From Candidatus Binatia bacterium (lineage in GTDB: Bacteria > Desulfobacterota > Binatia > UBA9968 > JAJDTQ01): a stretch of 64,000 nucleotides of DNA. Location of the stretch: the NCBI GenBank assembly GCA_963666515.2, contig OY762897.2, positions 2,304,001 to 2,368,000 on the forward strand, written 5' to 3'. The position numbers were made by a program, and so were the translations under genes. The first letter of the stretch is position 1. The number at the start of each line of letters is the position of its first letter. Under the pieces are notes generated by a model. That model was not told the origin of the DNA, ran no database searches, and saw only the letters and a list, made by a program, of their open reading frames with translations. This document shows positions 1 to 64,000 of the stretch, in pieces.

Positions 1-1026
1 ACGGACGAGTACTACGCGCAGAAAGCCCGGGAAGCCGCAGCCCTGAAGCCCTGGCGCATCTGCTTCAAGGACGTGGGCGGCATGCTCACCCCGGAGCGCA
101 CCCGTACGCTGGTGCCCATCGTGCTGGAGAACATCGGCGATACCCCGGTGGAGTTCCACGCCCACTGCAACAACGGGCTGGCGCCGCTCAACTACCTGGA
201 AGCCATCAAGCTCGGCATGACCACCATCCACACCAGCATACCGCCGCTGGCCAACGGCTCGGCCCAGCCCTCGATCTTCAACATGCTCCGGAACGTGCGC
301 GCCATGGGCCATACGGTCAACGTGGACGAGGAAGCGCTGAAGCCGGTGCGGGAGCATTTCACCTTCGTGGCCAAACGGGACGGCCTGCCGGTGGGGGAGC
401 CGAGGGCCTTCGACCAGTCCGTCTACAGCCACCAGGTGCCCGGCGGCATGATCTCCAACTTCGTGCACCAGCTCCGCCTCGTGGGCATGGAGGACAAGCT
501 GCCGGCGGCGCTGGAGGAAGCCGCGCGGGTGCGCGAAGAGTGGGGCTATCCCATCATGGTGACGCCACTGTCCCAGTTCGTGGGCACCCAAGCGGCCATC
601 AACGTCATCATGGGAGAGCGCTACAAGCAGGTCACCGACCAGTCCATCCAGTACGCCCTGGGCATCTGGGGGCGGCAGGGCGCCGAGTACATGGACCCCG
701 AGGTGAAGGACCGCATCCTGGCGCGGCCGCGGGCCAAGGCTTGGGAGAACTGGGAACAGCCGGACCCGTCCCTCAAGGAGGTCCGGGCCCGGCTCGGGGC
801 CTCGCTGTCCGACGAGGAGCTGATCATGCGGGTGTACGCGGGGGACGAGGCGGTGGATGCTCTGCAGAACGCAGGCCGGCCGCGCGAGTACCTGAGCGCC
901 AGCCAGCCGCTGGTGCGGCTCATCAACGAGCTGACCCGCCAGCAGGAGTACACCCAGGTCTACATCCGCAAGCCCGGCTTCTCACTCACGCTGGGGAAGG
1001 AATCGCCGACGGCCGGCGCTTCCTGA
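1..1026 (+). CDS. Pyruvate carboxylase subunit B / oxaloacetate decarboxylase alpha-like carboxyltransferase (5' truncated by window; no biotinyl domain at C-terminus)
   Basis: Frame open from base 1; motifs CFKDVGGMLTP, FHAHCNNG, HQVPGGMISN, GYPIMVTPLSQFVGTQA. Confidence 0.85.
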   Translation, partial: TDEYYAQKAREAAALKPWRICFKDVGGMLTPERTRTLVPIVLENIGDTPVEFHAHCNNGLAPLNYLEAIKLGMTTIHTSIPPLANGSAQPSIFNMLRNVRAMGHTVNVDEEALKPVREHFTFVAKRDGLPVGEPRAFDQSVYSHQVPGGMISNFVHQLRLVGMEDKLPAALEEAARVREEWGYPIMVTPLSQFVGTQAAINVIMGERYKQVTDQSIQYALGIWGRQGAEYMDPEVKDRILARPRAKAWENWEQPDPSLKEVRARLGASLSDEELIMRVYAGDEAVDALQNAGRPREYLSASQPLVRLINELTRQQEYTQVYIRKPGFSLTLGKESPTAGAS

Positions 1027-1031
1027 ACCGG

Positions 1032-2126
1032 CTACGCCTCCGCCACCATCGGCGCCGGCACCGCCATGTCGTAGAGCCGCGCCACGTTGTCCCGCAGGAG
1101 CTTGGCGCGCACGTCCTCCGGCAGGTGACCGAGGTCCCGCGCCACCACGTCCCGCGAGTGCGGCCAGGTGGAGTTGGCGTGGGGGAAGTCGTTGGACCAC
1201 ATGCAGTTGTCGTGCCCCCACCAGACCAGATTGCGGGCGCCCACGGCGTCGTTGAAGAAGGTGGCGAAGACCTGCCGGTTGAAGTACTCCGTGGGCAGCT
1301 TGTCGATGGTCAGCGGGTCGGTGGGGCGGTGGCGGTCGAAGTAGTAGTCCCACTGCTCCAGGACATAGGGCAGCCAGCCGATCTCGTTCTCCACCAGCAC
1401 GATCTTGAGCTTCGGAAAGCGTTCCAGCACGCCCGAGAAGATGATGTCCATGAGGCTGTCGGTGATCTCCGCCAGCTTCAGGTTGACGCTGCCCCGGTAG
1501 CGCTCCAGGCCCTTGCGGTCGTAGCGGGTCTTGACGTAGCCGAAGCCCGTGAGGATGTGGACGCTGACGGGCATCTCCATCTCCTGGGCCGCGGCCCAGA
1601 AGCGTTCGTAGTGGTCGGAGGCGAAAGACATCTCCTTGGGCGGCACCTGCCAGATCAGCGCGCCGCGCAACCCGGCATTCTTGCAGCGCTCCAGTTCGGC
1701 TACCGCCACGTCCATGTTGTAGGTGGCGATCATCGGCACGCCCACCAGCCGGTCGAGGTCCACCTGGCAGTATTCGATGAGCCAGTCGTTGTACGCCCGG
1801 CAACATTCCTCGTGGAGCGCCACATCCTCCTGCGAGAACAGGCTCAGCGCATAGGTGGGGTAAAGCACCTCGGCGCTGACGCCATCTACCGCCATCTCCT
1901 TGAGCCGGGCGTTGGGATCGGAACCGCCGGGATGGGTCTGGAACCCCTCTCCGACCTTCAGCTCGGGAAAGCGCGGCGCGTTGTCGCGCATGGCTTGGGG
2001 CATGCGGTCCACGAGGGTGGCCGCCGGCTCCATCACGTGCGAATCCGACGAGAACAGCACCTCGTCGGTGGCGACCCCGCCCTCGCCCCTGAAAGTCCGT
2101 CTATAAAGGCCCGTATCGATGCTCAT
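1032..2126 (-). CDS. Amidohydrolase-2 family protein
   Basis: C-terminal part of ORF 1032..3170; start MSIDTG after GGAG RBS; motifs SSDSHVMEP, EVLYPT, SVHI, VENEIGW, WSNDFPH. Confidence 0.9.
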   Translation of the reverse strand: MSIDTGLYRRTFRGEGGVATDEVLFSSDSHVMEPAATLVDRMPQAMRDNAPRFPELKVGEGFQTHPGGSDPNARLKEMAVDGVSAEVLYPTYALSLFSQEDVALHEECCRAYNDWLIEYCQVDLDRLVGVPMIATYNMDVAVAELERCKNAGLRGALIWQVPPKEMSFASDHYERFWAAAQEMEMPVSVHILTGFGYVKTRYDRKGLERYRGSVNLKLAEITDSLMDIIFSGVLERFPKLKIVLVENEIGWLPYVLEQWDYYFDRHRPTDPLTIDKLPTEYFNRQVFATFFNDAVGARNLVWWGHDNCMWSNDFPHANSTWPHSRDVVARDLGHLPEDVRAKLLRDNVARLYDMAVPAPMVAEA

Positions 2127-2194
2127 GGGAGGCTCCTTTCGTCGCGTCCTGTCTCTTGAATTCTTATGCCAAACCGCCTGCCGTTGCCAACGCT

Positions 2195-3487
2195 TCACTT
2201 GCGATCGCGGTTGGCGACCTCCAGCGCCGCGAACGCGTACATGCGCGCAGCGGCTTCGAGGTCTTCCACCTTCTGCATCTCGCTGGTGGCCGGCTTGGCG
2301 TCCGCGGCTTCCGGCGCCGGGCCGCACTTGATGGCCGGGATGCCCACCTCGGCGAACACCGTGAGGTCCGCGTAGGTGCTGGTGAAGGCGCTGCGGATGG
2401 GCTCCACCTTGCGGCCCCGGACGTACTCGTGGGCCTCCTCCATGGCGGCCACCAGGGGCTCCGCGCCCTTGGACTCGTAGCTGTTGACCGACAGGAACAG
2501 CGAGGACTTGGCCTCGATGCCCGTGTCGGCCAGGACCGCCCTCACCTCCCGCAACACGTCGATGGCGCGCTGGTCCGGGGTCATGAAGGCCTCGACGTAG
2601 AGGTTGCAGATGGCCGGCGAGAAGTTGGGCTTGAACGGGGCGCCGCCGAAGATGGAGCCGATGTTGACCTTGGGCACCATGGTGCCGGCGCCGAACTCGT
2701 AGCGGTGCTCCTGCTCGTAGCGCCGCGCCCATTCCTCCAGCGCCGGGATGATGGAGGCCATGCGCACCACCGCGTTCTTGCTCTCCCTGGCGTCCACCGG
2801 GTGGTCCACGAACGGCCCGTACATGGGCTCGCCGTAGGTGGTGATCTTGATGAAGACGGCGCCGCACTGGGCCCAGGTGATGCGGAACTGGGACGGCTCC
2901 ACCACGATGCAGTAGTCCCCCACCACGCCGTGGGTCACCAGGTAGCGCGCGCCGTGGCCCTTGCCGCGGTAGGCGGGGCCCTGGTAGTGGTCCACCGGCG
3001 CGCGCCCGATCTCGCCGGCCACGCCGGTGACGATGACGTCGCCCTTGAGCTTGACGCCGCTCTCCTTGAGCGCCTTGGCCATGACCAGCGTGCAGGTGAG
3101 CGGCCCCTTGTCGTTGACGATGCCGCTGCCGTAGATGACGTCGTCCTCCCGCCGCGCCAGCGCCTGCCACTCGGGCCGGCTGCTCCCGGTGATCCAGAGA
3201 TCCTCCTGCCCGCCAGACAGGGCCGTGTCCATGTGCCCGTTGAACAGCAGCGTCGGCCCCGTGCCCTCGCCCGGAATCACCCCCACCACGTTGGCGCGCC
3301 CCGGCTCGGTGTGCTGCAGGAAAGTCTCGATCCCCTGCTTCTGCAGCCAGTCATGGATGAACCGCGCCACCTCCTCCTCGCTCCCGGTGGGCGTGGGGAA
3401 GTTGACGACGTCCATGGCCAGACTGGCCAACTCCTCCCGGTCGATGTGGGAAAAGACCTTCTCCAAGGTCGCTTGGTCGGTATACAT
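2195..3487 (-). CDS. M20/M25/M40 family metallo-hydrolase (ArgE/DapE-like)
   Basis: LFNGHMDT, GSGIVNDKG, VVEPS; GGAGG RBS. Confidence 0.85.
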   Translation of the reverse strand: MYTDQATLEKVFSHIDREELASLAMDVVNFPTPTGSEEEVARFIHDWLQKQGIETFLQHTEPGRANVVGVIPGEGTGPTLLFNGHMDTALSGGQEDLWITGSSRPEWQALARREDDVIYGSGIVNDKGPLTCTLVMAKALKESGVKLKGDVIVTGVAGEIGRAPVDHYQGPAYRGKGHGARYLVTHGVVGDYCIVVEPSQFRITWAQCGAVFIKITTYGEPMYGPFVDHPVDARESKNAVVRMASIIPALEEWARRYEQEHRYEFGAGTMVPKVNIGSIFGGAPFKPNFSPAICNLYVEAFMTPDQRAIDVLREVRAVLADTGIEAKSSLFLSVNSYESKGAEPLVAAMEEAHEYVRGRKVEPIRSAFTSTYADLTVFAEVGIPAIKCGPAPEAADAKPATSEMQKVEDLEAAARMYAFAALEVANRDRK

Positions 3488-3579
3488 GGTCGGAACCCCC
3501 TCCGTGGATTACAGCGGAAGCTAACGGACACGGAAGCCGGGAGTCAAGCGAAACGGGGTCTGGTAGATGTCGGAATGGG

Positions 3580-4521
3580 CTAAGTGTTCCGGGAACCGTC
3601 GTATCTCAGGAACCGCTTTACCACCGGATGCCATGCGCACGGTTGGTACCCCTTCCACGAAGGATGGTGGATGGCCAGAATGACGCTTTCTCCCTCGGAG
3701 TAGCAATAGCGGCCGAGGAGGCTCTTCGGCGACCTCTTCGGCGTCGTCGGAAAATTTTCGGAGCCGAAGCAGTCAATCAACGCTTTCAGCGGCCTCGCCC
3801 AAAAGTCCTCGTCGTACGGCATATTGTCCCAGAGCCTCATTCCGCATGCCACGATGTGCGTTGGACGCAGACATTCCAAAGTCGCACGAAACGGAGCGGC
3901 CGCATCTTCCCACATCTCTCTGGTCGGTGGGATGTCAGGAGCGTCGCCGACACTCCGCTGAACATAGTTGTAGAACGCAATGGAATTGAAAAACTGGGAC
4001 CGCTGTGCAGGAGTGTCGGGTCCGAGAACCGTGTGAAAGACTTTGGTGAAGAAAGGATAGACGCTTCCTTCAATGTAATCTTGCACCACAGCCCTCGTCA
4101 GTTCGCTACCCCAGCCGTCCGATTCCTTCTCGTAGTGCGATTCTCCGAGAATCAGGAGTCTGGCCGGCAGACCGAGGTTATTTCGCTCGCCGTAGCCCTC
4201 TCCTTTCCAAGGACGAAATCTCGGTTGACGCCTCGTCTTCAGCCAATTCACGAAAGAACGCTTGCTCTCCCCGGATCGTTTTCCTGCGAGCAGACCCTCA
4301 ACGCTTATGTCCTCGTCGATGTCGTCCCAATGAATTCCCTGGCCTTTGCCGATGAGGCTCCAGTTGGCCCTCTCTTGCTTCGTGGCGTAGGCGAGCCTCG
4401 GGTACCGGTCCAACGGGATGGACACAGTACCGCCATCGCTCAACTTGACGTGCAGCGTGTCACCCGACGCCTCTAAGCCGACCGCGTTCGGCACACTTCT
4501 TTCAACTGCTGAAATACTCAT
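3580..4521 (-). CDS. DUF2442 antitoxin-like domain fused to a uracil-DNA glycosylase superfamily domain
   Basis: N-terminal ~97 aa LSDG..SIPL..YPRL..AT..ERANW..IGKGQGIHWDDIDEDISVEGLLAG (DUF2442-like); C-terminal FRPWKG..LLILGESHY..FYNYVQ..RPTHIVACG..IHHPS (UDG-fold motifs). Confidence 0.75.
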   Translation of the reverse strand: MSISAVERSVPNAVGLEASGDTLHVKLSDGGTVSIPLDRYPRLAYATKQERANWSLIGKGQGIHWDDIDEDISVEGLLAGKRSGESKRSFVNWLKTRRQPRFRPWKGEGYGERNNLGLPARLLILGESHYEKESDGWGSELTRAVVQDYIEGSVYPFFTKVFHTVLGPDTPAQRSQFFNSIAFYNYVQRSVGDAPDIPPTREMWEDAAAPFRATLECLRPTHIVACGMRLWDNMPYDEDFWARPLKALIDCFGSENFPTTPKRSPKSLLGRYCYSEGESVILAIHHPSWKGYQPCAWHPVVKRFLRYDGSRNT

Positions 4522-4738
4522 CCCAAGCCTCTACGAGTTCCCTTCGATGTTCTTCGACAATACCGATAATACGCGAAATTTCGGCCGGACGGAATCCGCC
4601 GGCTTCCTGAAGCCGGATGGGTTCGAGCCAGAATTTCGCAACGTGGTTGTCTCGCGCTACATGCACGTGACGAGGCTCTTGACCGTCGCTTGAGTAGAAG
4701 AAACACCGGTACGGTCCCTGCCTCAGTACAGTGGGCAT
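4502..4738 (-). CDS. DUF4160 family protein (putative toxin partner of DUF2442)
   Basis: MPTVLRQGPYRCFFYSSDGQEPRHVHV..AKFWLEP..EAWDEYF; overlaps the start of the DUF2442 gene. Confidence 0.85.
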   Translation of the reverse strand: MPTVLRQGPYRCFFYSSDGQEPRHVHVARDNHVAKFWLEPIRLQEAGGFRPAEISRIIGIVEEHRRELVEAWDEYFSS

Positions 4739-5090
4739 CTCTGCTATCGCGTAGGTGACCCATGCAGTCAGCCACTCCGTTGATTTGATCCGGCGTCCTT
4801 TGACGCCGTCAACACGGAGTCTCAACCCAAGGATGGAAACATACCGTTTAATCCAAAATCTCTCAAGGTGCCCTACCGGACCGAGAAAATTGAGCCAAGC
4901 GTTGTGTATTTGACCGAGGTGGGAGTCCCCGGGCGCCCTTTCAGATCACCGTCCCGAGCGGAGTCAAGGGAAGAGACTTGACAGCGAACAGGTAATCAGT
5001 GACCCGGGGCAACGTCATCGCCGGACCCTTGCAGGCAACCTCCTTGTTTCCGACGAAGATACCGGTGCAACACGCGTCCGCGCGCCTTCA

Positions 5091-5120
5091 TTGACACGGC
5101 CGGACACGATCCGCTATTTT
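5091..5120 (+). promoter_or_regulatory. Putative sigma-70 promoter of the UbiD gene
   Basis: TTGACA-N18-TATTTT about 130 bp upstream of the ATG. Confidence 0.5.
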
Positions 5121-5247
5121 ACCGTTTCGCGCTGGAGCCTGCCGTTTCTTTCCGACACCGAAGCCCCGAATCCGGGCTGCAACACACGGGGCGACGGGGA
5201 CTCTCTGCGACATCACTTGAAAGTTCGACGCGAACAGGAGGCAGTCA

Positions 5248-6876
5248 ATGGGTTATGCAGACCTACATGAGCATCTGAGAATGCTCGAAGAAGCGGGGCA
5301 TCTGCGCCGCATCAACCAGACCATCAACAAGGACACGGAGCTGCACCCGCTGGTGCGCTGGCAGTACCGGGGCGGCATTCCGGACGAGGAGCGCAAGGCG
5401 TGGTACTTCTCCAACGTCACCGACTCCCGCGGGCGCAAATTCGACTTTCCCGTGGTGGTGGGAGCGCTGGCGGGCAGCAAGGCCATCTACTTCCTGGGCA
5501 TGGGCTGCGACAGCGCCGAGGAGATGGACAAGAAATGGAAGCACGCCCTCTCCAACCCCATCACGCCCAAGGTGGTGGACAACCCGGCGTGCCATGAAGT
5601 GGTGATGACCGGCGATGCCGTGGAGAACCAGGGGCTGGACAAGTTCCCGGTGCCCATCTCCACCCCCGGCTTCGACAACGGCCCCTACACCACCTGCTCC
5701 CACTGGATCACCAAGGATCCGGAAACCGGCATCGGCAACATCGGCAACTACCGGGGCCAGATCAAGTCGAACTCCCGGGTGGGCGTGTTCCCGTCCGGGC
5801 TGGGCCAGGACATCTTCCTGCACTGGAAGAACGCCCAGAAGCGCGGCGAGCCGCTGGAGGCGGCCCTGGTCATCGGCGCGCCGCCGGTGGTCTCCTACGT
5901 CTCGGTGCAGAAGGTGGACTACGGCGTGGACGAAATGGCCATCGCCGGCGGCTTCGTGGGCGAGCCCATCCGCATGGCCCAATGCAAGACCGTGGACCTG
6001 CAGGTGCCGGCGGAGTCCGAGATCGTCATCGAGGGGCGGCTCAACACCGAGTTCGTGGAGCCCGAGGGGCCGTTCGGCGAATCCCACGGCTACATGCACC
6101 CCCGGCAGTTGAACCCGTTCATGGACGTCACCGCCATCACCCACCGCAAGGACGCCATCTATGTTTCCTGGTTGAGCCAGCTCACCCCCAGCGAGTCGTC
6201 GGTCATCCGCAAGATCGGCTACGACCGGCTGATGCTGGTGCACCTGCGCGACCACTGCCGCATCACCAGCGTCATCCGGGTGGAGATGCACGAGCCCCTC
6301 ACCAACACCTACAAGCTCGTCATCGTGCAGATGCGCAAGCCCAAGGAAGCCGAGGTCTGGCGCGCGCTCCACGCCGCGGCATCGTTCCACCCCGGCGTCG
6401 GCAAGATCGTCATCGCCGTGGACGAGGACATCGACCCCTCGGACGAGGCAGCCGTCTTCTGGGCCATGTGCTACCGCATGAAGCCCCACCAGGACGTGCA
6501 GATCATCGGCGGCATGGAGAAGGGCCACGCCCCGCCGTTCCTCTACAAGCACGAGGCCAAGGGCACCGACGTGGTGTCGTACCACCTGCCGGCGGACGAG
6601 TCGGGGATGCTGTGCAACGCCATCCAGAAGGAGCCCTTCCCGCCCGTGTCCCTGCCCAAGCGGGAATACATGGAGCACGCCCGGGAGCTGTGGGAGGAGT
6701 TCATGCTGCCGCCCCTCAAGCCCAAGATGCCGTGGTACGGCTACTCCCTCGGGCAATGGGACGAGGAACTGGACGAGGAAGCCAGGCTCGCGGTGGAGGG
6801 ACGCTACTTCGAGACTGGCGAGAAGCTCAAGTCACGGCGGGTCAAGGCCAGCGAGGTGGAGGAAGAGGACCACTAG
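5248..6876 (+). CDS. UbiD family (prFMN-dependent) decarboxylase
   Basis: PVPISTPGFDNGPY, NIGNYRGQ, VPAESEIVIEG, EGPFGESHGY, VDEDIDP; AGGAGG RBS. Confidence 0.9.
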   Translation: MGYADLHEHLRMLEEAGHLRRINQTINKDTELHPLVRWQYRGGIPDEERKAWYFSNVTDSRGRKFDFPVVVGALAGSKAIYFLGMGCDSAEEMDKKWKHALSNPITPKVVDNPACHEVVMTGDAVENQGLDKFPVPISTPGFDNGPYTTCSHWITKDPETGIGNIGNYRGQIKSNSRVGVFPSGLGQDIFLHWKNAQKRGEPLEAALVIGAPPVVSYVSVQKVDYGVDEMAIAGGFVGEPIRMAQCKTVDLQVPAESEIVIEGRLNTEFVEPEGPFGESHGYMHPRQLNPFMDVTAITHRKDAIYVSWLSQLTPSESSVIRKIGYDRLMLVHLRDHCRITSVIRVEMHEPLTNTYKLVIVQMRKPKEAEVWRALHAAASFHPGVGKIVIAVDEDIDPSDEAAVFWAMCYRMKPHQDVQIIGGMEKGHAPPFLYKHEAKGTDVVSYHLPADESGMLCNAIQKEPFPPVSLPKREYMEHARELWEEFMLPPLKPKMPWYGYSLGQWDEELDEEARLAVEGRYFETGEKLKSRRVKASEVEEEDH

Positions 6877-6889
6877 CTTCGAGGCGGCC

Positions 6890-7735
6890 ATGCAGATCCA
6901 GACACTCACGCTGTTGCATCCCGGCAATATGGGCGCCACCGTCGGCGCCGCGGTGAGCGGCGCCCGGGTGCTGTGGGTTTCGGACGGACGGAGTGAAGGG
7001 AGCCGGCGGAGGGCACGAGAGGCCGGACTGGTCGAAGTGGCGACGCTTGCGGAGGCCGTCGGTGAGAGTGACGCGGTCCTTTCCGTGTGCCCGCCCCACG
7101 CCGCCGAAGATGTGGCGCAAGACGTAGCCGACCTGGGGTTCACCGAGATCTACATCGACGCCAATGCCGTGTCCCGGGCCACCGCGCAACGCGTGAGTAC
7201 GGTTGTCGGCAAGGCCGGGGCCCATTTCGTGGACGGCGCCATCATCGGCCCGCCGGTGCGCAAGCCGGGCACCACGCGCCTCTACCTGTCGGGAACCGGA
7301 GGCGAGGCGGTGGCGAACCTGTTCTCTGGTGGCCTGCTCGACGCCAGGGTCATCCAAGGGGGGACCGGCGCTGCCTCCGCTCTCAAGATGGCCTACGCCG
7401 CCTGGACCAAGGGCAGCGACGCGCTGGTCCTGGCCATCCGTGCGCTGGCGGCCACGGAAGGCGTGGAGGAGGCGCTGCTCCAGGAGTGGGCGGGCTCGCA
7501 ACCCAACCTCGGCCGCAAGAGCGAACGCGCGGCCTCGGTAGCAGCGCCCAAGGGTTGGCGCTACGTGGGCGAGATGGAAGAGATCGCCGCCAGCTTCGAG
7601 TCCGCGGGGCTTCCCGCAGGCTTCCACAAGGCCGCCGCCGACCTCTACCGGCGGCTGGCGCCGTTCAAGGACCGCACGGACCCCGGACCCGAGGTCAAGG
7701 AAGTGCTCGACGTGCTCGCTACGAAGAGACGGTAA
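6890..7735 (+). CDS. NAD(P)-dependent oxidoreductase, 6PGDH/beta-hydroxyacid dehydrogenase-like (DUF1932 C-terminus)
   Basis: LLHPGNMGA, SVCPP, DANAVS, VDGAIIGPP, ASALKMAYAAWTKG, KGWRYVGEMEEIA. Confidence 0.85.
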   Translation: MQIQTLTLLHPGNMGATVGAAVSGARVLWVSDGRSEGSRRRAREAGLVEVATLAEAVGESDAVLSVCPPHAAEDVAQDVADLGFTEIYIDANAVSRATAQRVSTVVGKAGAHFVDGAIIGPPVRKPGTTRLYLSGTGGEAVANLFSGGLLDARVIQGGTGAASALKMAYAAWTKGSDALVLAIRALAATEGVEEALLQEWAGSQPNLGRKSERAASVAAPKGWRYVGEMEEIAASFESAGLPAGFHKAAADLYRRLAPFKDRTDPGPEVKEVLDVLATKRR

Positions 7736-7773
7736 ACGTCAGCCGGCCGTCACAGTTTATCCGGGAGGTTCCC

Positions 7774-8190
7774 TCACAATCTGAGCAGCGGACGGTCCGG
7801 CGATTCAGGCCGCGGCCCGAGCGTCTGGCGCACGCAGTCAGCCACCAGATCCAGCCGTTCCATGACGATTTGGCCGACCAAAGCATCAGCCCCGGCCGGC
7901 ACGACGACGCACTCGGTGGACGTCCAGCGGTCGCCGATGCGGACCGTCAGCGGGCCGGCGATGGGCCGTTGACGCTGCTGTCCGTCAGCGTAGGTGAACG
8001 CGGCGCTGCCCACGACCCTGATGCCGAGCCGGTTCACCGTGTCCTCAGGCAGCGCCAGCATCACCGCGCCCGTATCCGCGACGGCGCGGACGGTAACCCG
8101 CCGGATGTCTTCCTCCCTGCGATGCCCTTCCTCAAACAGCGCACGGTCTCGCGGGTTCTCCAACTCTATGTCCACGACGATTTCACCCAT
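7774..8190 (-). CDS. Clan AA (retropepsin-like) aspartic protease, AF_0612-like
   Basis: MGEIVVDIELEN..AVADTGAVMLALP..YADG..LVGQIVMERLDL; purine-rich RBS. Confidence 0.85.
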   Translation of the reverse strand: MGEIVVDIELENPRDRALFEEGHRREEDIRRVTVRAVADTGAVMLALPEDTVNRLGIRVVGSAAFTYADGQQRQRPIAGPLTVRIGDRWTSTECVVVPAGADALVGQIVMERLDLVADCVRQTLGPRPESPDRPLLRL

Positions 8191-8291
8191 CGCGCTCCCC
8201 TTCTCCATGCAGTAGCCATCCACGCCCCGACAAGGATACCGCATCATGGGCGGAACCCCAAGCTGCGGTCTCGTCTCATGACCATATGCCC

Positions 8292-8306
8292 GCAAGATCC
8301 ATGCCA
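8292..8306 (-). promoter_or_regulatory. Putative sigma-54 (-24/-12) promoter upstream of the aspartic protease gene
   Basis: Minus strand TGGCATGGATCTTGC: GG-N10-GC with TTGC, intergenic, ~100 bp upstream of start. Confidence 0.6.
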
Positions 8307-8351
8307 ATGCGGACGCGGGCGCCGGCGCAGAGTGGTCGAGCCCGGCCGCCC

Positions 8352-9185
8352 TCAGAGGACCGACTCCGCGGAGAGCGGCTTGGGCCTCCCGTGGTACCAC
8401 TCGAACCAGTCCTCGCCGTCCCGGGGACAGGCCGACAGCATCGCCTCCATGGTCACGGGTACGATATCACCCTCGCGGATCTCCCGCAGTCGTGACGCCG
8501 GCATCGGGTTGCCGTACTGCGCGTTCCTCATCTCCAGCCGGATCGCGCCCATCTCCGCGATGATCCCCGCGGCGGTCTCGACGTCTTCGGGCCCGCGGAT
8601 CAGCCGGTACAGGTCGTCCCGCCCTTCCGAGGCGCCGTGCTCGATCTCGTCCCGCAGGATGATCTTCGATGCGCGCGAGAGGGCCTCCTCGTAGTCGCCG
8701 CCCCGGAGCGGGATCATGCCGTAGAACAGCGAACCGCCGCCGCCACGGGTGAACAGCGCCGCGGCCAGATCCAGTTCCGACCCGCCCGCCTTCAGCTCCG
8801 CCCACCGCCGGTGCTCCCGGCGCGACAGCTCGTACCACGATGCCTGCTGCGCGGTCTCCCGGAGTTCGCGCCACTGCACCCGCTCGCCGCTGATGCCCTC
8901 GTAGATGTAGGCCAGCATGCCGTAGTGGCGGACCTCCTGGTAGTCCTCGGTGAGTTGGTCCACCAGCGTTTCGCGGGACACGGACCGGTCCACCTGCTCC
9001 ACCAGCTCGCAGCGCTGGTGGGAGGCGATCTCCTCCAGGTTCCGGGCCTCCCGCGCCACCTGGAAACGCAGCCAGTCCAGGTGCTGCGGAAGCGGCCGTT
9101 TCTCCTCGAAGAAACGTTGCGCCACCTCGGCCTCGCCGGCGCGGTACTTGCCGACGATCTCCTCGATTTCGGGTATCGGCGTCAT
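8352..9185 (-). CDS. Ferritin-like (diiron-carboxylate fold) hypothetical protein
   Basis: Helical 277 aa with two ExxH motifs (QEVRH, DEIEH). Confidence 0.6.
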   Translation of the reverse strand: MTPIPEIEEIVGKYRAGEAEVAQRFFEEKRPLPQHLDWLRFQVAREARNLEEIASHQRCELVEQVDRSVSRETLVDQLTEDYQEVRHYGMLAYIYEGISGERVQWRELRETAQQASWYELSRREHRRWAELKAGGSELDLAAALFTRGGGGSLFYGMIPLRGGDYEEALSRASKIILRDEIEHGASEGRDDLYRLIRGPEDVETAAGIIAEMGAIRLEMRNAQYGNPMPASRLREIREGDIVPVTMEAMLSACPRDGEDWFEWYHGRPKPLSAESVL

Positions 9186-9224
9186 GGTCTCGACTCCACA
9201 CGGAGGATGGACATGCTTGTCGGG

Positions 9225-9253
9225 ACGCTAACACCGGGCAGGGAGCCTGTCAA
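9225..9253 (-). promoter_or_regulatory. Putative sigma-70 promoter of the ferritin-like gene
   Basis: Minus strand TTGACA-N17-TAGCGT. Confidence 0.5.
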
Positions 9254-9306
9254 AGCTCCCGGCCGGCCGGTGGTGGGTGCGTCGCCGACGGGGTATGATG
9301 ACCGCC

Positions 9307-10026
9307 ATGTCCACGGCGAAGGGAACCGCGCTCGTTACCGGCGGAGCCAGGCGCATCGGCGCCGCGGTGGCGCGGGCGCTGGCGCAGCACGGCTACGGTG
9401 TCGCGCTCCACTATCTCGACTCTGCGGAAGCGGCCGAACGCACCGCGAGGGAGATCGAAGGGATGGGCCGCCGGTGCCGGCTGTTCCGCTGCGACCTGAA
9501 CGACCACGACGAGACCGCGGCGCTGATCCCCAGGGTGCGGGAGCACTTCACCGACCTGACCGTCCTGGTCAACAACGCCTCGGTCTTCGAGCGCGGCACG
9601 CTTCGGGAAACCGGCCGCGGCCTTTTCGAGCGCCATTTCAACGTCAACTTCAAGGCGCCCTTCTTTCTCACCCAGGCGTTCGCCGAGGGCTGCGCCCGGG
9701 GCCAGGTCATCAACCTCCTCGATACCCGCGTGAGCCGCACCGACCCCCATCACGCCGCCTACACGCTGTCGAAGAAGGCGCTGCTGGAGCTTACGCGGAT
9801 GGCGGCCCGCGAGCTCGGCCCCGCCATCCGGGTGAACGGGGTTTCCCCGGGCATGATACTGCCCCCGCCGGGCGGAGTGGTGGACGACCTGGAGCGGCGG
9901 AGCGCCGCCCTGCCCTTGAAACGCATCGGCGACACGGATAACTTGGTCGCCGCGGTGCTGTTCCTGCTGGACAACCCCTTCGTCACGGGCGAATGCATCT
10001 ACGTCGACGGCGGGGAGCATCTGTAG
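9307..10026 (+). CDS. Pteridine reductase / FolM-like short-chain dehydrogenase
   Basis: ALVTGGARRIG, LVNNASVF, YTLSK, RVNGVSPG; adjacent to pterin genes. Confidence 0.85.
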   Translation: MSTAKGTALVTGGARRIGAAVARALAQHGYGVALHYLDSAEAAERTAREIEGMGRRCRLFRCDLNDHDETAALIPRVREHFTDLTVLVNNASVFERGTLRETGRGLFERHFNVNFKAPFFLTQAFAEGCARGQVINLLDTRVSRTDPHHAAYTLSKKALLELTRMAARELGPAIRVNGVSPGMILPPPGGVVDDLERRSAALPLKRIGDTDNLVAAVLFLLDNPFVTGECIYVDGGEHL

Positions 10027-10084
10027 CGCGGCCCGTCCGAGTCATCGGATCGTAGCCCCCATGTCGGGTTGGCGACCACGTCCC

Positions 10085-10474
10085 ATGATCCAGAAGAATC
10101 CGGTCAAGATCACCATCGAGAACCTGCGGCTCCGCACCATCATCGGCATCAATGACTGGGAGCGCGAGACGAAGCAGGACGTGGTCGTCAACGTGGAACT
10201 GGAGCTGGCGCCAGACACGGTCTTCACCCGCGACGCCATCGACGAGACCGTGGACTACAAGCGCCTCAACAAGCGGATCATCGCCGAGGTGGAGCGGTCG
10301 TCGTTCTTTCTCATCGAAAGGCTCTGCGAGCACCTGCTGGAGCTGGTGATGGACGACGAGCGCGTGAAGCGCGCCCGGGTCCGGGTGGCCAAGCCGGCGG
10401 CGCTCCGCTTCACCGACTCCGTGTCCGTGGAATGCTCGGCGGAGAGGACGGGGACGGGAGCGGGCGAAGCATGA
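10085..10474 (+). CDS. FolB/FolX family protein (dihydroneopterin aldolase or dihydroneopterin triphosphate 2'-epimerase)
   Basis: IENLRLRTIIGINDWER..QDVVVN..VDY..LIE..KPAALRFTDSVSV. Confidence 0.85.
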   Translation: MIQKNPVKITIENLRLRTIIGINDWERETKQDVVVNVELELAPDTVFTRDAIDETVDYKRLNKRIIAEVERSSFFLIERLCEHLLELVMDDERVKRARVRVAKPAALRFTDSVSVECSAERTGTGAGEA

Positions 10475-10857
10475 ACCTGGCGGTGATCGGCGTCGGCTCC
10501 AACATCGAGCCTGCGGTCAACGTTCCCAGGGCGCGGGAGCGGATCGCCGAACGGCACGTGATCCTCGCCGAGTCGCCGCTGGTGGAGACGGCGCCCGTCG
10601 GCTACGTCCACCAGCCCGATTTCACCAACGGCGCCCTGCTGGTGAAGACCCGCGTGGACTGCGAGCGGCTGAGAGCGGACCTCAAGGCCATCGAGGTCCT
10701 GCTCGGACGGGAGCCCGGCAAGGACCGCTACGGACCCCGGACCATCGATCTCGACATCGTCGTGTGGAACGGCGAGGTCATCGACCGCGACCTCTACACC
10801 CGGGACTACCTCCGCGACGCCGTGCTGGCGGTCCTGCCCGACCTGGACCTGCCGTGA
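10471..10857 (+). CDS. folK: 2-amino-4-hydroxy-6-hydroxymethyldihydropteridine diphosphokinase
   Basis: IGVGSNI, ETAPVG..QPDFTN, GPRTIDLDI; ATGA overlap with upstream gene. Confidence 0.92.
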   Translation: MNLAVIGVGSNIEPAVNVPRARERIAERHVILAESPLVETAPVGYVHQPDFTNGALLVKTRVDCERLRADLKAIEVLLGREPGKDRYGPRTIDLDIVVWNGEVIDRDLYTRDYLRDAVLAVLPDLDLP

Positions 10858-10880
10858 GTCCACGCCGGAATGCGCGGCCG

Positions 10881-11849
10881 ATGCGCCCGACCTGCGCGGC
10901 GGCTTGCGCGCTGCTGGCGCTGTTCGCAATGGCCGGCAACGGGTTCGCCGGACGAATCGAGGTCAAGGCGGTCCCGGTGGCGCTGGATACCGAAAGGCCG
11001 GGCGTCCGGGTATTCGGCCGGCTCGTGTTCATGAGCGGCTTCGAGCTGGTGTCGGATCACCGGAGTTTCGGCGGGCTCTCGGGCCTGGAGGTCAACGCGG
11101 ACGGCCGGCGGCTCCGGGCCGTCTCGGACCGGGGCGCCTGGATCACCGCGGACCTCACCCACGACCTGGACGGGCGCCTCGTCGCCGCAGACTCCTGGCG
11201 CCACGCGCCCATGCTGACGCCCGCGGGCAAGCCGGTCCGGGGCCGCCTGCGCGACGCCGAAGGGCTGACGCGCGCCGGCGACGGCTCGTTCCTGGTCTCG
11301 TTCGAGCGGCGCCACCGGGTCTGGCGGTATCCGGCGGCCCTCGACGCGCCGCCCCGTCCGGTGAAGACGCCTCGCGCCCTGGACGGAGCGCCCGTCAACG
11401 GAGGGCTCGAAGGCATCACCGTGCTGTCCGACGGCACGCTCCTGGGCGTGACCGAACGGCACGCCAACGGAGACGGCAGCCTCAAGGGCTGGCTCATGCG
11501 GAACGGCACGGCCCGGGAGATCGCCTACCTGCCGGCGGACGGCCTCCGCCCCACGGGTCTCGCCGCCCTGCCCGGCGGCGACGTGCTGCTGCTCGAACGG
11601 CGCCTGACGGTGACGGGAATACGCGTCCGCATCGTCCGCCTGGCGCGGGGAAGCCTGCGCGCCGGCACCCCGTTGCGCGGACAACCCGTGGCGGAACTGA
11701 AGCATCCGCTGCCGGTGGACAACTTCGAGGGGCTCGCGCTCCGGCGCGACCGTGCGGGACGGACGCTGCTGTACCTGGTGTCCGACGACAACTTCATGCC
11801 GTTTCAGAGGACGCTGCTGTTCCAGTTCCGGATGATGGACGATCCGTGA
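10881..11849 (+). CDS. Secreted phytase-like (esterase-like activity of phytase family) protein
   Basis: Signal peptide; FGGLSGL, AVSDRG, DAEGL, VSFE, NGGLEG, DNFEGL, LVSDDNF..QRTLL; start could be GTG 10854. Confidence 0.8.
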   Translation: MRPTCAAACALLALFAMAGNGFAGRIEVKAVPVALDTERPGVRVFGRLVFMSGFELVSDHRSFGGLSGLEVNADGRRLRAVSDRGAWITADLTHDLDGRLVAADSWRHAPMLTPAGKPVRGRLRDAEGLTRAGDGSFLVSFERRHRVWRYPAALDAPPRPVKTPRALDGAPVNGGLEGITVLSDGTLLGVTERHANGDGSLKGWLMRNGTAREIAYLPADGLRPTGLAALPGGDVLLLERRLTVTGIRVRIVRLARGSLRAGTPLRGQPVAELKHPLPVDNFEGLALRRDRAGRTLLYLVSDDNFMPFQRTLLFQFRMMDDP

Positions 11850-11932
11850 ATCCGGGTCCGGTGTCCTGTCCCATAAGCACGTGTGCTAAGATGCGCAGGA
11901 TGGTCCGGTCGTGCATCCATTGAGGGGGAACC

Positions 11933-12976
11933 ATGAGCCTTCAACTGCTTGAACAGAAACCGCTCGAGAACCTGAGCCTGGACGAGCTTCGCGCGCTGTT
12001 CCACCAGCGGGTCCGGCCGGAGGCCATCGAGCACGTCATGGGCGCGGCGGAGAGCGAGTCCACCCTGAAGCGGAACCGCACCGCGCTGGACCGGCTGCTC
12101 TTCCGCCAGCGCATCTTCCACGACGTCACCGACCCGGACACCTCCATCGAGCTGTTCGGCCACCGCCTGCCGTCGCCGGCGCTGATCGGCCCGGTGGGCA
12201 GCTTCCGTATCCTGCGCAAGAACGGCGAGCACGAGGTGGCGGAAGGCGGCAGCCTGTTCGGCACCATGGTGTTCATCAGCGGCGCCACCGCGTCCACCGT
12301 GGACCAGTGGGCGGAAGGAATATCCTCGCCGCTGGTGTACATGGCCTATCTCAGCAAGGGACGGGACAAGGTGCTGGCCGCGGTGCGCCGGGCGGACGAG
12401 ATCGGCTACGCCGCGGTCGGCCTCACCATGGACACGCTGCAGCCCACGAAGCTCAGGGACCGGGTGCCGCTGTCCTCGGACGGCAAGCCCCGCACCGTCC
12501 ACCTGTCGTCGCCGGACGACGTGACGTGGCTCAAGAAAGAGGTGTCCGTCCCCGTCGTGGTGAAGGGGATCATGAACCCCGACGATGCACGCATCGCCAT
12601 CGACGCCGGCGCGGACTGCCTGGTGGTCTCCAACCACGGCGGCCGCATCCTCGACTTCAACCGCGCCGCCATCGAGGTGCTGCCGGAGATCGTGGACGCG
12701 GCCGACAACCGGGTGCCGGTGCTGCTGGACAGCGGCGCCCGCAGGGGCGGCGACATCGCCAAGGCCCTGGCCCTGGGCGCCAGCGCGGTGCTGCTGGGAA
12801 GGCCCATCTGCTGGGGCCTCGGCGCCGCGGGGCCGGAGGGCGTGGCCCGGGTGCTTTCCATCTTCACGGACGAGCTGAAGCGGGTGATGATCATGACCGG
12901 CACCCCGGCCATCGCGGACATTACGCCATCGCTTCTCAGCCTGGACCCGAACAACGTCTGGTTCCGCGGCCTGTAG
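11933..12976 (+). CDS. FMN-dependent alpha-hydroxy acid oxidase/dehydrogenase family
   Basis: PVVVKGI, VVSNHGGRILD, LDSGARRGGDIAKALALGA..GRP. Confidence 0.9.
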   Translation: MSLQLLEQKPLENLSLDELRALFHQRVRPEAIEHVMGAAESESTLKRNRTALDRLLFRQRIFHDVTDPDTSIELFGHRLPSPALIGPVGSFRILRKNGEHEVAEGGSLFGTMVFISGATASTVDQWAEGISSPLVYMAYLSKGRDKVLAAVRRADEIGYAAVGLTMDTLQPTKLRDRVPLSSDGKPRTVHLSSPDDVTWLKKEVSVPVVVKGIMNPDDARIAIDAGADCLVVSNHGGRILDFNRAAIEVLPEIVDAADNRVPVLLDSGARRGGDIAKALALGASAVLLGRPICWGLGAAGPEGVARVLSIFTDELKRVMIMTGTPAIADITPSLLSLDPNNVWFRGL

Positions 12977-13004
12977 GCCGACGGGCTGCACGAGAGGATA
13001 TCCC

Positions 13005-13469
13005 ATGAGCGCGGAAGATCGTCTGAAAGAATTGAACCTGAGCCTGCCGCCCGTGCCCAGGCCCATGGCCAACTACGTCAGCGCCGTGAGGACGGGCTCG
13101 CTGCTGTATCTTGCCGGCCACGGCCCGCTGGGCGACGACGGCAAACCCGTCTCGCGCGGCAAGCTCGGCCGCGACCTGACCGTGGACGAAGGCTACCAGG
13201 CGGCGCGCCAGACGGCGCTGAACACGCTGGTCACCCTGAGAGCGGAACTCGGCAGCCTCGACCGCGTCCGCCGCATCGTCAAGGTGCTGGGCATGGTCAA
13301 CGCCGACCCGGACTTCCAGAAGACGCCGCAGGTCATCAACGGCTTCTCGGACCTGATGGTGGAGGTGTTCGGCGAGAGCGTGGGCAAGCACGCGCGCTCC
13401 GCGGTGGGCATGGCGACGCTGCCCAACGCGATCCCGGTGGAAATCGAGTCCATCTACGAGGTGGAATGA
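13005..13469 (+). CDS. RidA family protein
   Basis: ANYV..LYLAGHGP..INGFSDL..GKHARSAVG..LP..PVEIE. Confidence 0.9.
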   Translation: MSAEDRLKELNLSLPPVPRPMANYVSAVRTGSLLYLAGHGPLGDDGKPVSRGKLGRDLTVDEGYQAARQTALNTLVTLRAELGSLDRVRRIVKVLGMVNADPDFQKTPQVINGFSDLMVEVFGESVGKHARSAVGMATLPNAIPVEIESIYEVE

Positions 13470-13546
13470 CGGCCGCCGGGCGCGTTGCCCTTTCCTCGTG
13501 TGGCGCCCGCGGGCGGGCGGTTTCGGAACCCGCCCGGCGACTCAAT

Positions 13547-13582
13547 CGACGGAATCGTCGAAGGCGTTCGACCGTTTTGACG
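13547..13582 (+). promoter_or_regulatory. Candidate upstream activator sites for a sigma-54 enhancer-binding protein
   Basis: Palindrome CGACGGAATCGTCG (13547-13560) and related CGACCGTTTTGACG (13569-13582), 22 bp apart, ~70-100 bp upstream of a -24/-12 site. Confidence 0.45.
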
Positions 13583-13647
13583 TGCCCACCCCGCCCGGGA
13601 CCCCGGCAACTCCCTGAAAACATGGCTCTTTCGAAAGCCCCAGACGC

Positions 13648-13662
13648 TGGCACGAAAGGTGC
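13648..13662 (+). promoter_or_regulatory. Sigma-54 (-24/-12) promoter of degP
   Basis: TGGCACGAAAGGTGC: TGGCACG..GG-N10-GC, 37 bp before the ATG with AAGGAGG RBS. Confidence 0.7.
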
Positions 13663-13699
13663 TCACCAAGGGTCACAGATTCTTTAAGGAGGTGGCTCC

Positions 13700-15175
13700 A
13701 TGCCCTCGAAGCAAGTCCGTTCCACGTCCATGAAGGCGCTGGGCGTCTGCGCCCTGCTGCTCGCCGTGTTCGCCCTCTACTCGGGCTTCGATCGGCAGCC
13801 TCTCAACGCGTCCACCAAACCCGCCGCCGACCAACGGCCGGTGCGGGGAATCGTCGACCTGGTCAAGGCCGTGAGCCCGGCGGTGGTCAACGTCACCACC
13901 AAGGGGGAGACCCTGCCGGCGGCGTGGTCCCGGCGGTTCGGCCACTCCCTGCCCGAGGAATGGCGCAAGTTCTTCGAAGACTCCCCTTTCTCCATCCCCA
14001 ACCCCTTCAACATGCCGGGCAGGCCCGGCACGCCGCGCAGGACCCAGGCATACGGCTCCGGCGTCATCATCGACTCCAAGGGCCTGATCCTGACCAACCA
14101 CCACGTGGTGGCGGGCGGCAAGAACGCCATCATCACCGTCACCCTCTCGGACGAGAACGAGTTCGAGGGGAAGGTCGTGGGCATGGACGAGAAGACCGAC
14201 CTGGCGTTGATCCGGATCGACGCCGGCTACCCCCTGCCCACCGCGCCTTTGGGCGACTCGGACAAGCTGGAGATCGGTGAAGGCGTGCTGGCCATCGGCA
14301 ACCCGTTCGGCCTCGACCGTACGGTCACCTCCGGGATCGTCAGCGCCAAGGGGCGCCGAATCGGCGCCGGGCCGTACGACAACTTCATCCAGACCGACGC
14401 CTCCATCAACCCGGGCAATTCCGGCGGACCGCTCATCAACCACCGCGGCGAAGTGGTGGGAGTGAACACCGCCATCTACAGCCGGGGCGGCGGCAACGTG
14501 GGCATCGGCTTCGCCATCCCCATCAACCTGGTCAAGGAGCTGCTGCCGCAACTGCGGAACGACGGCCAGGTCACGCGCGGCTGGCTGGGGGTGGCCTTCC
14601 AGAAGATGACCCCGCTGCTGGCGGAGTCCCTGAAGGTGGGCGAGCCGCGCGGGGCGCTGGTGGCCCAGGTCTTGCCCGACACTCCGGCCCAGGAGGGAGG
14701 GATCAAGGCGGGAGACGTCATCGTCGAGTTCGACGGGATTCCCATCGAGGCGACCGGGAACCTGCCGATGATCGTGGCCCGCACCCCGGTGGGCAAGGAG
14801 GTGGGCGTCAAGGTTTTGCGCGACGGTGGTGAACGGACGCTGACGGTACGGATCGGAAAGCTCGCCGAGAAGTCCGCGGCGGTTGCGGAACAGGGATCGG
14901 ACCTCGGGCTCACCGTAAGCGAGATCACCCCGGCTACGGCCAAGAAACTCTCCCTGAAGCAGGAGAAAGGCGTCGTGGTCACCGCGGTGAAGCCGGGGAG
15001 CCCGGCGGACGAGGCCGGGCTGCGCCAGGGAGACGTGATCCTGGAGGTCAACCGGATTCCGGTCACGACGCTGGCCGCCTACAACGAGGCGCTCGGCCAG
15101 GCGGAAGAGGGCCGGAACGCGCTGTTCCTGGTACAGCGGGGCGAGATGCGGCGGTTCTTCGTCGCGAAGAGCTGA
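13700..15175 (+). CDS. degP: Do/DegP/DegQ family periplasmic serine endoprotease with two PDZ domains
   Basis: GSGVII..LTNHHVV, TDLALI, FIQTDASINPGNSGGPL, two PDZ-like repeats. Confidence 0.92.
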   Translation: MPSKQVRSTSMKALGVCALLLAVFALYSGFDRQPLNASTKPAADQRPVRGIVDLVKAVSPAVVNVTTKGETLPAAWSRRFGHSLPEEWRKFFEDSPFSIPNPFNMPGRPGTPRRTQAYGSGVIIDSKGLILTNHHVVAGGKNAIITVTLSDENEFEGKVVGMDEKTDLALIRIDAGYPLPTAPLGDSDKLEIGEGVLAIGNPFGLDRTVTSGIVSAKGRRIGAGPYDNFIQTDASINPGNSGGPLINHRGEVVGVNTAIYSRGGGNVGIGFAIPINLVKELLPQLRNDGQVTRGWLGVAFQKMTPLLAESLKVGEPRGALVAQVLPDTPAQEGGIKAGDVIVEFDGIPIEATGNLPMIVARTPVGKEVGVKVLRDGGERTLTVRIGKLAEKSAAVAEQGSDLGLTVSEITPATAKKLSLKQEKGVVVTAVKPGSPADEAGLRQGDVILEVNRIPVTTLAAYNEALGQAEEGRNALFLVQRGEMRRFFVAKS

Positions 15176-15212
15176 GCGCATGAGGACGGCGACCGGGAGC
15201 CGTTGCGAATTC

Positions 15213-15240
15213 TTGCCAAGTTCAAGGCCGTTTGTATAAT
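15213..15240 (+). promoter_or_regulatory. Putative sigma-70 promoter of the two-component operon
   Basis: TTGCCA-N16-TATAAT. Confidence 0.55.
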
Positions 15241-15298
15241 GGGATGACGGGCTGCGGCCCGTCGTAGCCCGCGGTCTCGAAACCGGCCAAGAATCATC

Positions 15299-17008
15299 AT
15301 GAAACGAGCTTCCCTGGTCCCCTACTTCCTCGCCTCGGTCCTGCTGCTCCTGGGGCTCTTCTCGCTCTACGTGTTCTACGAGAGCCGCTGGCTGGAGGAG
15401 GAGCTGGTGCGCCAGGTGGAGGTCAAGGCGCTGGCCCTGACCAGGACCATGGAGACCAGCGCGAAGAAGTCCATCAAGGGCAACGCGCTGATCGAGGAAC
15501 TGGTCCGGCGGCGCCTGCTGGACAACGCGCGCCTCATCGACCGGCTGCTGACCGCCAACCCTCCAGCGCGCCTGGTGCAACGCATCAGCGCCATCAACGA
15601 CCTCTACCGGGTCGAACTCCTGGACCTCCAGGGCCGCCCCTGGGTGTCGCACACCGGGACCGAGCCGCCCGGGATCGGCGACCTCCTGGCCGGGTTTCGG
15701 GAACGGTGGTCGGGGCGCAAGGCCGAGGTGCACAACTGGGGCAAGCTCTGGTCGCAGTTTCCGGGCCAGCCGCCGCCCCTTCCCCAACACAAGTTCTGGG
15801 AGGACAGCGTCTTCGGGATAGCCCTGGAAGCCCGGAGCTTTCCCGGGTACATCGCGGTCCACGCGGACGCCTCCTACATGCTCAAGCTGCAGCGCGAGAT
15901 CGGCGTTCAGCGCCAGATCGAGGACCTGGGGCGGCAGGACGACATCCACCACCTCGCGCTGCTGGACAACGACCTCACCGTGCTCGCCCACACGGACCCC
16001 GCGCTGACCGGCGTCCGCATGGTGGATGACTTGGCCGCCAGGGCGCGGGCCACCGAGCGTTCGGCGCACCGCATCGTGGAGACGGACGGCGGCGGCCGGC
16101 GTTACGAGGTGGTCAAGCCCATCACGCTGGACGACGATCCCATGGGGTTCCTGCGCATCGGCCTGTCCATGGACGCCGTGGACGCCGCGTGGTGGCAGAG
16201 CCTCCGGTCCATGGTGTGGCTGGGGTGCGGCATCCTGGCCCTGGGCATGCTGGGGTTTACGGCGATCCTGTACAACCAGCGGTTCCACATGCAGGAGATC
16301 AAGGCCCTGGAGGCGGAAGTGGACCGCCGGGAGCACCTCTCGATGATGGGCAACCTGGCGGCCACCGTGGCCCACGAGGTCCGCAACCCGCTCAACGCCA
16401 TCTCCATGGGCCTGCAACGCCTCAAGGGGGAATTCAAGCCGACCCGGGACGAGAGCGAGTACAGCCGCTTCATCGAGCTGATGCGCGGGGAGGTTCACCG
16501 CCTGAACGCCATCGTGGAGGAGTTCCTGACCCTGGCGCGTCCGCTGAACATGAAGCCCGACCTGGTCAAGGTCGACCAGTTGCTGAACGAGCTGACCACG
16601 CTGACTCAAGGCGACGCCGAGGCGTCCGGGGTGGACATCCGGGTGGTGGGCCACGGCCCTCGGCCGGTGGTGAAGGCCGACCCGGACTATCTCAAGCAGG
16701 TGTTGCTGAACCTCATCCTCAACGGTCTCCAGGCCATGCCCGAGGGCGGCACCCTGACCATCGAGACCACGACCCGTGACGGCAGGATGCGGCTCGCGGT
16801 CAGCGACACCGGCGTGGGCATCCAGCCGGAGAACCTCGCGCGCATCTTCGAGCCCTACTTCACCACCAAGACCGACGGCTCCGGGCTGGGCCTGGCCATC
16901 GCGCGCAGGATCGTCGAGGGCCACGGCGGAACCATCGACGTGACCAGCAGGACGGGCAGCGGCAGCCGGTTCGAGATCGTTCTCCCGTTGGACCACGCCT
17001 TCGCGTAG
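15299..17008 (+). CDS. Membrane sensor histidine kinase (ZraS/AtoS-like)
   Basis: Two TM segments; H-box AHEVRNPLNAI, N-box QVLLNLILNG, DTGVGI, FEPYFTTK, GSGLGL. Confidence 0.92.
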   Translation: MKRASLVPYFLASVLLLLGLFSLYVFYESRWLEEELVRQVEVKALALTRTMETSAKKSIKGNALIEELVRRRLLDNARLIDRLLTANPPARLVQRISAINDLYRVELLDLQGRPWVSHTGTEPPGIGDLLAGFRERWSGRKAEVHNWGKLWSQFPGQPPPLPQHKFWEDSVFGIALEARSFPGYIAVHADASYMLKLQREIGVQRQIEDLGRQDDIHHLALLDNDLTVLAHTDPALTGVRMVDDLAARARATERSAHRIVETDGGGRRYEVVKPITLDDDPMGFLRIGLSMDAVDAAWWQSLRSMVWLGCGILALGMLGFTAILYNQRFHMQEIKALEAEVDRREHLSMMGNLAATVAHEVRNPLNAISMGLQRLKGEFKPTRDESEYSRFIELMRGEVHRLNAIVEEFLTLARPLNMKPDLVKVDQLLNELTTLTQGDAEASGVDIRVVGHGPRPVVKADPDYLKQVLLNLILNGLQAMPEGGTLTIETTTRDGRMRLAVSDTGVGIQPENLARIFEPYFTTKTDGSGLGLAIARRIVEGHGGTIDVTSRTGSGSRFEIVLPLDHAFA

Positions 17009-17073
17009 GACCCGTGGAGCGCGCGGGGGGAACGGCGATCCGAGCCCCGAAGCGCAGGCGCTACGAAAACGAC

Positions 17074-18498
<1,425 letters not shown>

Positions 18499-18534
18499 CC
18501 CCGCCCCAAGCCCGTAACGCGCGTAACTTGGTGC

Positions 18535-18563
18535 TTGACAACGGATATTCCTGATGATACTTT
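18535..18563 (+). promoter_or_regulatory. Sigma-70 promoter about 250 bp upstream of the sigma factor gene
   Basis: TTGACA-N17-TACTTT with extended TGn. Confidence 0.65.
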
Positions 18564-18589
18564 AGGCTGTTGCTGATTTCCCTCAAGGA

Positions 18590-18787
18590 CCGTTGCTCAG
18601 TCGTTGCTCGATCCGGGCGGGTTCGCAGGGACTATCCCAACACAACTACAAAACGTGCCTGTTCCGCAACTCCTCCGGTCATGCTCCAGGAGCGTCAACG
18701 GTTTTGCAAGGGTTGCGGATTTTTTCAACTACCGGATTGTTGGTTTGCCGGGTGCTTCAAGGGAGCTTCACCCCTTTGAGCGACGGC
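18590..18787 (+). ncRNA. Candidate structured RNA (6S-like rod or structured 5' UTR)
   Basis: Nested pairings 18600-18611/18776-18787, 18637-18642/18738-18743, 18663-18670/18712-18719 flanking an A/U-rich internal bubble. Confidence 0.35.
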
Positions 18788-18812
18788 GTGATGAATCATT
18801 GTGGAAGCCGAA

Positions 18813-20327
18813 ATGATGGAGAGAGCCTTGAACATCGAAGACACCGAGGATGCGATGGACGACTCAATCGACGAGCTTGACGACGTTGCCATAAACGAGG
18901 TCGAGGACGAAGAGCAGCCTGCATCCTTTTCCGAGGAGTCCGCGCCGAGCCACGTCCCGGTGGACAGCGACCGGGTGGACGAAAAGACCGACCCGGTGTC
19001 GCTCTATCTTCGCGACATCGGCTCGACGCCCCTGTTGACGAGGGAACGCGAGGTCCAGCTCGGAATGCAGATGGAGCAGGGGCAGGAAGAGTACATCGAC
19101 AGCGTCATCGCCTCGCCGTTCACCGTTCGGCAGGTGCTCGATCTGGCCGAGGAGATCAAGAGGAACGAGACGCCGCTGGATCGGGTGCTGATGGCCGGCG
19201 ACGACGGTGAAGCGTTCGACGAGGCCATCGAACGCCGCCGGTTTCTCAAGGGCGTCACGGTGCTGCGGGGCCTGGTCCGGGAGCAGAAGCGCATACAGGC
19301 GGAACTGGGCCGCAAAAGGACTTCCCAGAAGCGCCGGGTCACGCTGGAAGCCGATCTCGCCAAGAAGCAGACCCGCATCATCGACGCGGTGAAGGCGTTG
19401 CGGCTGTCCAAGGAATGGATCGACGACATCGGCGCCAACCTCAAGGAGTCGCACCGTACCGTCGTCAAGCTGCAGGCGCAGGCCCGCAGTCACACCCGCG
19501 GCAACGCCGCCAAGCAGATCGCCGCCGAAATCACGGCCATCGAGGAGGCCCACGAATCGTCCGCCGAGGACCTCGCGCGTCAGGTGGAAGCCATCACCGA
19601 AGCCGAGCTCAAGGCCTCTTCGGCGAAGAAGATCCTCATCGAGGCCAACCTGCGGCTGGTGGTGAGCCTGGCGAAGAAGTACGGCAACCGCGGCCTCCAG
19701 TTCCTCGACCTGATCCAGGAAGGGAACGTGGGTCTCATGCGGGCGGCGGAAAAGTTCGACTACCGGCTGGGCTACCGGTTCTCGACCTACGCGGGCTGGT
19801 GGATCCGGCAGAGCATCACCCGGGGCATCATCGACTCCGCGCCGACCATACGCATCCCGGTGCACATGATCGAGACCCGCAACAAGCTCATCCGCGCGCA
19901 CCGCTCGCTTCACCGCAAGCTCGGCAGGGACCCGCAGCCGGACGAGGTCGCCGCGGAGATGGGGCTGACCACCGAGGAGATCCGCCGGCTGATGCGCATC
20001 GTTAAGGAGCCGGTCTCACTGGAAACCCCCATGGGCGACGACGAGGAGAGCCGGCTCGGCGACTTCGTGGAGGACAAGCACATCCCGAAGCCGCTGGAGC
20101 AGACGATTCACGCCAACCTGCGCGACAGGGTCAAGAAGTACCTGGCCACGCTGCCGCCGAGGGAGGAGGCCGTGTTGCGGTTCCGCTTCGGCATCGGCGA
20201 GGTGCGGGACTACACCCTCGAGGAACTGGGGGAGCGCTTCTCGCTCACCAGGGAGCGCATTCGCCAGATCGAGCAGCGCGCCTTGAGAAAGCTTCGGACC
20301 GCGGTCGGACCGGACCTTCAGGACTAA
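18813..20327 (+). CDS. RNA polymerase sigma-70 factor, RpoD-like paralogue
   Basis: [64 protein letters not shown]. Confidence 0.9.
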
Positions 20328-20356
20328 GCCTCGTCAGAGCGACCGCATAGGCACGC

Positions 20357-20384
20357 AGGGGGCAGGTTTGATACCCGCCCCTAT
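20357..20384 (-). repeat. GTAG-type REP-like palindrome
   Basis: Minus strand ATAGGGGCGGGTATCAAACCTGCCCC between convergent genes. Confidence 0.5.
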
Positions 20385-20761
20385 AGCTCTTCCTCCTCCA
20401 ACTGCGCAGGCGGCCCCGCCCGGTGGGTCTTCACCTCGCCGCGCCGCCGCCGCGCGTACTCCTGCACGCGCCGCCTAGCGGCATCGAATGCGTCGCGGAT
20501 GGCCACGTGAACGTCGTGGTGCGCCGCGGCCTGGCTGTTGTCGCGGTTCACCACCAGCTCACCGCCCGGCACCGTCAGGTCGATGCGGACGTTGTAGAGC
20601 CTGCCCTTGTGATGGTGACGGTGCGGCGCGGCCACCACCACCCGGCAACTCGTGATGCGGTCATAGAACTGATCGAGCTTCGCCGCCTTGTCGCGAACCG
20701 CCCGCTCGATGCCGCGAGAGGGTTCCACGTCGCGAAAGGTCACTTGCACTTCGAGTTTCAT
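20381..20761 (-). CDS. HPF/RaiA family ribosome-associated protein (S30EA domain)
   Basis: MKLEVQVTFRDVEPS..RITSCRVVV..HRHHHKG..VRIDLTVPG..AIRDAFDAARR. Confidence 0.85.
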   Translation of the reverse strand: MKLEVQVTFRDVEPSRGIERAVRDKAAKLDQFYDRITSCRVVVAAPHRHHHKGRLYNVRIDLTVPGGELVVNRDNSQAAAHHDVHVAIRDAFDAARRRVQEYARRRRGEVKTHRAGPPAQLEEEEL

Positions 20762-20867
20762 CGGCCCCCCTTTTGATCCCTTCTCCTTTTCTATAATCTT
20801 CGGCGATGGTGCGTCAATTGCCTGAAAGCCTCTGCCGGGGAAGCCGTCTCCGCGGGCAAGGACTTCC

Positions 20868-23846
20868 ATGAGCGGGCGCAGCCTCACGGGGTTCCCGCCT
20901 TCGGAGCGGCGCCGGCTGCAACGCCTGGCGCAATCGGCGCCGTCTCCGGACGCCGCGCTGGTGCAGCTCGGTCGGCTCGTGGAAACCGCCGGCCGCGCGC
21001 CTCTGGCGGACCTCGCGCCGGCCGAGCTGCGGCTCCTGCTCCGGGTCCTCGGCGGCAGCGCCTACCTCGGCGACATCCTCATCGGCGAAGGCGCGTCGTG
21101 GGCGGAGACCTTCACCCAAGCCATAAGGACGGGACCCAGGACGGCCGCCGGCCATGCCGCGGCGTTCGGCCGGGTCCCCCGGCAGGAGACCCCGGCGCGG
21201 TTCTACCGCAGGCTTCGGCGTCACAAGCGGCGGGAGTTCCTGCGCATCGGCGCCCGCGACCTCGGGTCGCTGGCGCCGGTGGAAGAAACCATGGGGGAGC
21301 TGACGACCCTCGCGGACTTCGCGCTGGACGCAGCCTGCCGGTTCTGCCGGGCGGACCTGGAACGGCGGCACGGCCGGGTGAGGCTTCCGGGCGCCTCGCG
21401 GGACAACCGCTTCGTCGTGCTCGGCATGGGCAAGCTCGGCGGTCGGGAGCTCAACTTCAGCTCGGACATCGACCTCATCTACCTTTACGAGACCGATGAG
21501 CCGGCGCGCCGCGGCGCCGTCCCGCCCACGGAATTTTTCGGCCAGCTCGCGGAACGCCTGACCCAGGCCATGGGCGAGGTGACCGAGGACGGCCTGGTGT
21601 TCCGCACCGACCTGCGGCTTCGGCCGATGGGGAGCCAGGGACCCGCGGCGCAACCGGTGGCCGCGGCCCTGCTCTACTACGAGTCCTGGGGGCTGTGCTG
21701 GGAGCGGGCGGCCCTGATCAAGGCGAGGCCCGTGGCCGGGGACCTGGAGTTGGGCGAGGCGTTTCTGGACGACGTGAGGCCGTTCGTCTACCGCCGTTAC
21801 CTGGACTTTTCCACGGTGGAGGAGCTGCGCGACATGAAGACGCGCATCGAGCGGCAACAGCTCGCCGACGGCGACGGCCGGAAGCGGAACCTCAAGCTCG
21901 GTCACGGAGGCATCCGCGAGGTCGAGTTCTTTACCCAGGCCCTGCAGCTCGTGAACGGCGGCTACGACCCGCACATCCGCAAGCGGGGCACGCTGGACGC
22001 CCTGGCGGAGCTGGCCCGGCACGGCTACGTGCCGGCGACGGAGAGCGAGGCGCTGAGCGCCGCCTACCGGTTCCTTCGCGACGCGGAGCACAAGCTCCAG
22101 ATATTCGCCCACCAGCAGACCCACGCGATCCCCCGCGAAGCAGACCGGGAACGCGCCCTGGCGCGGCGGCTGGGCTACATCCGCGAGCCCGGCGGGGAGG
22201 CCGGCGCCTTCTGGGCGGACTACCGGAGGCACACGGAAGCCGTCCACGCGGCCTTCGAGCGGCTCTTCTACAGCGCGCGGAAGGAGTTCTCGGCCGAGGG
22301 AGACCTCCAAGTCTGGCAAGACCTGGAGCAGCGGGAACGGGTCATCGGGGAGCTGGAAGAACGCGGCTTCCCGGACGCCGCCAAGACCTACGGCGACCTG
22401 CTGGCGGTTCGGGACGGCAGCGGCGCCACGCCCCCCGGCCCCAGGCGCCGCAAGGTCATGCGGGACCTCATGCCGGCGCTGATGAGGACCATCCTGGACT
22501 CCGCGGAACCGCAGCAGGCGCTGCACCACATGGCCGAGTTCGGCCGCCGCATCGGCGCCCGCACCGGGTTCCTGTCACTGCTGGCGGAGAACCCCGGCAC
22601 CACGCGCCTGCTCATCGATCTGTTCGCCAACAGCCGCTTCCTGTCGGTGCTGTTCGTGAACCGGCCCGAGTTGCTCGACAGCCTGATCCGGGTGGACCTC
22701 ACCCGCGTCGCCAAGACCCGGGCCGAGATGCTGGACGAGCTGAACGCATCCATCGCGGAAGCCGCGGACGTCGAGGACGGCCTCGACCGCCTGAGACGCT
22801 ACCGCACCGAGGAGTTCATCCGGCTGGGCCTCCACGATCTCGGCGGCGAGCTGGGCTTCGCCGAAGCCGTCGCGCAACTGACCGGACTGGCGGAGGCCTG
22901 TCTGGAGGCGGCCCTGGGCTTGGCGCGGAGCGAAACGGACCGCCGGCACGGCGCCCTGGAGGCCGGGCGCTTCGCGGTGCTGGCCATGGGCAAGCTCGGC
23001 GAGGCGCAGCTCGAATACAACTCCGACCTCGACCTCATCTTCCTTTACGACGGTCCCGATGGCGTCGAGACCCGCGGCGGCCTCAGCGCCCACGAGTACG
23101 ACGTGCAACTGGGGCAGCGGCTCATCACCTGTCTTTCAGCGCCGACCGCGGAAGGCATCGCCTATCAGCTCGACATGCGGTTGCGCCCCTCGGGACGGTC
23201 CGGCCCGCTGGTCTCCTCCATCGAAGCGTTCCGGCGCTACCACGAGACCAGCTCGCAGTTGTGGGAACGGCAGGCGCTGATCCGGGCTCGTTTCGTGGCC
23301 GGTGACGCACGGCTCGGCGCCGAGGCCGAGGCCATCGCCGAACGCTTCGCATACCAGGACAACTTCAGCGACGAGGATCTGGCCGAGATCGACCGGCTGC
23401 GCATGCGCATGGAGCGGGAGCTGGCGCGGGAGGACGGCTCCCGCTTCGACGTGAAGACCGGGCGGGGCGGGTTGATCGACGTGGAGTTCCTGGTGCAGAT
23501 GCTGCAACTGCGCTTCGGGCACGAACATGCCGCGCTGCGCCAACGGGACACCCTCGGCGCGGCCGCGGCCCTTCGGGAACTGCGCCTTCTCGGGGCTCGG
23601 GACCACCGGACCCTGGCAGAGGGCTATGCGTTCCTGCGCCGCCTAGGCCACCGCCTGCGGATCGAGCGCGACCACGACACCCACGTTCTCGAACGCGAGC
23701 CCGGCAAGCTTCGGGCCGTGGCGCTGGCTCTGGGCTATGAAGAAAAGGGCCGCAGGTCTGCGGGCGCGGCGCTGCTGCGGGACTACGAGAAACGCCGGGA
23801 GCGCATCCGGGCGTGCTACGACAGGTTCTTTTCGGGCGGCGGGTGA
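20868..23846 (+). CDS. glnE: Bifunctional glutamine synthetase adenylyltransferase/adenylyl-removing enzyme
   Basis: Two NT domains: GMGKLGGRELNFSSDIDL..DLRLRP..KLGHGGIREVEF and AMGKLG..YNSDLDL..DMRLRPSG..GGLIDVEF. Confidence 0.95.
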   Translation: MSGRSLTGFPPSERRRLQRLAQSAPSPDAALVQLGRLVETAGRAPLADLAPAELRLLLRVLGGSAYLGDILIGEGASWAETFTQAIRTGPRTAAGHAAAFGRVPRQETPARFYRRLRRHKRREFLRIGARDLGSLAPVEETMGELTTLADFALDAACRFCRADLERRHGRVRLPGASRDNRFVVLGMGKLGGRELNFSSDIDLIYLYETDEPARRGAVPPTEFFGQLAERLTQAMGEVTEDGLVFRTDLRLRPMGSQGPAAQPVAAALLYYESWGLCWERAALIKARPVAGDLELGEAFLDDVRPFVYRRYLDFSTVEELRDMKTRIERQQLADGDGRKRNLKLGHGGIREVEFFTQALQLVNGGYDPHIRKRGTLDALAELARHGYVPATESEALSAAYRFLRDAEHKLQIFAHQQTHAIPREADRERALARRLGYIREPGGEAGAFWADYRRHTEAVHAAFERLFYSARKEFSAEGDLQVWQDLEQRERVIGELEERGFPDAAKTYGDLLAVRDGSGATPPGPRRRKVMRDLMPALMRTILDSAEPQQALHHMAEFGRRIGARTGFLSLLAENPGTTRLLIDLFANSRFLSVLFVNRPELLDSLIRVDLTRVAKTRAEMLDELNASIAEAADVEDGLDRLRRYRTEEFIRLGLHDLGGELGFAEAVAQLTGLAEACLEAALGLARSETDRRHGALEAGRFAVLAMGKLGEAQLEYNSDLDLIFLYDGPDGVETRGGLSAHEYDVQLGQRLITCLSAPTAEGIAYQLDMRLRPSGRSGPLVSSIEAFRRYHETSSQLWERQALIRARFVAGDARLGAEAEAIAERFAYQDNFSDEDLAEIDRLRMRMERELAREDGSRFDVKTGRGGLIDVEFLVQMLQLRFGHEHAALRQRDTLGAAAALRELRLLGARDHRTLAEGYAFLRRLGHRLRIERDHDTHVLEREPGKLRAVALALGYEEKGRRSAGAALLRDYEKRRERIRACYDRFFSGGG

Positions 23847-23864
23847 CCCTTCGACTTCGCTCCG

Positions 23865-23868
<4 letters not shown>
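23847..23868 (+). repeat. Truncated copy of the TTCGAC REP-like family
   Basis: CCCTTCGACTTCGCTCCGCTAC between convergent stop codons. Confidence 0.6.
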
Positions 23869-25291
<1,423 letters not shown>

Positions 25292-25438
25292 TCAGTAACA
25301 CGGAAACCGGCAGCCATCAAGGTGAACCTTTCCCGAACGCCTCCGTCAAGGGCAACTGGCAACGATGCGGCCAATACCGTACAATGAGGAACGGGTCAGC
25401 CGTTGCCCCCCACGGCGCCACGGACACCGGGAGACTTC

Positions 25439-26842
25439 ATGCCCAACCCAGGAACCGACGACAATCCCCTCCGAGTCGCCATCATAGGCTCGGGGCCGGC
25501 AGGCTTCTACGTCGTCGAACGGTTGTTTCGCGAGCAGGGACTGAGCGTCGAGATCGACATGTTCGACGAGTTGGCGACTCCGTTCGGTCTGGTTCGGGGA
25601 GGCGTGGCTCCGGACCATCAGAAGATCAAGTCGGTGGCGCGGGTCTATGACCGCAACGCCCGGAAACCCAATTTCCGCTTCTACGGCAACGTCAGCTACG
25701 GCCGGGACATCCACCTGAGCGACCTCGAGGACTGCTACCACCAGGTCTGCTTCACCACCGGCGCCCAGACCGACCGCAGTCTCGGCATTCCCGGCGAGGA
25801 CCTCCGGGGCAGCCACGCCGCCACCGAGTTCGTGGCGTGGTACAACGGGCACCCCGATTTCCGTGACCGCCGCTTCGACCTGTCCGGCGAGAACGCCGCG
25901 GTCATCGGCGTCGGCAACGTCGCCATCGACGTGGCCCGCATCCTGTGCCGGAGCTACGAGGAGCTGGCCGTCACCGACATCGCGGACTACGCGCTGGAGG
26001 CGCTGCGCCAGAGCAGCATCCGCAACGTCTACCTCATCGGCCGCCGGGGCCCGGCCCAGGCCGCTTTCACGAACCCCGAGATCAAGGAGATGGGGGAGCT
26101 GGCCGACGCCGACGTGGAGATCCTCCCCGAAGAGGCCAAGCTCGATGACCTCAGCCGGGCGTACGTGGAAGCGCACCCGGACAAGGCTCTGCTCCGCAAG
26201 ATCGAGATCCTCCAGAGCTACGCCGGCCGGCCGCCCACCGGCAAATCGCGCCGGCTCAGCATCCGCTTCCTGCTGTCGCCGGCGGAGATCATCGGCGACG
26301 CCGAAGGCCGGGTACGCGCCCTCCGCTTGACCAGGAACGAACTCCACGCCGACAACGGCTCCCTGCGGCCGCGCGCCACGAACGAGCACGAAACCATCCC
26401 CGCGGAAATCGTCTTCCGGTCCGTGGGCTACCTCGGCGTGGCCCTGCCCGATGTCCCCTTCGACGAACGGCAGGGAGTGATCCCCAACGACCGAGGGCGG
26501 GTGCTGGCGGGAGCGGGCAAGGATCCGCTCACCGGCCTCTACGCTTCCGGATGGATCAAACGGGGACCCACCGGCGTCATCGGCACCAACAAGCCCGATG
26601 CCGCGGAAACCGTCGAACGCATGCTGGAGGACCTACAAGCCGGCGCCACCCTGCATCCCGGCCGCCCCGGCGTGGCCGCAGCCGAGGCGCTGGTGCGGGA
26701 GCGCCAGCCCGACTACGTTTCCTACGACGACTGGCTCCGTCTCGATGACATCGAGACCGCCCGCGGCAAGAAGCATGGACGCCCGCGGGTCAAGCTCACC
26801 CGCACCGAGGACATGCTCGCGGCGCTGAGGGCAGCGGACTAG
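25439..26842 (+). CDS. Ferredoxin-NADP+ reductase, adrenodoxin reductase/FprA type
   Basis: IGSGPAG, PFGLVRGGVAPDH, FVAWYNGHP, IGVGNVAIDVAR, GRRGP, GWIKRGPTGVIGTN. Confidence 0.9.
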   Translation: MPNPGTDDNPLRVAIIGSGPAGFYVVERLFREQGLSVEIDMFDELATPFGLVRGGVAPDHQKIKSVARVYDRNARKPNFRFYGNVSYGRDIHLSDLEDCYHQVCFTTGAQTDRSLGIPGEDLRGSHAATEFVAWYNGHPDFRDRRFDLSGENAAVIGVGNVAIDVARILCRSYEELAVTDIADYALEALRQSSIRNVYLIGRRGPAQAAFTNPEIKEMGELADADVEILPEEAKLDDLSRAYVEAHPDKALLRKIEILQSYAGRPPTGKSRRLSIRFLLSPAEIIGDAEGRVRALRLTRNELHADNGSLRPRATNEHETIPAEIVFRSVGYLGVALPDVPFDERQGVIPNDRGRVLAGAGKDPLTGLYASGWIKRGPTGVIGTNKPDAAETVERMLEDLQAGATLHPGRPGVAAAEALVRERQPDYVSYDDWLRLDDIETARGKKHGRPRVKLTRTEDMLAALRAAD

Positions 26843-26884
26843 GAGCACAGGCCCGCCCGAATCCGGATGGCCATTCCGATCCAA

Positions 26885-27035
26885 CCGTCATCCCGGGCAT
26901 TCATGTCATGAAATCACCCCGGGCTTGACTCGGGGTGACGTTTTCCGTCATTCCGGGCTTGACCCGGAATCCAGACGTCCGTTTTCTGGACCCCGGATCA
27001 GGTCCGGGGTGACGGTGCGGGGGTCCGGGGTGACG
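26885..27035. repeat. Cluster of palindromic elements (GTCATTCCGGGCTTGACCCGGAATCCA ... TGGACCCCGGATCAGGTCCGGGGTGAC)
   Basis: Several full and partial hairpin units between convergent genes; related unit at 63677-63703. Confidence 0.7.
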
Positions 27036-27056
27036 ATCGGCCCTGCCGCGAGGTTC

Positions 27057-27752
27057 CTAGTCGTTTCCGAGCAGCGCCGCGGCAGCACGGTCTGCGATCA
27101 CCACCGCGGCGTGGGAGGCGACGCGGCCTGCGGGAATGGCGGCATCCCCTTCGCGCAACCGCGCCAGCATCTTCCGCTTGTCGTCGCCGGTCACCACCCA
27201 GAGGATCTGCCGCGCACTGTCCAGGACCGGATAGGTCAAGGTCATGCGCCGCCGTCCCTGGTAGGTATCGGTCACGGCCACCGGGACGTCGCGGACATCC
27301 AACTCCGGCGCGCCCGGAACCAGGGAGGCAGTGTGACCGTCCGGTCCCAGGCCGAGGTGCGCCAGATCGAGCCGGTCGGACGGTTCCGTCAGCCGGCGGA
27401 GGGTGCCGGCGTATTCCCGTGCCGCGGCGTCGAGATCGTCCGTCTCCACCGGCATGGCGTGTATCTGCGCGGATCCGAGTGGCGCGTGTTTCAGGCTTTC
27501 CCGCAGATGCGTGAGGTTCCGGTCCGGGTGCCCCTCCGGGGCCACGCGCTCGTCCACCTGCACGATCTCCACCGCCTGCCAGGGAACGTCTTCCTTCGCC
27601 AACGCGCGCAGCATGACCCAAGGGGTACGGCCGCCGCTCACGGCGAAGACGAACCGGCCGCGGGCGCTCACCGCCGCGCGCGCGGCGTCGGCGATGAAGG
27701 CCGCGGCGCGGTGCGCCACCGACTCCGCATCGGGAAGCACCTCGATGTTCAT
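27057..27752 (-). CDS. pgl: 6-phosphogluconolactonase
   Basis: AVSGGRTP, VDERV, LGLGPDGHTASL, RMTLTYP; downstream of gnd. Confidence 0.9.
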   Translation of the reverse strand: MNIEVLPDAESVAHRAAAFIADAARAAVSARGRFVFAVSGGRTPWVMLRALAKEDVPWQAVEIVQVDERVAPEGHPDRNLTHLRESLKHAPLGSAQIHAMPVETDDLDAAAREYAGTLRRLTEPSDRLDLAHLGLGPDGHTASLVPGAPELDVRDVPVAVTDTYQGRRRMTLTYPVLDSARQILWVVTGDDKRKMLARLREGDAAIPAGRVASHAAVVIADRAAAALLGND

Positions 27753-27808
27753 GAGCGTGTCAAGAGATTCGCGATCCAGGGCGCATGGCCAAAACCGCAG
27801 CCCTCTCG

Positions 27809-28828
27809 CTATTTCTTGCCGGGCAGCTCCTCGTGGCCGCCGAACTGGAAGCGCATGGCCGAGAGCAGCTTGTCGGCGTAGTCGGCCTCGCCGCGGGAGC
27901 TGAAGCGCTCGAACAGGGCGGCGGTGAGGACGTGGGCGGGCACCGCCTCGTCCACCGCGGCCTGGATGGTCCAGCGCCCTTCCCCGGAATCGGACACCCG
28001 CCCCGCGAACCGCTCCAACCCCGGGTCGTCCAGCAGCGCGTTGGCGGTGAGGTCCAGCAGCCAGGACGCCACCACGCTGCCGCGGCGCCACAGCTCCGCC
28101 ACCTCACCCACGTCGAAGTCGTACTGGTAGTGCTCCGGGTGCCGCAAAGGCGTCTGCTCCGCGCTGGCCTCGTGGCCCTGCTTGCCGACGTTGGCGTGCT
28201 TCAGGATGTTGAAGCCCTCGGCGTAGGCCGCCATGATGCCGTACTCGATGCCGTTGTGGATCATCTTGACGAAGTGTCCGGCGCCGTTGGGGCCGCAGTG
28301 CAGGTAGCCGTGCTCCGCGGTGCCCTTGCCCGGCTCCCGCCCCGGCGTGCGCGGCGCCTCGTCGATGCTGGGCGCCAGCGCCGCGAAGATCGGATCGAGG
28401 TGCTGCACCACGCCCGGCTCGCCGCCGATCATCTGGCAGTAGCCCCGCTCCAGGCCCCACACGCCGCCGCTGGTGCCCACGTCCACGTAGTGGAGGCCCC
28501 GGGGCGCCAGCTCCCTGGCGCGCCGGATGTCGTCGATGTAGTAGGAATTGCCGCCGTCGATGAGGATGTCGTCTTGCTCCAGACGGTCCACGAAGGACTC
28601 GATGGTCCGGTCCACCACCGCCGCGGGCACCATCATCCACACCGCCCGGGGCTTCTCCAGTTTCGCCACCAGCTCCTCCAGCGAGCCGCTCCCCACCGCG
28701 CCCTCCTCCGCCAGTCCCCGGACCGCGTCGGCGTGCATGTCGAAGGCCACCACCTCGTGCCCGGCCTTGATCAGCCGCCGCGCCATGTTGCCGCCCATCC
28801 TTCCCAAACCGATGATGCCCAACTGCAT
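27809..28828 (-). CDS. gnd: 6-phosphogluconate dehydrogenase (decarboxylating, short YqeC/GntZ type)
   Basis: IGLGRMG, IDGGNS, DVGTSGG, GAGHFVKMIHNGIEYG, DSGEGRW, FGGH. Confidence 0.93.
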   Translation of the reverse strand: MQLGIIGLGRMGGNMARRLIKAGHEVVAFDMHADAVRGLAEEGAVGSGSLEELVAKLEKPRAVWMMVPAAVVDRTIESFVDRLEQDDILIDGGNSYYIDDIRRARELAPRGLHYVDVGTSGGVWGLERGYCQMIGGEPGVVQHLDPIFAALAPSIDEAPRTPGREPGKGTAEHGYLHCGPNGAGHFVKMIHNGIEYGIMAAYAEGFNILKHANVGKQGHEASAEQTPLRHPEHYQYDFDVGEVAELWRRGSVVASWLLDLTANALLDDPGLERFAGRVSDSGEGRWTIQAAVDEAVPAHVLTAALFERFSSRGEADYADKLLSAMRFQFGGHEELPGKK

Positions 28829-28883
28829 GCGAACCTCCTTGGACAAGGTCCTTGCCTGGGAGCCCGTCCGAGTAGTCGAATTT

Positions 28884-28907
28884 CAGGGGGCGACCCGCGG
28901 TCGCCCT
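28884..28907 (+). repeat. GTAG-type REP-like palindrome
   Basis: GGGGCGACCCGCGGTCGCCCT, identical core to 35974-35997. Confidence 0.6.
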
Positions 28908-29042
28908 GGTGTCCTGCCAACTGTTTCATCTTAGCACACCAACCTTTCCAGCAGGACACGGTGCACGACCGCGGCCTCCCCGCGAGCACGACGGGCGGAC
29001 ACGATAGTATTACCCTTGGGGATACGATAGATTGACCGCGCA

Positions 29043-30881
<1,839 letters not shown>

Positions 30882-30986
30882 GCCGGGTTGCGGCAACTCC
30901 TGGATTCACGTAAAGACCAGCCGGAAACCACAGCAGGGGTACGTGAAACGCGGCCCCGAGCCCATCGGGAAGAACGGAGGAAGACC

Positions 30987-32081
30987 ATGTTTTCAAGAGT
31001 GCTCGTGACATTGGCGGTGCTTGGCCTCGCCCTGCCTGCTTTCGCGGAAGAGAAGATTTCCCCGGCGCTTCAGAAGGTCATCGAAGCGGCCAAGAAGGAA
31101 GGCGAGCTCAAGATACAGTGGACGCCCGGACGCCTTGGTGGAGACGTCGGTCTCCGCAAGATGGTCGCGGCATTGAACAAGCGCTACGGGACCGATCTCA
31201 AGGTCCGGTACACGCCCGGGCCGAGCTTCCCGCGCATGACCGCCAAGCTGCTGCAGGAGCAAGCCGCCGGCCAGCCGGCCAGCAGCGACATCCACCTGGG
31301 CACCTCGAACCACATCTCCCAGGGCACGGCCAAGGGCATGCTCACGCTGCTCGACTGGGAGGGATTGCTGGAGCGGCCCAACCCCAAGGGCGCCAACATC
31401 AACCGGACCGCCCCCAAGGGCGCCGCGGTGGCCATCGCCTCGCGCGTGGTGGGCATCTCCTACAACTCGCGGCTGGTCAAGGGCGATGACGTTCCCAAGA
31501 GCATGGAAGACGTCTTCAAGCCCAAGTTCAAGGGCAAGATCGCTTCCACCCCTTACGCTACCGGTCTTTACCAGTTCGCCGCCGACGACATGCTCGGGCG
31601 CGAGCGCATGACCGACTACACCAAGCGCCTGGCCGCGCACATCGGCGGACTCATGCTCTGCAATGCCCAGGAGCGCATCGCCAGCGGCGAGTTCCTGATG
31701 CTGGTGTTCGACTGCGGCCACGACGACGCCCTGCGCATGACCCGCAAGGGCGCGCCGGTCAAGCAGGCCACCATCAAGGAGATCTCGCGGATCAACGTCA
31801 TGTACCTGGGCGTGCCCAAGCACGCGCAACGCCCCAACGCCGCCATCCTGTTCGCGAACTTCATGAACACGGCGGAGGGCCAGAAGCTCCAGTGGGACCT
31901 GGGCGGTCATGACCTGCACATCTACCCGGAGGCCAACACGCGCAAGCCGGTCCTGGATATCGTCAAGGGCGGCGGCCTGCTCTTCATCGACACGGTGGAG
32001 CGCAACAACACGCATGACCCCAAGGCGCTCCGGAAGATCCAGGCGGAGTTCCGCAAGATCCTGAAGAAGGGCGGGAAGTAG
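30987..32081 (+). CDS. ABC transporter substrate-binding protein (iron/thiamine/polyamine class)
   Basis: Signal peptide; AAKKEGEL, YNSRLV..PKS, PNAAILFANFM..EGQ; first gene of ABC operon. Confidence 0.8.
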   Translation: MFSRVLVTLAVLGLALPAFAEEKISPALQKVIEAAKKEGELKIQWTPGRLGGDVGLRKMVAALNKRYGTDLKVRYTPGPSFPRMTAKLLQEQAAGQPASSDIHLGTSNHISQGTAKGMLTLLDWEGLLERPNPKGANINRTAPKGAAVAIASRVVGISYNSRLVKGDDVPKSMEDVFKPKFKGKIASTPYATGLYQFAADDMLGRERMTDYTKRLAAHIGGLMLCNAQERIASGEFLMLVFDCGHDDALRMTRKGAPVKQATIKEISRINVMYLGVPKHAQRPNAAILFANFMNTAEGQKLQWDLGGHDLHIYPEANTRKPVLDIVKGGGLLFIDTVERNNTHDPKALRKIQAEFRKILKKGGK

Positions 32082-32100
32082 TCAACCCGGCGGGTTACCC

Positions 32101-33813
32101 TTGCACCTCCCGCGTCTCAACGGCCGGGTTTCCCCTCTGCTGCCCGTCGCCTTGGCCCCCATGGGGCTCGTGGCGGTTTTCATCCTGGTAATCGTGTGGG
32201 TGAGCGTCCAGACCGGCACCCTGGGCACCGTCCACTCCGCCTACACCCTGGAGAACTACCGGGATGTCCTCGGTGATTCCGAAATCTATGACGTGATCTG
32301 GAACACGCTGTGGTTCGCGTGCTCCACGGTGTTCTTCGCGCTGATCATCGGCCTCCCCATCGCCTGGCTGACCGAGCGCACCACCATCCCGGGCAAGCCC
32401 GCCATCTACGTCATCATGACGCTGGGGCTCCTGATCCCCGGCATCTTCGTGGCCATGGGCTGGACGTTCATCGCCCACCCGCGCATCGGCTTCATCAACC
32501 GCTGGCTGGTGGACCTGCTGGCGCTCGACGACGGCCCGGTGAACATCGCCACGCCCGTGGGCATGGGCTTCGTGCAAGGGCTCAACCTGGCGCCGCTGGC
32601 GTTCATCCTCACCACGCAGATGTTCCGGGCCATGAACCCCATGCTGGAGGAGGCGGCGCGCACCGCCGGCATGAGCGCCGCGGCCACGCTGCGCCGGGTG
32701 ACCGTGCCTCTGGCCATGCCCGCCATCCTGGCCGCGGTCATCTACGTCTTCATCGTCGGCATCGCCACCTTCGACGTGCCCGCGGTCATCGGCCTGGGCA
32801 ACCGCGTCTACCTCTTCAGCACCTACCTTTTCACGATCACGTTTCCCGAGGACATGGAGCCCCGCTACGGCATCACCGGCGCGGTGGGCGTCCTCATGAT
32901 CGTGGTGGCGCTGGGGCTCACCGCCTTGTACGGCCGGGTGCTGCAGCGCGGCAACCGTTACCAGGTCATCACCGGCAAGGGCTACCGTCCCAAGCTGCTG
33001 GACCTGGGCGGGTGGAACTGGGCCGCCTGGGCGATGATCGGCCTCTACGCCGTCCTCTCCAAGCTCATCCCCATCGCGCTCGTCGGCTTCATCGCGTTCG
33101 CCCCCTACGTGGCGCCGCCGTCGCTGGAGATGTGGGAACAGCTCTCGCTCAACAACTTCCACAACGTCAACTGGGAGCTGGTGTGGCGCGGCATGAAGCA
33201 CACGCTGATCCTGATGTTCGTGGTGCCGCTGCTGGTGCTGGTGTGCGCCTTCGCCATCTCCTGGCTGGTGGTGCGCACCCGCAGCCGCGGGCGCTATGCC
33301 CTGGAGTTCGGCGCCTTCCTGCCCCACACCGTGCCCGAGCTGCTGTTCGCCATCGGCGCGCTGCTGGTGGCGCTGTTCGTGCTGAAGGACTACGTGCCGC
33401 TGTACGGCACCGTGTGGCTCATCGCGCTGGTGTACGTCGTCACCCGGCTGCCGTTCGCCACCCGCGCGCTCAACGGCGCGCTGCTGCAGATACACAAGGA
33501 GCTGGAAGAGGCCGCCTACGTGTCCGGGCTGACCATGCTGCGGGCCAGCCGGCGCGTGCTGCTGCCCTTGCTGCGCCCCACGCTCATGTCCGTGTGGATA
33601 TGGACCGCCCTGCTGGTCTACCGCGAGGTCACCGTCGCGGTGTTCCTGGCCACCGAGAGCAACATCACCCTCACCGCGGTGGTGTGGAGCTACTGGGCCG
33701 CGGCCGGCATGACCGAGGCGTCGGTGGTGACGACCCTGATGATCCTGTTCTTCTCGCCGCTGCTGCTGCTGTTCTGGATCTTCGGCCGGCGCAGCGCCCT
33801 GGCCGAGCAATGA
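32101..33813 (+). CDS. ABC transporter permease (fused double, FbpB-like)
   Basis: Hydrophobic; two EAA motifs LEEAARTAG and LEEAAYVSG. Confidence 0.9.
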   Translation: MHLPRLNGRVSPLLPVALAPMGLVAVFILVIVWVSVQTGTLGTVHSAYTLENYRDVLGDSEIYDVIWNTLWFACSTVFFALIIGLPIAWLTERTTIPGKPAIYVIMTLGLLIPGIFVAMGWTFIAHPRIGFINRWLVDLLALDDGPVNIATPVGMGFVQGLNLAPLAFILTTQMFRAMNPMLEEAARTAGMSAAATLRRVTVPLAMPAILAAVIYVFIVGIATFDVPAVIGLGNRVYLFSTYLFTITFPEDMEPRYGITGAVGVLMIVVALGLTALYGRVLQRGNRYQVITGKGYRPKLLDLGGWNWAAWAMIGLYAVLSKLIPIALVGFIAFAPYVAPPSLEMWEQLSLNNFHNVNWELVWRGMKHTLILMFVVPLLVLVCAFAISWLVVRTRSRGRYALEFGAFLPHTVPELLFAIGALLVALFVLKDYVPLYGTVWLIALVYVVTRLPFATRALNGALLQIHKELEEAAYVSGLTMLRASRRVLLPLLRPTLMSVWIWTALLVYREVTVAVFLATESNITLTAVVWSYWAAAGMTEASVVTTLMILFFSPLLLLFWIFGRRSALAEQ

Positions 33814-33829
33814 GGTGGATGGCGCCCTT

Positions 33830-34903
33830 ATGATCAGCATTCGCAAACTGGAGAAGATCTTCGACTCGGCCCGGGGGCCGGTGCGCGCCGTCGGCGGCAT
33901 CGACCTGGAAGTGGCCCAAGGCGAGTTCATGGTGCTGCTGGGGCCCAGCGGCTGCGGCAAGACCACCACCCTGCGCTGCGTGGCCGGGCTGGAGCGGCCG
34001 GACGGCGGCTCCATCGAGATCGACGGCGAGCTGGTGGACAGCGCCGGGGGCGGGGCCTACGTGCCGCCGGAACGACGCGACATCGGCATGGTGTTCCAGA
34101 GCTACGCCGTGTGGCCGCACCTGAACGTGTTCCAGAACGTGGTGTTGCCGCTCACCGAGGGACAGCGGCGCATACCGCGCTCGGAGGTGCGGGACCGCGC
34201 ACTGGAGGCGCTCCGGCTGGTGCGGCTGGACGGTCTGGAGGAGCGCCCGGTCACGGACCTGAGCGGCGGGCAGCAGCAGCGCGTGGCGCTGGCCCGGGCG
34301 GTGGTGACCCGGCCCAAGGTGCTGCTCATGGACGAGCCCCTGAGCAACCTCGACGCGCGCCTGCGCGACCAGATGCGCGACGAGCTGCGGCGCATCGCCG
34401 AGTCGGTCAACGTCACCTCCCTCTACGTCACCCACGACCAGGCCGAGGCCCTGAGCCTGGGCGACCGGGTGTGCGTCATGAACGAGGGCGAGATACTTCA
34501 GTTGGACACACCCAAGCAGGTCTACGCCGAGCCCCCCAACCTCTTCGTCGCCCGCTTCGTGGGCGAGATGAACTTCCTCCCCGGCAAGGTGGTGGACGCC
34601 GGCCGCGTGGAGTCCGGCTTGGGCGCCATCGAGTGCGCCGTGCCGCCAGCGTGCGCGCCGGGTACGGCGGTCACCCTGGGCATCCGTCCCGAGCACATCG
34701 GCATCGCCGCGGGCGAGCCGGCAGGCTCGGTCCGCGGACAGGTGTTGCGGCAAACCTACCTCGGCGACGCGCTCCACTGCCAGGTGCAGGTGGGCGAGGT
34801 GGAGCTGACGGTCAAGGCGGTGGGCGACGCCGAGTACGCCCGCGGCGACACCGTCGCGGTCTCGCTGCCCGCCAAGGGCTGGCACGTATTCCCGGAAACG
34901 TAG
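33830..34903 (+). CDS. ABC transporter ATP-binding protein (PotA/FbpC-like)
   Basis: GPSGCGKTT, LSGGQQQRVALAR, LLMDEP, VTHDQ, TOBE-like tail. Confidence 0.95.
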   Translation: MISIRKLEKIFDSARGPVRAVGGIDLEVAQGEFMVLLGPSGCGKTTTLRCVAGLERPDGGSIEIDGELVDSAGGGAYVPPERRDIGMVFQSYAVWPHLNVFQNVVLPLTEGQRRIPRSEVRDRALEALRLVRLDGLEERPVTDLSGGQQQRVALARAVVTRPKVLLMDEPLSNLDARLRDQMRDELRRIAESVNVTSLYVTHDQAEALSLGDRVCVMNEGEILQLDTPKQVYAEPPNLFVARFVGEMNFLPGKVVDAGRVESGLGAIECAVPPACAPGTAVTLGIRPEHIGIAAGEPAGSVRGQVLRQTYLGDALHCQVQVGEVELTVKAVGDAEYARGDTVAVSLPAKGWHVFPET

Positions 34904-34938
34904 GAAGACTCTGGTCTATTTCCGCAAGCAAGATGGCT

Positions 34939-34978
34939 CCGTTCGCCCTGAGCGTAGCGAAGCGAAGTCGAAGGGCGC
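34939..34978 (+). repeat. Single arm of the TTCGAC REP-like family
   Basis: CCGTTCGCCCTGAGCGTAGCGAAGCGAAGTCGAAGGGCGC. Confidence 0.75.
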
Positions 34979-34993
34979 AAGAAAGGAAACCAC

Positions 34994-35932
34994 ATGGCCC
35001 TGATCATCAGCGCGAAGCAGACCCGCGAACTCATCGACATGGCGACCTGCATCCGTCTCCTCGACCGGATGTTCCGGGACCGGGCCGCGGGCAAGGTGCG
35101 GGCCGTCCCGCGCCGGAGGCTCAAGGGAAGCAGCAAGCAGCTCAACGTGATGGCCGCGTGGCACCAGACCTCGGACCTCATCGCGCTGCGAAGCTACGTC
35201 GGCAAGGCCAATACCATCAGCCTGTACGACGGCGGCGCCGGGGGCCTCAAGACCGTCATGAGCGCCGCGTATCTCAGCAGCCTGCGCACCGGCGCGGCCA
35301 CCGGGGTGGCGGCGAAGTATCTCGCACCGGCGAAACCGTCGGTGCTGGGGCTGATCGGTCCCGGCTGGCAGGGCACGTTTCAGGTGGAAGCCGTGGTCAA
35401 GGCCTGCCAGCCGAAGGAGGTGCTGGTATTCGGCCGCAACGCTGCGCGGCGCGACGGCTTCATCGAGGCAATGAGCAAGGTGGTGCGCACACCCTTCCGT
35501 GTGGCGAGCTCGGTAGACGAGGTCGAGAGCGAGTCCGACATCCTGGTGATCTCCACCGACTCCACGACCCCCATCGTCGAAGGCCGGCGGCTCAAGGACG
35601 ACGTTCTGGTGGCCACCATCGGCGCCAATCAGCCGGTGAAGCACGAAGTGTCCGGAAGGCTCATCCGGTCCATGGACCTGGTGGTCACCGACGACCTCGC
35701 CACCGCGCAGAACGACAGCGGCGACCTCATCGACGCCTGCGCCAAGAGGCAACTGCGCTGGCGCGACGTTGTGCCGCTGGAATCCATCGTGGCCGACGGC
35801 CCGCAAGGCAGGCCCCGCAAGGTCCTGTTCCAGTCCAACGGGATCCCGGACGAGGACCTTGCGGTGGGGACGTACGTGCTGCGGCAGGCGCTGAAGAAGG
35901 GAATGCGGCTGCGGGAGATCAGGGAATTCTGA
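34994..35932 (+). CDS. Ornithine cyclodeaminase / mu-crystallin family protein
   Basis: LRTGAATGVA, LIGPGWQG, IGAN..HE, FQSNG..EDLA. Confidence 0.88.
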   Translation: MALIISAKQTRELIDMATCIRLLDRMFRDRAAGKVRAVPRRRLKGSSKQLNVMAAWHQTSDLIALRSYVGKANTISLYDGGAGGLKTVMSAAYLSSLRTGAATGVAAKYLAPAKPSVLGLIGPGWQGTFQVEAVVKACQPKEVLVFGRNAARRDGFIEAMSKVVRTPFRVASSVDEVESESDILVISTDSTTPIVEGRRLKDDVLVATIGANQPVKHEVSGRLIRSMDLVVTDDLATAQNDSGDLIDACAKRQLRWRDVVPLESIVADGPQGRPRKVLFQSNGIPDEDLAVGTYVLRQALKKGMRLREIREF

Positions 35933-35973
35933 GTTCCCGCAACGACGGAGAAGCTGGCCAGGAATCTGTCCAG

Positions 35974-35997
35974 GTAGGGGCGACCCGCGGTCGCCCT
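35974..35997 (+). repeat. GTAG-type REP-like palindrome
   Basis: GTAGGGGCGACCCGCGGTCGCCCT between convergent genes. Confidence 0.65.
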
Positions 35998-37021
35998 AGC
36001 CGGTCACCCCGTACAGCCGCTTGGCCGAATCGGCCAGCAGCCATTTCTTGTCCTCGGGGGACAGGTCCTCCCTGCGGCCGAGGTGGTCGATGTTCTCCGG
36101 GAACTCCATGTCCCAGTGGGGGTAGTCGGACGCGTAGTAGAGCACGTCGGGACTCAGCCACTTGCCGGTCTCGCCGATGAACGGCTCGTAGTCCTCGGCG
36201 TGGAAGTAGATGTTGCCGCCGCGCACGTACTCGCTGGGCTTCTTCTTGCAGAGCGGCGCCTCCGCGGCGCCGCGCTTCTCCCATTCCTCGTCCATGCGTC
36301 CGGCCCAGTAGGGCGCCCACGAGCAGCCCGCCTCCATGAACGCCACCCGGAGGTTGGGGAACCGCTCCATCACGCCCTGGAAGATCATGCTGGTCATCTG
36401 CATCATCTGGGCGAAGGCGTGGGACAGGGTGTGGACCTCGATGAACTGGTCGAAACCGTCGGCGCCGAAAGCCTGGGGCCCGCGGACCGTGGCGTGCACG
36501 CCCACCATGCAGTTGAGCTTCTCCGCCTCCTCGTAGATGGGCCAGTAGTCCTTGTGTCCCAGCGGCAGGCGCAGCCCGATGGCCGGCAGCATCAACCCGG
36601 TGAGATTGAGCTCCGTGACCGCCCGGCGCAGTTCCTTGACCGCCTCGGGCACGTCCTGAAAGGACACCAGCGCCACCCCCTTGAGCCGGGGGCTGACCTT
36701 CTGGAACTCCTCCGAGACGAAGTCGTTCCAGGCCTTGCAAAGGGCCACCGCCAGGTCCGGCTCGCGGATCCAGCCGATGCCCAAGCCGCCCGTCGGATAG
36801 AGGTACGCGGTGGTGAGCCCGCCCTCGTCCATGGCGTTCAGCCACGTCCTGGCGTCACACGCCGTCGTCCCCAGGGTCCCGCCGATGGAACGGTCCCAGT
36901 TGTCGATCGGGTAGAGGGTCGCGGTCCGGTCCACCCACGGTGCTTCCATGTACTTCTTGAGCTGCTCGTCGGTCTCGGTGATGTGCCCGTCCGCATCGAT
37001 GACTTCGATGTCTCTGGCCAT
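35996..37021 (-). CDS. Amidohydrolase-2 family protein
   Basis: IDADGHITE, LYPT, GVH, MEAGCSW, YASDYPHWD; GAGGAGG RBS. Confidence 0.9.
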   Translation of the reverse strand: MARDIEVIDADGHITETDEQLKKYMEAPWVDRTATLYPIDNWDRSIGGTLGTTACDARTWLNAMDEGGLTTAYLYPTGGLGIGWIREPDLAVALCKAWNDFVSEEFQKVSPRLKGVALVSFQDVPEAVKELRRAVTELNLTGLMLPAIGLRLPLGHKDYWPIYEEAEKLNCMVGVHATVRGPQAFGADGFDQFIEVHTLSHAFAQMMQMTSMIFQGVMERFPNLRVAFMEAGCSWAPYWAGRMDEEWEKRGAAEAPLCKKKPSEYVRGGNIYFHAEDYEPFIGETGKWLSPDVLYYASDYPHWDMEFPENIDHLGRREDLSPEDKKWLLADSAKRLYGVTG

Positions 37022-37118
37022 GGTTTCCTCCTCGATTGGATTGGTCGTTGAAACGCACATACCCGTGTCGTTACCGGCCACGCATGACGGCGTATCCGTT
37101 CGGTAGGCACGCTAGGCG

Positions 37119-37206
37119 ACTCTACGGCGAGGCGCGCTCCATTGTCAACACCACCGCCAAACGCAGCCACATCAAGCTTGACATGCGCCCCCTGCCTGAA
37201 TAAACA
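37119..37206. promoter_or_regulatory. Back-to-back putative sigma-70 promoters
   Basis: Minus strand TTGACA(37148)-N18-TAGAGT; plus strand TTGACA(37178)-N17-TAAACA. Confidence 0.5.
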
Positions 37207-37284
37207 TGGCGGTTTTCAAACGGCGCGGGAATCGTTGTCCGCGCCGGCAAACCCGGCGGCTACCGCCTGTACGGAGGTATACCC

Positions 37285-38256
37285 ATGACTCGTATTCTTA
37301 GCGCCGTTGTCATTGGCTTCGCGGTACTGCTGCTGTTCGGCACCGCGGTCCAGGCGGAGTTCCCCAAGAAGAACATCAACAGCATCGTCACCTTCTCGCC
37401 GGGCGGGGGCTTCGACACCATTTCCCGGGCCATCTCCCGCTTCGGCGAGAAGTACCTGCCCAAGGGCGTCAAGATGATCGTCAAGAACGTCACCGGCGCC
37501 GGCGGCATCACCGGCACCGTCTATCTGTACCGCTCCAAGCCCGACGGCTACACCATCGGACAGCTCCACGGCGGCATGATGGCGGTGCCGTTCCTCAGGG
37601 GCGTCAAGAAGACGGGCTACGACTACGAGAAGTTCACCTGGGTGGCGCGGGTCGGAGGCGAGCCCTACGCCCTGCTCTTGCGCAAGGACTCCAAGTACAA
37701 GTCGCTGGAGGAGTTGCAGAAGTCCAAACGCGTGACCTGGGGTCTCGAAGCCATCGGCGTCGGACGCTGGGTGGACGCCTTCATTGCGGCCGGCGAATTG
37801 GGCATCGACTTCCAGGTCGTGTCCGGTTACCGCGGCACGGGCGAGAACCTGCCCGGCCTGTTGCGGGGGGACTACGACGTCTTCTTCCAGCCCATCGACC
37901 ATCCCTCCGTGGTGCCGTACCTCAAGACCGGCGAGATCCGGCCGGTCCTGACCATGGGGGCCAAGAGAGCCATCAACGCTCCCGATGTCCGCACCGCCAT
38001 CGAGGCGGGGTACAACGTCACGGTGTCTTCGGCCCGCCACATAGCGGCCCCGCCGGGAACTCCCGCCACGGTGGTGAAGGCCCTGGAGACGCTGCTGATG
38101 AAGGCCATGAACGACAAGGACTACGACGCGTTCATCAAGAAGTCGGGCCTGGTGCTGGATCCGGGCGGCACCAAGCGCGCCAACAAGGACATCGCGGATC
38201 TCGCGGCGCTCTACCGGAAGTACACGCCGGCGATGAAGAAGACGCTGAAGAAGTAG
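37285..38256 (+). CDS. Bug/TctC tripartite tricarboxylate transporter substrate-binding protein
   Basis: Signal peptide; FP..IVTFSPGGGFD, NVTGAGG, KPDGYT, GYRG, APPGTP. Confidence 0.9.
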   Translation: MTRILSAVVIGFAVLLLFGTAVQAEFPKKNINSIVTFSPGGGFDTISRAISRFGEKYLPKGVKMIVKNVTGAGGITGTVYLYRSKPDGYTIGQLHGGMMAVPFLRGVKKTGYDYEKFTWVARVGGEPYALLLRKDSKYKSLEELQKSKRVTWGLEAIGVGRWVDAFIAAGELGIDFQVVSGYRGTGENLPGLLRGDYDVFFQPIDHPSVVPYLKTGEIRPVLTMGAKRAINAPDVRTAIEAGYNVTVSSARHIAAPPGTPATVVKALETLLMKAMNDKDYDAFIKKSGLVLDPGGTKRANKDIADLAALYRKYTPAMKKTLKK

Positions 38257-38287
38257 TAGGGCGAAGGCGGTCCCAGACAATTGCAGA

Positions 38288-38316
38288 TTGACAAGGTGGC
38301 TACTGGTAGCTACTTT
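38288..38316 (+). promoter_or_regulatory. Sigma-70 promoter with overlapping operator for a TA operon
   Basis: TTGACA-N17-TACTTT; tandem GTGGCTAC/GTAGCTAC in the spacer and -10; ATG 7 nt downstream. Confidence 0.7.
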
Positions 38317-38323
38317 ATCAATC

Positions 38324-38617
38324 ATGCGATCGGTAGGAATCAAGGCTCTCAACAGCCGGCTGAGCGAATACATCCGGCTCGCTGCATCCGGCGAAACCGT
38401 CCTGGTCACGGACCGGGACCGCGTCGTGGCGGAGATCGGTCCTCCCAAGGAGACGAGGAGCCCGTTTCTCGCCGACGCCCTGCTGGCGGAAGCGGTACGT
38501 GCGGGTTTGTTGACGCCGCCCGCACTACCGGCCTCCGGTAAACCTCCTGCATCCCAACCCGTAGCACCGTTGAGCCACCTTCTGGCTGAGCTCAACGACG
38601 ATCGAACCGACCGGTGA
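38324..38617 (+). CDS. Phd/YefM family antitoxin
   Basis: MRSVGIKALNSRLSEYIRLAASGETVLVTDRDRVVAEI. Confidence 0.85.
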   Translation: MRSVGIKALNSRLSEYIRLAASGETVLVTDRDRVVAEIGPPKETRSPFLADALLAEAVRAGLLTPPALPASGKPPASQPVAPLSHLLAELNDDRTDR

Positions 38618-39000
38618 TCTACGTCGATACTTCCGTCGCGCTCGCCCATCTCCTGGCCGAAGACCGCCGTCCACCTGCGTCGCTATGGAGCGAAACCCTG
38701 GTAGCCAGCCGGTTGTTGGAATACGAGGTCTGGACCCGGCTACACGCCCGCAAGCTTGCCCGCTCGCACGGCGATGCGGCCCGCGAACTTATCGGGCGAA
38801 TCGCCATGCTGGAGCTTTCACCCCAAGTGCTCACGCGCGCGCTGGAGGCGTTTCCCCTACCCGTGCGCACGCTGGATGCCCTGCACTTGGCGTCATGTGA
38901 GTACTTGCGCGAGCAAGGCCAAACGGTCGCGCTGGCCAGCTACGACCGTCGGATGACGGACGTCGCCCGCGCCATGGAAGTGCCCGTTCTTGAGTTGTAG
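38614..39000 (+). CDS. PIN-domain (VapC) toxin
   Basis: IYVDTSV..EYE..RTLDALHLAS..SYDRR; GTGA overlap with antitoxin. Confidence 0.88.
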   Translation: MIYVDTSVALAHLLAEDRRPPASLWSETLVASRLLEYEVWTRLHARKLARSHGDAARELIGRIAMLELSPQVLTRALEAFPLPVRTLDALHLASCEYLREQGQTVALASYDRRMTDVARAMEVPVLEL

Positions 39001-39017
39001 CCGCTGCACAGGGACCG

Positions 39018-39095
39018 TCAAGTACCCTTGAAACTCGGCTTTCGCTTCTCGTGGAACGCTTCCACGCCTTCCCGGAAGTCGTCGGACTGGCGCAG
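39018..39095 (-). pseudogene. 3' remnant of an enoyl-CoA hydratase gene
   Basis: Minus strand QSDDFREGVEAFHEKRKPSFKGT*, a typical crotonase C-terminus. Confidence 0.6.
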
Positions 39096-39099
39096 GCGG

Positions 39100-39420
39100 G
39101 GGAGACCCGGCAGCCGGTCTGGCTCTCGAAACGGCCCGCCGTGTCCACGTCTATGGCCGCGGTGCGGTGGCGCAAGGCCAGTAGTGAACTCAGATCGAAA
39201 GGCTCGACATCATGCTGGGACAGCCGCGCCGGGATGACGGGGACCGTGGTCGCCACCGTGACGCTGGCCTTCTCCACCAGGGCACACGGGCGATAGTTGT
39301 CGGGAAAGGTGAAGGCGCACGGCGCGGTGCCGGACATGACCCAGGCCAAGACCCCGGCGGCGCCGGACATGGGCGCGAAGATGCCCACGTTGTCGACTTC
39401 GCCCACCGCCAGACGTTCGG
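39100..39420 (-). pseudogene. Internal fragment of an AMP-dependent acyl-CoA ligase gene
   Basis: GIFAPMSGAAG..LVEKASVTVATTVPV..FDLSSL..AA; lacks N- and C-terminal parts. Confidence 0.5.
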
Positions 39421-39448
39421 CTATGCCCCGGCCGATACAGACCTGGGC

Positions 39449-39847
39449 CTATACCGCCCGCGCGCGAACGATGGCTACGTCGTACGATTCAAGCACCGCG
39501 TCGGCGGTGACGAGCGTCAGCCCTTCCACCTGGGCCTGGGCCACCAGGGCGCGGTCGAACGGGTCGCGATGGTGCGGCGGCAGCGCGGCGGCGGTCAAGG
39601 CATGGAGGTGGGATATCGGCAGCCCGACGGCGCCGCTCCGTCTCATGCTCTCCGCCACGTAGATCGCCGGCGGTTCGGGAAGCGAAAGCCGGCCGGCCTC
39701 GTACTTGATCGCAATCTCCCAAGCGCTGGCCGCCGAGAGGTATATCTCGGCCGATCCAACGGCCATCGTCTCCAACAGACTGGCGGAGATCCGTTCGGGC
39801 TCGGTCTGCAACCACAGCCAGCAGTGGGTATCCAGGAGATACCTCAT
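39449..39847 (-). CDS. PIN-domain (VapC) toxin
   Basis: YLLDTHCWLW..SAASAWEIAIK..LPPHHRDPFDRALVAQA..LVTAD. Confidence 0.92.
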   Translation of the reverse strand: MRYLLDTHCWLWLQTEPERISASLLETMAVGSAEIYLSAASAWEIAIKYEAGRLSLPEPPAIYVAESMRRSGAVGLPISHLHALTAAALPPHHRDPFDRALVAQAQVEGLTLVTADAVLESYDVAIVRARAV

Positions 39848-40077
39848 TTCCGTCCTTCGAAGGCACGCAGCAGTTCCTCGTCCAACGGGGCGTCAAAGTC
39901 GTCAGGCACCACGAACCGTCCCCGGTCGTGGCCGAAGGTGCGCCGCCCTTGTCCGATCGGCACGAGGCGCGCCACCGGCTGTCCTGACCGTGTAATGACT
40001 ACATCGTCTCCGGCAGCGATCTCCCGCAACAGCCTTGAGAGATGGGTCTTCGCTTCATGGACGGTTACTTGAGGCAT
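39844..40077 (-). CDS. Phd/YefM family antitoxin
   Basis: VTVHEAKTHLSRLL..GDDVVITRSGQPVARLVP..PDDFDAPL. Confidence 0.92.
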   Translation of the reverse strand: MPQVTVHEAKTHLSRLLREIAAGDDVVITRSGQPVARLVPIGQGRRTFGHDRGRFVVPDDFDAPLDEELLRAFEGRK

Positions 40078-40086
40078 AACGGGCTC

Positions 40087-40115
40087 ATACTAGACTAAGT
40101 TGATGACTAAGTCAA
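40087..40115 (-). promoter_or_regulatory. Sigma-70 promoter with overlapping operator repeats
   Basis: Minus strand TTGACT-N17-TAGTAT; GACTAAGT twice (40093, 40105); ATG 9 nt downstream. Confidence 0.7.
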
Positions 40116-40133
40116 TTCGCACGGCGCTCATCG

Positions 40134-41813
40134 TCACACGCCGTTCCGCAGCACCTTCCCGGAGCGTTCCCCGGTGGGCTCGCCGTCCTCCAGCACCACC
40201 TGGCCGTTGACCAGGACCGTGCGGATGCCGTCGGCCTGCTGCACCAGCCGAGCGGCGCCGCCGGGAAAGTCGTGCATCAGCTCGGGCTCCCGCGGCGCCA
40301 CCGTGGCGGGGTCGAACACCACTACGTCCGCGGCCATCCCTTCCTCGAGCCGGCCGCGGTCGGTGATGCCGCAGATGTCCGCCTGCATGGAGGTGAGCTT
40401 GCGGACGCCCTCCTCCAGGGTAAGGTCGCCGCGCTCCCGCACGTACTTGTCGAGCAGCAGCGTGCAGTAGCCGAAGCCCGCGTCGATGGCCACATGGGCG
40501 CCGGCGTCGGACTGGCCCAGCACGGTGTAGGGGTTCGACACGATGGCGCCCACGGCGTCGGCGTCGCCGTTGGTGTGGGCGGTCTGGAAACCGGTCGCCA
40601 AGTCTTCCTCCAGGCACAGGTCCATGAACGCGTCGAAGACGTCCTTACCCTGGGAGCGGGCGTAGTCGGCCACGTTGGCGCCCTTGAGGTGCGCGTTCTT
40701 CTCGGTGGCGGGCTTGACGATGTAGACGATATCCCAGCGCCTGTGGAAGGCCGACGTGCCGGTGTCCTCCACCACCTCCCAGCGGAGCTTCTTGCGCACC
40801 TCCGGGTCCTGGAACGCGGCCCGGCGTTCCTCGATGGGGCTGAACATGAGGCCGCGCCAGGTGGGGAACTCGTCGAACTCCTGGCCGTCGATCAGGTTGA
40901 AGCGGTTGTTGAAGGGCCGGACGTTGGTGTTGGCCCAGGCCTGGGCGCCGCGCTCGAAGCCTTTCACCGTGGCGTCCAGCAGCTCACGCCATTCATCGGG
41001 TCTGGCCCAGCGGTGCAGGATGGAGTTCCACACCACCGGACGGCCGGTGCGGAGCGAGAAGTCGGCCAGCGACGCCACCCGCTCGGCGTTCTGGCCCGCG
41101 GAGCTCATCTGGATGACGCCACGGTTCAGGTCCGTGAGCACCTGCCCCAACGCTTCCAGCTCCTCCCACTCCGCCAGCCGGCTGGGCAGTGGCTCGCCGT
41201 CCTCGCGGAAGTGCCGCTCGTTGCGGTTGGTGGAGAAGCCCAGCAGCCCGGCATTCAGCGCCTCGCGCAGGAGCGCCTGCATGGCGGCGATCTCTTCGGC
41301 GGTGGCGGCGCGCTTGATGGCGTCGTCGCCCATGACGTACTGGCGTAGCGGGCAGTGGCCCACCAGCATGCCGACGTTGAGCGCCGGGCGCATGGCCTCC
41401 ACCGCGCCCATGTAGCCGGCCATGTCGGTCCAGCTCCATTCCACCGCGCGCCGCAAAAGCCCGATGTCCATGCCCTCCACGTGGGAGAAGGTCTGGAGCA
41501 GGATGTCCCGGTCCTCGGGCTTGCACGGCGCCAGACTCAGGCCGCAGTTGCCGGTGACGATGCTGGTGACGCCGTGGTAGCAGGAGCTGGTCACCAGGGG
41601 ATCCCACAGCAACTGGGCGTCCATGTGGGTGTGGCCGTCGATGAAGCCGGGCGCCACGACCAGACCGTCGCCGTCCACCTCGCGTGTGGCGGGGCCGGCC
41701 TTGCCGCCCACCTGGTGGATGGTCCCGGCCTCGATGGCCACGTCCCCGGTGTAACCGGGCCTGCCCGAGCCGTCGCAGATGGTCGCGCCGCGAATCACCA
41801 TATCGTGTGCCAT
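40134..41813 (-). CDS. N-acyl-D-amino-acid deacylase family amidohydrolase
   Basis: DGSG, APGFIDGHTHMDAQ, GVTSIVTGNCG, SDAGAH, DRGRLEEGMAADVVVFD. Confidence 0.9.
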   Translation of the reverse strand: MAHDMVIRGATICDGSGRPGYTGDVAIEAGTIHQVGGKAGPATREVDGDGLVVAPGFIDGHTHMDAQLLWDPLVTSSCYHGVTSIVTGNCGLSLAPCKPEDRDILLQTFSHVEGMDIGLLRRAVEWSWTDMAGYMGAVEAMRPALNVGMLVGHCPLRQYVMGDDAIKRAATAEEIAAMQALLREALNAGLLGFSTNRNERHFREDGEPLPSRLAEWEELEALGQVLTDLNRGVIQMSSAGQNAERVASLADFSLRTGRPVVWNSILHRWARPDEWRELLDATVKGFERGAQAWANTNVRPFNNRFNLIDGQEFDEFPTWRGLMFSPIEERRAAFQDPEVRKKLRWEVVEDTGTSAFHRRWDIVYIVKPATEKNAHLKGANVADYARSQGKDVFDAFMDLCLEEDLATGFQTAHTNGDADAVGAIVSNPYTVLGQSDAGAHVAIDAGFGYCTLLLDKYVRERGDLTLEEGVRKLTSMQADICGITDRGRLEEGMAADVVVFDPATVAPREPELMHDFPGGAARLVQQADGIRTVLVNGQVVLEDGEPTGERSGKVLRNGV

Positions 41814-41838
41814 GATGAGTCCTCCCGATTAAATGCGT

Positions 41839-41951
41839 GTCCTTCGACTTCGCTCGGCTACGCCTCGCTACGCTCAGGACGAGCGGTTGTAGGGACCATT
41901 GGCCGTTCGTCCTGAGCGTAGCGGAGCGTAAGCGAAGCGAAGTCGAAGGAC
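41839..41951. repeat. Inverted doublet of the TTCGAC REP-like family
   Basis: GTCCTTCGACTTCGC..CTACGCTCAGGACGAGCGG spacer CCGTTCGTCCTGAGCGTAG..GAAGTCGAAGGAC. Confidence 0.85.
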
Positions 41952-41960
41952 GCCATCTTC

Positions 41961-43706
41961 TCAAATCGCCTGTATGATCACGTCCACCAGCGCCGGCTTG
42001 CGCTCTTCCTTGACCACGGCCAGCGCGCGCCTGACCGCGGGCTGGATGTCTGCGGGGTCCTCCACCGGGCCCTCGCTGTAGACGCCGAAGGACTTGGCCA
42101 GGGTGGCGAAGTCCACCGGCGGCGTCTCCATGCGCATGCCGATGCCCTTGTTCTCCACCGGGCGGCTGCGCGCCACCGCCACCCGCTCCTGGTGCTCCTC
42201 GTCGTTGTAGTAGGTGCGGTTGTTGGTCATAAGCATGAGCAGCGGCACGCTGTAGCTGGCGGCGGTCCAGAGGGCGCTGTTGGTGTACAGCAGGTCGCCG
42301 TCGCGCTGCAGGTCGATGCACACCGTGCCGGTGTCCTTGAGCCCCAGGGCCGCGCCCACCGACGCCCCGGGGGCGTAGCCTAGGCCGCCGCCGCCGTAGC
42401 CGCCGAGGAACGCGTTGGGCTTCTCCCAGTCCCAGAGCCGCCGCGGCCAGCCGCGGAACGCCCCGGCCACCAGTGTCCAGTCCTCGTCCTTGACGACCTC
42501 CCATATCTCCTGGGCCATGCGCGGCGGCGAGATGGGGCGCTCGTCCCAGCGCTTGCGCAGCATGGCCTGGCTCTCTTCGCGGATCGCCCGGTGGCGCTGC
42601 TCCAGCGCCCGGCAGCGGTCATCCTTAACGGATTGCTCCGGGCCGCCACGCCGCTTGACCGCCTCGGTCAGCGCGGGCACGAACACGCTCGTATCGGCCA
42701 GGATGGGCAGGTCCACGGGCGACAGCTCCATGAACTCGGTGGACCAGCTCTTGATGGCGAAGTCCGCCAACGTCACGTTGATGATCTTGCAGCCGGGCTG
42801 GAACGCGGGCTCCGAGGTCTGCGTCCTGGCGTCGTGCCGGTGCAGCGCGCCGTAGAGGTCCATGACGTCAAGCCCCAGGATGACGTCGGCCTCGGCCACC
42901 ATCTCCTTCTCCTTGCCGCTCAGGTCCAGCGGGTGGGTGTTGGGGAAGTTGTGGCGCGCGCCCCGGTCCACCACCGGCGCACCCAAGGCCTCCGCAAACT
43001 CCACCAGCGAGAGCATGGACTTGGGATTACGTCCCAGATAGTCGGCGATGATGAGCGGGTTTTGCGCTTCGCACAGCCACGTGGCAGCTTCCTCGATGGC
43101 GCCCTGCTCGGCCTGGAGCGGAACGGGTGGCCGGAAGCGGTCCGGCGCCGGCATGCCGGACGCCATGGCCTCCGGCAGCCGCGACTCCTGCAGGTCGAGG
43201 TCGAAGCACACGTAGACCGGGCCCTTGGGCTCGGTCATGGCCACCCGGTAGGCGCGCAGGATGGAGTTGGGCAAGGCGCCCAGGCTCATGGGCTGGTCGT
43301 CCAGCTTGACGATGTCGCGCACGAAGTTGCCCTGCACCAGCGCCGTGTGGATCCAGTCGATCCAGGGCCGCCGCTTGGTGGTGTCCATGGGTCCGGTGCC
43401 CCCCAGGACCAGCACCGGCGTCTTGTCGCACCAGGCGTTGTAGATTGCCATGGAGGCGTGCTGGAGCCCCACGACGTCATGCACGATGGCCGCCATGGGC
43501 TCGCCGGTGGCCTTGGCGTAGCCGTGGGCCACGGCCACGGCGATCTCCTCGTGGCAACAGACGATCATCTCCGGGTTCTTGTTGTGGTTGTAGTTCACCA
43601 GCGAATCGTGGATGCCGCGAAAGCTCGCCCCGGGGTTCAGCGCCGCGTACTTGATCCCCAGGCTCTTGAGCATGTCCACGATCAGGTCGGAGCCGTATTC
43701 CGCCAT
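41961..43706 (-). CDS. Thiamine pyrophosphate-binding protein (acetolactate synthase/benzoylformate decarboxylase superfamily)
   Basis: NPGASFRG, HEEIAVAVAHGYAK, GGGLGY, RDGDLLY..NNRTY. Confidence 0.88.
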   Translation of the reverse strand: MAEYGSDLIVDMLKSLGIKYAALNPGASFRGIHDSLVNYNHNKNPEMIVCCHEEIAVAVAHGYAKATGEPMAAIVHDVVGLQHASMAIYNAWCDKTPVLVLGGTGPMDTTKRRPWIDWIHTALVQGNFVRDIVKLDDQPMSLGALPNSILRAYRVAMTEPKGPVYVCFDLDLQESRLPEAMASGMPAPDRFRPPVPLQAEQGAIEEAATWLCEAQNPLIIADYLGRNPKSMLSLVEFAEALGAPVVDRGARHNFPNTHPLDLSGKEKEMVAEADVILGLDVMDLYGALHRHDARTQTSEPAFQPGCKIINVTLADFAIKSWSTEFMELSPVDLPILADTSVFVPALTEAVKRRGGPEQSVKDDRCRALEQRHRAIREESQAMLRKRWDERPISPPRMAQEIWEVVKDEDWTLVAGAFRGWPRRLWDWEKPNAFLGGYGGGGLGYAPGASVGAALGLKDTGTVCIDLQRDGDLLYTNSALWTAASYSVPLLMLMTNNRTYYNDEEHQERVAVARSRPVENKGIGMRMETPPVDFATLAKSFGVYSEGPVEDPADIQPAVRRALAVVKEERKPALVDVIIQAI

Positions 43707-43722
43707 GTCATCTCCTCGTTGA

Positions 43723-44508
43723 TTACTCTCCGCGCCACTGCGGCGCGCGCTTCTCCACAAAGGCCCGCGCGCCTTCCTTGACGTCCGAGGTGGTCCTGAG
43801 CAGCGCCGAGAGGTCGGTCTCCAGGCGCAGGCCGTCGTCCAGCGACATCTCGTAGCCCTGGCGCACGGCCTCCTTGGCGAACACCACCGCGATCGGCGCC
43901 TTGGTGGCGATGGCCCGGGCGTATTCCTCGGCCGCGGCCATGAGCTGGTCGCGCGGCACCACCTTGTTCACGAGGCCGATGCGGCAGGCTTCCTCGGCGT
44001 CGATGACGCGGCCGGTGATGATCAGCTCCAGTGCCTTGCCGAGTCCCACCACCCGCGAGAGACGCTGGGTGCCGCCGCTCCCCGGGATCATCCCGCGGGA
44101 GACCTCCGGCAGGCCCACCTTGGCGCCTTCCACCGCCACCCGGATGTCGCAGGCCAGCGCCAGCTCGCAGCCGCCGCCCAGGGCGAAGCCGTTGATGGCC
44201 GCGATCACCGGCTTGTTGAGCCGGGCGATCAGTTCGGTGTCGCCGACTTCCATCTTCGCCTGCCGCGCCGCCACCACGCCCACCTTCTCCTGGGCCGCCT
44301 CCTTGAGGTCCCGGCCGGCCGAGAACGACCGCTCTCCCGCGCCGGTGAGGATCACTACTCGCACCTCCGGGTCCGACCGAATCGCCGTCACCGCGTCGAT
44401 AAGCTCCTCCCGCATCTGCCGGTTGCGCGCGTTCAGCACCTCCGGGCGGTTCAACGTCACGTACGCGATGCCGTCCTTCCGCTCGAATATGATTGCTTTG
44501 TAGTCCAT
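43723..44508 (-). CDS. Enoyl-CoA hydratase/isomerase
   Basis: TLNRPEVLNA, FSAGRDL, KPVIAAINGFALGGGCELALACD, LPEV..PGSGGTQRL. Confidence 0.93.
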   Translation of the reverse strand: MDYKAIIFERKDGIAYVTLNRPEVLNARNRQMREELIDAVTAIRSDPEVRVVILTGAGERSFSAGRDLKEAAQEKVGVVAARQAKMEVGDTELIARLNKPVIAAINGFALGGGCELALACDIRVAVEGAKVGLPEVSRGMIPGSGGTQRLSRVVGLGKALELIITGRVIDAEEACRIGLVNKVVPRDQLMAAAEEYARAIATKAPIAVVFAKEAVRQGYEMSLDDGLRLETDLSALLRTTSDVKEGARAFVEKRAPQWRGE

Positions 44509-44552
44509 GCGTCTTATTTACTCCTTTCCGTCCCGTGAAAACAGCCGTACCG

Positions 44553-47015
44553 TCAGAACGCTCCGGCGGCCTCCAACGCGCGAATCTCCTCGTCGGTCAG
44601 TCCGAGCAAGCCGCTCAGGACCGTGTGGGTGTCCTGGCCCAGCAAGGGAGCGTGACGGCGAATCTCCCCCGGCGTCTCCGACAGCTTCATCACGATGCCC
44701 GGCAGCGTGAGCCGGCCCTGACGCGGATGCTCGTGCTCGACCACCGAGTCGCGAGAACGCAGGTGCGGGTCGTTGACGAGGGTGGTGCCGTCCGACACCA
44801 TCCCCGCGGTCACGCCGTGAGCCTGGAACGTCTCCATGACCTCGCGGGGACTCCGCTGCACGGTCCATTCGGACACCAGAGCGTCCAGATCCTCGGCGTT
44901 GGCCCGGCGCCCCGCCACGGTGGCGAAGCGCTCGTCTCTCAGCGTCCCGCCGTTTCCCGTCACCGCGCAGAAGCGTTGCCACTCCGCATCGTCTTCCACG
45001 GAGATGGCACACCACGCGTCATCGCCCCGGCACGGGTAACAGCCGTGGGGCGCGCCCGCGTAGCCGCGGTTCCCCATAGGCGCCGTGGCGCGTCCGTTGA
45101 CCAGCCCGTCCAGCAGCGCCGGTCCGATGAGCGACGCGGTGACCTCGCCCTGGGCGATGTCGATGAACTGCCCCTCCCCGCTGTTGGCGCGGTGATGCAA
45201 CGCGGCCATGAGCACGAAGGCCATGTGAATCGAGACGATGTAGTCGGGGTAGGAGGTCTGCGACCCCACCGGCGCGCCGCGGTCCGGGTGGTTCCACAGC
45301 CAGGTCATGCCGGAGAACGGCATCAGGCTGGGCCCCCAGGTCACGTAGTTCTTCCGCGGGCCGGTGGTGCCGAGTCCCTGGAGCCGGATCATGATGATGT
45401 CCGGCTTGAGCGCCCGAAGCTCCTCGTAGCCCAGCCCCAGACGGTCCATGACCCCGACGCTGAAGTTCTCCACCACCACGTCGCTCTCGGCGATGATGCG
45501 GCGCGCCACCTCCCTGCCCTCTTCGGTCTTGAGATTGGCGGTGACCGACAGCTTGTTGCGGTTGTGGTCGGCGAAGGGCAGCGACGCCTCCACGTCCTTG
45601 TTGCCCTCCCGGATGCGCCAGGTGTCCGGCCGGGTCCGGGACTCGATCTTGATCACCTCGGCGCCGAAGTAGGCAAGCTGCATGGTGCCGTAGGGGCCTG
45701 CGACCATGTGGGTGAAATCCGCGACGCGAATGCCGGCCAGGGGCAGAGCGCCCGGCGGCGCGCCGTTCCCCGCCGCGGCCGTGTCCCGGGCCGACGGCTC
45801 CGGCAGCCCGCGGGAGCCCGCCGGTCCGGCTCGATGCACATGCTCGTGCGCCGGTTTCTCCTCGTCAAGCAACTCCCGGTCGTGCTCTCCGACAGCCGGA
45901 GCGTGACGCCGGAACCGCCAGCTATCGGTCTTGTAGGCCCGGCCCGGGAATTCGATGGGACCCAACCGCGGGTGCACCGTATCGACGACGAAACCGCGGG
46001 ACTCGATGTGGCGGTCGCGCACGAACTCCAGCGGCGTGTTCACCGGCGCGCACGGGATGTGGCGGTCCTGCAACTCCTCGTAGACCTTTTCCTTGGGAAG
46101 CCCCGCCAGGATCCCCGACACCACCCGGTCCACCTCGGCGACGTGAGCGCGGCGGTAGACCGGATCGTTGAACTCGTCGCCGGTCAGCGCCTCCGGCAGC
46201 CCGAGCCAGTCCACGAAACGGCCCCAGGCTCCCGGCTGGGAGTTGGTGACGAAGATGTGCACGTAGCCGTCGCGGCAGCGGTAGATGGTGCCGGGTGTGG
46301 CGAAGCGGTGCTGGGTGCCGTCACGGCGGGGATGCACTCCGGTGGACGCCGAACGCGACACCATGTTCTCCATGGCCGCCAGGCAGTCCATCATGGAAAC
46401 GTCGATGTGCTGTCCGGCGCCGCGCTGCCGCACGCGCCACAGCGCCATGAGGATCGCCAGGGCGGCATGGGCGGAACCCACCAGGAAGGCCTGGGCGCCG
46501 GGCGCGTTCACCGGCGGCGCCGTCGGCTTGCCGCTGACGTACATGAGCCCGCCCATGGCGAACGCCACCAGGCCGGACCAGCGGTATCCGCTGTAGGGGC
46601 CAGTCTGGCCGAAGGCCGTGACCGACGCATAGAGCAGCCGCGGGTTGGCCGGCTTGAGATCCTCGTATCCCAATCCCATGTCTGCCAGCGTGCCGGGTAC
46701 GGCGCTCTCCACCACCACGTCCGCGGTCCGCGCCAGGCGCCGGACTCGCTCCCGGCCCGCCTCGGTGTCGAGGTCCACGGTGACGCTCTTCTTGTTGGCG
46801 TTGAAATAGAGGAAGGGAAGGCTCCGGTCCGGTCCCGGCCGGTCGTCCTTGAACGGGGGCTCGGCGCGCGAAGGACTGCCTTCGGGCGGCTCCACCTTGA
46901 TCACCTCGGCGCCGAAGTCCGCCAGGAGCTTGCCGCAGTACTCGCCCTCGGCGCCCGCCAGTTCCAGGACCCTGACGCCGTTCAGCGCCTGCGGTGCGGT
47001 ACGCTGCTCCGCCAT
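44553..47015 (-). CDS. Family III (CaiB/BaiF) CoA-transferase with two fused domains
   Basis: Two repeats: LNGVRVLEL..GAEVIKVEPP..NANKKS and LAGIRVADF..GAEVIKIE..NRNKLS..APLLGQDT. Confidence 0.9.
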   Translation of the reverse strand: MAEQRTAPQALNGVRVLELAGAEGEYCGKLLADFGAEVIKVEPPEGSPSRAEPPFKDDRPGPDRSLPFLYFNANKKSVTVDLDTEAGRERVRRLARTADVVVESAVPGTLADMGLGYEDLKPANPRLLYASVTAFGQTGPYSGYRWSGLVAFAMGGLMYVSGKPTAPPVNAPGAQAFLVGSAHAALAILMALWRVRQRGAGQHIDVSMMDCLAAMENMVSRSASTGVHPRRDGTQHRFATPGTIYRCRDGYVHIFVTNSQPGAWGRFVDWLGLPEALTGDEFNDPVYRRAHVAEVDRVVSGILAGLPKEKVYEELQDRHIPCAPVNTPLEFVRDRHIESRGFVVDTVHPRLGPIEFPGRAYKTDSWRFRRHAPAVGEHDRELLDEEKPAHEHVHRAGPAGSRGLPEPSARDTAAAGNGAPPGALPLAGIRVADFTHMVAGPYGTMQLAYFGAEVIKIESRTRPDTWRIREGNKDVEASLPFADHNRNKLSVTANLKTEEGREVARRIIAESDVVVENFSVGVMDRLGLGYEELRALKPDIIMIRLQGLGTTGPRKNYVTWGPSLMPFSGMTWLWNHPDRGAPVGSQTSYPDYIVSIHMAFVLMAALHHRANSGEGQFIDIAQGEVTASLIGPALLDGLVNGRATAPMGNRGYAGAPHGCYPCRGDDAWCAISVEDDAEWQRFCAVTGNGGTLRDERFATVAGRRANAEDLDALVSEWTVQRSPREVMETFQAHGVTAGMVSDGTTLVNDPHLRSRDSVVEHEHPRQGRLTLPGIVMKLSETPGEIRRHAPLLGQDTHTVLSGLLGLTDEEIRALEAAGAF

Positions 47016-47039
47016 CGATTCAACCCTTCCAGACTGACC

Positions 47040-47146
47040 GCGTCCTTCGACTTCGCGACGCTTCACGTCGCTACGCTCAGGACGAACGGATGTGGTAGCC
47101 TTTTCTCCGTTCGTCCTGAGCGTAGCGGAGCGAAGTCGAAGGACGC
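47040..47146. repeat. Inverted doublet of the TTCGAC REP-like family
   Basis: GCGTCCTTCGACTTCGC..CTACGCTCAGGACGAACGGA spacer TCCGTTCGTCCTGAGCGTAG..GAAGTCGAAGGACGC. Confidence 0.85.
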
Positions 47147-47181
47147 CATTTCGCTGGTCTTGGAAATTCTCGGACAGGTTC

Positions 47182-48303
47182 CTAGCCGCGCCGGTCGAGC
47201 GGCTGGAACTCCAGGCCCGTGGCCCCCACGTAACGCGAGTTGGGACGGAACAGGCGGTTGTTGTCGATCTGCTCGATGATGTGCGCCGACCAGCCAACCA
47301 CCCGGCTCATGGCGAAGATGGGGGTGTTGAGGGCGATGGGAATCTTCATCATGTGGTAGATGGGCGCGGCGTAGAAGTCCACGTTGGGGCACAGGTTCTT
47401 CTCCCGCCACATCACCTCCTCGACGGTGATGCAGATGTCGCTCAGCCGGGTGTCGTCGAGCTGCTTGCCGAGCAGCGCGCCCCACTTCTTGGCCACCACC
47501 ACGCGTGAATCCGCGGTCTTGTAGATGCGGTGGCCGAATCCCATCACGCGCTTCTTCTGCCGCAGGCTCTCCTCCACCCAGGCCTCGGCCCGGTCGGGCT
47601 CGCCGATCTCCAGGATGACGTCCATGGCCTTCTCGTTAGCGCCGCCGTGGAGCGGCCCCTTGAGGGCGGCGATGGCGCCCACCACCGCGCCGTACAGGTC
47701 CGCCAGCGTGGAAGCGATCACCCGGGCGGTGAACGTCGAGGCGTTGAACTCGTGCTCCATGTAGAGGATCAGCGTCACCTCCAGCACCCTGGCCTCGAAC
47801 TCGTCCGGCCGCTCGCCGCGCAGCATGTAGAGGAAGTTGGCCGCGTGGTTGAGCCCGGGGTCCGGCGCAACCACATCGAGCCCCTGGGAGAGCCGGTGCA
47901 GCGCCGCCACCACGGTGGCCAGCCGCGCCAGCAGCCGGGTGGCCTTCCTCAGGTTGGCGTCGCGGGAGTCGTCTCCGGCGTCCGGGTCGTAGAGCGCCAG
48001 CGTCGATACGGCGGTGCGCAGGGCGTCCATGGGGACCGCGTCCGACGGGAGCAGCTCGAGACTCTCCACCACGCCCGGCGGCAGCGCCCGTTGCGAGCGC
48101 AGCTCCTTGTCGAACGCTTCCAGCTCGGCACGGGTGGGAAGCCTGCCGAACAACACGAGGTAGGCCACCTCCTCGAAGCTCGCCTGCTCGGCCAGGTCGT
48201 GCACGTCGTAGCCGCGGTAGACCAACTCGCCCTCCGGGCGCACCGAACAGATGGCCGTCTCGCCGGCCACCACCCCCTCCAGACCGGGCTTTACCTCTGA
48301 CAT
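47182..48303 (-). CDS. Citrate synthase / 2-methylcitrate synthase
   Basis: GLEGV, YRGY, EHEFNASTF, KGPLHGGANE, MGFGHRIY, PNVDFY; AAGGAGG RBS. Confidence 0.92.
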   Translation of the reverse strand: MSEVKPGLEGVVAGETAICSVRPEGELVYRGYDVHDLAEQASFEEVAYLVLFGRLPTRAELEAFDKELRSQRALPPGVVESLELLPSDAVPMDALRTAVSTLALYDPDAGDDSRDANLRKATRLLARLATVVAALHRLSQGLDVVAPDPGLNHAANFLYMLRGERPDEFEARVLEVTLILYMEHEFNASTFTARVIASTLADLYGAVVGAIAALKGPLHGGANEKAMDVILEIGEPDRAEAWVEESLRQKKRVMGFGHRIYKTADSRVVVAKKWGALLGKQLDDTRLSDICITVEEVMWREKNLCPNVDFYAAPIYHMMKIPIALNTPIFAMSRVVGWSAHIIEQIDNNRLFRPNSRYVGATGLEFQPLDRRG

Positions 48304-48467
48304 GAGTGCCTCCTTGAACGGCGCCGCTCGACGGCGCCCCGAATTCTCCCGGCAAGCACTACCGGACAATTACTTCAATAAAGAACGGCGTTCAACCGAG
48401 GTCAACCGGCCCTGCGAGTTCCGGCCCGGCACCCGGCAAGAAGCCGCAACGACGGAAAAGCCGCGCA

Positions 48468-49607
48468 TCAAACAGCCCCGGCCTTGCGCAGTTCCCGTAT
48501 CTGGGCAGAGGTGTAGCCGAGCGCCTTGAGAACTGCGCTGGTGTGCTGGCCCACGCGGCAGACCTTCCCTCCGGGCTTCCGCGCCCCGGCGAACCAGAAC
48601 GGCGGCGTGAACTCGACGGCGCCGGTGCTCTTGCTTGGGGCCAGCGTCTTGCGGAAACGGACGTGGGGATCCTCCAGCACCTCCTCGGGCTCGTAGACCG
48701 GCGCCGCCGAAAGACGGTAGTCGTTGCGGAGAACCTTCACCCAGTGGTCGCGGGGCCGGGTCTTGAAGACGCGGCGCATGGCCGCCTTGATCCTGGGCGT
48801 CTTGACCGGGTCCACGACCGAGTCCACGTACCGTTCCAGTCCCAGAGCCTTGCACAGGAGAGCCCATTCCTTGGGCCCCAGGGCCGCCAGCGACACGAAC
48901 CCGCCGTCCGCGGCCGCGTAGGTGTCGTAGCAGGCTGCGGTGCCCGCCAGTGTGGCGTGCTCGCGCTTGACCACCGGCCGGGAGCGCCGGGGCGGCGGCT
49001 CCAGCATCAGGTAGCGCGCCACCATGAGCAGGGTCCAGTCGAACATGGAGATGTCGATGTAGCGTCCCTCTCCGTCCCGGAGCACCGCGATATAGGCGGC
49101 GAGGATGGCGGCGAAGGCCGGATATCCGCCGCCGGCCACGTCGGCCACCTGGGCCGCGGGCGGCAGCGGCCTTCGCCCGGCCTCCCGGCCGATGCCGAGC
49201 ATTCCGCTCAACGCCAGGAAGTTGATGTCGTGAGCCGAATACTCCACTGACGGGCCGGATTGGCCGAAGCTCGATATGGAGCAGTACACGAGTTTGGGGT
49301 TCAGCTCCCGGAGCGTCTCGTAGTCCACCCGCAGCCGTCGCGCCACACCGGGCCGGAAACCTTCCAGCACGATGTCGGACGCCTTCGCCAGCTTGTAAAG
49401 GACCTCCAGCCCCGCGTCGGTCTTGAGGTTGAGAGCGATGCTCTTCTTGCCCTGGTTGAGGAAAGGCGCTCCCGTGCGCACCGCCCCCGGCGCCTCCACC
49501 TTGAGGATCTCCGCCCCCAGCGCCGCCAGCAGCCACGTGCACAGCGTGCCCGGGTACATGTGGCTCAGGTCCAGGACCTTGACACCGTGTAAAATCGGTT
49601 TGGACAT
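48468..49607 (-). CDS. Family III (CaiB/BaiF) CoA-transferase / acyl-CoA racemase-like
   Basis: GVKVLDLS..PG..GAEILKVE, NQGKKS, EGFRPGV, SFGQSGP, AHDINF. Confidence 0.88.
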   Translation of the reverse strand: MSKPILHGVKVLDLSHMYPGTLCTWLLAALGAEILKVEAPGAVRTGAPFLNQGKKSIALNLKTDAGLEVLYKLAKASDIVLEGFRPGVARRLRVDYETLRELNPKLVYCSISSFGQSGPSVEYSAHDINFLALSGMLGIGREAGRRPLPPAAQVADVAGGGYPAFAAILAAYIAVLRDGEGRYIDISMFDWTLLMVARYLMLEPPPRRSRPVVKREHATLAGTAACYDTYAAADGGFVSLAALGPKEWALLCKALGLERYVDSVVDPVKTPRIKAAMRRVFKTRPRDHWVKVLRNDYRLSAAPVYEPEEVLEDPHVRFRKTLAPSKSTGAVEFTPPFWFAGARKPGGKVCRVGQHTSAVLKALGYTSAQIRELRKAGAV

Positions 49608-49701
49608 GCGGCCTCCGTGGTTCGTCAGGCATTGATAGAAACACGGGTAGTGACGTTCGACAAGCAGCGGCGCCGCCTCGACTCTCCCACCGGCGTCGTT
49701 G

Positions 49702-49730
49702 TTGAAAAGGCCTGCTGACTGGTCTATCGT
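49702..49730 (+). promoter_or_regulatory. Putative sigma-70 promoter of the Bug-thiolase-radical SAM operon
   Basis: TTGAAA-N17-TATCGT. Confidence 0.45.
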
Positions 49731-49779
49731 ACCCTCCGTAAATCGGGTGAGATATGTCTATCCAACAAGGAGAACTATC

Positions 49780-50823
49780 ATGTTTCAACGAATGGCATGG
49801 ATCGGGCTCATCATGGCCGCACTGCTGGCGTCCGCAAGCGCCGCGGCGGCCACGTCGTTCTACGAAGGCAAGACGGTCAAGATCGTGTCCGTGCACTCCC
49901 CGGGCGGCGGCTACGACACCTACTCCCGCCTCTTCGCCCGGCACCTGGGCAACCACATACCCGGGAAGCCCAAGGTCATCGTCATCAACATACCCGGCGG
50001 CAGCGGGCTCGTCGGCACGAACTACGTGTTCAACGTAACGAAGCCGGACGGCCTCACCCTCGTCCAGCCGAGCTGGAACCTGGCGCAGGCGCAGTTCCTG
50101 AACTTCCCCGGGATCAAGTACGACGTGAACAAGTTCATCTGGCTGGGACTGGCCAACGCCGGCCCGGTCACCGCGGTGGTGCGCAAGGGCTCGCCGATCC
50201 AGAGCATGGACGACTGGCTGAATCCCAAGACGAAAACGCTGATCTTCGGCTGCACGTCGCGCAACAGCCCCACCTGCAGCATCCCCCTTGCCATGAACGA
50301 CATCTTCGGCCCCACCACGTCCAAGATCGTCGCCGGCTACAAGGGCACCGCGCCCATCCGGGCCGCGCTCCTGCAGAAAGAAGTGGACGCCCTCACGGGG
50401 TGGAGCTGGGACTCGGTGAAGTCCACCGGCATGTCCATGATCGACGACGGCGAGGCCAAGATCATCGCCTACCTCGGCGAGGAACGCCATGCGGAGTTGG
50501 AGGAGCGGAAGGTGCCGTACCTGAACCCCAGGATCACCAAGGCGGCCGACATCGCGTTCATGAAGGTGCTGATGCTGCCGGCGGCCATGCTGCGACCCTG
50601 GGCGCTGCCTCCGGGGACTCCGAAGGACAAGGTCCAGACCATGCAGGCCGCGTTCAACAACACGCTCAAGGACCCCGGCTTCCTGAAGGACGCCAAGCGC
50701 ACACGGCTGGACATCAACCCCAAGAGCGGCGAGTACCTCGTGAACCTCATGAACGACATGAAGAAGCGCATGACGCCGGAGATCACCAGCCGGGCGCGGA
50801 AGATCATCGGCCTGGACAAGTAG
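49780..50823 (+). CDS. Bug/TctC substrate-binding protein (tandem copy 1)
   Basis: Signal peptide; FYEGKTV..SPGGGYDTYSR..IPG.P..NIPGGSG..KPDGLT; AAGGAG RBS. Confidence 0.88.
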   Translation: MFQRMAWIGLIMAALLASASAAAATSFYEGKTVKIVSVHSPGGGYDTYSRLFARHLGNHIPGKPKVIVINIPGGSGLVGTNYVFNVTKPDGLTLVQPSWNLAQAQFLNFPGIKYDVNKFIWLGLANAGPVTAVVRKGSPIQSMDDWLNPKTKTLIFGCTSRNSPTCSIPLAMNDIFGPTTSKIVAGYKGTAPIRAALLQKEVDALTGWSWDSVKSTGMSMIDDGEAKIIAYLGEERHAELEERKVPYLNPRITKAADIAFMKVLMLPAAMLRPWALPPGTPKDKVQTMQAAFNNTLKDPGFLKDAKRTRLDINPKSGEYLVNLMNDMKKRMTPEITSRARKIIGLDK

Positions 50824-50887
50824 CCGGGCGTTAAACAGTATTCGGCTGGCAACGATATTCGGACTGGAGAAACAGGAGGCTATCAAC

Positions 50888-51928
50888 ATGTTCCTGCGAC
50901 GAATGTTCATGGGCCTCGTCGTGGCCGTCATGGCGGCCGGTGGCGGGGCCGCCGGGGCCGCGTCCTTCTACGAGGGCAAGACGGTCAAGATCATCTCGGT
51001 TAGCTCCCCGGGAGGCGGTTACGACACCTACTCGCGGCTGTTCGCGCGTCACTTGGGGAAGCATATCCCGGGCAAGCCCAACGTCATCGTCATCAACATC
51101 CCCGGCGGCAGCGGGCTCATCGGCACCAACTACGTGTACAACATCACCAAGCGGGACGGCCTTGCCCTCGTGCACCCCACCTGGACCGTGGCGCAGGCCC
51201 AGTTCCTGAACTTTCCGGGGATCCGGTACGACGTCAACCAGTTCATCTGGCTGGGGCTCGCCAATACCAGCCCCATCACCGTGGCGGTGCGCAAGGGCTC
51301 GCCCATCCAGAGCATGGACCAGTGGCTCGACACCAAGACCGAGCCGTTGATCTTCGGCTGCACCGCGCGCAACAGCCTGACCTGCAGCATTCCCCTGGCC
51401 ATGAACGACATCTTCGGCAACACCTCCAAGATCGTCCCCGGCTACAAGGGGACGGCGCCGGTGCGCGCGGGGCTGCTGCAGAAGGAGGTGGACGCCCTCA
51501 CCGGATGGACCTGGGACTCGGTGAAGTCCACCGGCATGTCCATGCTCCAGGAGGGCTCCATCAAGCTCATCACCTACATCAGCGAGGAAAGTCACCCCGA
51601 GCTTGAAGCGCGTAACGTGCCGCTCCTGAACGAGAGGATCACCAAGCCCGCGGACGTGGCTTTCATGAAGGTCCTGCTCCTTCCGGCCGCCATGGTGCGT
51701 CCCTGGGCGTTGCCGCCGAAGACCCCGAAGGACAGGGTGGCCATCCTGCGCAAAGCCTTCGACGACATCCTGAAGGATCCCGCATTCCTGAAGGACGCCA
51801 AGCGGGCGCGGCTCGACATCAACCCCAGGAGCGGCGAGTACCTTGCGGGCCTCATCGCCGACATGAAGAAGCAGATGACGCCGGAAGTGGTGAGCCGCGC
51901 GCGCCGGATCGTCGGGCTGGACAAATAG
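50888..51928 (+). CDS. Bug/TctC substrate-binding protein (tandem copy 2)
   Basis: Colinear close paralogue of 49780..50823. Confidence 0.88.
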   Translation: MFLRRMFMGLVVAVMAAGGGAAGAASFYEGKTVKIISVSSPGGGYDTYSRLFARHLGKHIPGKPNVIVINIPGGSGLIGTNYVYNITKRDGLALVHPTWTVAQAQFLNFPGIRYDVNQFIWLGLANTSPITVAVRKGSPIQSMDQWLDTKTEPLIFGCTARNSLTCSIPLAMNDIFGNTSKIVPGYKGTAPVRAGLLQKEVDALTGWTWDSVKSTGMSMLQEGSIKLITYISEESHPELEARNVPLLNERITKPADVAFMKVLLLPAAMVRPWALPPKTPKDRVAILRKAFDDILKDPAFLKDAKRARLDINPRSGEYLAGLIADMKKQMTPEVVSRARRIVGLDK

Positions 51929-52007
51929 GACCGTTCGAGCAGAGCTTGTGACCGATCCCGGCGGGCCCTGGCACATGGCCGGCAGCCGCCGGGGCAAGGA
52001 GGCAGAC

Positions 52008-53162
52008 ATGTCGAACCTTTCGGGCAAATACGCCGTCGTCGGCGTAGGCGAGACCAGGGTGGGCAAGCGGCCCGAAGCCACCACCAACTCGCTGCACGTA
52101 GAGGCCATCCGCCTGTGCCTGGAAGACGCCGGAGTCGACGCGTCCCAGGTGGACGGGTTGCTCACCAACCAGCCGCTCACCGACGCGCACCGGAGCTACG
52201 CGGTGCGGCTGGCGCACATGGCGGGAATCGATCCCAGCTACGCCACCGACCTGGCGCTGGGGGGCGCGACGCCCATCGCCATGATCCAGAACGCGGTGAT
52301 GGCCATCGAGGCCGGCATGTGCAACTACGTGGTGTGCGTGCACGCGCGCAAGCGGGCGACGCCGGACCCCACGCCCGGATACCCCATCCGCAGCGGCGAC
52401 GAGCACTGGGAGCAGCCCTGGGGCCATTTCTCCGCGGTGGCCAACCACGCGTTCGCGGCCACGCGCCACATGCACGAGTTCGGCACCACCAGCGAGGACC
52501 TGGGGCAGATCGCGGTATCCACGCGCAAGCACGCGTGCATGAACGGGAACGCCACCATGCAGAAGCCCATGACCATCGAGGACCACCAGGCCTCGCGCCT
52601 GATCGTGGAGCCGCTGCACCTGTTCGACTGCTCGCTGGAGTCGGACGGCGGCGCCGCCATGCTGGTCACGAGCATGGAGCGGGCCAGGGACCTGCCGAAG
52701 AAGCCGGTGCAGGTGCTGGGCATGGGACAGCACCACCCGCACTCCAGCGTCATGGACGCGCCCACCCTCACCACCCTGGGGAGCCGGAAGTCGTCGGAGG
52801 CGGCCTACCGCATGGCCGGGCTCACACCCAAGGACATGGACTTCGCCGAGTTCTACGACTGCTTCACCATCACCACGCTGATCACCATCGAGGACTACGG
52901 CTTCTGCGGCAAGGGCGAGGGCAAGGACTTCATCAAGGACGGGCGCATCGAGGTGGGCGGCGAGATCCCCGTGAATACCCACGGCGGTCTGCTGTCCCAG
53001 GCGCATCTGGAAGGCATCATGCACGTCACCGAGGGGGTCAAACAGTTGCGGGGCAACGAGGTGGAGCCCGAGCGGCAGGTGCAGGGCGCGAAAGCGGGCG
53101 TCATCAGCGGGCACGGCGGCAGCCTGTGCATGCACGCATCACTCGTACTGGGGGTACAATGA
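52008..53162 (+). CDS. Thiolase-superfamily protein (SCP2/Ltp2-like)
   Basis: AVVGVGET, DCSLESDGGAA, EFYDCFT, NTHGGLLSQAH; AAGGAGG RBS. Confidence 0.88.
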   Translation: MSNLSGKYAVVGVGETRVGKRPEATTNSLHVEAIRLCLEDAGVDASQVDGLLTNQPLTDAHRSYAVRLAHMAGIDPSYATDLALGGATPIAMIQNAVMAIEAGMCNYVVCVHARKRATPDPTPGYPIRSGDEHWEQPWGHFSAVANHAFAATRHMHEFGTTSEDLGQIAVSTRKHACMNGNATMQKPMTIEDHQASRLIVEPLHLFDCSLESDGGAAMLVTSMERARDLPKKPVQVLGMGQHHPHSSVMDAPTLTTLGSRKSSEAAYRMAGLTPKDMDFAEFYDCFTITTLITIEDYGFCGKGEGKDFIKDGRIEVGGEIPVNTHGGLLSQAHLEGIMHVTEGVKQLRGNEVEPERQVQGAKAGVISGHGGSLCMHASLVLGVQ

Positions 53163-53602
53163 GCAAAACAGAAACACACGACAAGCGCGGGCGCGCGGCG
53201 CCGCGCAACGAACCTTTTCTAGCGGAGGTGGAGGCCAAGCCCTTCTGGGACAACCTGAAGGAGCACAAGCTCACGGTGCAGCAGTGCAATGCCTGCCAGA
53301 CGTACTTCAACTTCCCGCCCCAGGCGCTCTGCGCAAAGTGCCTGTCTCCGGACAACCAATGGGTGCCGGTGAGCGGCAAGGGCACGGTCTATTCCTTCGT
53401 CACGTATCACCGGGCGTGGCATCCGGCGTACCAGGACAAGATCCCGTACAACGTCTCGCTCGTGGACCTCGACGAAGGGCCGCGGCTGGTGAGCAACGTC
53501 ATCGACATCCCGCCGGATGAGGTGAAGGTGGGGATGGCGGTGGAGGTGGTGTACGAGGACCACGAGGAGTTCACGCTGCCGAAGTTCAAGCCGAGCGCGT
53601 AG
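53159..53602 (+). CDS. Zn-ribbon/OB-fold DUF35 (ChsH2-like) protein
   Basis: PFW..QQCNAC..FPPQALCAKC..SGKGTVYSF..PY..VDLDEGPRLVSN; ATGA overlap with thiolase. Confidence 0.9.
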   Translation: MSKTETHDKRGRAAPRNEPFLAEVEAKPFWDNLKEHKLTVQQCNACQTYFNFPPQALCAKCLSPDNQWVPVSGKGTVYSFVTYHRAWHPAYQDKIPYNVSLVDLDEGPRLVSNVIDIPPDEVKVGMAVEVVYEDHEEFTLPKFKPSA

Positions 53603-53644
53603 GCAGATCGGTACCCATCAATGACGGTCTCGAAGGAGTGACAG

Positions 53645-55009
53645 ATGGCCTACACGGCACAAGGGCGCACCAAGAGCTTTCCGGTCTTCGACTGCGACAG
53701 CCACATCCATGAACCCCGGGAGGTCTGGGACGAGTACATTCCGGAGAAGCAGCGGGCGTTCGCCAAGCAGCACTTCTACCGGGACATGGACCGGCTCGTG
53801 ATGGTCGTGAACGGCCAAGTGAGCTACGGCAATCCCAAGACCTACGCCTATCCGGGACAGGGCTGGCACCCGGGCATGAACAAGAAGATCCTGGGCTCCA
53901 TCGCGCCCGACGACCCCCGGTGGGACGAGGAGATCGGCCGCAACGCCAGCCAGCGGGACCCGCAGGTCCGCCTCAAGGACATGGACGCGTCGGGCATCGA
54001 CCAGGTGATGGTGTTCCCGTCCACCTTCGTTCGCATGCCGCTGGTGAAGAACCCGGACGCGGCGCGCATCTGCGCCGCCGCCTACAACGACTGGGTCAAC
54101 GACTACTGCGCGGCCGACCGGAAGCGCCTCTATCCCTGCGCCGTGCTGCCGGTCCAGGACGTGGACTACGCCGTGCAGGAGCTTCGCCGCGTGGCCAAGC
54201 TGGGCTTCAAGTCCGCGGTGGTGCGGCCGGTGCTGGTCAACGACCGCTACCCCACCTTCCCCGAGTTCGACCCCTTGTGGAAGGAGTTCGAGGAGCTGGG
54301 GCTGGCCCTGGGCATGCACACCTTCCCGTCCGGCGGCGAGGCCGTGACCGAGGCCATGGCGGAGCGCATGTCCGCCGGCACCCGGGGCAAGAGCAGCGCT
54401 CAGCGCTCGCCCTTCACCGCGCACGAGGTCTACGTGTACTCGCCGGGGCAGTTCGTGGAAAACATCATGCGCAGCATGGGGGCGGTGCAGCCCGGGGCTG
54501 AGTCCCTGAGCTTCATCAGCGAGGCCCAGACCTGGACCATGATCGTGATGCTCACGGGCTGGCTGGAGAAGTTCCCCAAGCTCCGGATCGCCATCCTGGA
54601 GTCCAACTCTAGCTGGCTGCCCCTGATCCTGGAGAAGGCCGAGACCTACCTCGACCTCTACCGCTTCGTGCGCGAGCAGGCCAGCCCGCCGCAGAAGGTC
54701 GGCGACCCGCGGGAAACCTTCGAGCGGCAGTGCTTCATCGCCTTCGAAAGCGACGAGGACGTTACCCTCAGGCTGTGGGACATCTTCGAGAACATCGGCC
54801 TTTGGTCCTCCGACATGCCGCACCACGACGCCTCGGACACTTGGGAAGCCGTGGACAACATGAACAAGCACGGCGTGCCGCAGGAGGTGCAGGAGAAGAT
54901 GCTGGGCGGCAACGCCCGGCGCCTCTACGGCATCGAGCCGGAATTGTTCGTGACCGAGGCGCCGGCGGAGTACACGCCGGTGAACATCGTGCCGCGCTAC
55001 GCGGGGTAG
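53645..55009 (+). CDS. Amidohydrolase-2 family protein
   Basis: FDCDSHIHEP, RLKDMD..GID..FPS, GMHTF, LESNSSW, WSSDMPHHD. Confidence 0.9.
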   Translation: MAYTAQGRTKSFPVFDCDSHIHEPREVWDEYIPEKQRAFAKQHFYRDMDRLVMVVNGQVSYGNPKTYAYPGQGWHPGMNKKILGSIAPDDPRWDEEIGRNASQRDPQVRLKDMDASGIDQVMVFPSTFVRMPLVKNPDAARICAAAYNDWVNDYCAADRKRLYPCAVLPVQDVDYAVQELRRVAKLGFKSAVVRPVLVNDRYPTFPEFDPLWKEFEELGLALGMHTFPSGGEAVTEAMAERMSAGTRGKSSAQRSPFTAHEVYVYSPGQFVENIMRSMGAVQPGAESLSFISEAQTWTMIVMLTGWLEKFPKLRIAILESNSSWLPLILEKAETYLDLYRFVREQASPPQKVGDPRETFERQCFIAFESDEDVTLRLWDIFENIGLWSSDMPHHDASDTWEAVDNMNKHGVPQEVQEKMLGGNARRLYGIEPELFVTEAPAEYTPVNIVPRYAG

Positions 55010-55039
55010 GAGAACCGGGCGGCCGGGGGAGCCGGGACC

Positions 55040-56434
55040 ATGACCGAACTGGACAGCGTTACGTCGTCGAGCGAGACCGAATACCTCGAGTGGCACCTGC
55101 GCAACTACGAGGACATGCCGCGCGAGGTGATCCTCAAGATGGACCTCCTGCGGGTGGGCCACTGGTTCACCGACGCCGCCCTGGAACTGGCCTCCGAGGC
55201 CCTGGTCAAGTCCTACCGGCTGTTCTCCTACGACCTGATGTCCATGAAGGACATGAAGCGGAAGGAGCACCGGCGGACGCCCGAGTGGTTCGCCATCCGC
55301 GGCGGCCACCTGGGCCTGCGCCCCGTCATCGTCCAGACGACGCTGAACGCCGATTCGCCTTACGTCATCGACGTGGTGGACGGGGAGGTCCGGCTCCTGC
55401 TGGACGGGCGCGAGCTGTGTGACGTGAGCTTCCCCAAGCCGCTCAAGTACTACACGCGCTCCTTCGAGGACGGCACCAAGTACCACGAGATCATCGCCTT
55501 CGGCTATTTCGCCACGGTGTTCCGCAACTGCCAGTACTGGGGGCCGGACGAGGAGTGCCGCTTCTGCGACATCAACGTCAACGTACGCCAGATGAAGGAG
55601 TCCCGGGACTTCACCTTCAACACGCCGGTGAAGCCGGTGTCCTACGTGGCCGAGGTGGCCCGCTCCATCGAGCAGGACGCCATCGACGATGTTGGCTACG
55701 CTCCGCCCATCGACTTCCTGATCTCCGGCGGCACCATCCTGAAGACCCTGCACCGCAAGTCGGAGGACGACTTCTACCTGGAGTACGCCTCGGCCCTCAA
55801 GTGGGGCGGCCACCGCCGCTACATCAACATCCAGACCAACGCCAAGGACAAGGAGACCATGAAGCGCTACCGCGCCGAGGGCGTGGACTGCCACCACGCC
55901 AACATGGAGGTCTGGGACAAGCGGCTGTTCGAGTGGATCAACCCGGGCAAGAACCGCCGCATCGGCTGGGACAACTGGGTCAAGTGGATGATCGAGTCGG
56001 TGGAGGTGCTGGGCGAGGGCAACGCCCGCCCCAACTTCGTCTGCGGCGTGGAGCTGGCCCGCCCCCACGGCTTCGACAACATCCCCGACGCGGTCAACTC
56101 CACCGGCGGCGGCATCGACTTCATGATGCGCCACGGCGTCTTCCCGCGCTTCAACCAGTGGCGCCGGGAGCCCGGCTCCGACCTCGTCTCGCAGCACAAG
56201 CAGCCCGCCATCCCCCTGGAGTTCTACATCCAGATCATGCGCCGCTACTACGAGAGTTGGAAGAAGTACCGCCTCCCCTTTCCCCACCACGACTCCGTGC
56301 ACCCCGAGCGCCGCTGGGGCTCCGGCCACGCCACCTACGACGACATGCTCTTCCTGAACGACTGGCCCCACTACGAGGAGGAATGGGACCGAGGCTCGCG
56401 GGAGGGGCTGAAGGCCTGCGTCGTCAGCGAGTAG
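55040..56434 (+). CDS. Radical SAM protein with CX8CX2C cluster motif (biotin synthase-related fold, function unknown)
   Basis: CQYWGPDEECRFC, ISGG, NMEVWD..PGK, NFVCGVE. Confidence 0.8.
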   Translation: MTELDSVTSSSETEYLEWHLRNYEDMPREVILKMDLLRVGHWFTDAALELASEALVKSYRLFSYDLMSMKDMKRKEHRRTPEWFAIRGGHLGLRPVIVQTTLNADSPYVIDVVDGEVRLLLDGRELCDVSFPKPLKYYTRSFEDGTKYHEIIAFGYFATVFRNCQYWGPDEECRFCDINVNVRQMKESRDFTFNTPVKPVSYVAEVARSIEQDAIDDVGYAPPIDFLISGGTILKTLHRKSEDDFYLEYASALKWGGHRRYINIQTNAKDKETMKRYRAEGVDCHHANMEVWDKRLFEWINPGKNRRIGWDNWVKWMIESVEVLGEGNARPNFVCGVELARPHGFDNIPDAVNSTGGGIDFMMRHGVFPRFNQWRREPGSDLVSQHKQPAIPLEFYIQIMRRYYESWKKYRLPFPHHDSVHPERRWGSGHATYDDMLFLNDWPHYEEEWDRGSREGLKACVVSE

Positions 56435-56461
56435 GCCGGGGTCCGAACTCGATCCTTCTCG

Positions 56462-56587
56462 AACCTTCAATCAGTCGGGTATCAATCTTAAATTGGTCAG
56501 CCTCAAATCTTCAGTCGGTCGGTTGTTGACTTTCAATTGGTCGGCCGCTAACCTTCAATCAGTCGAATTCATTGTTCAAATGGTTGG
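56462..56587 (+). repeat. Array of six degenerate 17-bp direct repeats with 22-bp period
   Basis: Units at 56462, 56484, 56506, 56528, 56550, 56571; consensus RAYYTTCAATYRGTCGG. Confidence 0.85.
56526..56554 (+). promoter_or_regulatory. Putative sigma-70 promoter embedded in the repeat array
   Basis: TTGACT-N17-TAACCT. Confidence 0.55.
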
Positions 56588-56599
56588 AGGGATGCGGAC

Positions 56600-57820
56600 G
56601 TGTATCCTCGTTTTATCGAAAGCCGCGTCAACGAGGCGTTGACTTACACACGGGTCGTGCTCATATCCGGCCCTCGACAGTCCGGCAAGACGACATTGGC
56701 CAGACATATCGCAGCCGGCAAAATCCCGTTCCTGGACCTCGATGACAGGCCCACCCTGGAGACGGCCCTAGCCGATCCGGTGGGATTCATACGCGGCCTC
56801 GACCGGGCTGTGATCGACGAGGTTCAGCGCGCGCCCGACCTCCTCCTGGCCATCAAGTCGACTGTCGATGCCGACCCGAGTCCCGGCCGCTTCTTGCTCA
56901 CCGGGTCCGCGAATCTCATGACCGTGCCCCGGGTGGCCGATTCGCTTGCCGGCCGAATGAAGGTCGTGCGCCTCTTGCCCTTGGCACAGGCGGAGTTGAA
57001 AGGGAACCCCTCCGCCTTCCTTGATATGGCCTTCAAAGGCCAAGTGCCCAAGACCGGCGACGTCGTGGTCGGAGCCGACTTGATCGAAGAGGTTCTGGCT
57101 GGCGGATATCCGGAAGCTCTCACCCACTCCCGTTGGAACACCCGGCGCGACTGGTATCTCGACTACATCGAGGCCATCGTTCAACGAGATGTCCGCGACA
57201 TCGCCCAATTCGAGAAAGTTCCATTGATGCCGAGGCTCTTGCGCGTTCTCGCGGAGCACTCCGGACAACTCGTCAACTATTCCGGCTTCGGTGCACCGTT
57301 GGGGATGAACCATTTCACCACCCGAAGATACACTGGGCTATTCGAGAGTCTGTATCTCCTGTACAACCTGCAACCCTGGTTCACCAATACGCTAAAGCGG
57401 CTCACCAAGACACCGAAGCTGCACTTCCTCGATGCAGGACTGCTTGCGGCCTTAAGGGACATCACATCCGACCGTGTGGAGAAAGACAGGGCGCTTTTCG
57501 GACCGGTCCTGGAGACTTTTGTTCTTGCCGAGTTACTGAAACTGGCCAGTTGGTCAGACGACCGGTACGACTTCTCGCATTTCCGGGACAAGGAGCGGAA
57601 AGAGGTGGACATCGTCATGGAGGACCGTCGCGGCCATGTCGTCGGAATCGAGGTCAAGGCATCCGCCACCGTGACTGCCCGGGACTTCGCCGGCCTCCGC
57701 CGCCTGTCGGAAGCCTGTGGCGACCGGTTCGTTCTGGGACTGGTCCTCCATGACCACGAGCGCGTTGTGCCATTCGGTGAGCGCCTGTTCGCGGCTCCGG
57801 TCTCGGCGCTGTGGTCGTGA
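56600..57820 (+). CDS. AAA_14 ATPase with wHTH and DUF4143/PD-(D/E)XK-like C-terminal domain
   Basis: GPRQSGKTT, IDEVQR, LTGSA, SLAGR, GGYP, KTPKLHFLDAG, ETFV..E, EVD..GIEVK; GTG start after GGAGG. Confidence 0.9.
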   Translation: MYPRFIESRVNEALTYTRVVLISGPRQSGKTTLARHIAAGKIPFLDLDDRPTLETALADPVGFIRGLDRAVIDEVQRAPDLLLAIKSTVDADPSPGRFLLTGSANLMTVPRVADSLAGRMKVVRLLPLAQAELKGNPSAFLDMAFKGQVPKTGDVVVGADLIEEVLAGGYPEALTHSRWNTRRDWYLDYIEAIVQRDVRDIAQFEKVPLMPRLLRVLAEHSGQLVNYSGFGAPLGMNHFTTRRYTGLFESLYLLYNLQPWFTNTLKRLTKTPKLHFLDAGLLAALRDITSDRVEKDRALFGPVLETFVLAELLKLASWSDDRYDFSHFRDKERKEVDIVMEDRRGHVVGIEVKASATVTARDFAGLRRLSEACGDRFVLGLVLHDHERVVPFGERLFAAPVSALWS

Positions 57821-57927
57821 CGGAGCGCTGGGGAGGCGCTGATCTGGAGCGTGAATCACGCCTCCAAGTATTGCCTTCCGACCTGAGGCAGAATAATTTT
57901 TTGAGATATATACGGCGGGGGCAAACC

Positions 57928-58011
57928 ATGTTGATCAAAGTTCAGAAGTGGGGAAACAGCCAAGGTCTTCGACTCACGAAGGCGGACCCCTATGCGTCCC
58001 TCAGGGGTTAA
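57928..58011 (+). pseudogene. Truncated AbrB/MazE antitoxin
   Basis: MLIKVQKWGNSQGLRLTK then unrelated sequence and stop; no mazF follows. Confidence 0.7.
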
Positions 58012-58039
58012 GTGATTGACCCAATCAACCGGCCCCGCC

Positions 58040-59587
58040 ATGACCAAGCTCAGACTGCCCATCGGCATTCAGACTTTCCGCAAGCTTCGGGAAGAAAACT
58101 GCTACTACGTCGACAAGACGCCGTGGATACGGGCGCTGCTGGACGAAGGCTCGCTTTTCTTTCTCTCCCGCCCCCGGCGCTTCGGCAAGAGCCTGTTCCT
58201 GGACACGCTGAAGGAACTCTTCGAGGGCACGGAGACGCTCTTTCGCGGGCTCTACATCCATGAAGGTTGGGACTGGTCCGTGCGCCATCCGGTGCTGCGA
58301 CTGAGCTTCGGAAGCGGCAATTTCAAGGACCCCGCCCAGGCGCATGCAAGCCTCATGGCGCAACTCGACGCCGTCGAGCGCCGGACAGGGACCGCGTCGC
58401 CCTACCCCACTTCGCCGGAGCGTTTCGGCCATCTGCTCGAACAGTTGCACCATCAGGCGGGGCGGCCGGTCGTGGTGCTGGTGGACGAATACGACAAACC
58501 GATCCTTGACGCGTTGGAAGCGCCGGAGATCGCCCGGTCGAACCGCGACTTCCTGCGCGGCGTCTATGGGGTCATCAAAGACTGCGACGCACACATCCGG
58601 TTCGCGTTCCTCACCGGCGTGAGCAAGTTCTCCAAGGTAAGCCTGTTCTCGGGTCTCAACAACCTCAAGGACCTGACCCTGGACCCGCGCTACTCCGCGG
58701 TCTGCGGTTACACCGATGCGGACCTGGACAGCGTGTTCGCCCCGGAACTGCCGGGGCTGGATCGGGACGAAATCCGTCGCTGGTACAACGGCTATGCATG
58801 GCTGGGTGACGAGAAAGTTTACAATCCTTTCGACATCCTGTTGTTGTTCGATCGGCGCAAGTTCGACGCCTACTGGTTCGAGACCGGCACGCCGTCGTTT
58901 CTGGTGGAGACCCTGTTCAAGCGGCGCGTGAGCACCCTGACCCTTGAGGACATGCTCGGCACCAACGACCTGCTGTCGAGATTCGATGTCGACGACATCG
59001 CCACCGAGGCGCTGCTGTTCCAGACAGGCTACCTCACCGTCACGGATGAGGAGGATTTGGGCGGCGAGCCGGTCTATCGACTCGCTTATCCCAACCGGGA
59101 AGTCCGCGAGAGCCTGAATCGGAGTCTCCTGCGTCACCTGGTGCAGGATTCGTCACGCCAGACGACAAACGGCGTCCGACTCTACCGCCTGCTGGAAGTC
59201 AACGACTTCGATGGTCTCAAGGCCCTGTTCCAGACCTTCTATAGCAGCATTCCCTATCAGTGGTACACGAACAACGACATCGCCGACTATGAAGGATTCT
59301 ACGCCAGCGTATTCTACTCCTACTTTGCTGCCCTCGGTCTCGACATCATGGTCGAGGACAGCAGCAGCCACGGGCGGCTCGACATGGCCGTACGCTTCAA
59401 CGGCAACGTCTACCTGTTCGAGTTCAAGGTAGTCGAGATGACCCAGCCCGGTGCGGCAATGGCCCAGTTGAAGGCCCGGCGTTACGCCGACAAGTACCGC
59501 AGCCTCGGCCAGCCCATCTGGCTCATCGGCGTGGAATTCAGCAAGGACACGCGCAACGTGGTCGCGTTCGAGGTCGAACGGGGGTGA
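58040..59587 (+). CDS. AAA-ATPase-like protein with C-terminal PD-(D/E)XK nuclease (DUF1703-like)
   Basis: LPIGIQTF, YYVDKT, SRPRRFGKSL, LVDEYDKP, LTGVSKFSK, YWFETGTP, YPNREV, E..Y..GRLD..FEFK. Confidence 0.92.
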   Translation: MTKLRLPIGIQTFRKLREENCYYVDKTPWIRALLDEGSLFFLSRPRRFGKSLFLDTLKELFEGTETLFRGLYIHEGWDWSVRHPVLRLSFGSGNFKDPAQAHASLMAQLDAVERRTGTASPYPTSPERFGHLLEQLHHQAGRPVVVLVDEYDKPILDALEAPEIARSNRDFLRGVYGVIKDCDAHIRFAFLTGVSKFSKVSLFSGLNNLKDLTLDPRYSAVCGYTDADLDSVFAPELPGLDRDEIRRWYNGYAWLGDEKVYNPFDILLLFDRRKFDAYWFETGTPSFLVETLFKRRVSTLTLEDMLGTNDLLSRFDVDDIATEALLFQTGYLTVTDEEDLGGEPVYRLAYPNREVRESLNRSLLRHLVQDSSRQTTNGVRLYRLLEVNDFDGLKALFQTFYSSIPYQWYTNNDIADYEGFYASVFYSYFAALGLDIMVEDSSSHGRLDMAVRFNGNVYLFEFKVVEMTQPGAAMAQLKARRYADKYRSLGQPIWLIGVEFSKDTRNVVAFEVERG

Positions 59588-59762
59588 GGGACAACCCCGC
59601 CACATGGAATGGCCCTTGAGCCGACGGCAGTGTCGGCGCGCGGGTCTACACAAGAAGAAAGACCTTTCACACGGCTCCCTTTATCATAGAGGATCATAGA
59701 GGATGATTTGATATCTTCTGATCAGCAGATGGCCGGCCAAGGCTGACCGGAAGGAGGTACAG

Positions 59763-60166
59763 ATGCCGAACCTTCAAACAATAGCAGAGGCCACTATCGT
59801 CGATGTCCTGGGAAGCGACCCCGAACCGCTTCCGGAGTGGCTAGTAGCCCATGGCAACCCGCCACGGTTCAACCGCGAGAAGTTCTTCGATTCTCGGACT
59901 GTCTATTATCCGGGGTACGGAGACGATGGGCATCCCGTGGAACTCTTCAACCGCTCCCACGCCGCACACACGTTCATTTACGTCGACCATGGAGTCGGGC
60001 GGGACCCGCTCGCACAACGGCTTCGTGACCGGAAGCAGGGTTTTCTCGGATATGAGGTCGCCCATCAGCAGGAATTGTCGGAGGATACTTTGCGACCGGG
60101 CGGGTGGACGCAACACGTCACCGCTGACGAAGCCCGTGGGCTCATTACAGGCCGGGAAGGTTTAGC
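59763..60166 (+). pseudogene. 5' part of a hypothetical gene interrupted by IS1634
   Basis: AAGGAGG RBS; reading frame resumes after the IS at 62146. Confidence 0.85.
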
Positions 60167-62139
60167 CTGAAGTTCTGGGGCCGGATTCCGGCCTGACAGC
60201 CTCTAACTCATTGTATTGGATAGACATTTGGAGATTCAAGGGCAGATTTCAGGCGTAACATGTAGTCACTAAATAGACTTGACTCATTCGGTGATTGTGC
60301 TACAATTCCATGTATGCCAAGACGCAAGGCCGCCGTACACGTCGTTACTACCACGCGTCGAGTCTACACCACCCACCTGCTCAGGCGCTCCTACCGCGAA
60401 AACGGCAAGGTCAAAAACGAAACCGTCGGCAACCTCTCCCACCTGCCCGATTCGGTGGTGGAACTGGTGCGCCTCGCACTCGGCGGCAAGACCCTGGTGC
60501 CGGCCGAGGAGGCATTGCAAGTGTTGCGCTCTCGTCCCCATGGACACGTGGCTGCGGTGCTGGGCACGGTCAAGACGCTGGGGCTGGAGCGGCTGCTGGA
60601 CTCTCGGCACAGCGTCCAACGCGACCGTAGTGTGGCCTTGATCGTGTCCCGGGTGCTGTGTCCGGACTCGAAGCTGGCCACGGCGCGGGCGTTGGATGCC
60701 GAGAGTGCGACGTCCACCCTGGGCGAGGAACTCGGCCTTGAGGCGGTGCAGGCCGAAGAGTTGTATGAGGCCATGGACTGGCTGGGGGAGCGTCAGGGGC
60801 GCATCGAACGCAGTCTGGCCAAGCGCCATCTCCACCACGGCACGCTGGTGCTCTACGACGTGACTTCGAGCTATCTCGAAGGGCGGCGCTGCCCGCTGGG
60901 GCGCATCGGCTACTCGCGGGACGGCAAGAAAGGCAAGCTGCAGATCGTCTACGGGTTACTGTGCAACGCCGACGGCTGTCCGGTGGCGGTGGAGGTCTAC
61001 GAGGGCAACACCGCTGACCCGAGCACTTTGGCGGACCAGATCCACAAGGTCCGCGAGCGCTTCGGGCTCGAACGTGTGGTGTTCGTCGGCGATCGGGGAA
61101 TGTTGACCAGTGCGCGCATCGACGAGGAACTGCGCCCGGTGGAGGGTCTGGACTGGATCAGTGCACTACGCAACGATGCCGTCGCCAAGCTCGCCCAAGA
61201 CCAAGGCCCCTTGCAGTCGTCCCTGTTCGACCACACCGACCTGGCTGAAATCGCTCATCCAGACTTCCCCGGCGAACGCCTCATCGCCTGCCTCAACCCC
61301 CTGCTGCGCCAGGAGCGTCGGCGCAAACGCCAAGCCCTGCTGGACGCCACCGAGCAGGAACTGGACAAGATCGTCCGGGCCACCCAACGCCCCAAACGAC
61401 CGCTTCGCGGTGAGAGCGCCATCGCACTGCGGGTGGGCCGGGTGTTGGGCCGCTTCAAGATGGCCAAGCACTTCGACATGACCGTCACCGAGTCCTCGTT
61501 CCGCTATCAGCGCAAATCCGACGCCATCGCTCAAGAGGCCCGCCTCGACGGCCTCTACGTCATCCGCACCTCCGTCCCTGAGCCCCTCCTCGATGCCACT
61601 TCCACCGTCAGCGCCTATAAACGCCTCGCCGCAGTCGAGCGCGCCTTCCGATGCCTCAAGACCGTGGACCTCCACGTGCGCCCGATCCACCACCGCCTGT
61701 CCCAGCGCGTGCGCGCCCACGTCTTCCTGTGCATGCTCGCCTACTACGTCGAGTGGCACATGCGCCGGGCCTGGGCTCCACTCTTGTTCGCCGAAGACGA
61801 CCCCCAGGACGCCGCTCGCCGCCGCCCCTCCCCCGTCAGCCCCAGCGTGCCCTCCCACAGCTCCGAGCGCAAAGCCGCCACCCGCCGAACCCCACAGGGG
61901 CAACCCGTGCACCACTTCCGCGGTCTGCTCCGCCACTTGGCCACCCTCACCCGCAATACCCTTCAACTCCAAGGCTCAAAGCTGACCTTCCAACAACTCA
62001 CCCTCCCCACCGACCTCCAACGCCTCGCCTTGGAACTCCTCCACCTCAAACTCCCCGTGTAGTCAGAACCCGTACTGCCGTCTCAATCCTATTCCCCCTA
62101 AATTCAACCACTTACGCTGTCTTGGCCTCAGAACTTCAG
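60167..62139 (+). mobile_element. IS1634-family insertion sequence (1973 bp)
   Basis: Terminal IRs CTGAAGTTCTGGGGCC / CTGAAGTTCTGAGGCC (15/16); 6-bp target duplication TTTAGC at 60161-60166 and 62140-62145. Confidence 0.92.
60314..62062 (+). CDS. IS1634-family DDE transposase
   Basis: LLRRSYRENGKVK..NLS, LYDVTSSYLEG, GYSRDGK, YEGNTAD, VGDRGM, LDGLYVIRT, VERAFRCLK..RPIHH. Confidence 0.92.
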   Translation: MPRRKAAVHVVTTTRRVYTTHLLRRSYRENGKVKNETVGNLSHLPDSVVELVRLALGGKTLVPAEEALQVLRSRPHGHVAAVLGTVKTLGLERLLDSRHSVQRDRSVALIVSRVLCPDSKLATARALDAESATSTLGEELGLEAVQAEELYEAMDWLGERQGRIERSLAKRHLHHGTLVLYDVTSSYLEGRRCPLGRIGYSRDGKKGKLQIVYGLLCNADGCPVAVEVYEGNTADPSTLADQIHKVRERFGLERVVFVGDRGMLTSARIDEELRPVEGLDWISALRNDAVAKLAQDQGPLQSSLFDHTDLAEIAHPDFPGERLIACLNPLLRQERRRKRQALLDATEQELDKIVRATQRPKRPLRGESAIALRVGRVLGRFKMAKHFDMTVTESSFRYQRKSDAIAQEARLDGLYVIRTSVPEPLLDATSTVSAYKRLAAVERAFRCLKTVDLHVRPIHHRLSQRVRAHVFLCMLAYYVEWHMRRAWAPLLFAEDDPQDAARRRPSPVSPSVPSHSSERKAATRRTPQGQPVHHFRGLLRHLATLTRNTLQLQGSKLTFQQLTLPTDLQRLALELLHLKLPV

Positions 62140-62145
62140 TTTAGC

Positions 62146-62731
62146 GAAGCCGTTCGGATGGTTTGTTGTACTGGATCGACAACAGGGCCGCGGGGATGAC
62201 CATGGGCCAAAACGTTTCGCAATCCTGTTCATCGGCGGTGATGGTTACGCCAGCTACGATGCACTGTATTGCCAAGGAGACGGGACTCCGCCACCATTTC
62301 TCGCGGTCATCCAGGACCACGGCGACAATCCCTTCGGACGCGACAGCCCTCTGGAGTATATCGCCCGGAGACAAGGCATCCTGCCAGAATATTTGTTGGT
62401 TGGAGAACCCTCCACAGAGTGGCTGGGATATGCAGACATCGGAGCCCTCCCCAAGCCGGGTGGCATGCATGCTACGGCAAGACGACTTTTTATGCGTATA
62501 GACGACAATCTCGAGAAAGTTGTCTCTGCCTTTCTGCACGACTCTCGCAACCTGCAAACACGAACAACTGAGGACCTGAACTTCATTGTGAACCAGGTCA
62601 ACAATTTACGCGCAGCCATCGTGGACATTATCAAACCGATGAAAGATCGGAACCTGAAACGGAATGCCGAGTCTCTCATTCGGAAACTAACCCATCGCCA
62701 AGCGAAAGTGAACAAAATCTTGCATGACTAA
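62146..62731 (+). pseudogene. 3' part of the IS-interrupted hypothetical gene
   Basis: In frame with 59763..60166 once the IS and one TSD are removed (..GREGLAKPFGWFVVLDR..ILHD*). Confidence 0.85.
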
Positions 62732-62764
62732 GGCCGAAACAATCCTCGGCGTCCACGTTGCCCC

Positions 62765-62840
62765 TCCACTTCATGCTGTCCCGGTCGGCGTGGTGGGACG
62801 ACCACTACGGGCCGCTCGAACGCGACATGACGGCGTTCCC
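62765..62840 (+). pseudogene. Possible short remnant of a class I SAM methyltransferase C-terminus
   Basis: HFMLSRSAWWDDHYGPLE resembles the HF.L...WW..YY.PL motif; very short. Confidence 0.35.
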
Positions 62841-62877
62841 AGCGCGCCCGGTGGCCTCAATAGGTCGTGAAGAAAGG

Positions 62878-62948
62878 GCTCAGACGAACGGCGATACAAT
62901 CCGTTCGTCTGAGCGTAGCGCCGCGTCAGCGGCGCGAAATCGAAGGGC
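62878..62948. repeat. Partial doublet of the TTCGAC REP-like family
   Basis: GCTCAGACGAACGG spacer CCGTTCGTCTGAGCGTAGCGCCGCGTCAGCGGCGCGAAATCGAAGGGC. Confidence 0.75.
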
Positions 62949-62954
62949 CTCGTC

Positions 62955-63582
62955 TTACCCTTCTGTCCATTCTGGGGTATCAAACACTGCGGAAACATCG
63001 GCCGTGAAACCTTCGAGCAGCGACGACGTGGCGACGGCTCCACGCCGAAACACGCCGTGCTCGACGTATGCGTCGCCCTTGAGAGTAAGGACGGTGATGG
63101 TGTCGTCTCGCGGATCCACGATCCAGTATTCGGGGATGCCACCCTCGGCGTAGTCGGCGCGCTTCTCCACCAGATCCCGTTCCGGGCCGTCCGGACTCAC
63201 GACTTCCGCCACCAAATCCGCCCCCAGCCAGTAACGATCCTGGTAGCGCGGATCCGACCGGCTGCGCAGGAGCAGGATGTCCGGTTCGCGGAACTTGCCT
63301 TCGCGGATGCGTATGCGTAGCGCCGAGACCATTGCGACGCCGCTGAGCGGGCTGAGGTAGTCGCGGAACAATTCGTAGAGGAAGGTGAAAATCGCTTGAT
63401 GCGTCGAGGTGGGTGCAGGCAGCCTCGATGTAGCCGTCGGTGAACTCGATGAGCCTGCGGCTGCGGTCAGTGAGCCACAGGTAGCCCGCGTCGCTCCAGG
63501 CGCCTTGGCGAGGCAGGGTCTCGCGCAACAGCGCATTCAGCGCTTCCTGCGAGGCGTTCGCGCGTCCTGTCATGCGGGTCAT
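62955..63582 (-). pseudogene. Uma2 family endonuclease, frameshifted
   Basis: N-part ..PRQGAWS..LIEFTDGYIE in one frame; LPAPTSTHQ..REPD..LVAEVVSP..KRADYAEGGIPEYWIVDP in another; shift near 63424. Confidence 0.8.
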
Positions 63583-63676
63583 GCCCTCATCCCTTCGTAT
63601 CGCTGGGCTTTGCAAATCAATCCTACCCCACCCCCTTCATCCTTCCACCTCTTTGGACCGCCACACCGCTCCACCT

Positions 63677-63703
63677 CTGGATTCCGGCTTCCGCCGGAAT
63701 GAC
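63677..63703. repeat. Palindromic element CTGGATTCCGGCTTCCGCCGGAATGAC
   Basis: Hairpin related to the 26.9 kb cluster. Confidence 0.6.
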
Positions 63704-63797
63704 AAATTCGGACATTCACGGGTTATTCCATGGCATAACGGGTTCGCGTATCCCGAACCCTGGTGCACCGAATGCGCGGCCAGACGATATACGGCTT

Positions 63798-64000
63798 CTA
63801 CGGGTGCACATCTTGCAGGAACAACTCGTCCGGGATCTCAAAGCCGATGCCCTGTTCACGGGCCCGCTGGTAGGCGATCCATGCGGGGATGTACTGGAGA
63901 CCGAGCCCGCTGGAGGGGCCGGTGCCGACACCGCCGAATAGGGTGATGTCGTCGTCGCTGGTGCGTCCCTGGTCGAGTCCTTCGACGATCTCGCCCAGGA
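63798..64000 (-). CDS. C-terminus of an ornithine cyclodeaminase/mu-crystallin family protein (truncated by window)
   Basis: LGEIVEGLDQGRTSDDDITLF..GLGLQY..AYQRAREQGIGFEIP..LFLQDVHP*. Confidence 0.7.
   Translation of the reverse strand, partial: LGEIVEGLDQGRTSDDDITLFGGVGTGPSSGLGLQYIPAWIAYQRAREQGIGFEIPDELFLQDVHP

Follow-up and report, generated by a model that had tools for sequence, protein, structure and literature searches.

A phased 22-bp repeat array upstream of a PDC-S01-family ATPase-nuclease gene is conserved within one clade and co-varies with two segments of the encoded protein

Introduction

The iterons of theta-replicating plasmids, such as those bound by TrfA of RK2, RepA of pPS10 and π of R6K, are direct repeats of ∼17 to 22 bp with a phasing of ∼22 bp. 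They are read by the winged-helix domains of Rep and adjoin the gene of Rep, which also autoregulates. The chromosomal locus described here is like an iteron set in that 17-bp direct repeats with 22-bp phasing lie beside the gene of a putative winged-helix binder. It is unlike one in that the protein is not a Rep but an AAA+/STAND-like ATPase carrying a nuclease domain, and has 24 paralogues in its genome.

Archaeal Orc1/Cdc6 with its origin recognition boxes and DnaA with its DnaA-box arrays share further features with this locus, namely an AAA+ ATPase, a winged helix and repeated sites by the protein's own gene. Orc1 makes a second DNA contact through its ATPase domain, and the Orc1/ORC2 structures 2v1u and 1w5s are among the fold matches of our protein model. 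In contrast to the Orc1 and DnaA systems, the repeats here are all head-to-tail and abut the start codon, the protein carries a nuclease domain, and many paralogues occur per genome. In MalT-type STAND factors, ATP- and signal-dependent oligomerization leads to cooperative binding to asymmetric direct repeats, and a MalT complex (8bob) was also matched by fold. However, MalT lacks a nuclease and uses its LuxR-type HTH to activate other operons, whereas the target proposed here would be the protein's own promoter region. Lastly, in the type II plasmid centromere parC, phased direct repeats flank the promoter of the operon encoding the binder, ParR, and serve as both platform and operator. The parC repeats have a period of 11 bp, their binder is of the ribbon-helix-helix type and a separate component serves as the motor; here the period is 22 bp and the putative wHTH binder is fused to the ATPase.

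The encoded protein belongs to the PDC-S01 family (Pfam AAA_14 + DUF4143; COG1373), described in the relevant sections of one report as an ATPase fused to a PD-(D/E)XK domain and as a candidate that is frequent in a defence context (PMC12988326). The same sections rank it as the fourth most common defence candidate in prokaryotes, with ∼39,000 detected copies, and give no validated activity or mechanism for it (PMC12988326). The original prediction for this DNA held that no cis-element had been described for the family, and the literature that we searched agreed, containing no description of a cis-element or DNA target of PDC-S01. The protein considered here is a full-length representative of the family and belongs to a clade with a conserved 22/23-bp array.

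Results

Within the window, by which we mean the whole 64-kb stretch of DNA that was analyzed, the array consists of six 17-bp units spaced 22, 22, 22, 22 and 21 bp apart (Table 1). Re-reading of the DNA reproduced the coordinates, sequences and spacing originally claimed for all six units. The array extends from about −140 to −15 relative to the start codon and leaves 12 bp before the GTG of the AAA_14 + DUF4143 gene. As had also been claimed, it runs into the ribosome-binding site, with unit 6 overlapping a Shine-Dalgarno-like GGAGGGA. Tandem Repeats Finder (TRF) independently reports a period of 22 with 4.7 copies (score 61) at 56462-56565. When the window was searched with the 17-mer consensus at up to three mismatches, six matches were found against 0.44 expected, and none of 100 shuffles reached six. 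These matches comprise units 1 to 5 and one minus-strand site at 56949-56965 within the gene. Unit 6 is recovered only by the 13-mer core with two mismatches, a pattern that alone is not significant (10 matches against 5.72 expected, a count attained by 7 of 100 shuffles). We take the array as confirmed. A CRISPR array was ruled out since 17-bp cores with 5-bp linkers are present, not unique spacers of similar length. The minus-strand near-match lies over conserved SLAGRM codons, and we take it to be coincidental.

Table 1 Features of the repeat array and of the gene downstream (window coordinates)
Feature	Position	Strand	Remark
Repeat unit 1 AACCTTCAATCAGTCGG	56462..56478	+	0 mismatches to consensus
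Repeat unit 2 AATCTTAAATTGGTCAG	56484..56500	+	22 bp after unit 1; 2 mismatches
Repeat unit 3 AATCTTCAGTCGGTCGG	56506..56522	+	1 mismatch
Repeat unit 4 GACTTTCAATTGGTCGG	56528..56544	+	First bases and preceding TT form -35-like TTGACT
Repeat unit 5 AACCTTCAATCAGTCGA	56550..56566	+	Missing from orthologues L012 and L013
Repeat unit 6 ATTGTTCAAATGGTTGG, degenerate	56571..56587	+	21 bp after unit 5; 13-mer core, 2 mismatches; PWM 21.6 bits
Candidate promoter TTGACT-N17-TAACCT	56525..56553	+	Within units 4 and 5; predicted
Shine-Dalgarno-like GGAGGGA	56585..56591	+	8 nt before GTG start; read directly
Gene, 406-aa AAA_14 + DUF4143 protein (PADLOC PDC-S01)	56600..57820	+	PDLC04790, E 1.3e-169; GTG start
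Walker A GPRQSGKTT, residues 24-32	56669..56695	+	G24, R26, G29, K30, T32 invariant
Walker B acidic pair D73 E74	56816..56821	+	Invariant
Winged helix-turn-helix, residues 207-276	57218..57427	+	AF2 helices 207-219, 227-234, 238-250; strands 254-257, 273-276
Residues 237-240 (NHFT), recognition helix start	57308..57319	+	Co-vary with box A bases 5-7
PD-(D/E)XK nuclease domain, residues 279-406	57434..57817	+	E311, D337, E351, K353; Can2 nuclease part matches
Hairpin loop RDKERK, residues 329-334, adjoining catalytic D337	57584..57601	+	Co-varies with box B bases 13-16

To see how far the array is shared, we compared upstream regions of homologues with 36-94% identity from seven phyla, plasmids included. 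Of 148 homologues, 123 had their strongest upstream self-similarity at a lag of 22/23 bp or twice that value, whereas 9 of 207 control regions did. This confirms the 22-bp period anticipated upstream of homologues. By best lag, 22 accounted for 92 loci, 23 for 23, 44 for 6 and 46 for 2, and the remaining 25 lacked the period. Upstream regions shorter than 150-220 bp led us to exclude 3 of the 80 loci from genomes and 9 of the 80 from metagenomes; those analyzed belong to the ∼1,000 relatives that the scans detected (522 and 563 confirmed stretches). In homologues the array always abuts the start codon, the median end of its last core being at −35. The original prediction had treated the array as a cis-element of AAA_14/DUF4143 genes, and this stands for the clade but not for the whole family, as TRF finds arrays at only 4 of the 24 paralogues in this genome and the lag threshold was passed by only 5 of 34 genes examined in the genus. 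On these comparisons the array is a trait of one clade.

Neighboring genes differ wholly from one host or plasmid to the next, but array and gene remain linked, and the plasmid homologues that have arrays lie among unrelated neighbors. The Binatia copies, in turn, are syntenic with flanking metabolic genes and show the same nucleotide divergence as these. Such observations bear on the possibility that the repeats are a mobility or maintenance site, for instance a Tn7/Mu-type transposon end, a recombination site, a plasmid centromere or an iteron set. Phased direct repeats of ∼22 bp do resemble such sites, homologues are found in 233 plasmid records and adjacent to IS and Tn elements, and an IS4-type transposase gene lies 2.5 kb downstream in the window. 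We nevertheless consider this reading very improbable given the synteny of the Binatia copies, the 24 paralogues on a single chromosome, and the protein itself, in which Pfam detects no Rep, Par or transposase domain. It also agrees poorly with the solitary nature of the array. No second or inverted cluster, phased or high-scoring, was found in the whole 4.67-Mb genome, where the array is unique. Nor did 39 homologous loci contain such a cluster in the 2.5 kb to either side; strong extra matches there only extend the same array. A Tn7/Mu-type transposon end was rejected on the lack of an inverted second set in the genome and in these 39 loci with their 2.5-kb flanks. Plasmid iterons or an origin were rejected as well, there being no Rep domain in the gene or the scanned neighbors and the site being chromosomal and syntenic in relatives.

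The encoded protein matches PDLC04790 over its full length (residues 1-406), and both Pfam domains score above their curated cut-offs (PF13173 AAA_14, E 1.1e-23; PF13635 DUF4143, E 2.5e-44). The Walker A/B motifs and C-terminal nuclease motif of the original prediction were upheld by 63 aligned homologues, in which residues of G24-T32, D73 E74, E311, D337, E351 and K353 are invariant; the P-loop ATPase and the PD-(D/E)XK catalytic residues are intact in the predicted enzyme. In the AF2 model (pLDDT 92.2), the wHTH-like segment noticed at residues 224-249 coincides with helices 227-234 and 238-250, residues 237-240 lie in the recognition helix, and residues 329-334 form a hairpin beside D337. 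Structure comparison of the model placed STAND/NLR, Orc1/Cdc6 and MalT-type ATPases among the closest folds; a PDB search with the protein sequence returned local P-loop matches only.

Each repeat unit has a two-box core, with box A at about positions 4-10 (TTYCAAT type) and box B at positions 13-16 (GNCG). Across 73 arrays, within-array identity was 0.58-0.73 at positions 4-9 and 0.55-0.72 at positions 13-16, against 0.28-0.43 in the linker. The four syntenic orthologues likewise keep the cores and differ in the 5-bp linkers, and TTGACTTTC of unit 4 is invariant in the four Binatia orthologues. Motif classes follow protein clades, and all units of one array share the clade-specific variant.

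We then asked which protein residues co-vary with the repeat. Of 149 arrays, 109 passed the motif filter (lag 22/23/44/46, z of at least 2.8, three or more units). The protein was 300 aa or longer in 104 of these, of which 96 fit a common frame with a score of at least 6. Collapse at 90% identity left 81 non-redundant sequences. Mutual information over these and 351 columns put residue 239 at the top for bases 5 and 6 and residue 238 at the top for base 7. The pairings are close to exclusive: K239 occurs with C6 in 35/35 cases, H238 with C7 in 28/28, D238 with G7 in 11/12 and D237 with C5 in 25/28.

Single-trait phylogenetic sign tests were nearly always concordant in direction and never reached 0.05 (median p 0.125 to 1), on the FastTree tree as on the IQ-TREE quick tree, because there were too few supported pairs. 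Since these tests were underpowered, we replaced them with a sister-pair test over all tripeptide windows, in which 48 independent pairs were drawn from a tree built without the wHTH columns and 403 windows were ranked. Box A had changed in 17 of the 48 pairs; a change within residues 238-240 accompanied it in 15 of the 17 and occurred in 3 of the 31 others (p 8.5e-8). Windows 238-240 and 237-239 ranked first and second for box A, so the co-variation with the wHTH recognition helix that the original prediction called for is found, at the start of the helix. Changes in box B track residues 331-333 (18/21 versus 7/27 pairs, p 4e-5), and windows 331-333, 330-332, 329-331 and 332-334 take ranks 1, 3, 5 and 8 of 403. 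Changes in the linker and the spacer follow unrelated windows. Among single columns, the pair test placed residue 51 of the ATPase domain first for box A, which the binding model leaves unexplained; by analogy with Orc1, this residue is possibly a second DNA contact in that domain.

This in silico co-variation suggests that the array sites are recognized by the product of their own gene, and the protein encoded downstream most likely binds its own array. Alternatively, the array could be bound by another factor, such as a host regulator or a neighbor's product, or be mere promoter architecture, the match to the protein reflecting shared descent: gene and array are tightly linked and therefore carry the same phylogeny, and the sign tests were non-significant. 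We find this quite improbable, as the neighbors change completely while array and gene stay paired, and all units of an array share the clade's variant while linkers drift. Moreover, the sister-pair test has a divergence control built in, and under it the recognition-helix windows rank first and second while linker changes point elsewhere.

The promoter predicted within the array, TTGACT-N17-TAACCT, is present as a sequence, but a strict sigma-70 scan of 56300-58100 calls no promoter because its second hexamer matches at 3/6 positions only. TTGACT-N17/18-TA(A/T)CCT is retained in the window and in orthologues L011, L012 and L013, and a Salipiger plasmid homologue has TTGACT-N18-TACTTT at the corresponding place. 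In the window's clade, TTGACT-N17/18-TAnnnT is kept at the junction of the penultimate and last units. Among the 79 homologues for which any candidate was predicted, the -35 element varies in position (phase 20 in only 19), so no general promoter map can be drawn.

We also considered whether the repeats act as RNA, forming a structured leader, or have no function and arose through replication slippage. Predicted folding of 56455-56605 gives a structure somewhat more stable than those of shuffled sequences (z −2.07; 7 of 200 shuffles equal it), and a hairpin covers the ribosome-binding site and start codon. Rfam, however, returns nothing for 56300-56750 at E values up to 1, and the embedded promoter, if real, would leave only ∼1.5 units transcribed. 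Slippage, for its part, would preserve neither a two-box constraint nor a fixed period in seven phyla, and we regard both ideas as scarcely credible.

Discussion

Conservation of the period, the two-box constraint and the co-variation with two protein segments are established by sequence comparison; from them we infer physical binding, its cooperativity, the position of the promoter and repression as the outcome. Because the period is conserved and the repeat co-varies with the protein, gene plus array behaves as one module in silico, in keeping with the self-contained module first proposed. We think it probable that the array is a self-bound operator that overlaps the promoter and subjects the ATPase-nuclease to negative autoregulation. 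The array would be the cognate DNA site of the protein encoded directly downstream, with one protomer per 22-bp unit. Residues 237-240, at the start of the wHTH recognition helix, would read box A, and the basic hairpin loop 329-334 of the nuclease domain would probably read box B, which lies one helical turn from box A. With head-to-tail units repeating every two turns of the helix, four to six protomers would come to lie on about one face of the DNA, an arrangement that may allow cooperative, possibly ATP-controlled, occupancy. Since the array holds the only promoter-like hexamers, occupancy should stop transcription and shut off a potentially toxic ATPase-nuclease.

The same co-variation would equally support an array that serves mainly as an assembly or docking platform, on which an ORC/DnaA/MalT-like oligomer parks the nuclease inactive on 'self' DNA until a signal, for example phage infection, releases or activates it, with repression a side effect. 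Box B co-varies with the loop beside the catalytic D337, which suggests that the array is contacted by the catalytic domain itself. The residues for catalysis are invariant, the closest folds include those of ATPases that act as oligomers, and the family, which PADLOC matches here, is a frequent defence candidate in the pertinent sections of the survey (PMC12988326). We hold docking as the main function to be possible but doubtful. The evidence fits plain autoregulation just as well, and the constant abutment of array and start codon (median −35) is needed by an operator but not by a mere dock. Furthermore, defence by PDC-S01 has candidate status, and one representative gave no protection of E. 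coli B against T4, T5 or T7 in the part of a preprint that concerns it (bioRxiv 10.1101/2024.09.26.614923).

Taken further, and only tentatively, the ATPase-nuclease may assemble head-to-tail on a private, co-evolving array by its own gene, with the wHTH and the nuclease domain both reading DNA. The ORC-like complex would then be a self-docked, nuclease-silenced resting state, to be taken apart or activated by a trigger. Phased direct repeats occupied by an AAA+ protein, a design like that of ORC, DnaA and iterons, would here be placed before a nuclease gene, and heterologous tests with and without the native upstream region may behave very differently. If the model is true, the rules K239-C6, H or R238-C7, D238-G7 and D237-C5 would make specificity predictable and reprogrammable, and a candidate defence protein that is among the most abundant in prokaryotes would be a sequence-specific nucleoprotein machine. 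The putative conserved cognate DNA site and the residue-to-base rules would give the PDC-S01 family its first concrete molecular handle, one that is cheaply testable.

A phased array abuts the ATPase-nuclease gene

Direct reading of the sequence recovered six head-to-tail units within 56462-56587, in exact agreement with the coordinates of the original prediction (see table). Tandem Repeats Finder (TRF) scored the array at 61, with a period of 22 and 4.7 copies. When the 64 kb were searched with a 17-mer consensus allowing up to three mismatches, we obtained six matches against 0.44 expected, and 0 of 100 shuffles reached six. These were units 1 to 5 and one minus-strand site within the gene; unit 6 was recovered only by a looser 13-mer pattern, which alone was not significant. 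The inverted near-copy, for which the orthologous locus L012 has a comparable weak minus-strand match, is probably coincidental. The window corresponds to C1:2304001-2368000 (C1, the genome's coordinate record) of a 4.67-Mb genome with 65.8% G+C, in which the unit core otherwise gave isolated single matches only. The original prediction would have been undercut by genome-wide occurrence of the same repeat, but a weight matrix built from all six copies detected no second high-scoring or phased cluster in this genome. The array starts 28 bp past the stop of a co-oriented upstream ORF, occupies the last roughly 140 bp ahead of the start codon and ends within a GGAGGGA ribosome-binding site, 12 bp ahead of the GTG at 56600. 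The number of hairpin sites like the one at this start is no more than chance would give.

The 406-aa product matched AAA_14 (E 1.1e-23) and DUF4143 (E 2.5e-44) in a domain search and, over its whole length, the PADLOC candidate family PDC-S01 (E 1.3e-169). There was no solved structure related to it by sequence, and an AlphaFold2 model from 63 homologues was confident (pLDDT 92.2, pTM 0.92). In the homologue alignment the Walker A and B residues, E311, D337, E351 and K353 are invariant. The top fold matches of the model were the archaeal wH-ATPases PABY2304 and SSO1545, followed by STAND/NLR proteins, Orc1/Cdc6, RFC, RuvB and MalT, with the nuclease part matching Can2. The surroundings of the gene differ on its two sides, with metabolic genes 5' (Amidohydro_2 and ChsH2-type) and a variable region 3'. 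The 27-codon ORF downstream of the gene, which gave no Pfam match, resembles an N-terminal stub of a MazE/AbrB-type antitoxin.

Features of the locus, the protein model and related arrays (window coordinates unless marked C1 or residues)
Feature	Position	Strand	Remarks
Unit 1	start 56462		AACCTTCAATCAGTCGG
Unit 2	start 56484		AATCTTAAATTGGTCAG
Unit 3	start 56506		AATCTTCAGTCGGTCGG
Unit 4	start 56528		GACTTTCAATTGGTCGG
Unit 5	start 56550		AACCTTCAATCAGTCGA
Unit 6	start 56571		ATTGTTCAAATGGTTGG; degenerate
Hairpin	56589-56608		8-pair stem over ribosome-binding site and GTG start
ATPase-nuclease gene	56600-57820	+	406 aa
Inverted near-copy of unit	56949-56965	-	GACCTTCATTCGGCCGG; 3 mismatches; over codons of the conserved SLAGRM motif
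464-aa ORF	55040-56434		no Pfam match; just 5' of array; mostly absent in L011, the closest orthologous locus, whose alignment covers 54100-55009 and resumes at 56240
27-codon ORF	57928-58011		MLIKVQKWGNSQGLRLTK...; first 56 bp 86% identical in orthologous locus L013
Variable region	58016-63536		3' of gene
AAA-ATPase_like+PDDEXK_9 gene	58016-59587		directly downstream
IS4-type DDE transposase	60314-62062		variable region
Uma2-family gene	62955-63536	-	variable region
ATPase core	residues 1-135		model
Helical lid	residues 140-201		model
Winged helix-turn-helix (wHTH)	helices 207-219, 227-234, 238-250		model; wing strands 254-257, 273-276
PD-(D/E)XK domain	residues 279-406		model
20-bp repeat	C1:7361-7398		two-copy (1.9 copies); abuts ATG of DUF4143 paralogue
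33-bp array	C1:4191470-4191558		2.7 copies; before DUF4143 paralogue at C1:4192283; each unit a palindrome with 10-bp arms, ATTTCTCCTT..AAGGAGAAAT
23-bp array	C1:4196938-4197021		TTACAAATACCTGGTCAAATGTG; about 3-4 units (TRF: 4196961-4197021, 2.7 copies); before DUF4143 paralogue; G+C-rich hairpin follows
Low-G+C arrays not beside DUF4143 genes	C1:502329-502374, 2418821-2418879, 2821613-2821650		three of eight

The period is conserved upstream of homologues

Scanning one genome per species yielded at least 80 homologous loci at 94-47% identity. Among the matches listed, the closest were Binatia MAGs, and others included Verrucomicrobiota, Alpha-, Beta- and Gammaproteobacteria, Acidobacteriota, Rhodothermota, Myxococcota and Chloroflexota. 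Of 77 usable loci, 26 had an upstream array by TRF, with a period of 22 or, in a few cases, 23 or 44. As a more sensitive measure, we compared lags of 8 to 49 in the 220 bp preceding the start and kept the one that gave the highest self-match count in any 66-bp window; in the same 77 loci the best lag was 22 in 60, 23 in 3, 44 in 4 and 46 in 1. An alignment-based metagenome scan added at least 80 more distant loci (71-36% identity), and in the 71 usable ones the best lag was 22 in 32, 23 in 20, 44 in 2 and 46 in 1. The predicted 22-bp period upstream of homologues was thereby confirmed, as 22, 23 or double these values, in 123 of 148 homologues versus 9 of 207 control regions of these loci (4/71 and 3/63 downstream of the stop, 2/73 at -520 to -300). 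Arrays were present in seven phyla: Binatota (2/2), Myxococcota (2/2), Pseudomonadota (47/54), Rhodothermota (2/2), Verrucomicrobiota (5/5), Acidobacteriota (8/8) and Chloroflexota (2/2); the sole locus from Actinomycetota had none. Measured from the projected start codon, median positions are -103 for the beginning of the first core and -35 for the end of the last one. The array is thus a genuine and conserved feature.

Homologues also occur on 233 plasmid records; on the Salipiger plasmid pTPRO7 the gene lies amid Tn and IS genes, immediately preceded by four units spaced 22 bp apart. In the syntenic Binatia orthologues L011-L013, nucleotide similarity extends from the upstream genes through the stop codon of the gene and not beyond; the linkers vary between preserved cores, and one unit is missing from L012 and L013. 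A transposon end, recombination site or centromere fares worse as an explanation, given this synteny and the absence of a second or inverted cluster from the genome itself and from 39 loci with 2.5-kb flanks. So does an RNA element, since there was no Rfam match and the fold was just marginally better than that of shuffles (z -2.07).

Two boxes co-vary with two protein segments

Once rotated into a shared frame, units from all clades align to gAaTTtcAATTgGaCGg followed by a 5-bp (or 6-bp) linker. Mean pairwise identity within 73 arrays was 0.58-0.73 at positions 4-9 (box A) and 0.55-0.72 at positions 13-16 (box B), compared with about 0.5 at positions 10-12 and 0.28-0.43 in the linker. Conserved boxes against drifting linkers, together with the unit missing from L012 and L013, indicate that selection acts on the units as a pair of short boxes held in constant phase, whereas copy number varies.

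Motif variants track the protein tree, with classes including TTTCAAT..GTCGG, TTAAAAT..GACGG, TTTAAAT..GTCAG, TCCGAAT..GACG, TCCCAAT..GCCGG and TCCGCAT..GCCG. By normalised mutual information over 81 sequences less than 90% identical (351 variable columns), the top column was residue 239 for base 5 (second, 237), 239 for base 6 and 238 for base 7. Contingency counts were near deterministic: K239 accompanied C6 in 35/35 sequences (3/46 among non-K), H238 and R238 accompanied C7 in 28/28 and 17/19, D238 accompanied G7 in 11/12, and D237 accompanied C5 in 25/28.

Because shared descent could yield such tables, the association was tested on trees from which columns 205-278 had been left out. For single binary traits, sign tests could draw on no more than 1-8 supported pairs and never gave p < 0.05 (median 0.125 to 1); the protein trait went in the same direction in almost all informative pairs. 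We then ranked all 403 sliding tripeptide windows over 48 non-overlapping sister pairs from an IQ-TREE tree. Box A bases 5-7 differed in 17 pairs, and residues 238-240 differed in 15 of these versus 3 of the 31 others (one-sided Fisher p 8.5e-8), which placed 238-240 first and 237-239 second. Since residues 237-240 open the recognition helix in the AlphaFold2 model, the proposed co-variation of the repeat consensus with the wHTH recognition helix was borne out. Box B (bases 13-16) had changed in 21 pairs and was tracked best by window 331-333 (18/21 versus 7/27, p 4e-5), and 330-332, 329-331 and 332-334 ranked 3, 5 and 8; residues 329-334 form a modelled hairpin loop joining two nuclease-domain strands, three residues before the catalytic D337. 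Changes in the linker or at positions 10-12 gave unrelated, generally variable segments as best windows. Among single columns, residue 51 (P51, ATPase domain, past the invariant D48; 56750-56752) tracked box A best, having changed in 14/17 versus 2/31 pairs; it may touch DNA as a second contact or may only correlate with divergence.

A proposed mode of binding

From these sequence patterns, the array very probably serves as the cognate site of the neighbouring ATPase-nuclease; each unit would bind one protomer. The wHTH would contact box A while the nuclease-domain loop contacts box B, roughly one turn from it, and head-to-tail units spaced by 22-23 bp, close to two helical turns, would align protomers on roughly one DNA face, as binding proteins are lined up at plasmid iterons. 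The box B signal also makes attractive a rival to autoregulation in which the protein at rest is the very complex that fills the array, its nuclease parked on self DNA; we consider this less probable than autoregulation. For the cognate site, a regulatory consequence can be proposed. The TTGACT-N17-TAACCT of the original prediction is present, and in the window's clade TTGACT-N17/18-TA(A/T)CCT is made up of the opening bases of the last two strong units, but a strict scan around the array and gene called no promoter; predictions in other clades were heterogeneous. With this putative promoter inside an array that reaches almost to the start codon, occupancy should repress the gene.

Phased arrays within the DUF4143 family

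DUF4143 genes number 24 in this genome, 1 to 35 in each same-genus relative and 0-9 in other genera of the order, with at least one in 28 of 31 genomes searched; the paralogue expansion in the genus is massive. By TRF, 4 of the 24 are preceded by an array with a period of at least 20, the window array being one. These four belong to just 12 low-G+C arrays of period 15-45 genome-wide (291 arrays in total), an enrichment with binomial p 8.7e-9 on genome length and 3.8e-5 when the calculation is restricted to an intergenic fraction assumed to be 12%. In a lag test with the 99th percentile of 144 controls as threshold, 5 of 34 DUF4143 genes of the genus passed, one resembling coding periodicity and one a G+C-rich repeat. 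Phased arrays are therefore enriched in the DUF4143 family, yet they characterise certain clades and do not extend to the family as a whole. Other DUF4143 genes in relatives G002 and G003 (loci L183 and L199) have 23-bp arrays whose core, CAATCAGCCG, is related; the four or more perfect copies in L183 suggest recent amplification.

Relation to what is known

DUF4143 has been classified as PD-(D/E)XK family 100, of unknown function (PMC3424549), and described as a nuclease module (bioRxiv 10.64898/2026.10.19.760177). PDC-S01 is reported to rank fourth in abundance among defence candidates, with 9,986 copies in archaea and 29,494 in bacteria, and to await validation (PMC12988326). In one screen, a PDC-S01 representative was not among the four candidates protecting E. 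coli B from T4, T5 or T7 (bioRxiv 10.1101/2024.09.26.614923). As the original prediction held, we found no described cis-element for the COG1373/AAA_14/DUF4143/PDC-S01 family in the literature searched. The array is best described as a putative self-bound, iteron-like operator array. It belongs to an abundant family without a known mechanism, and brings to it testable residue-to-base rules.
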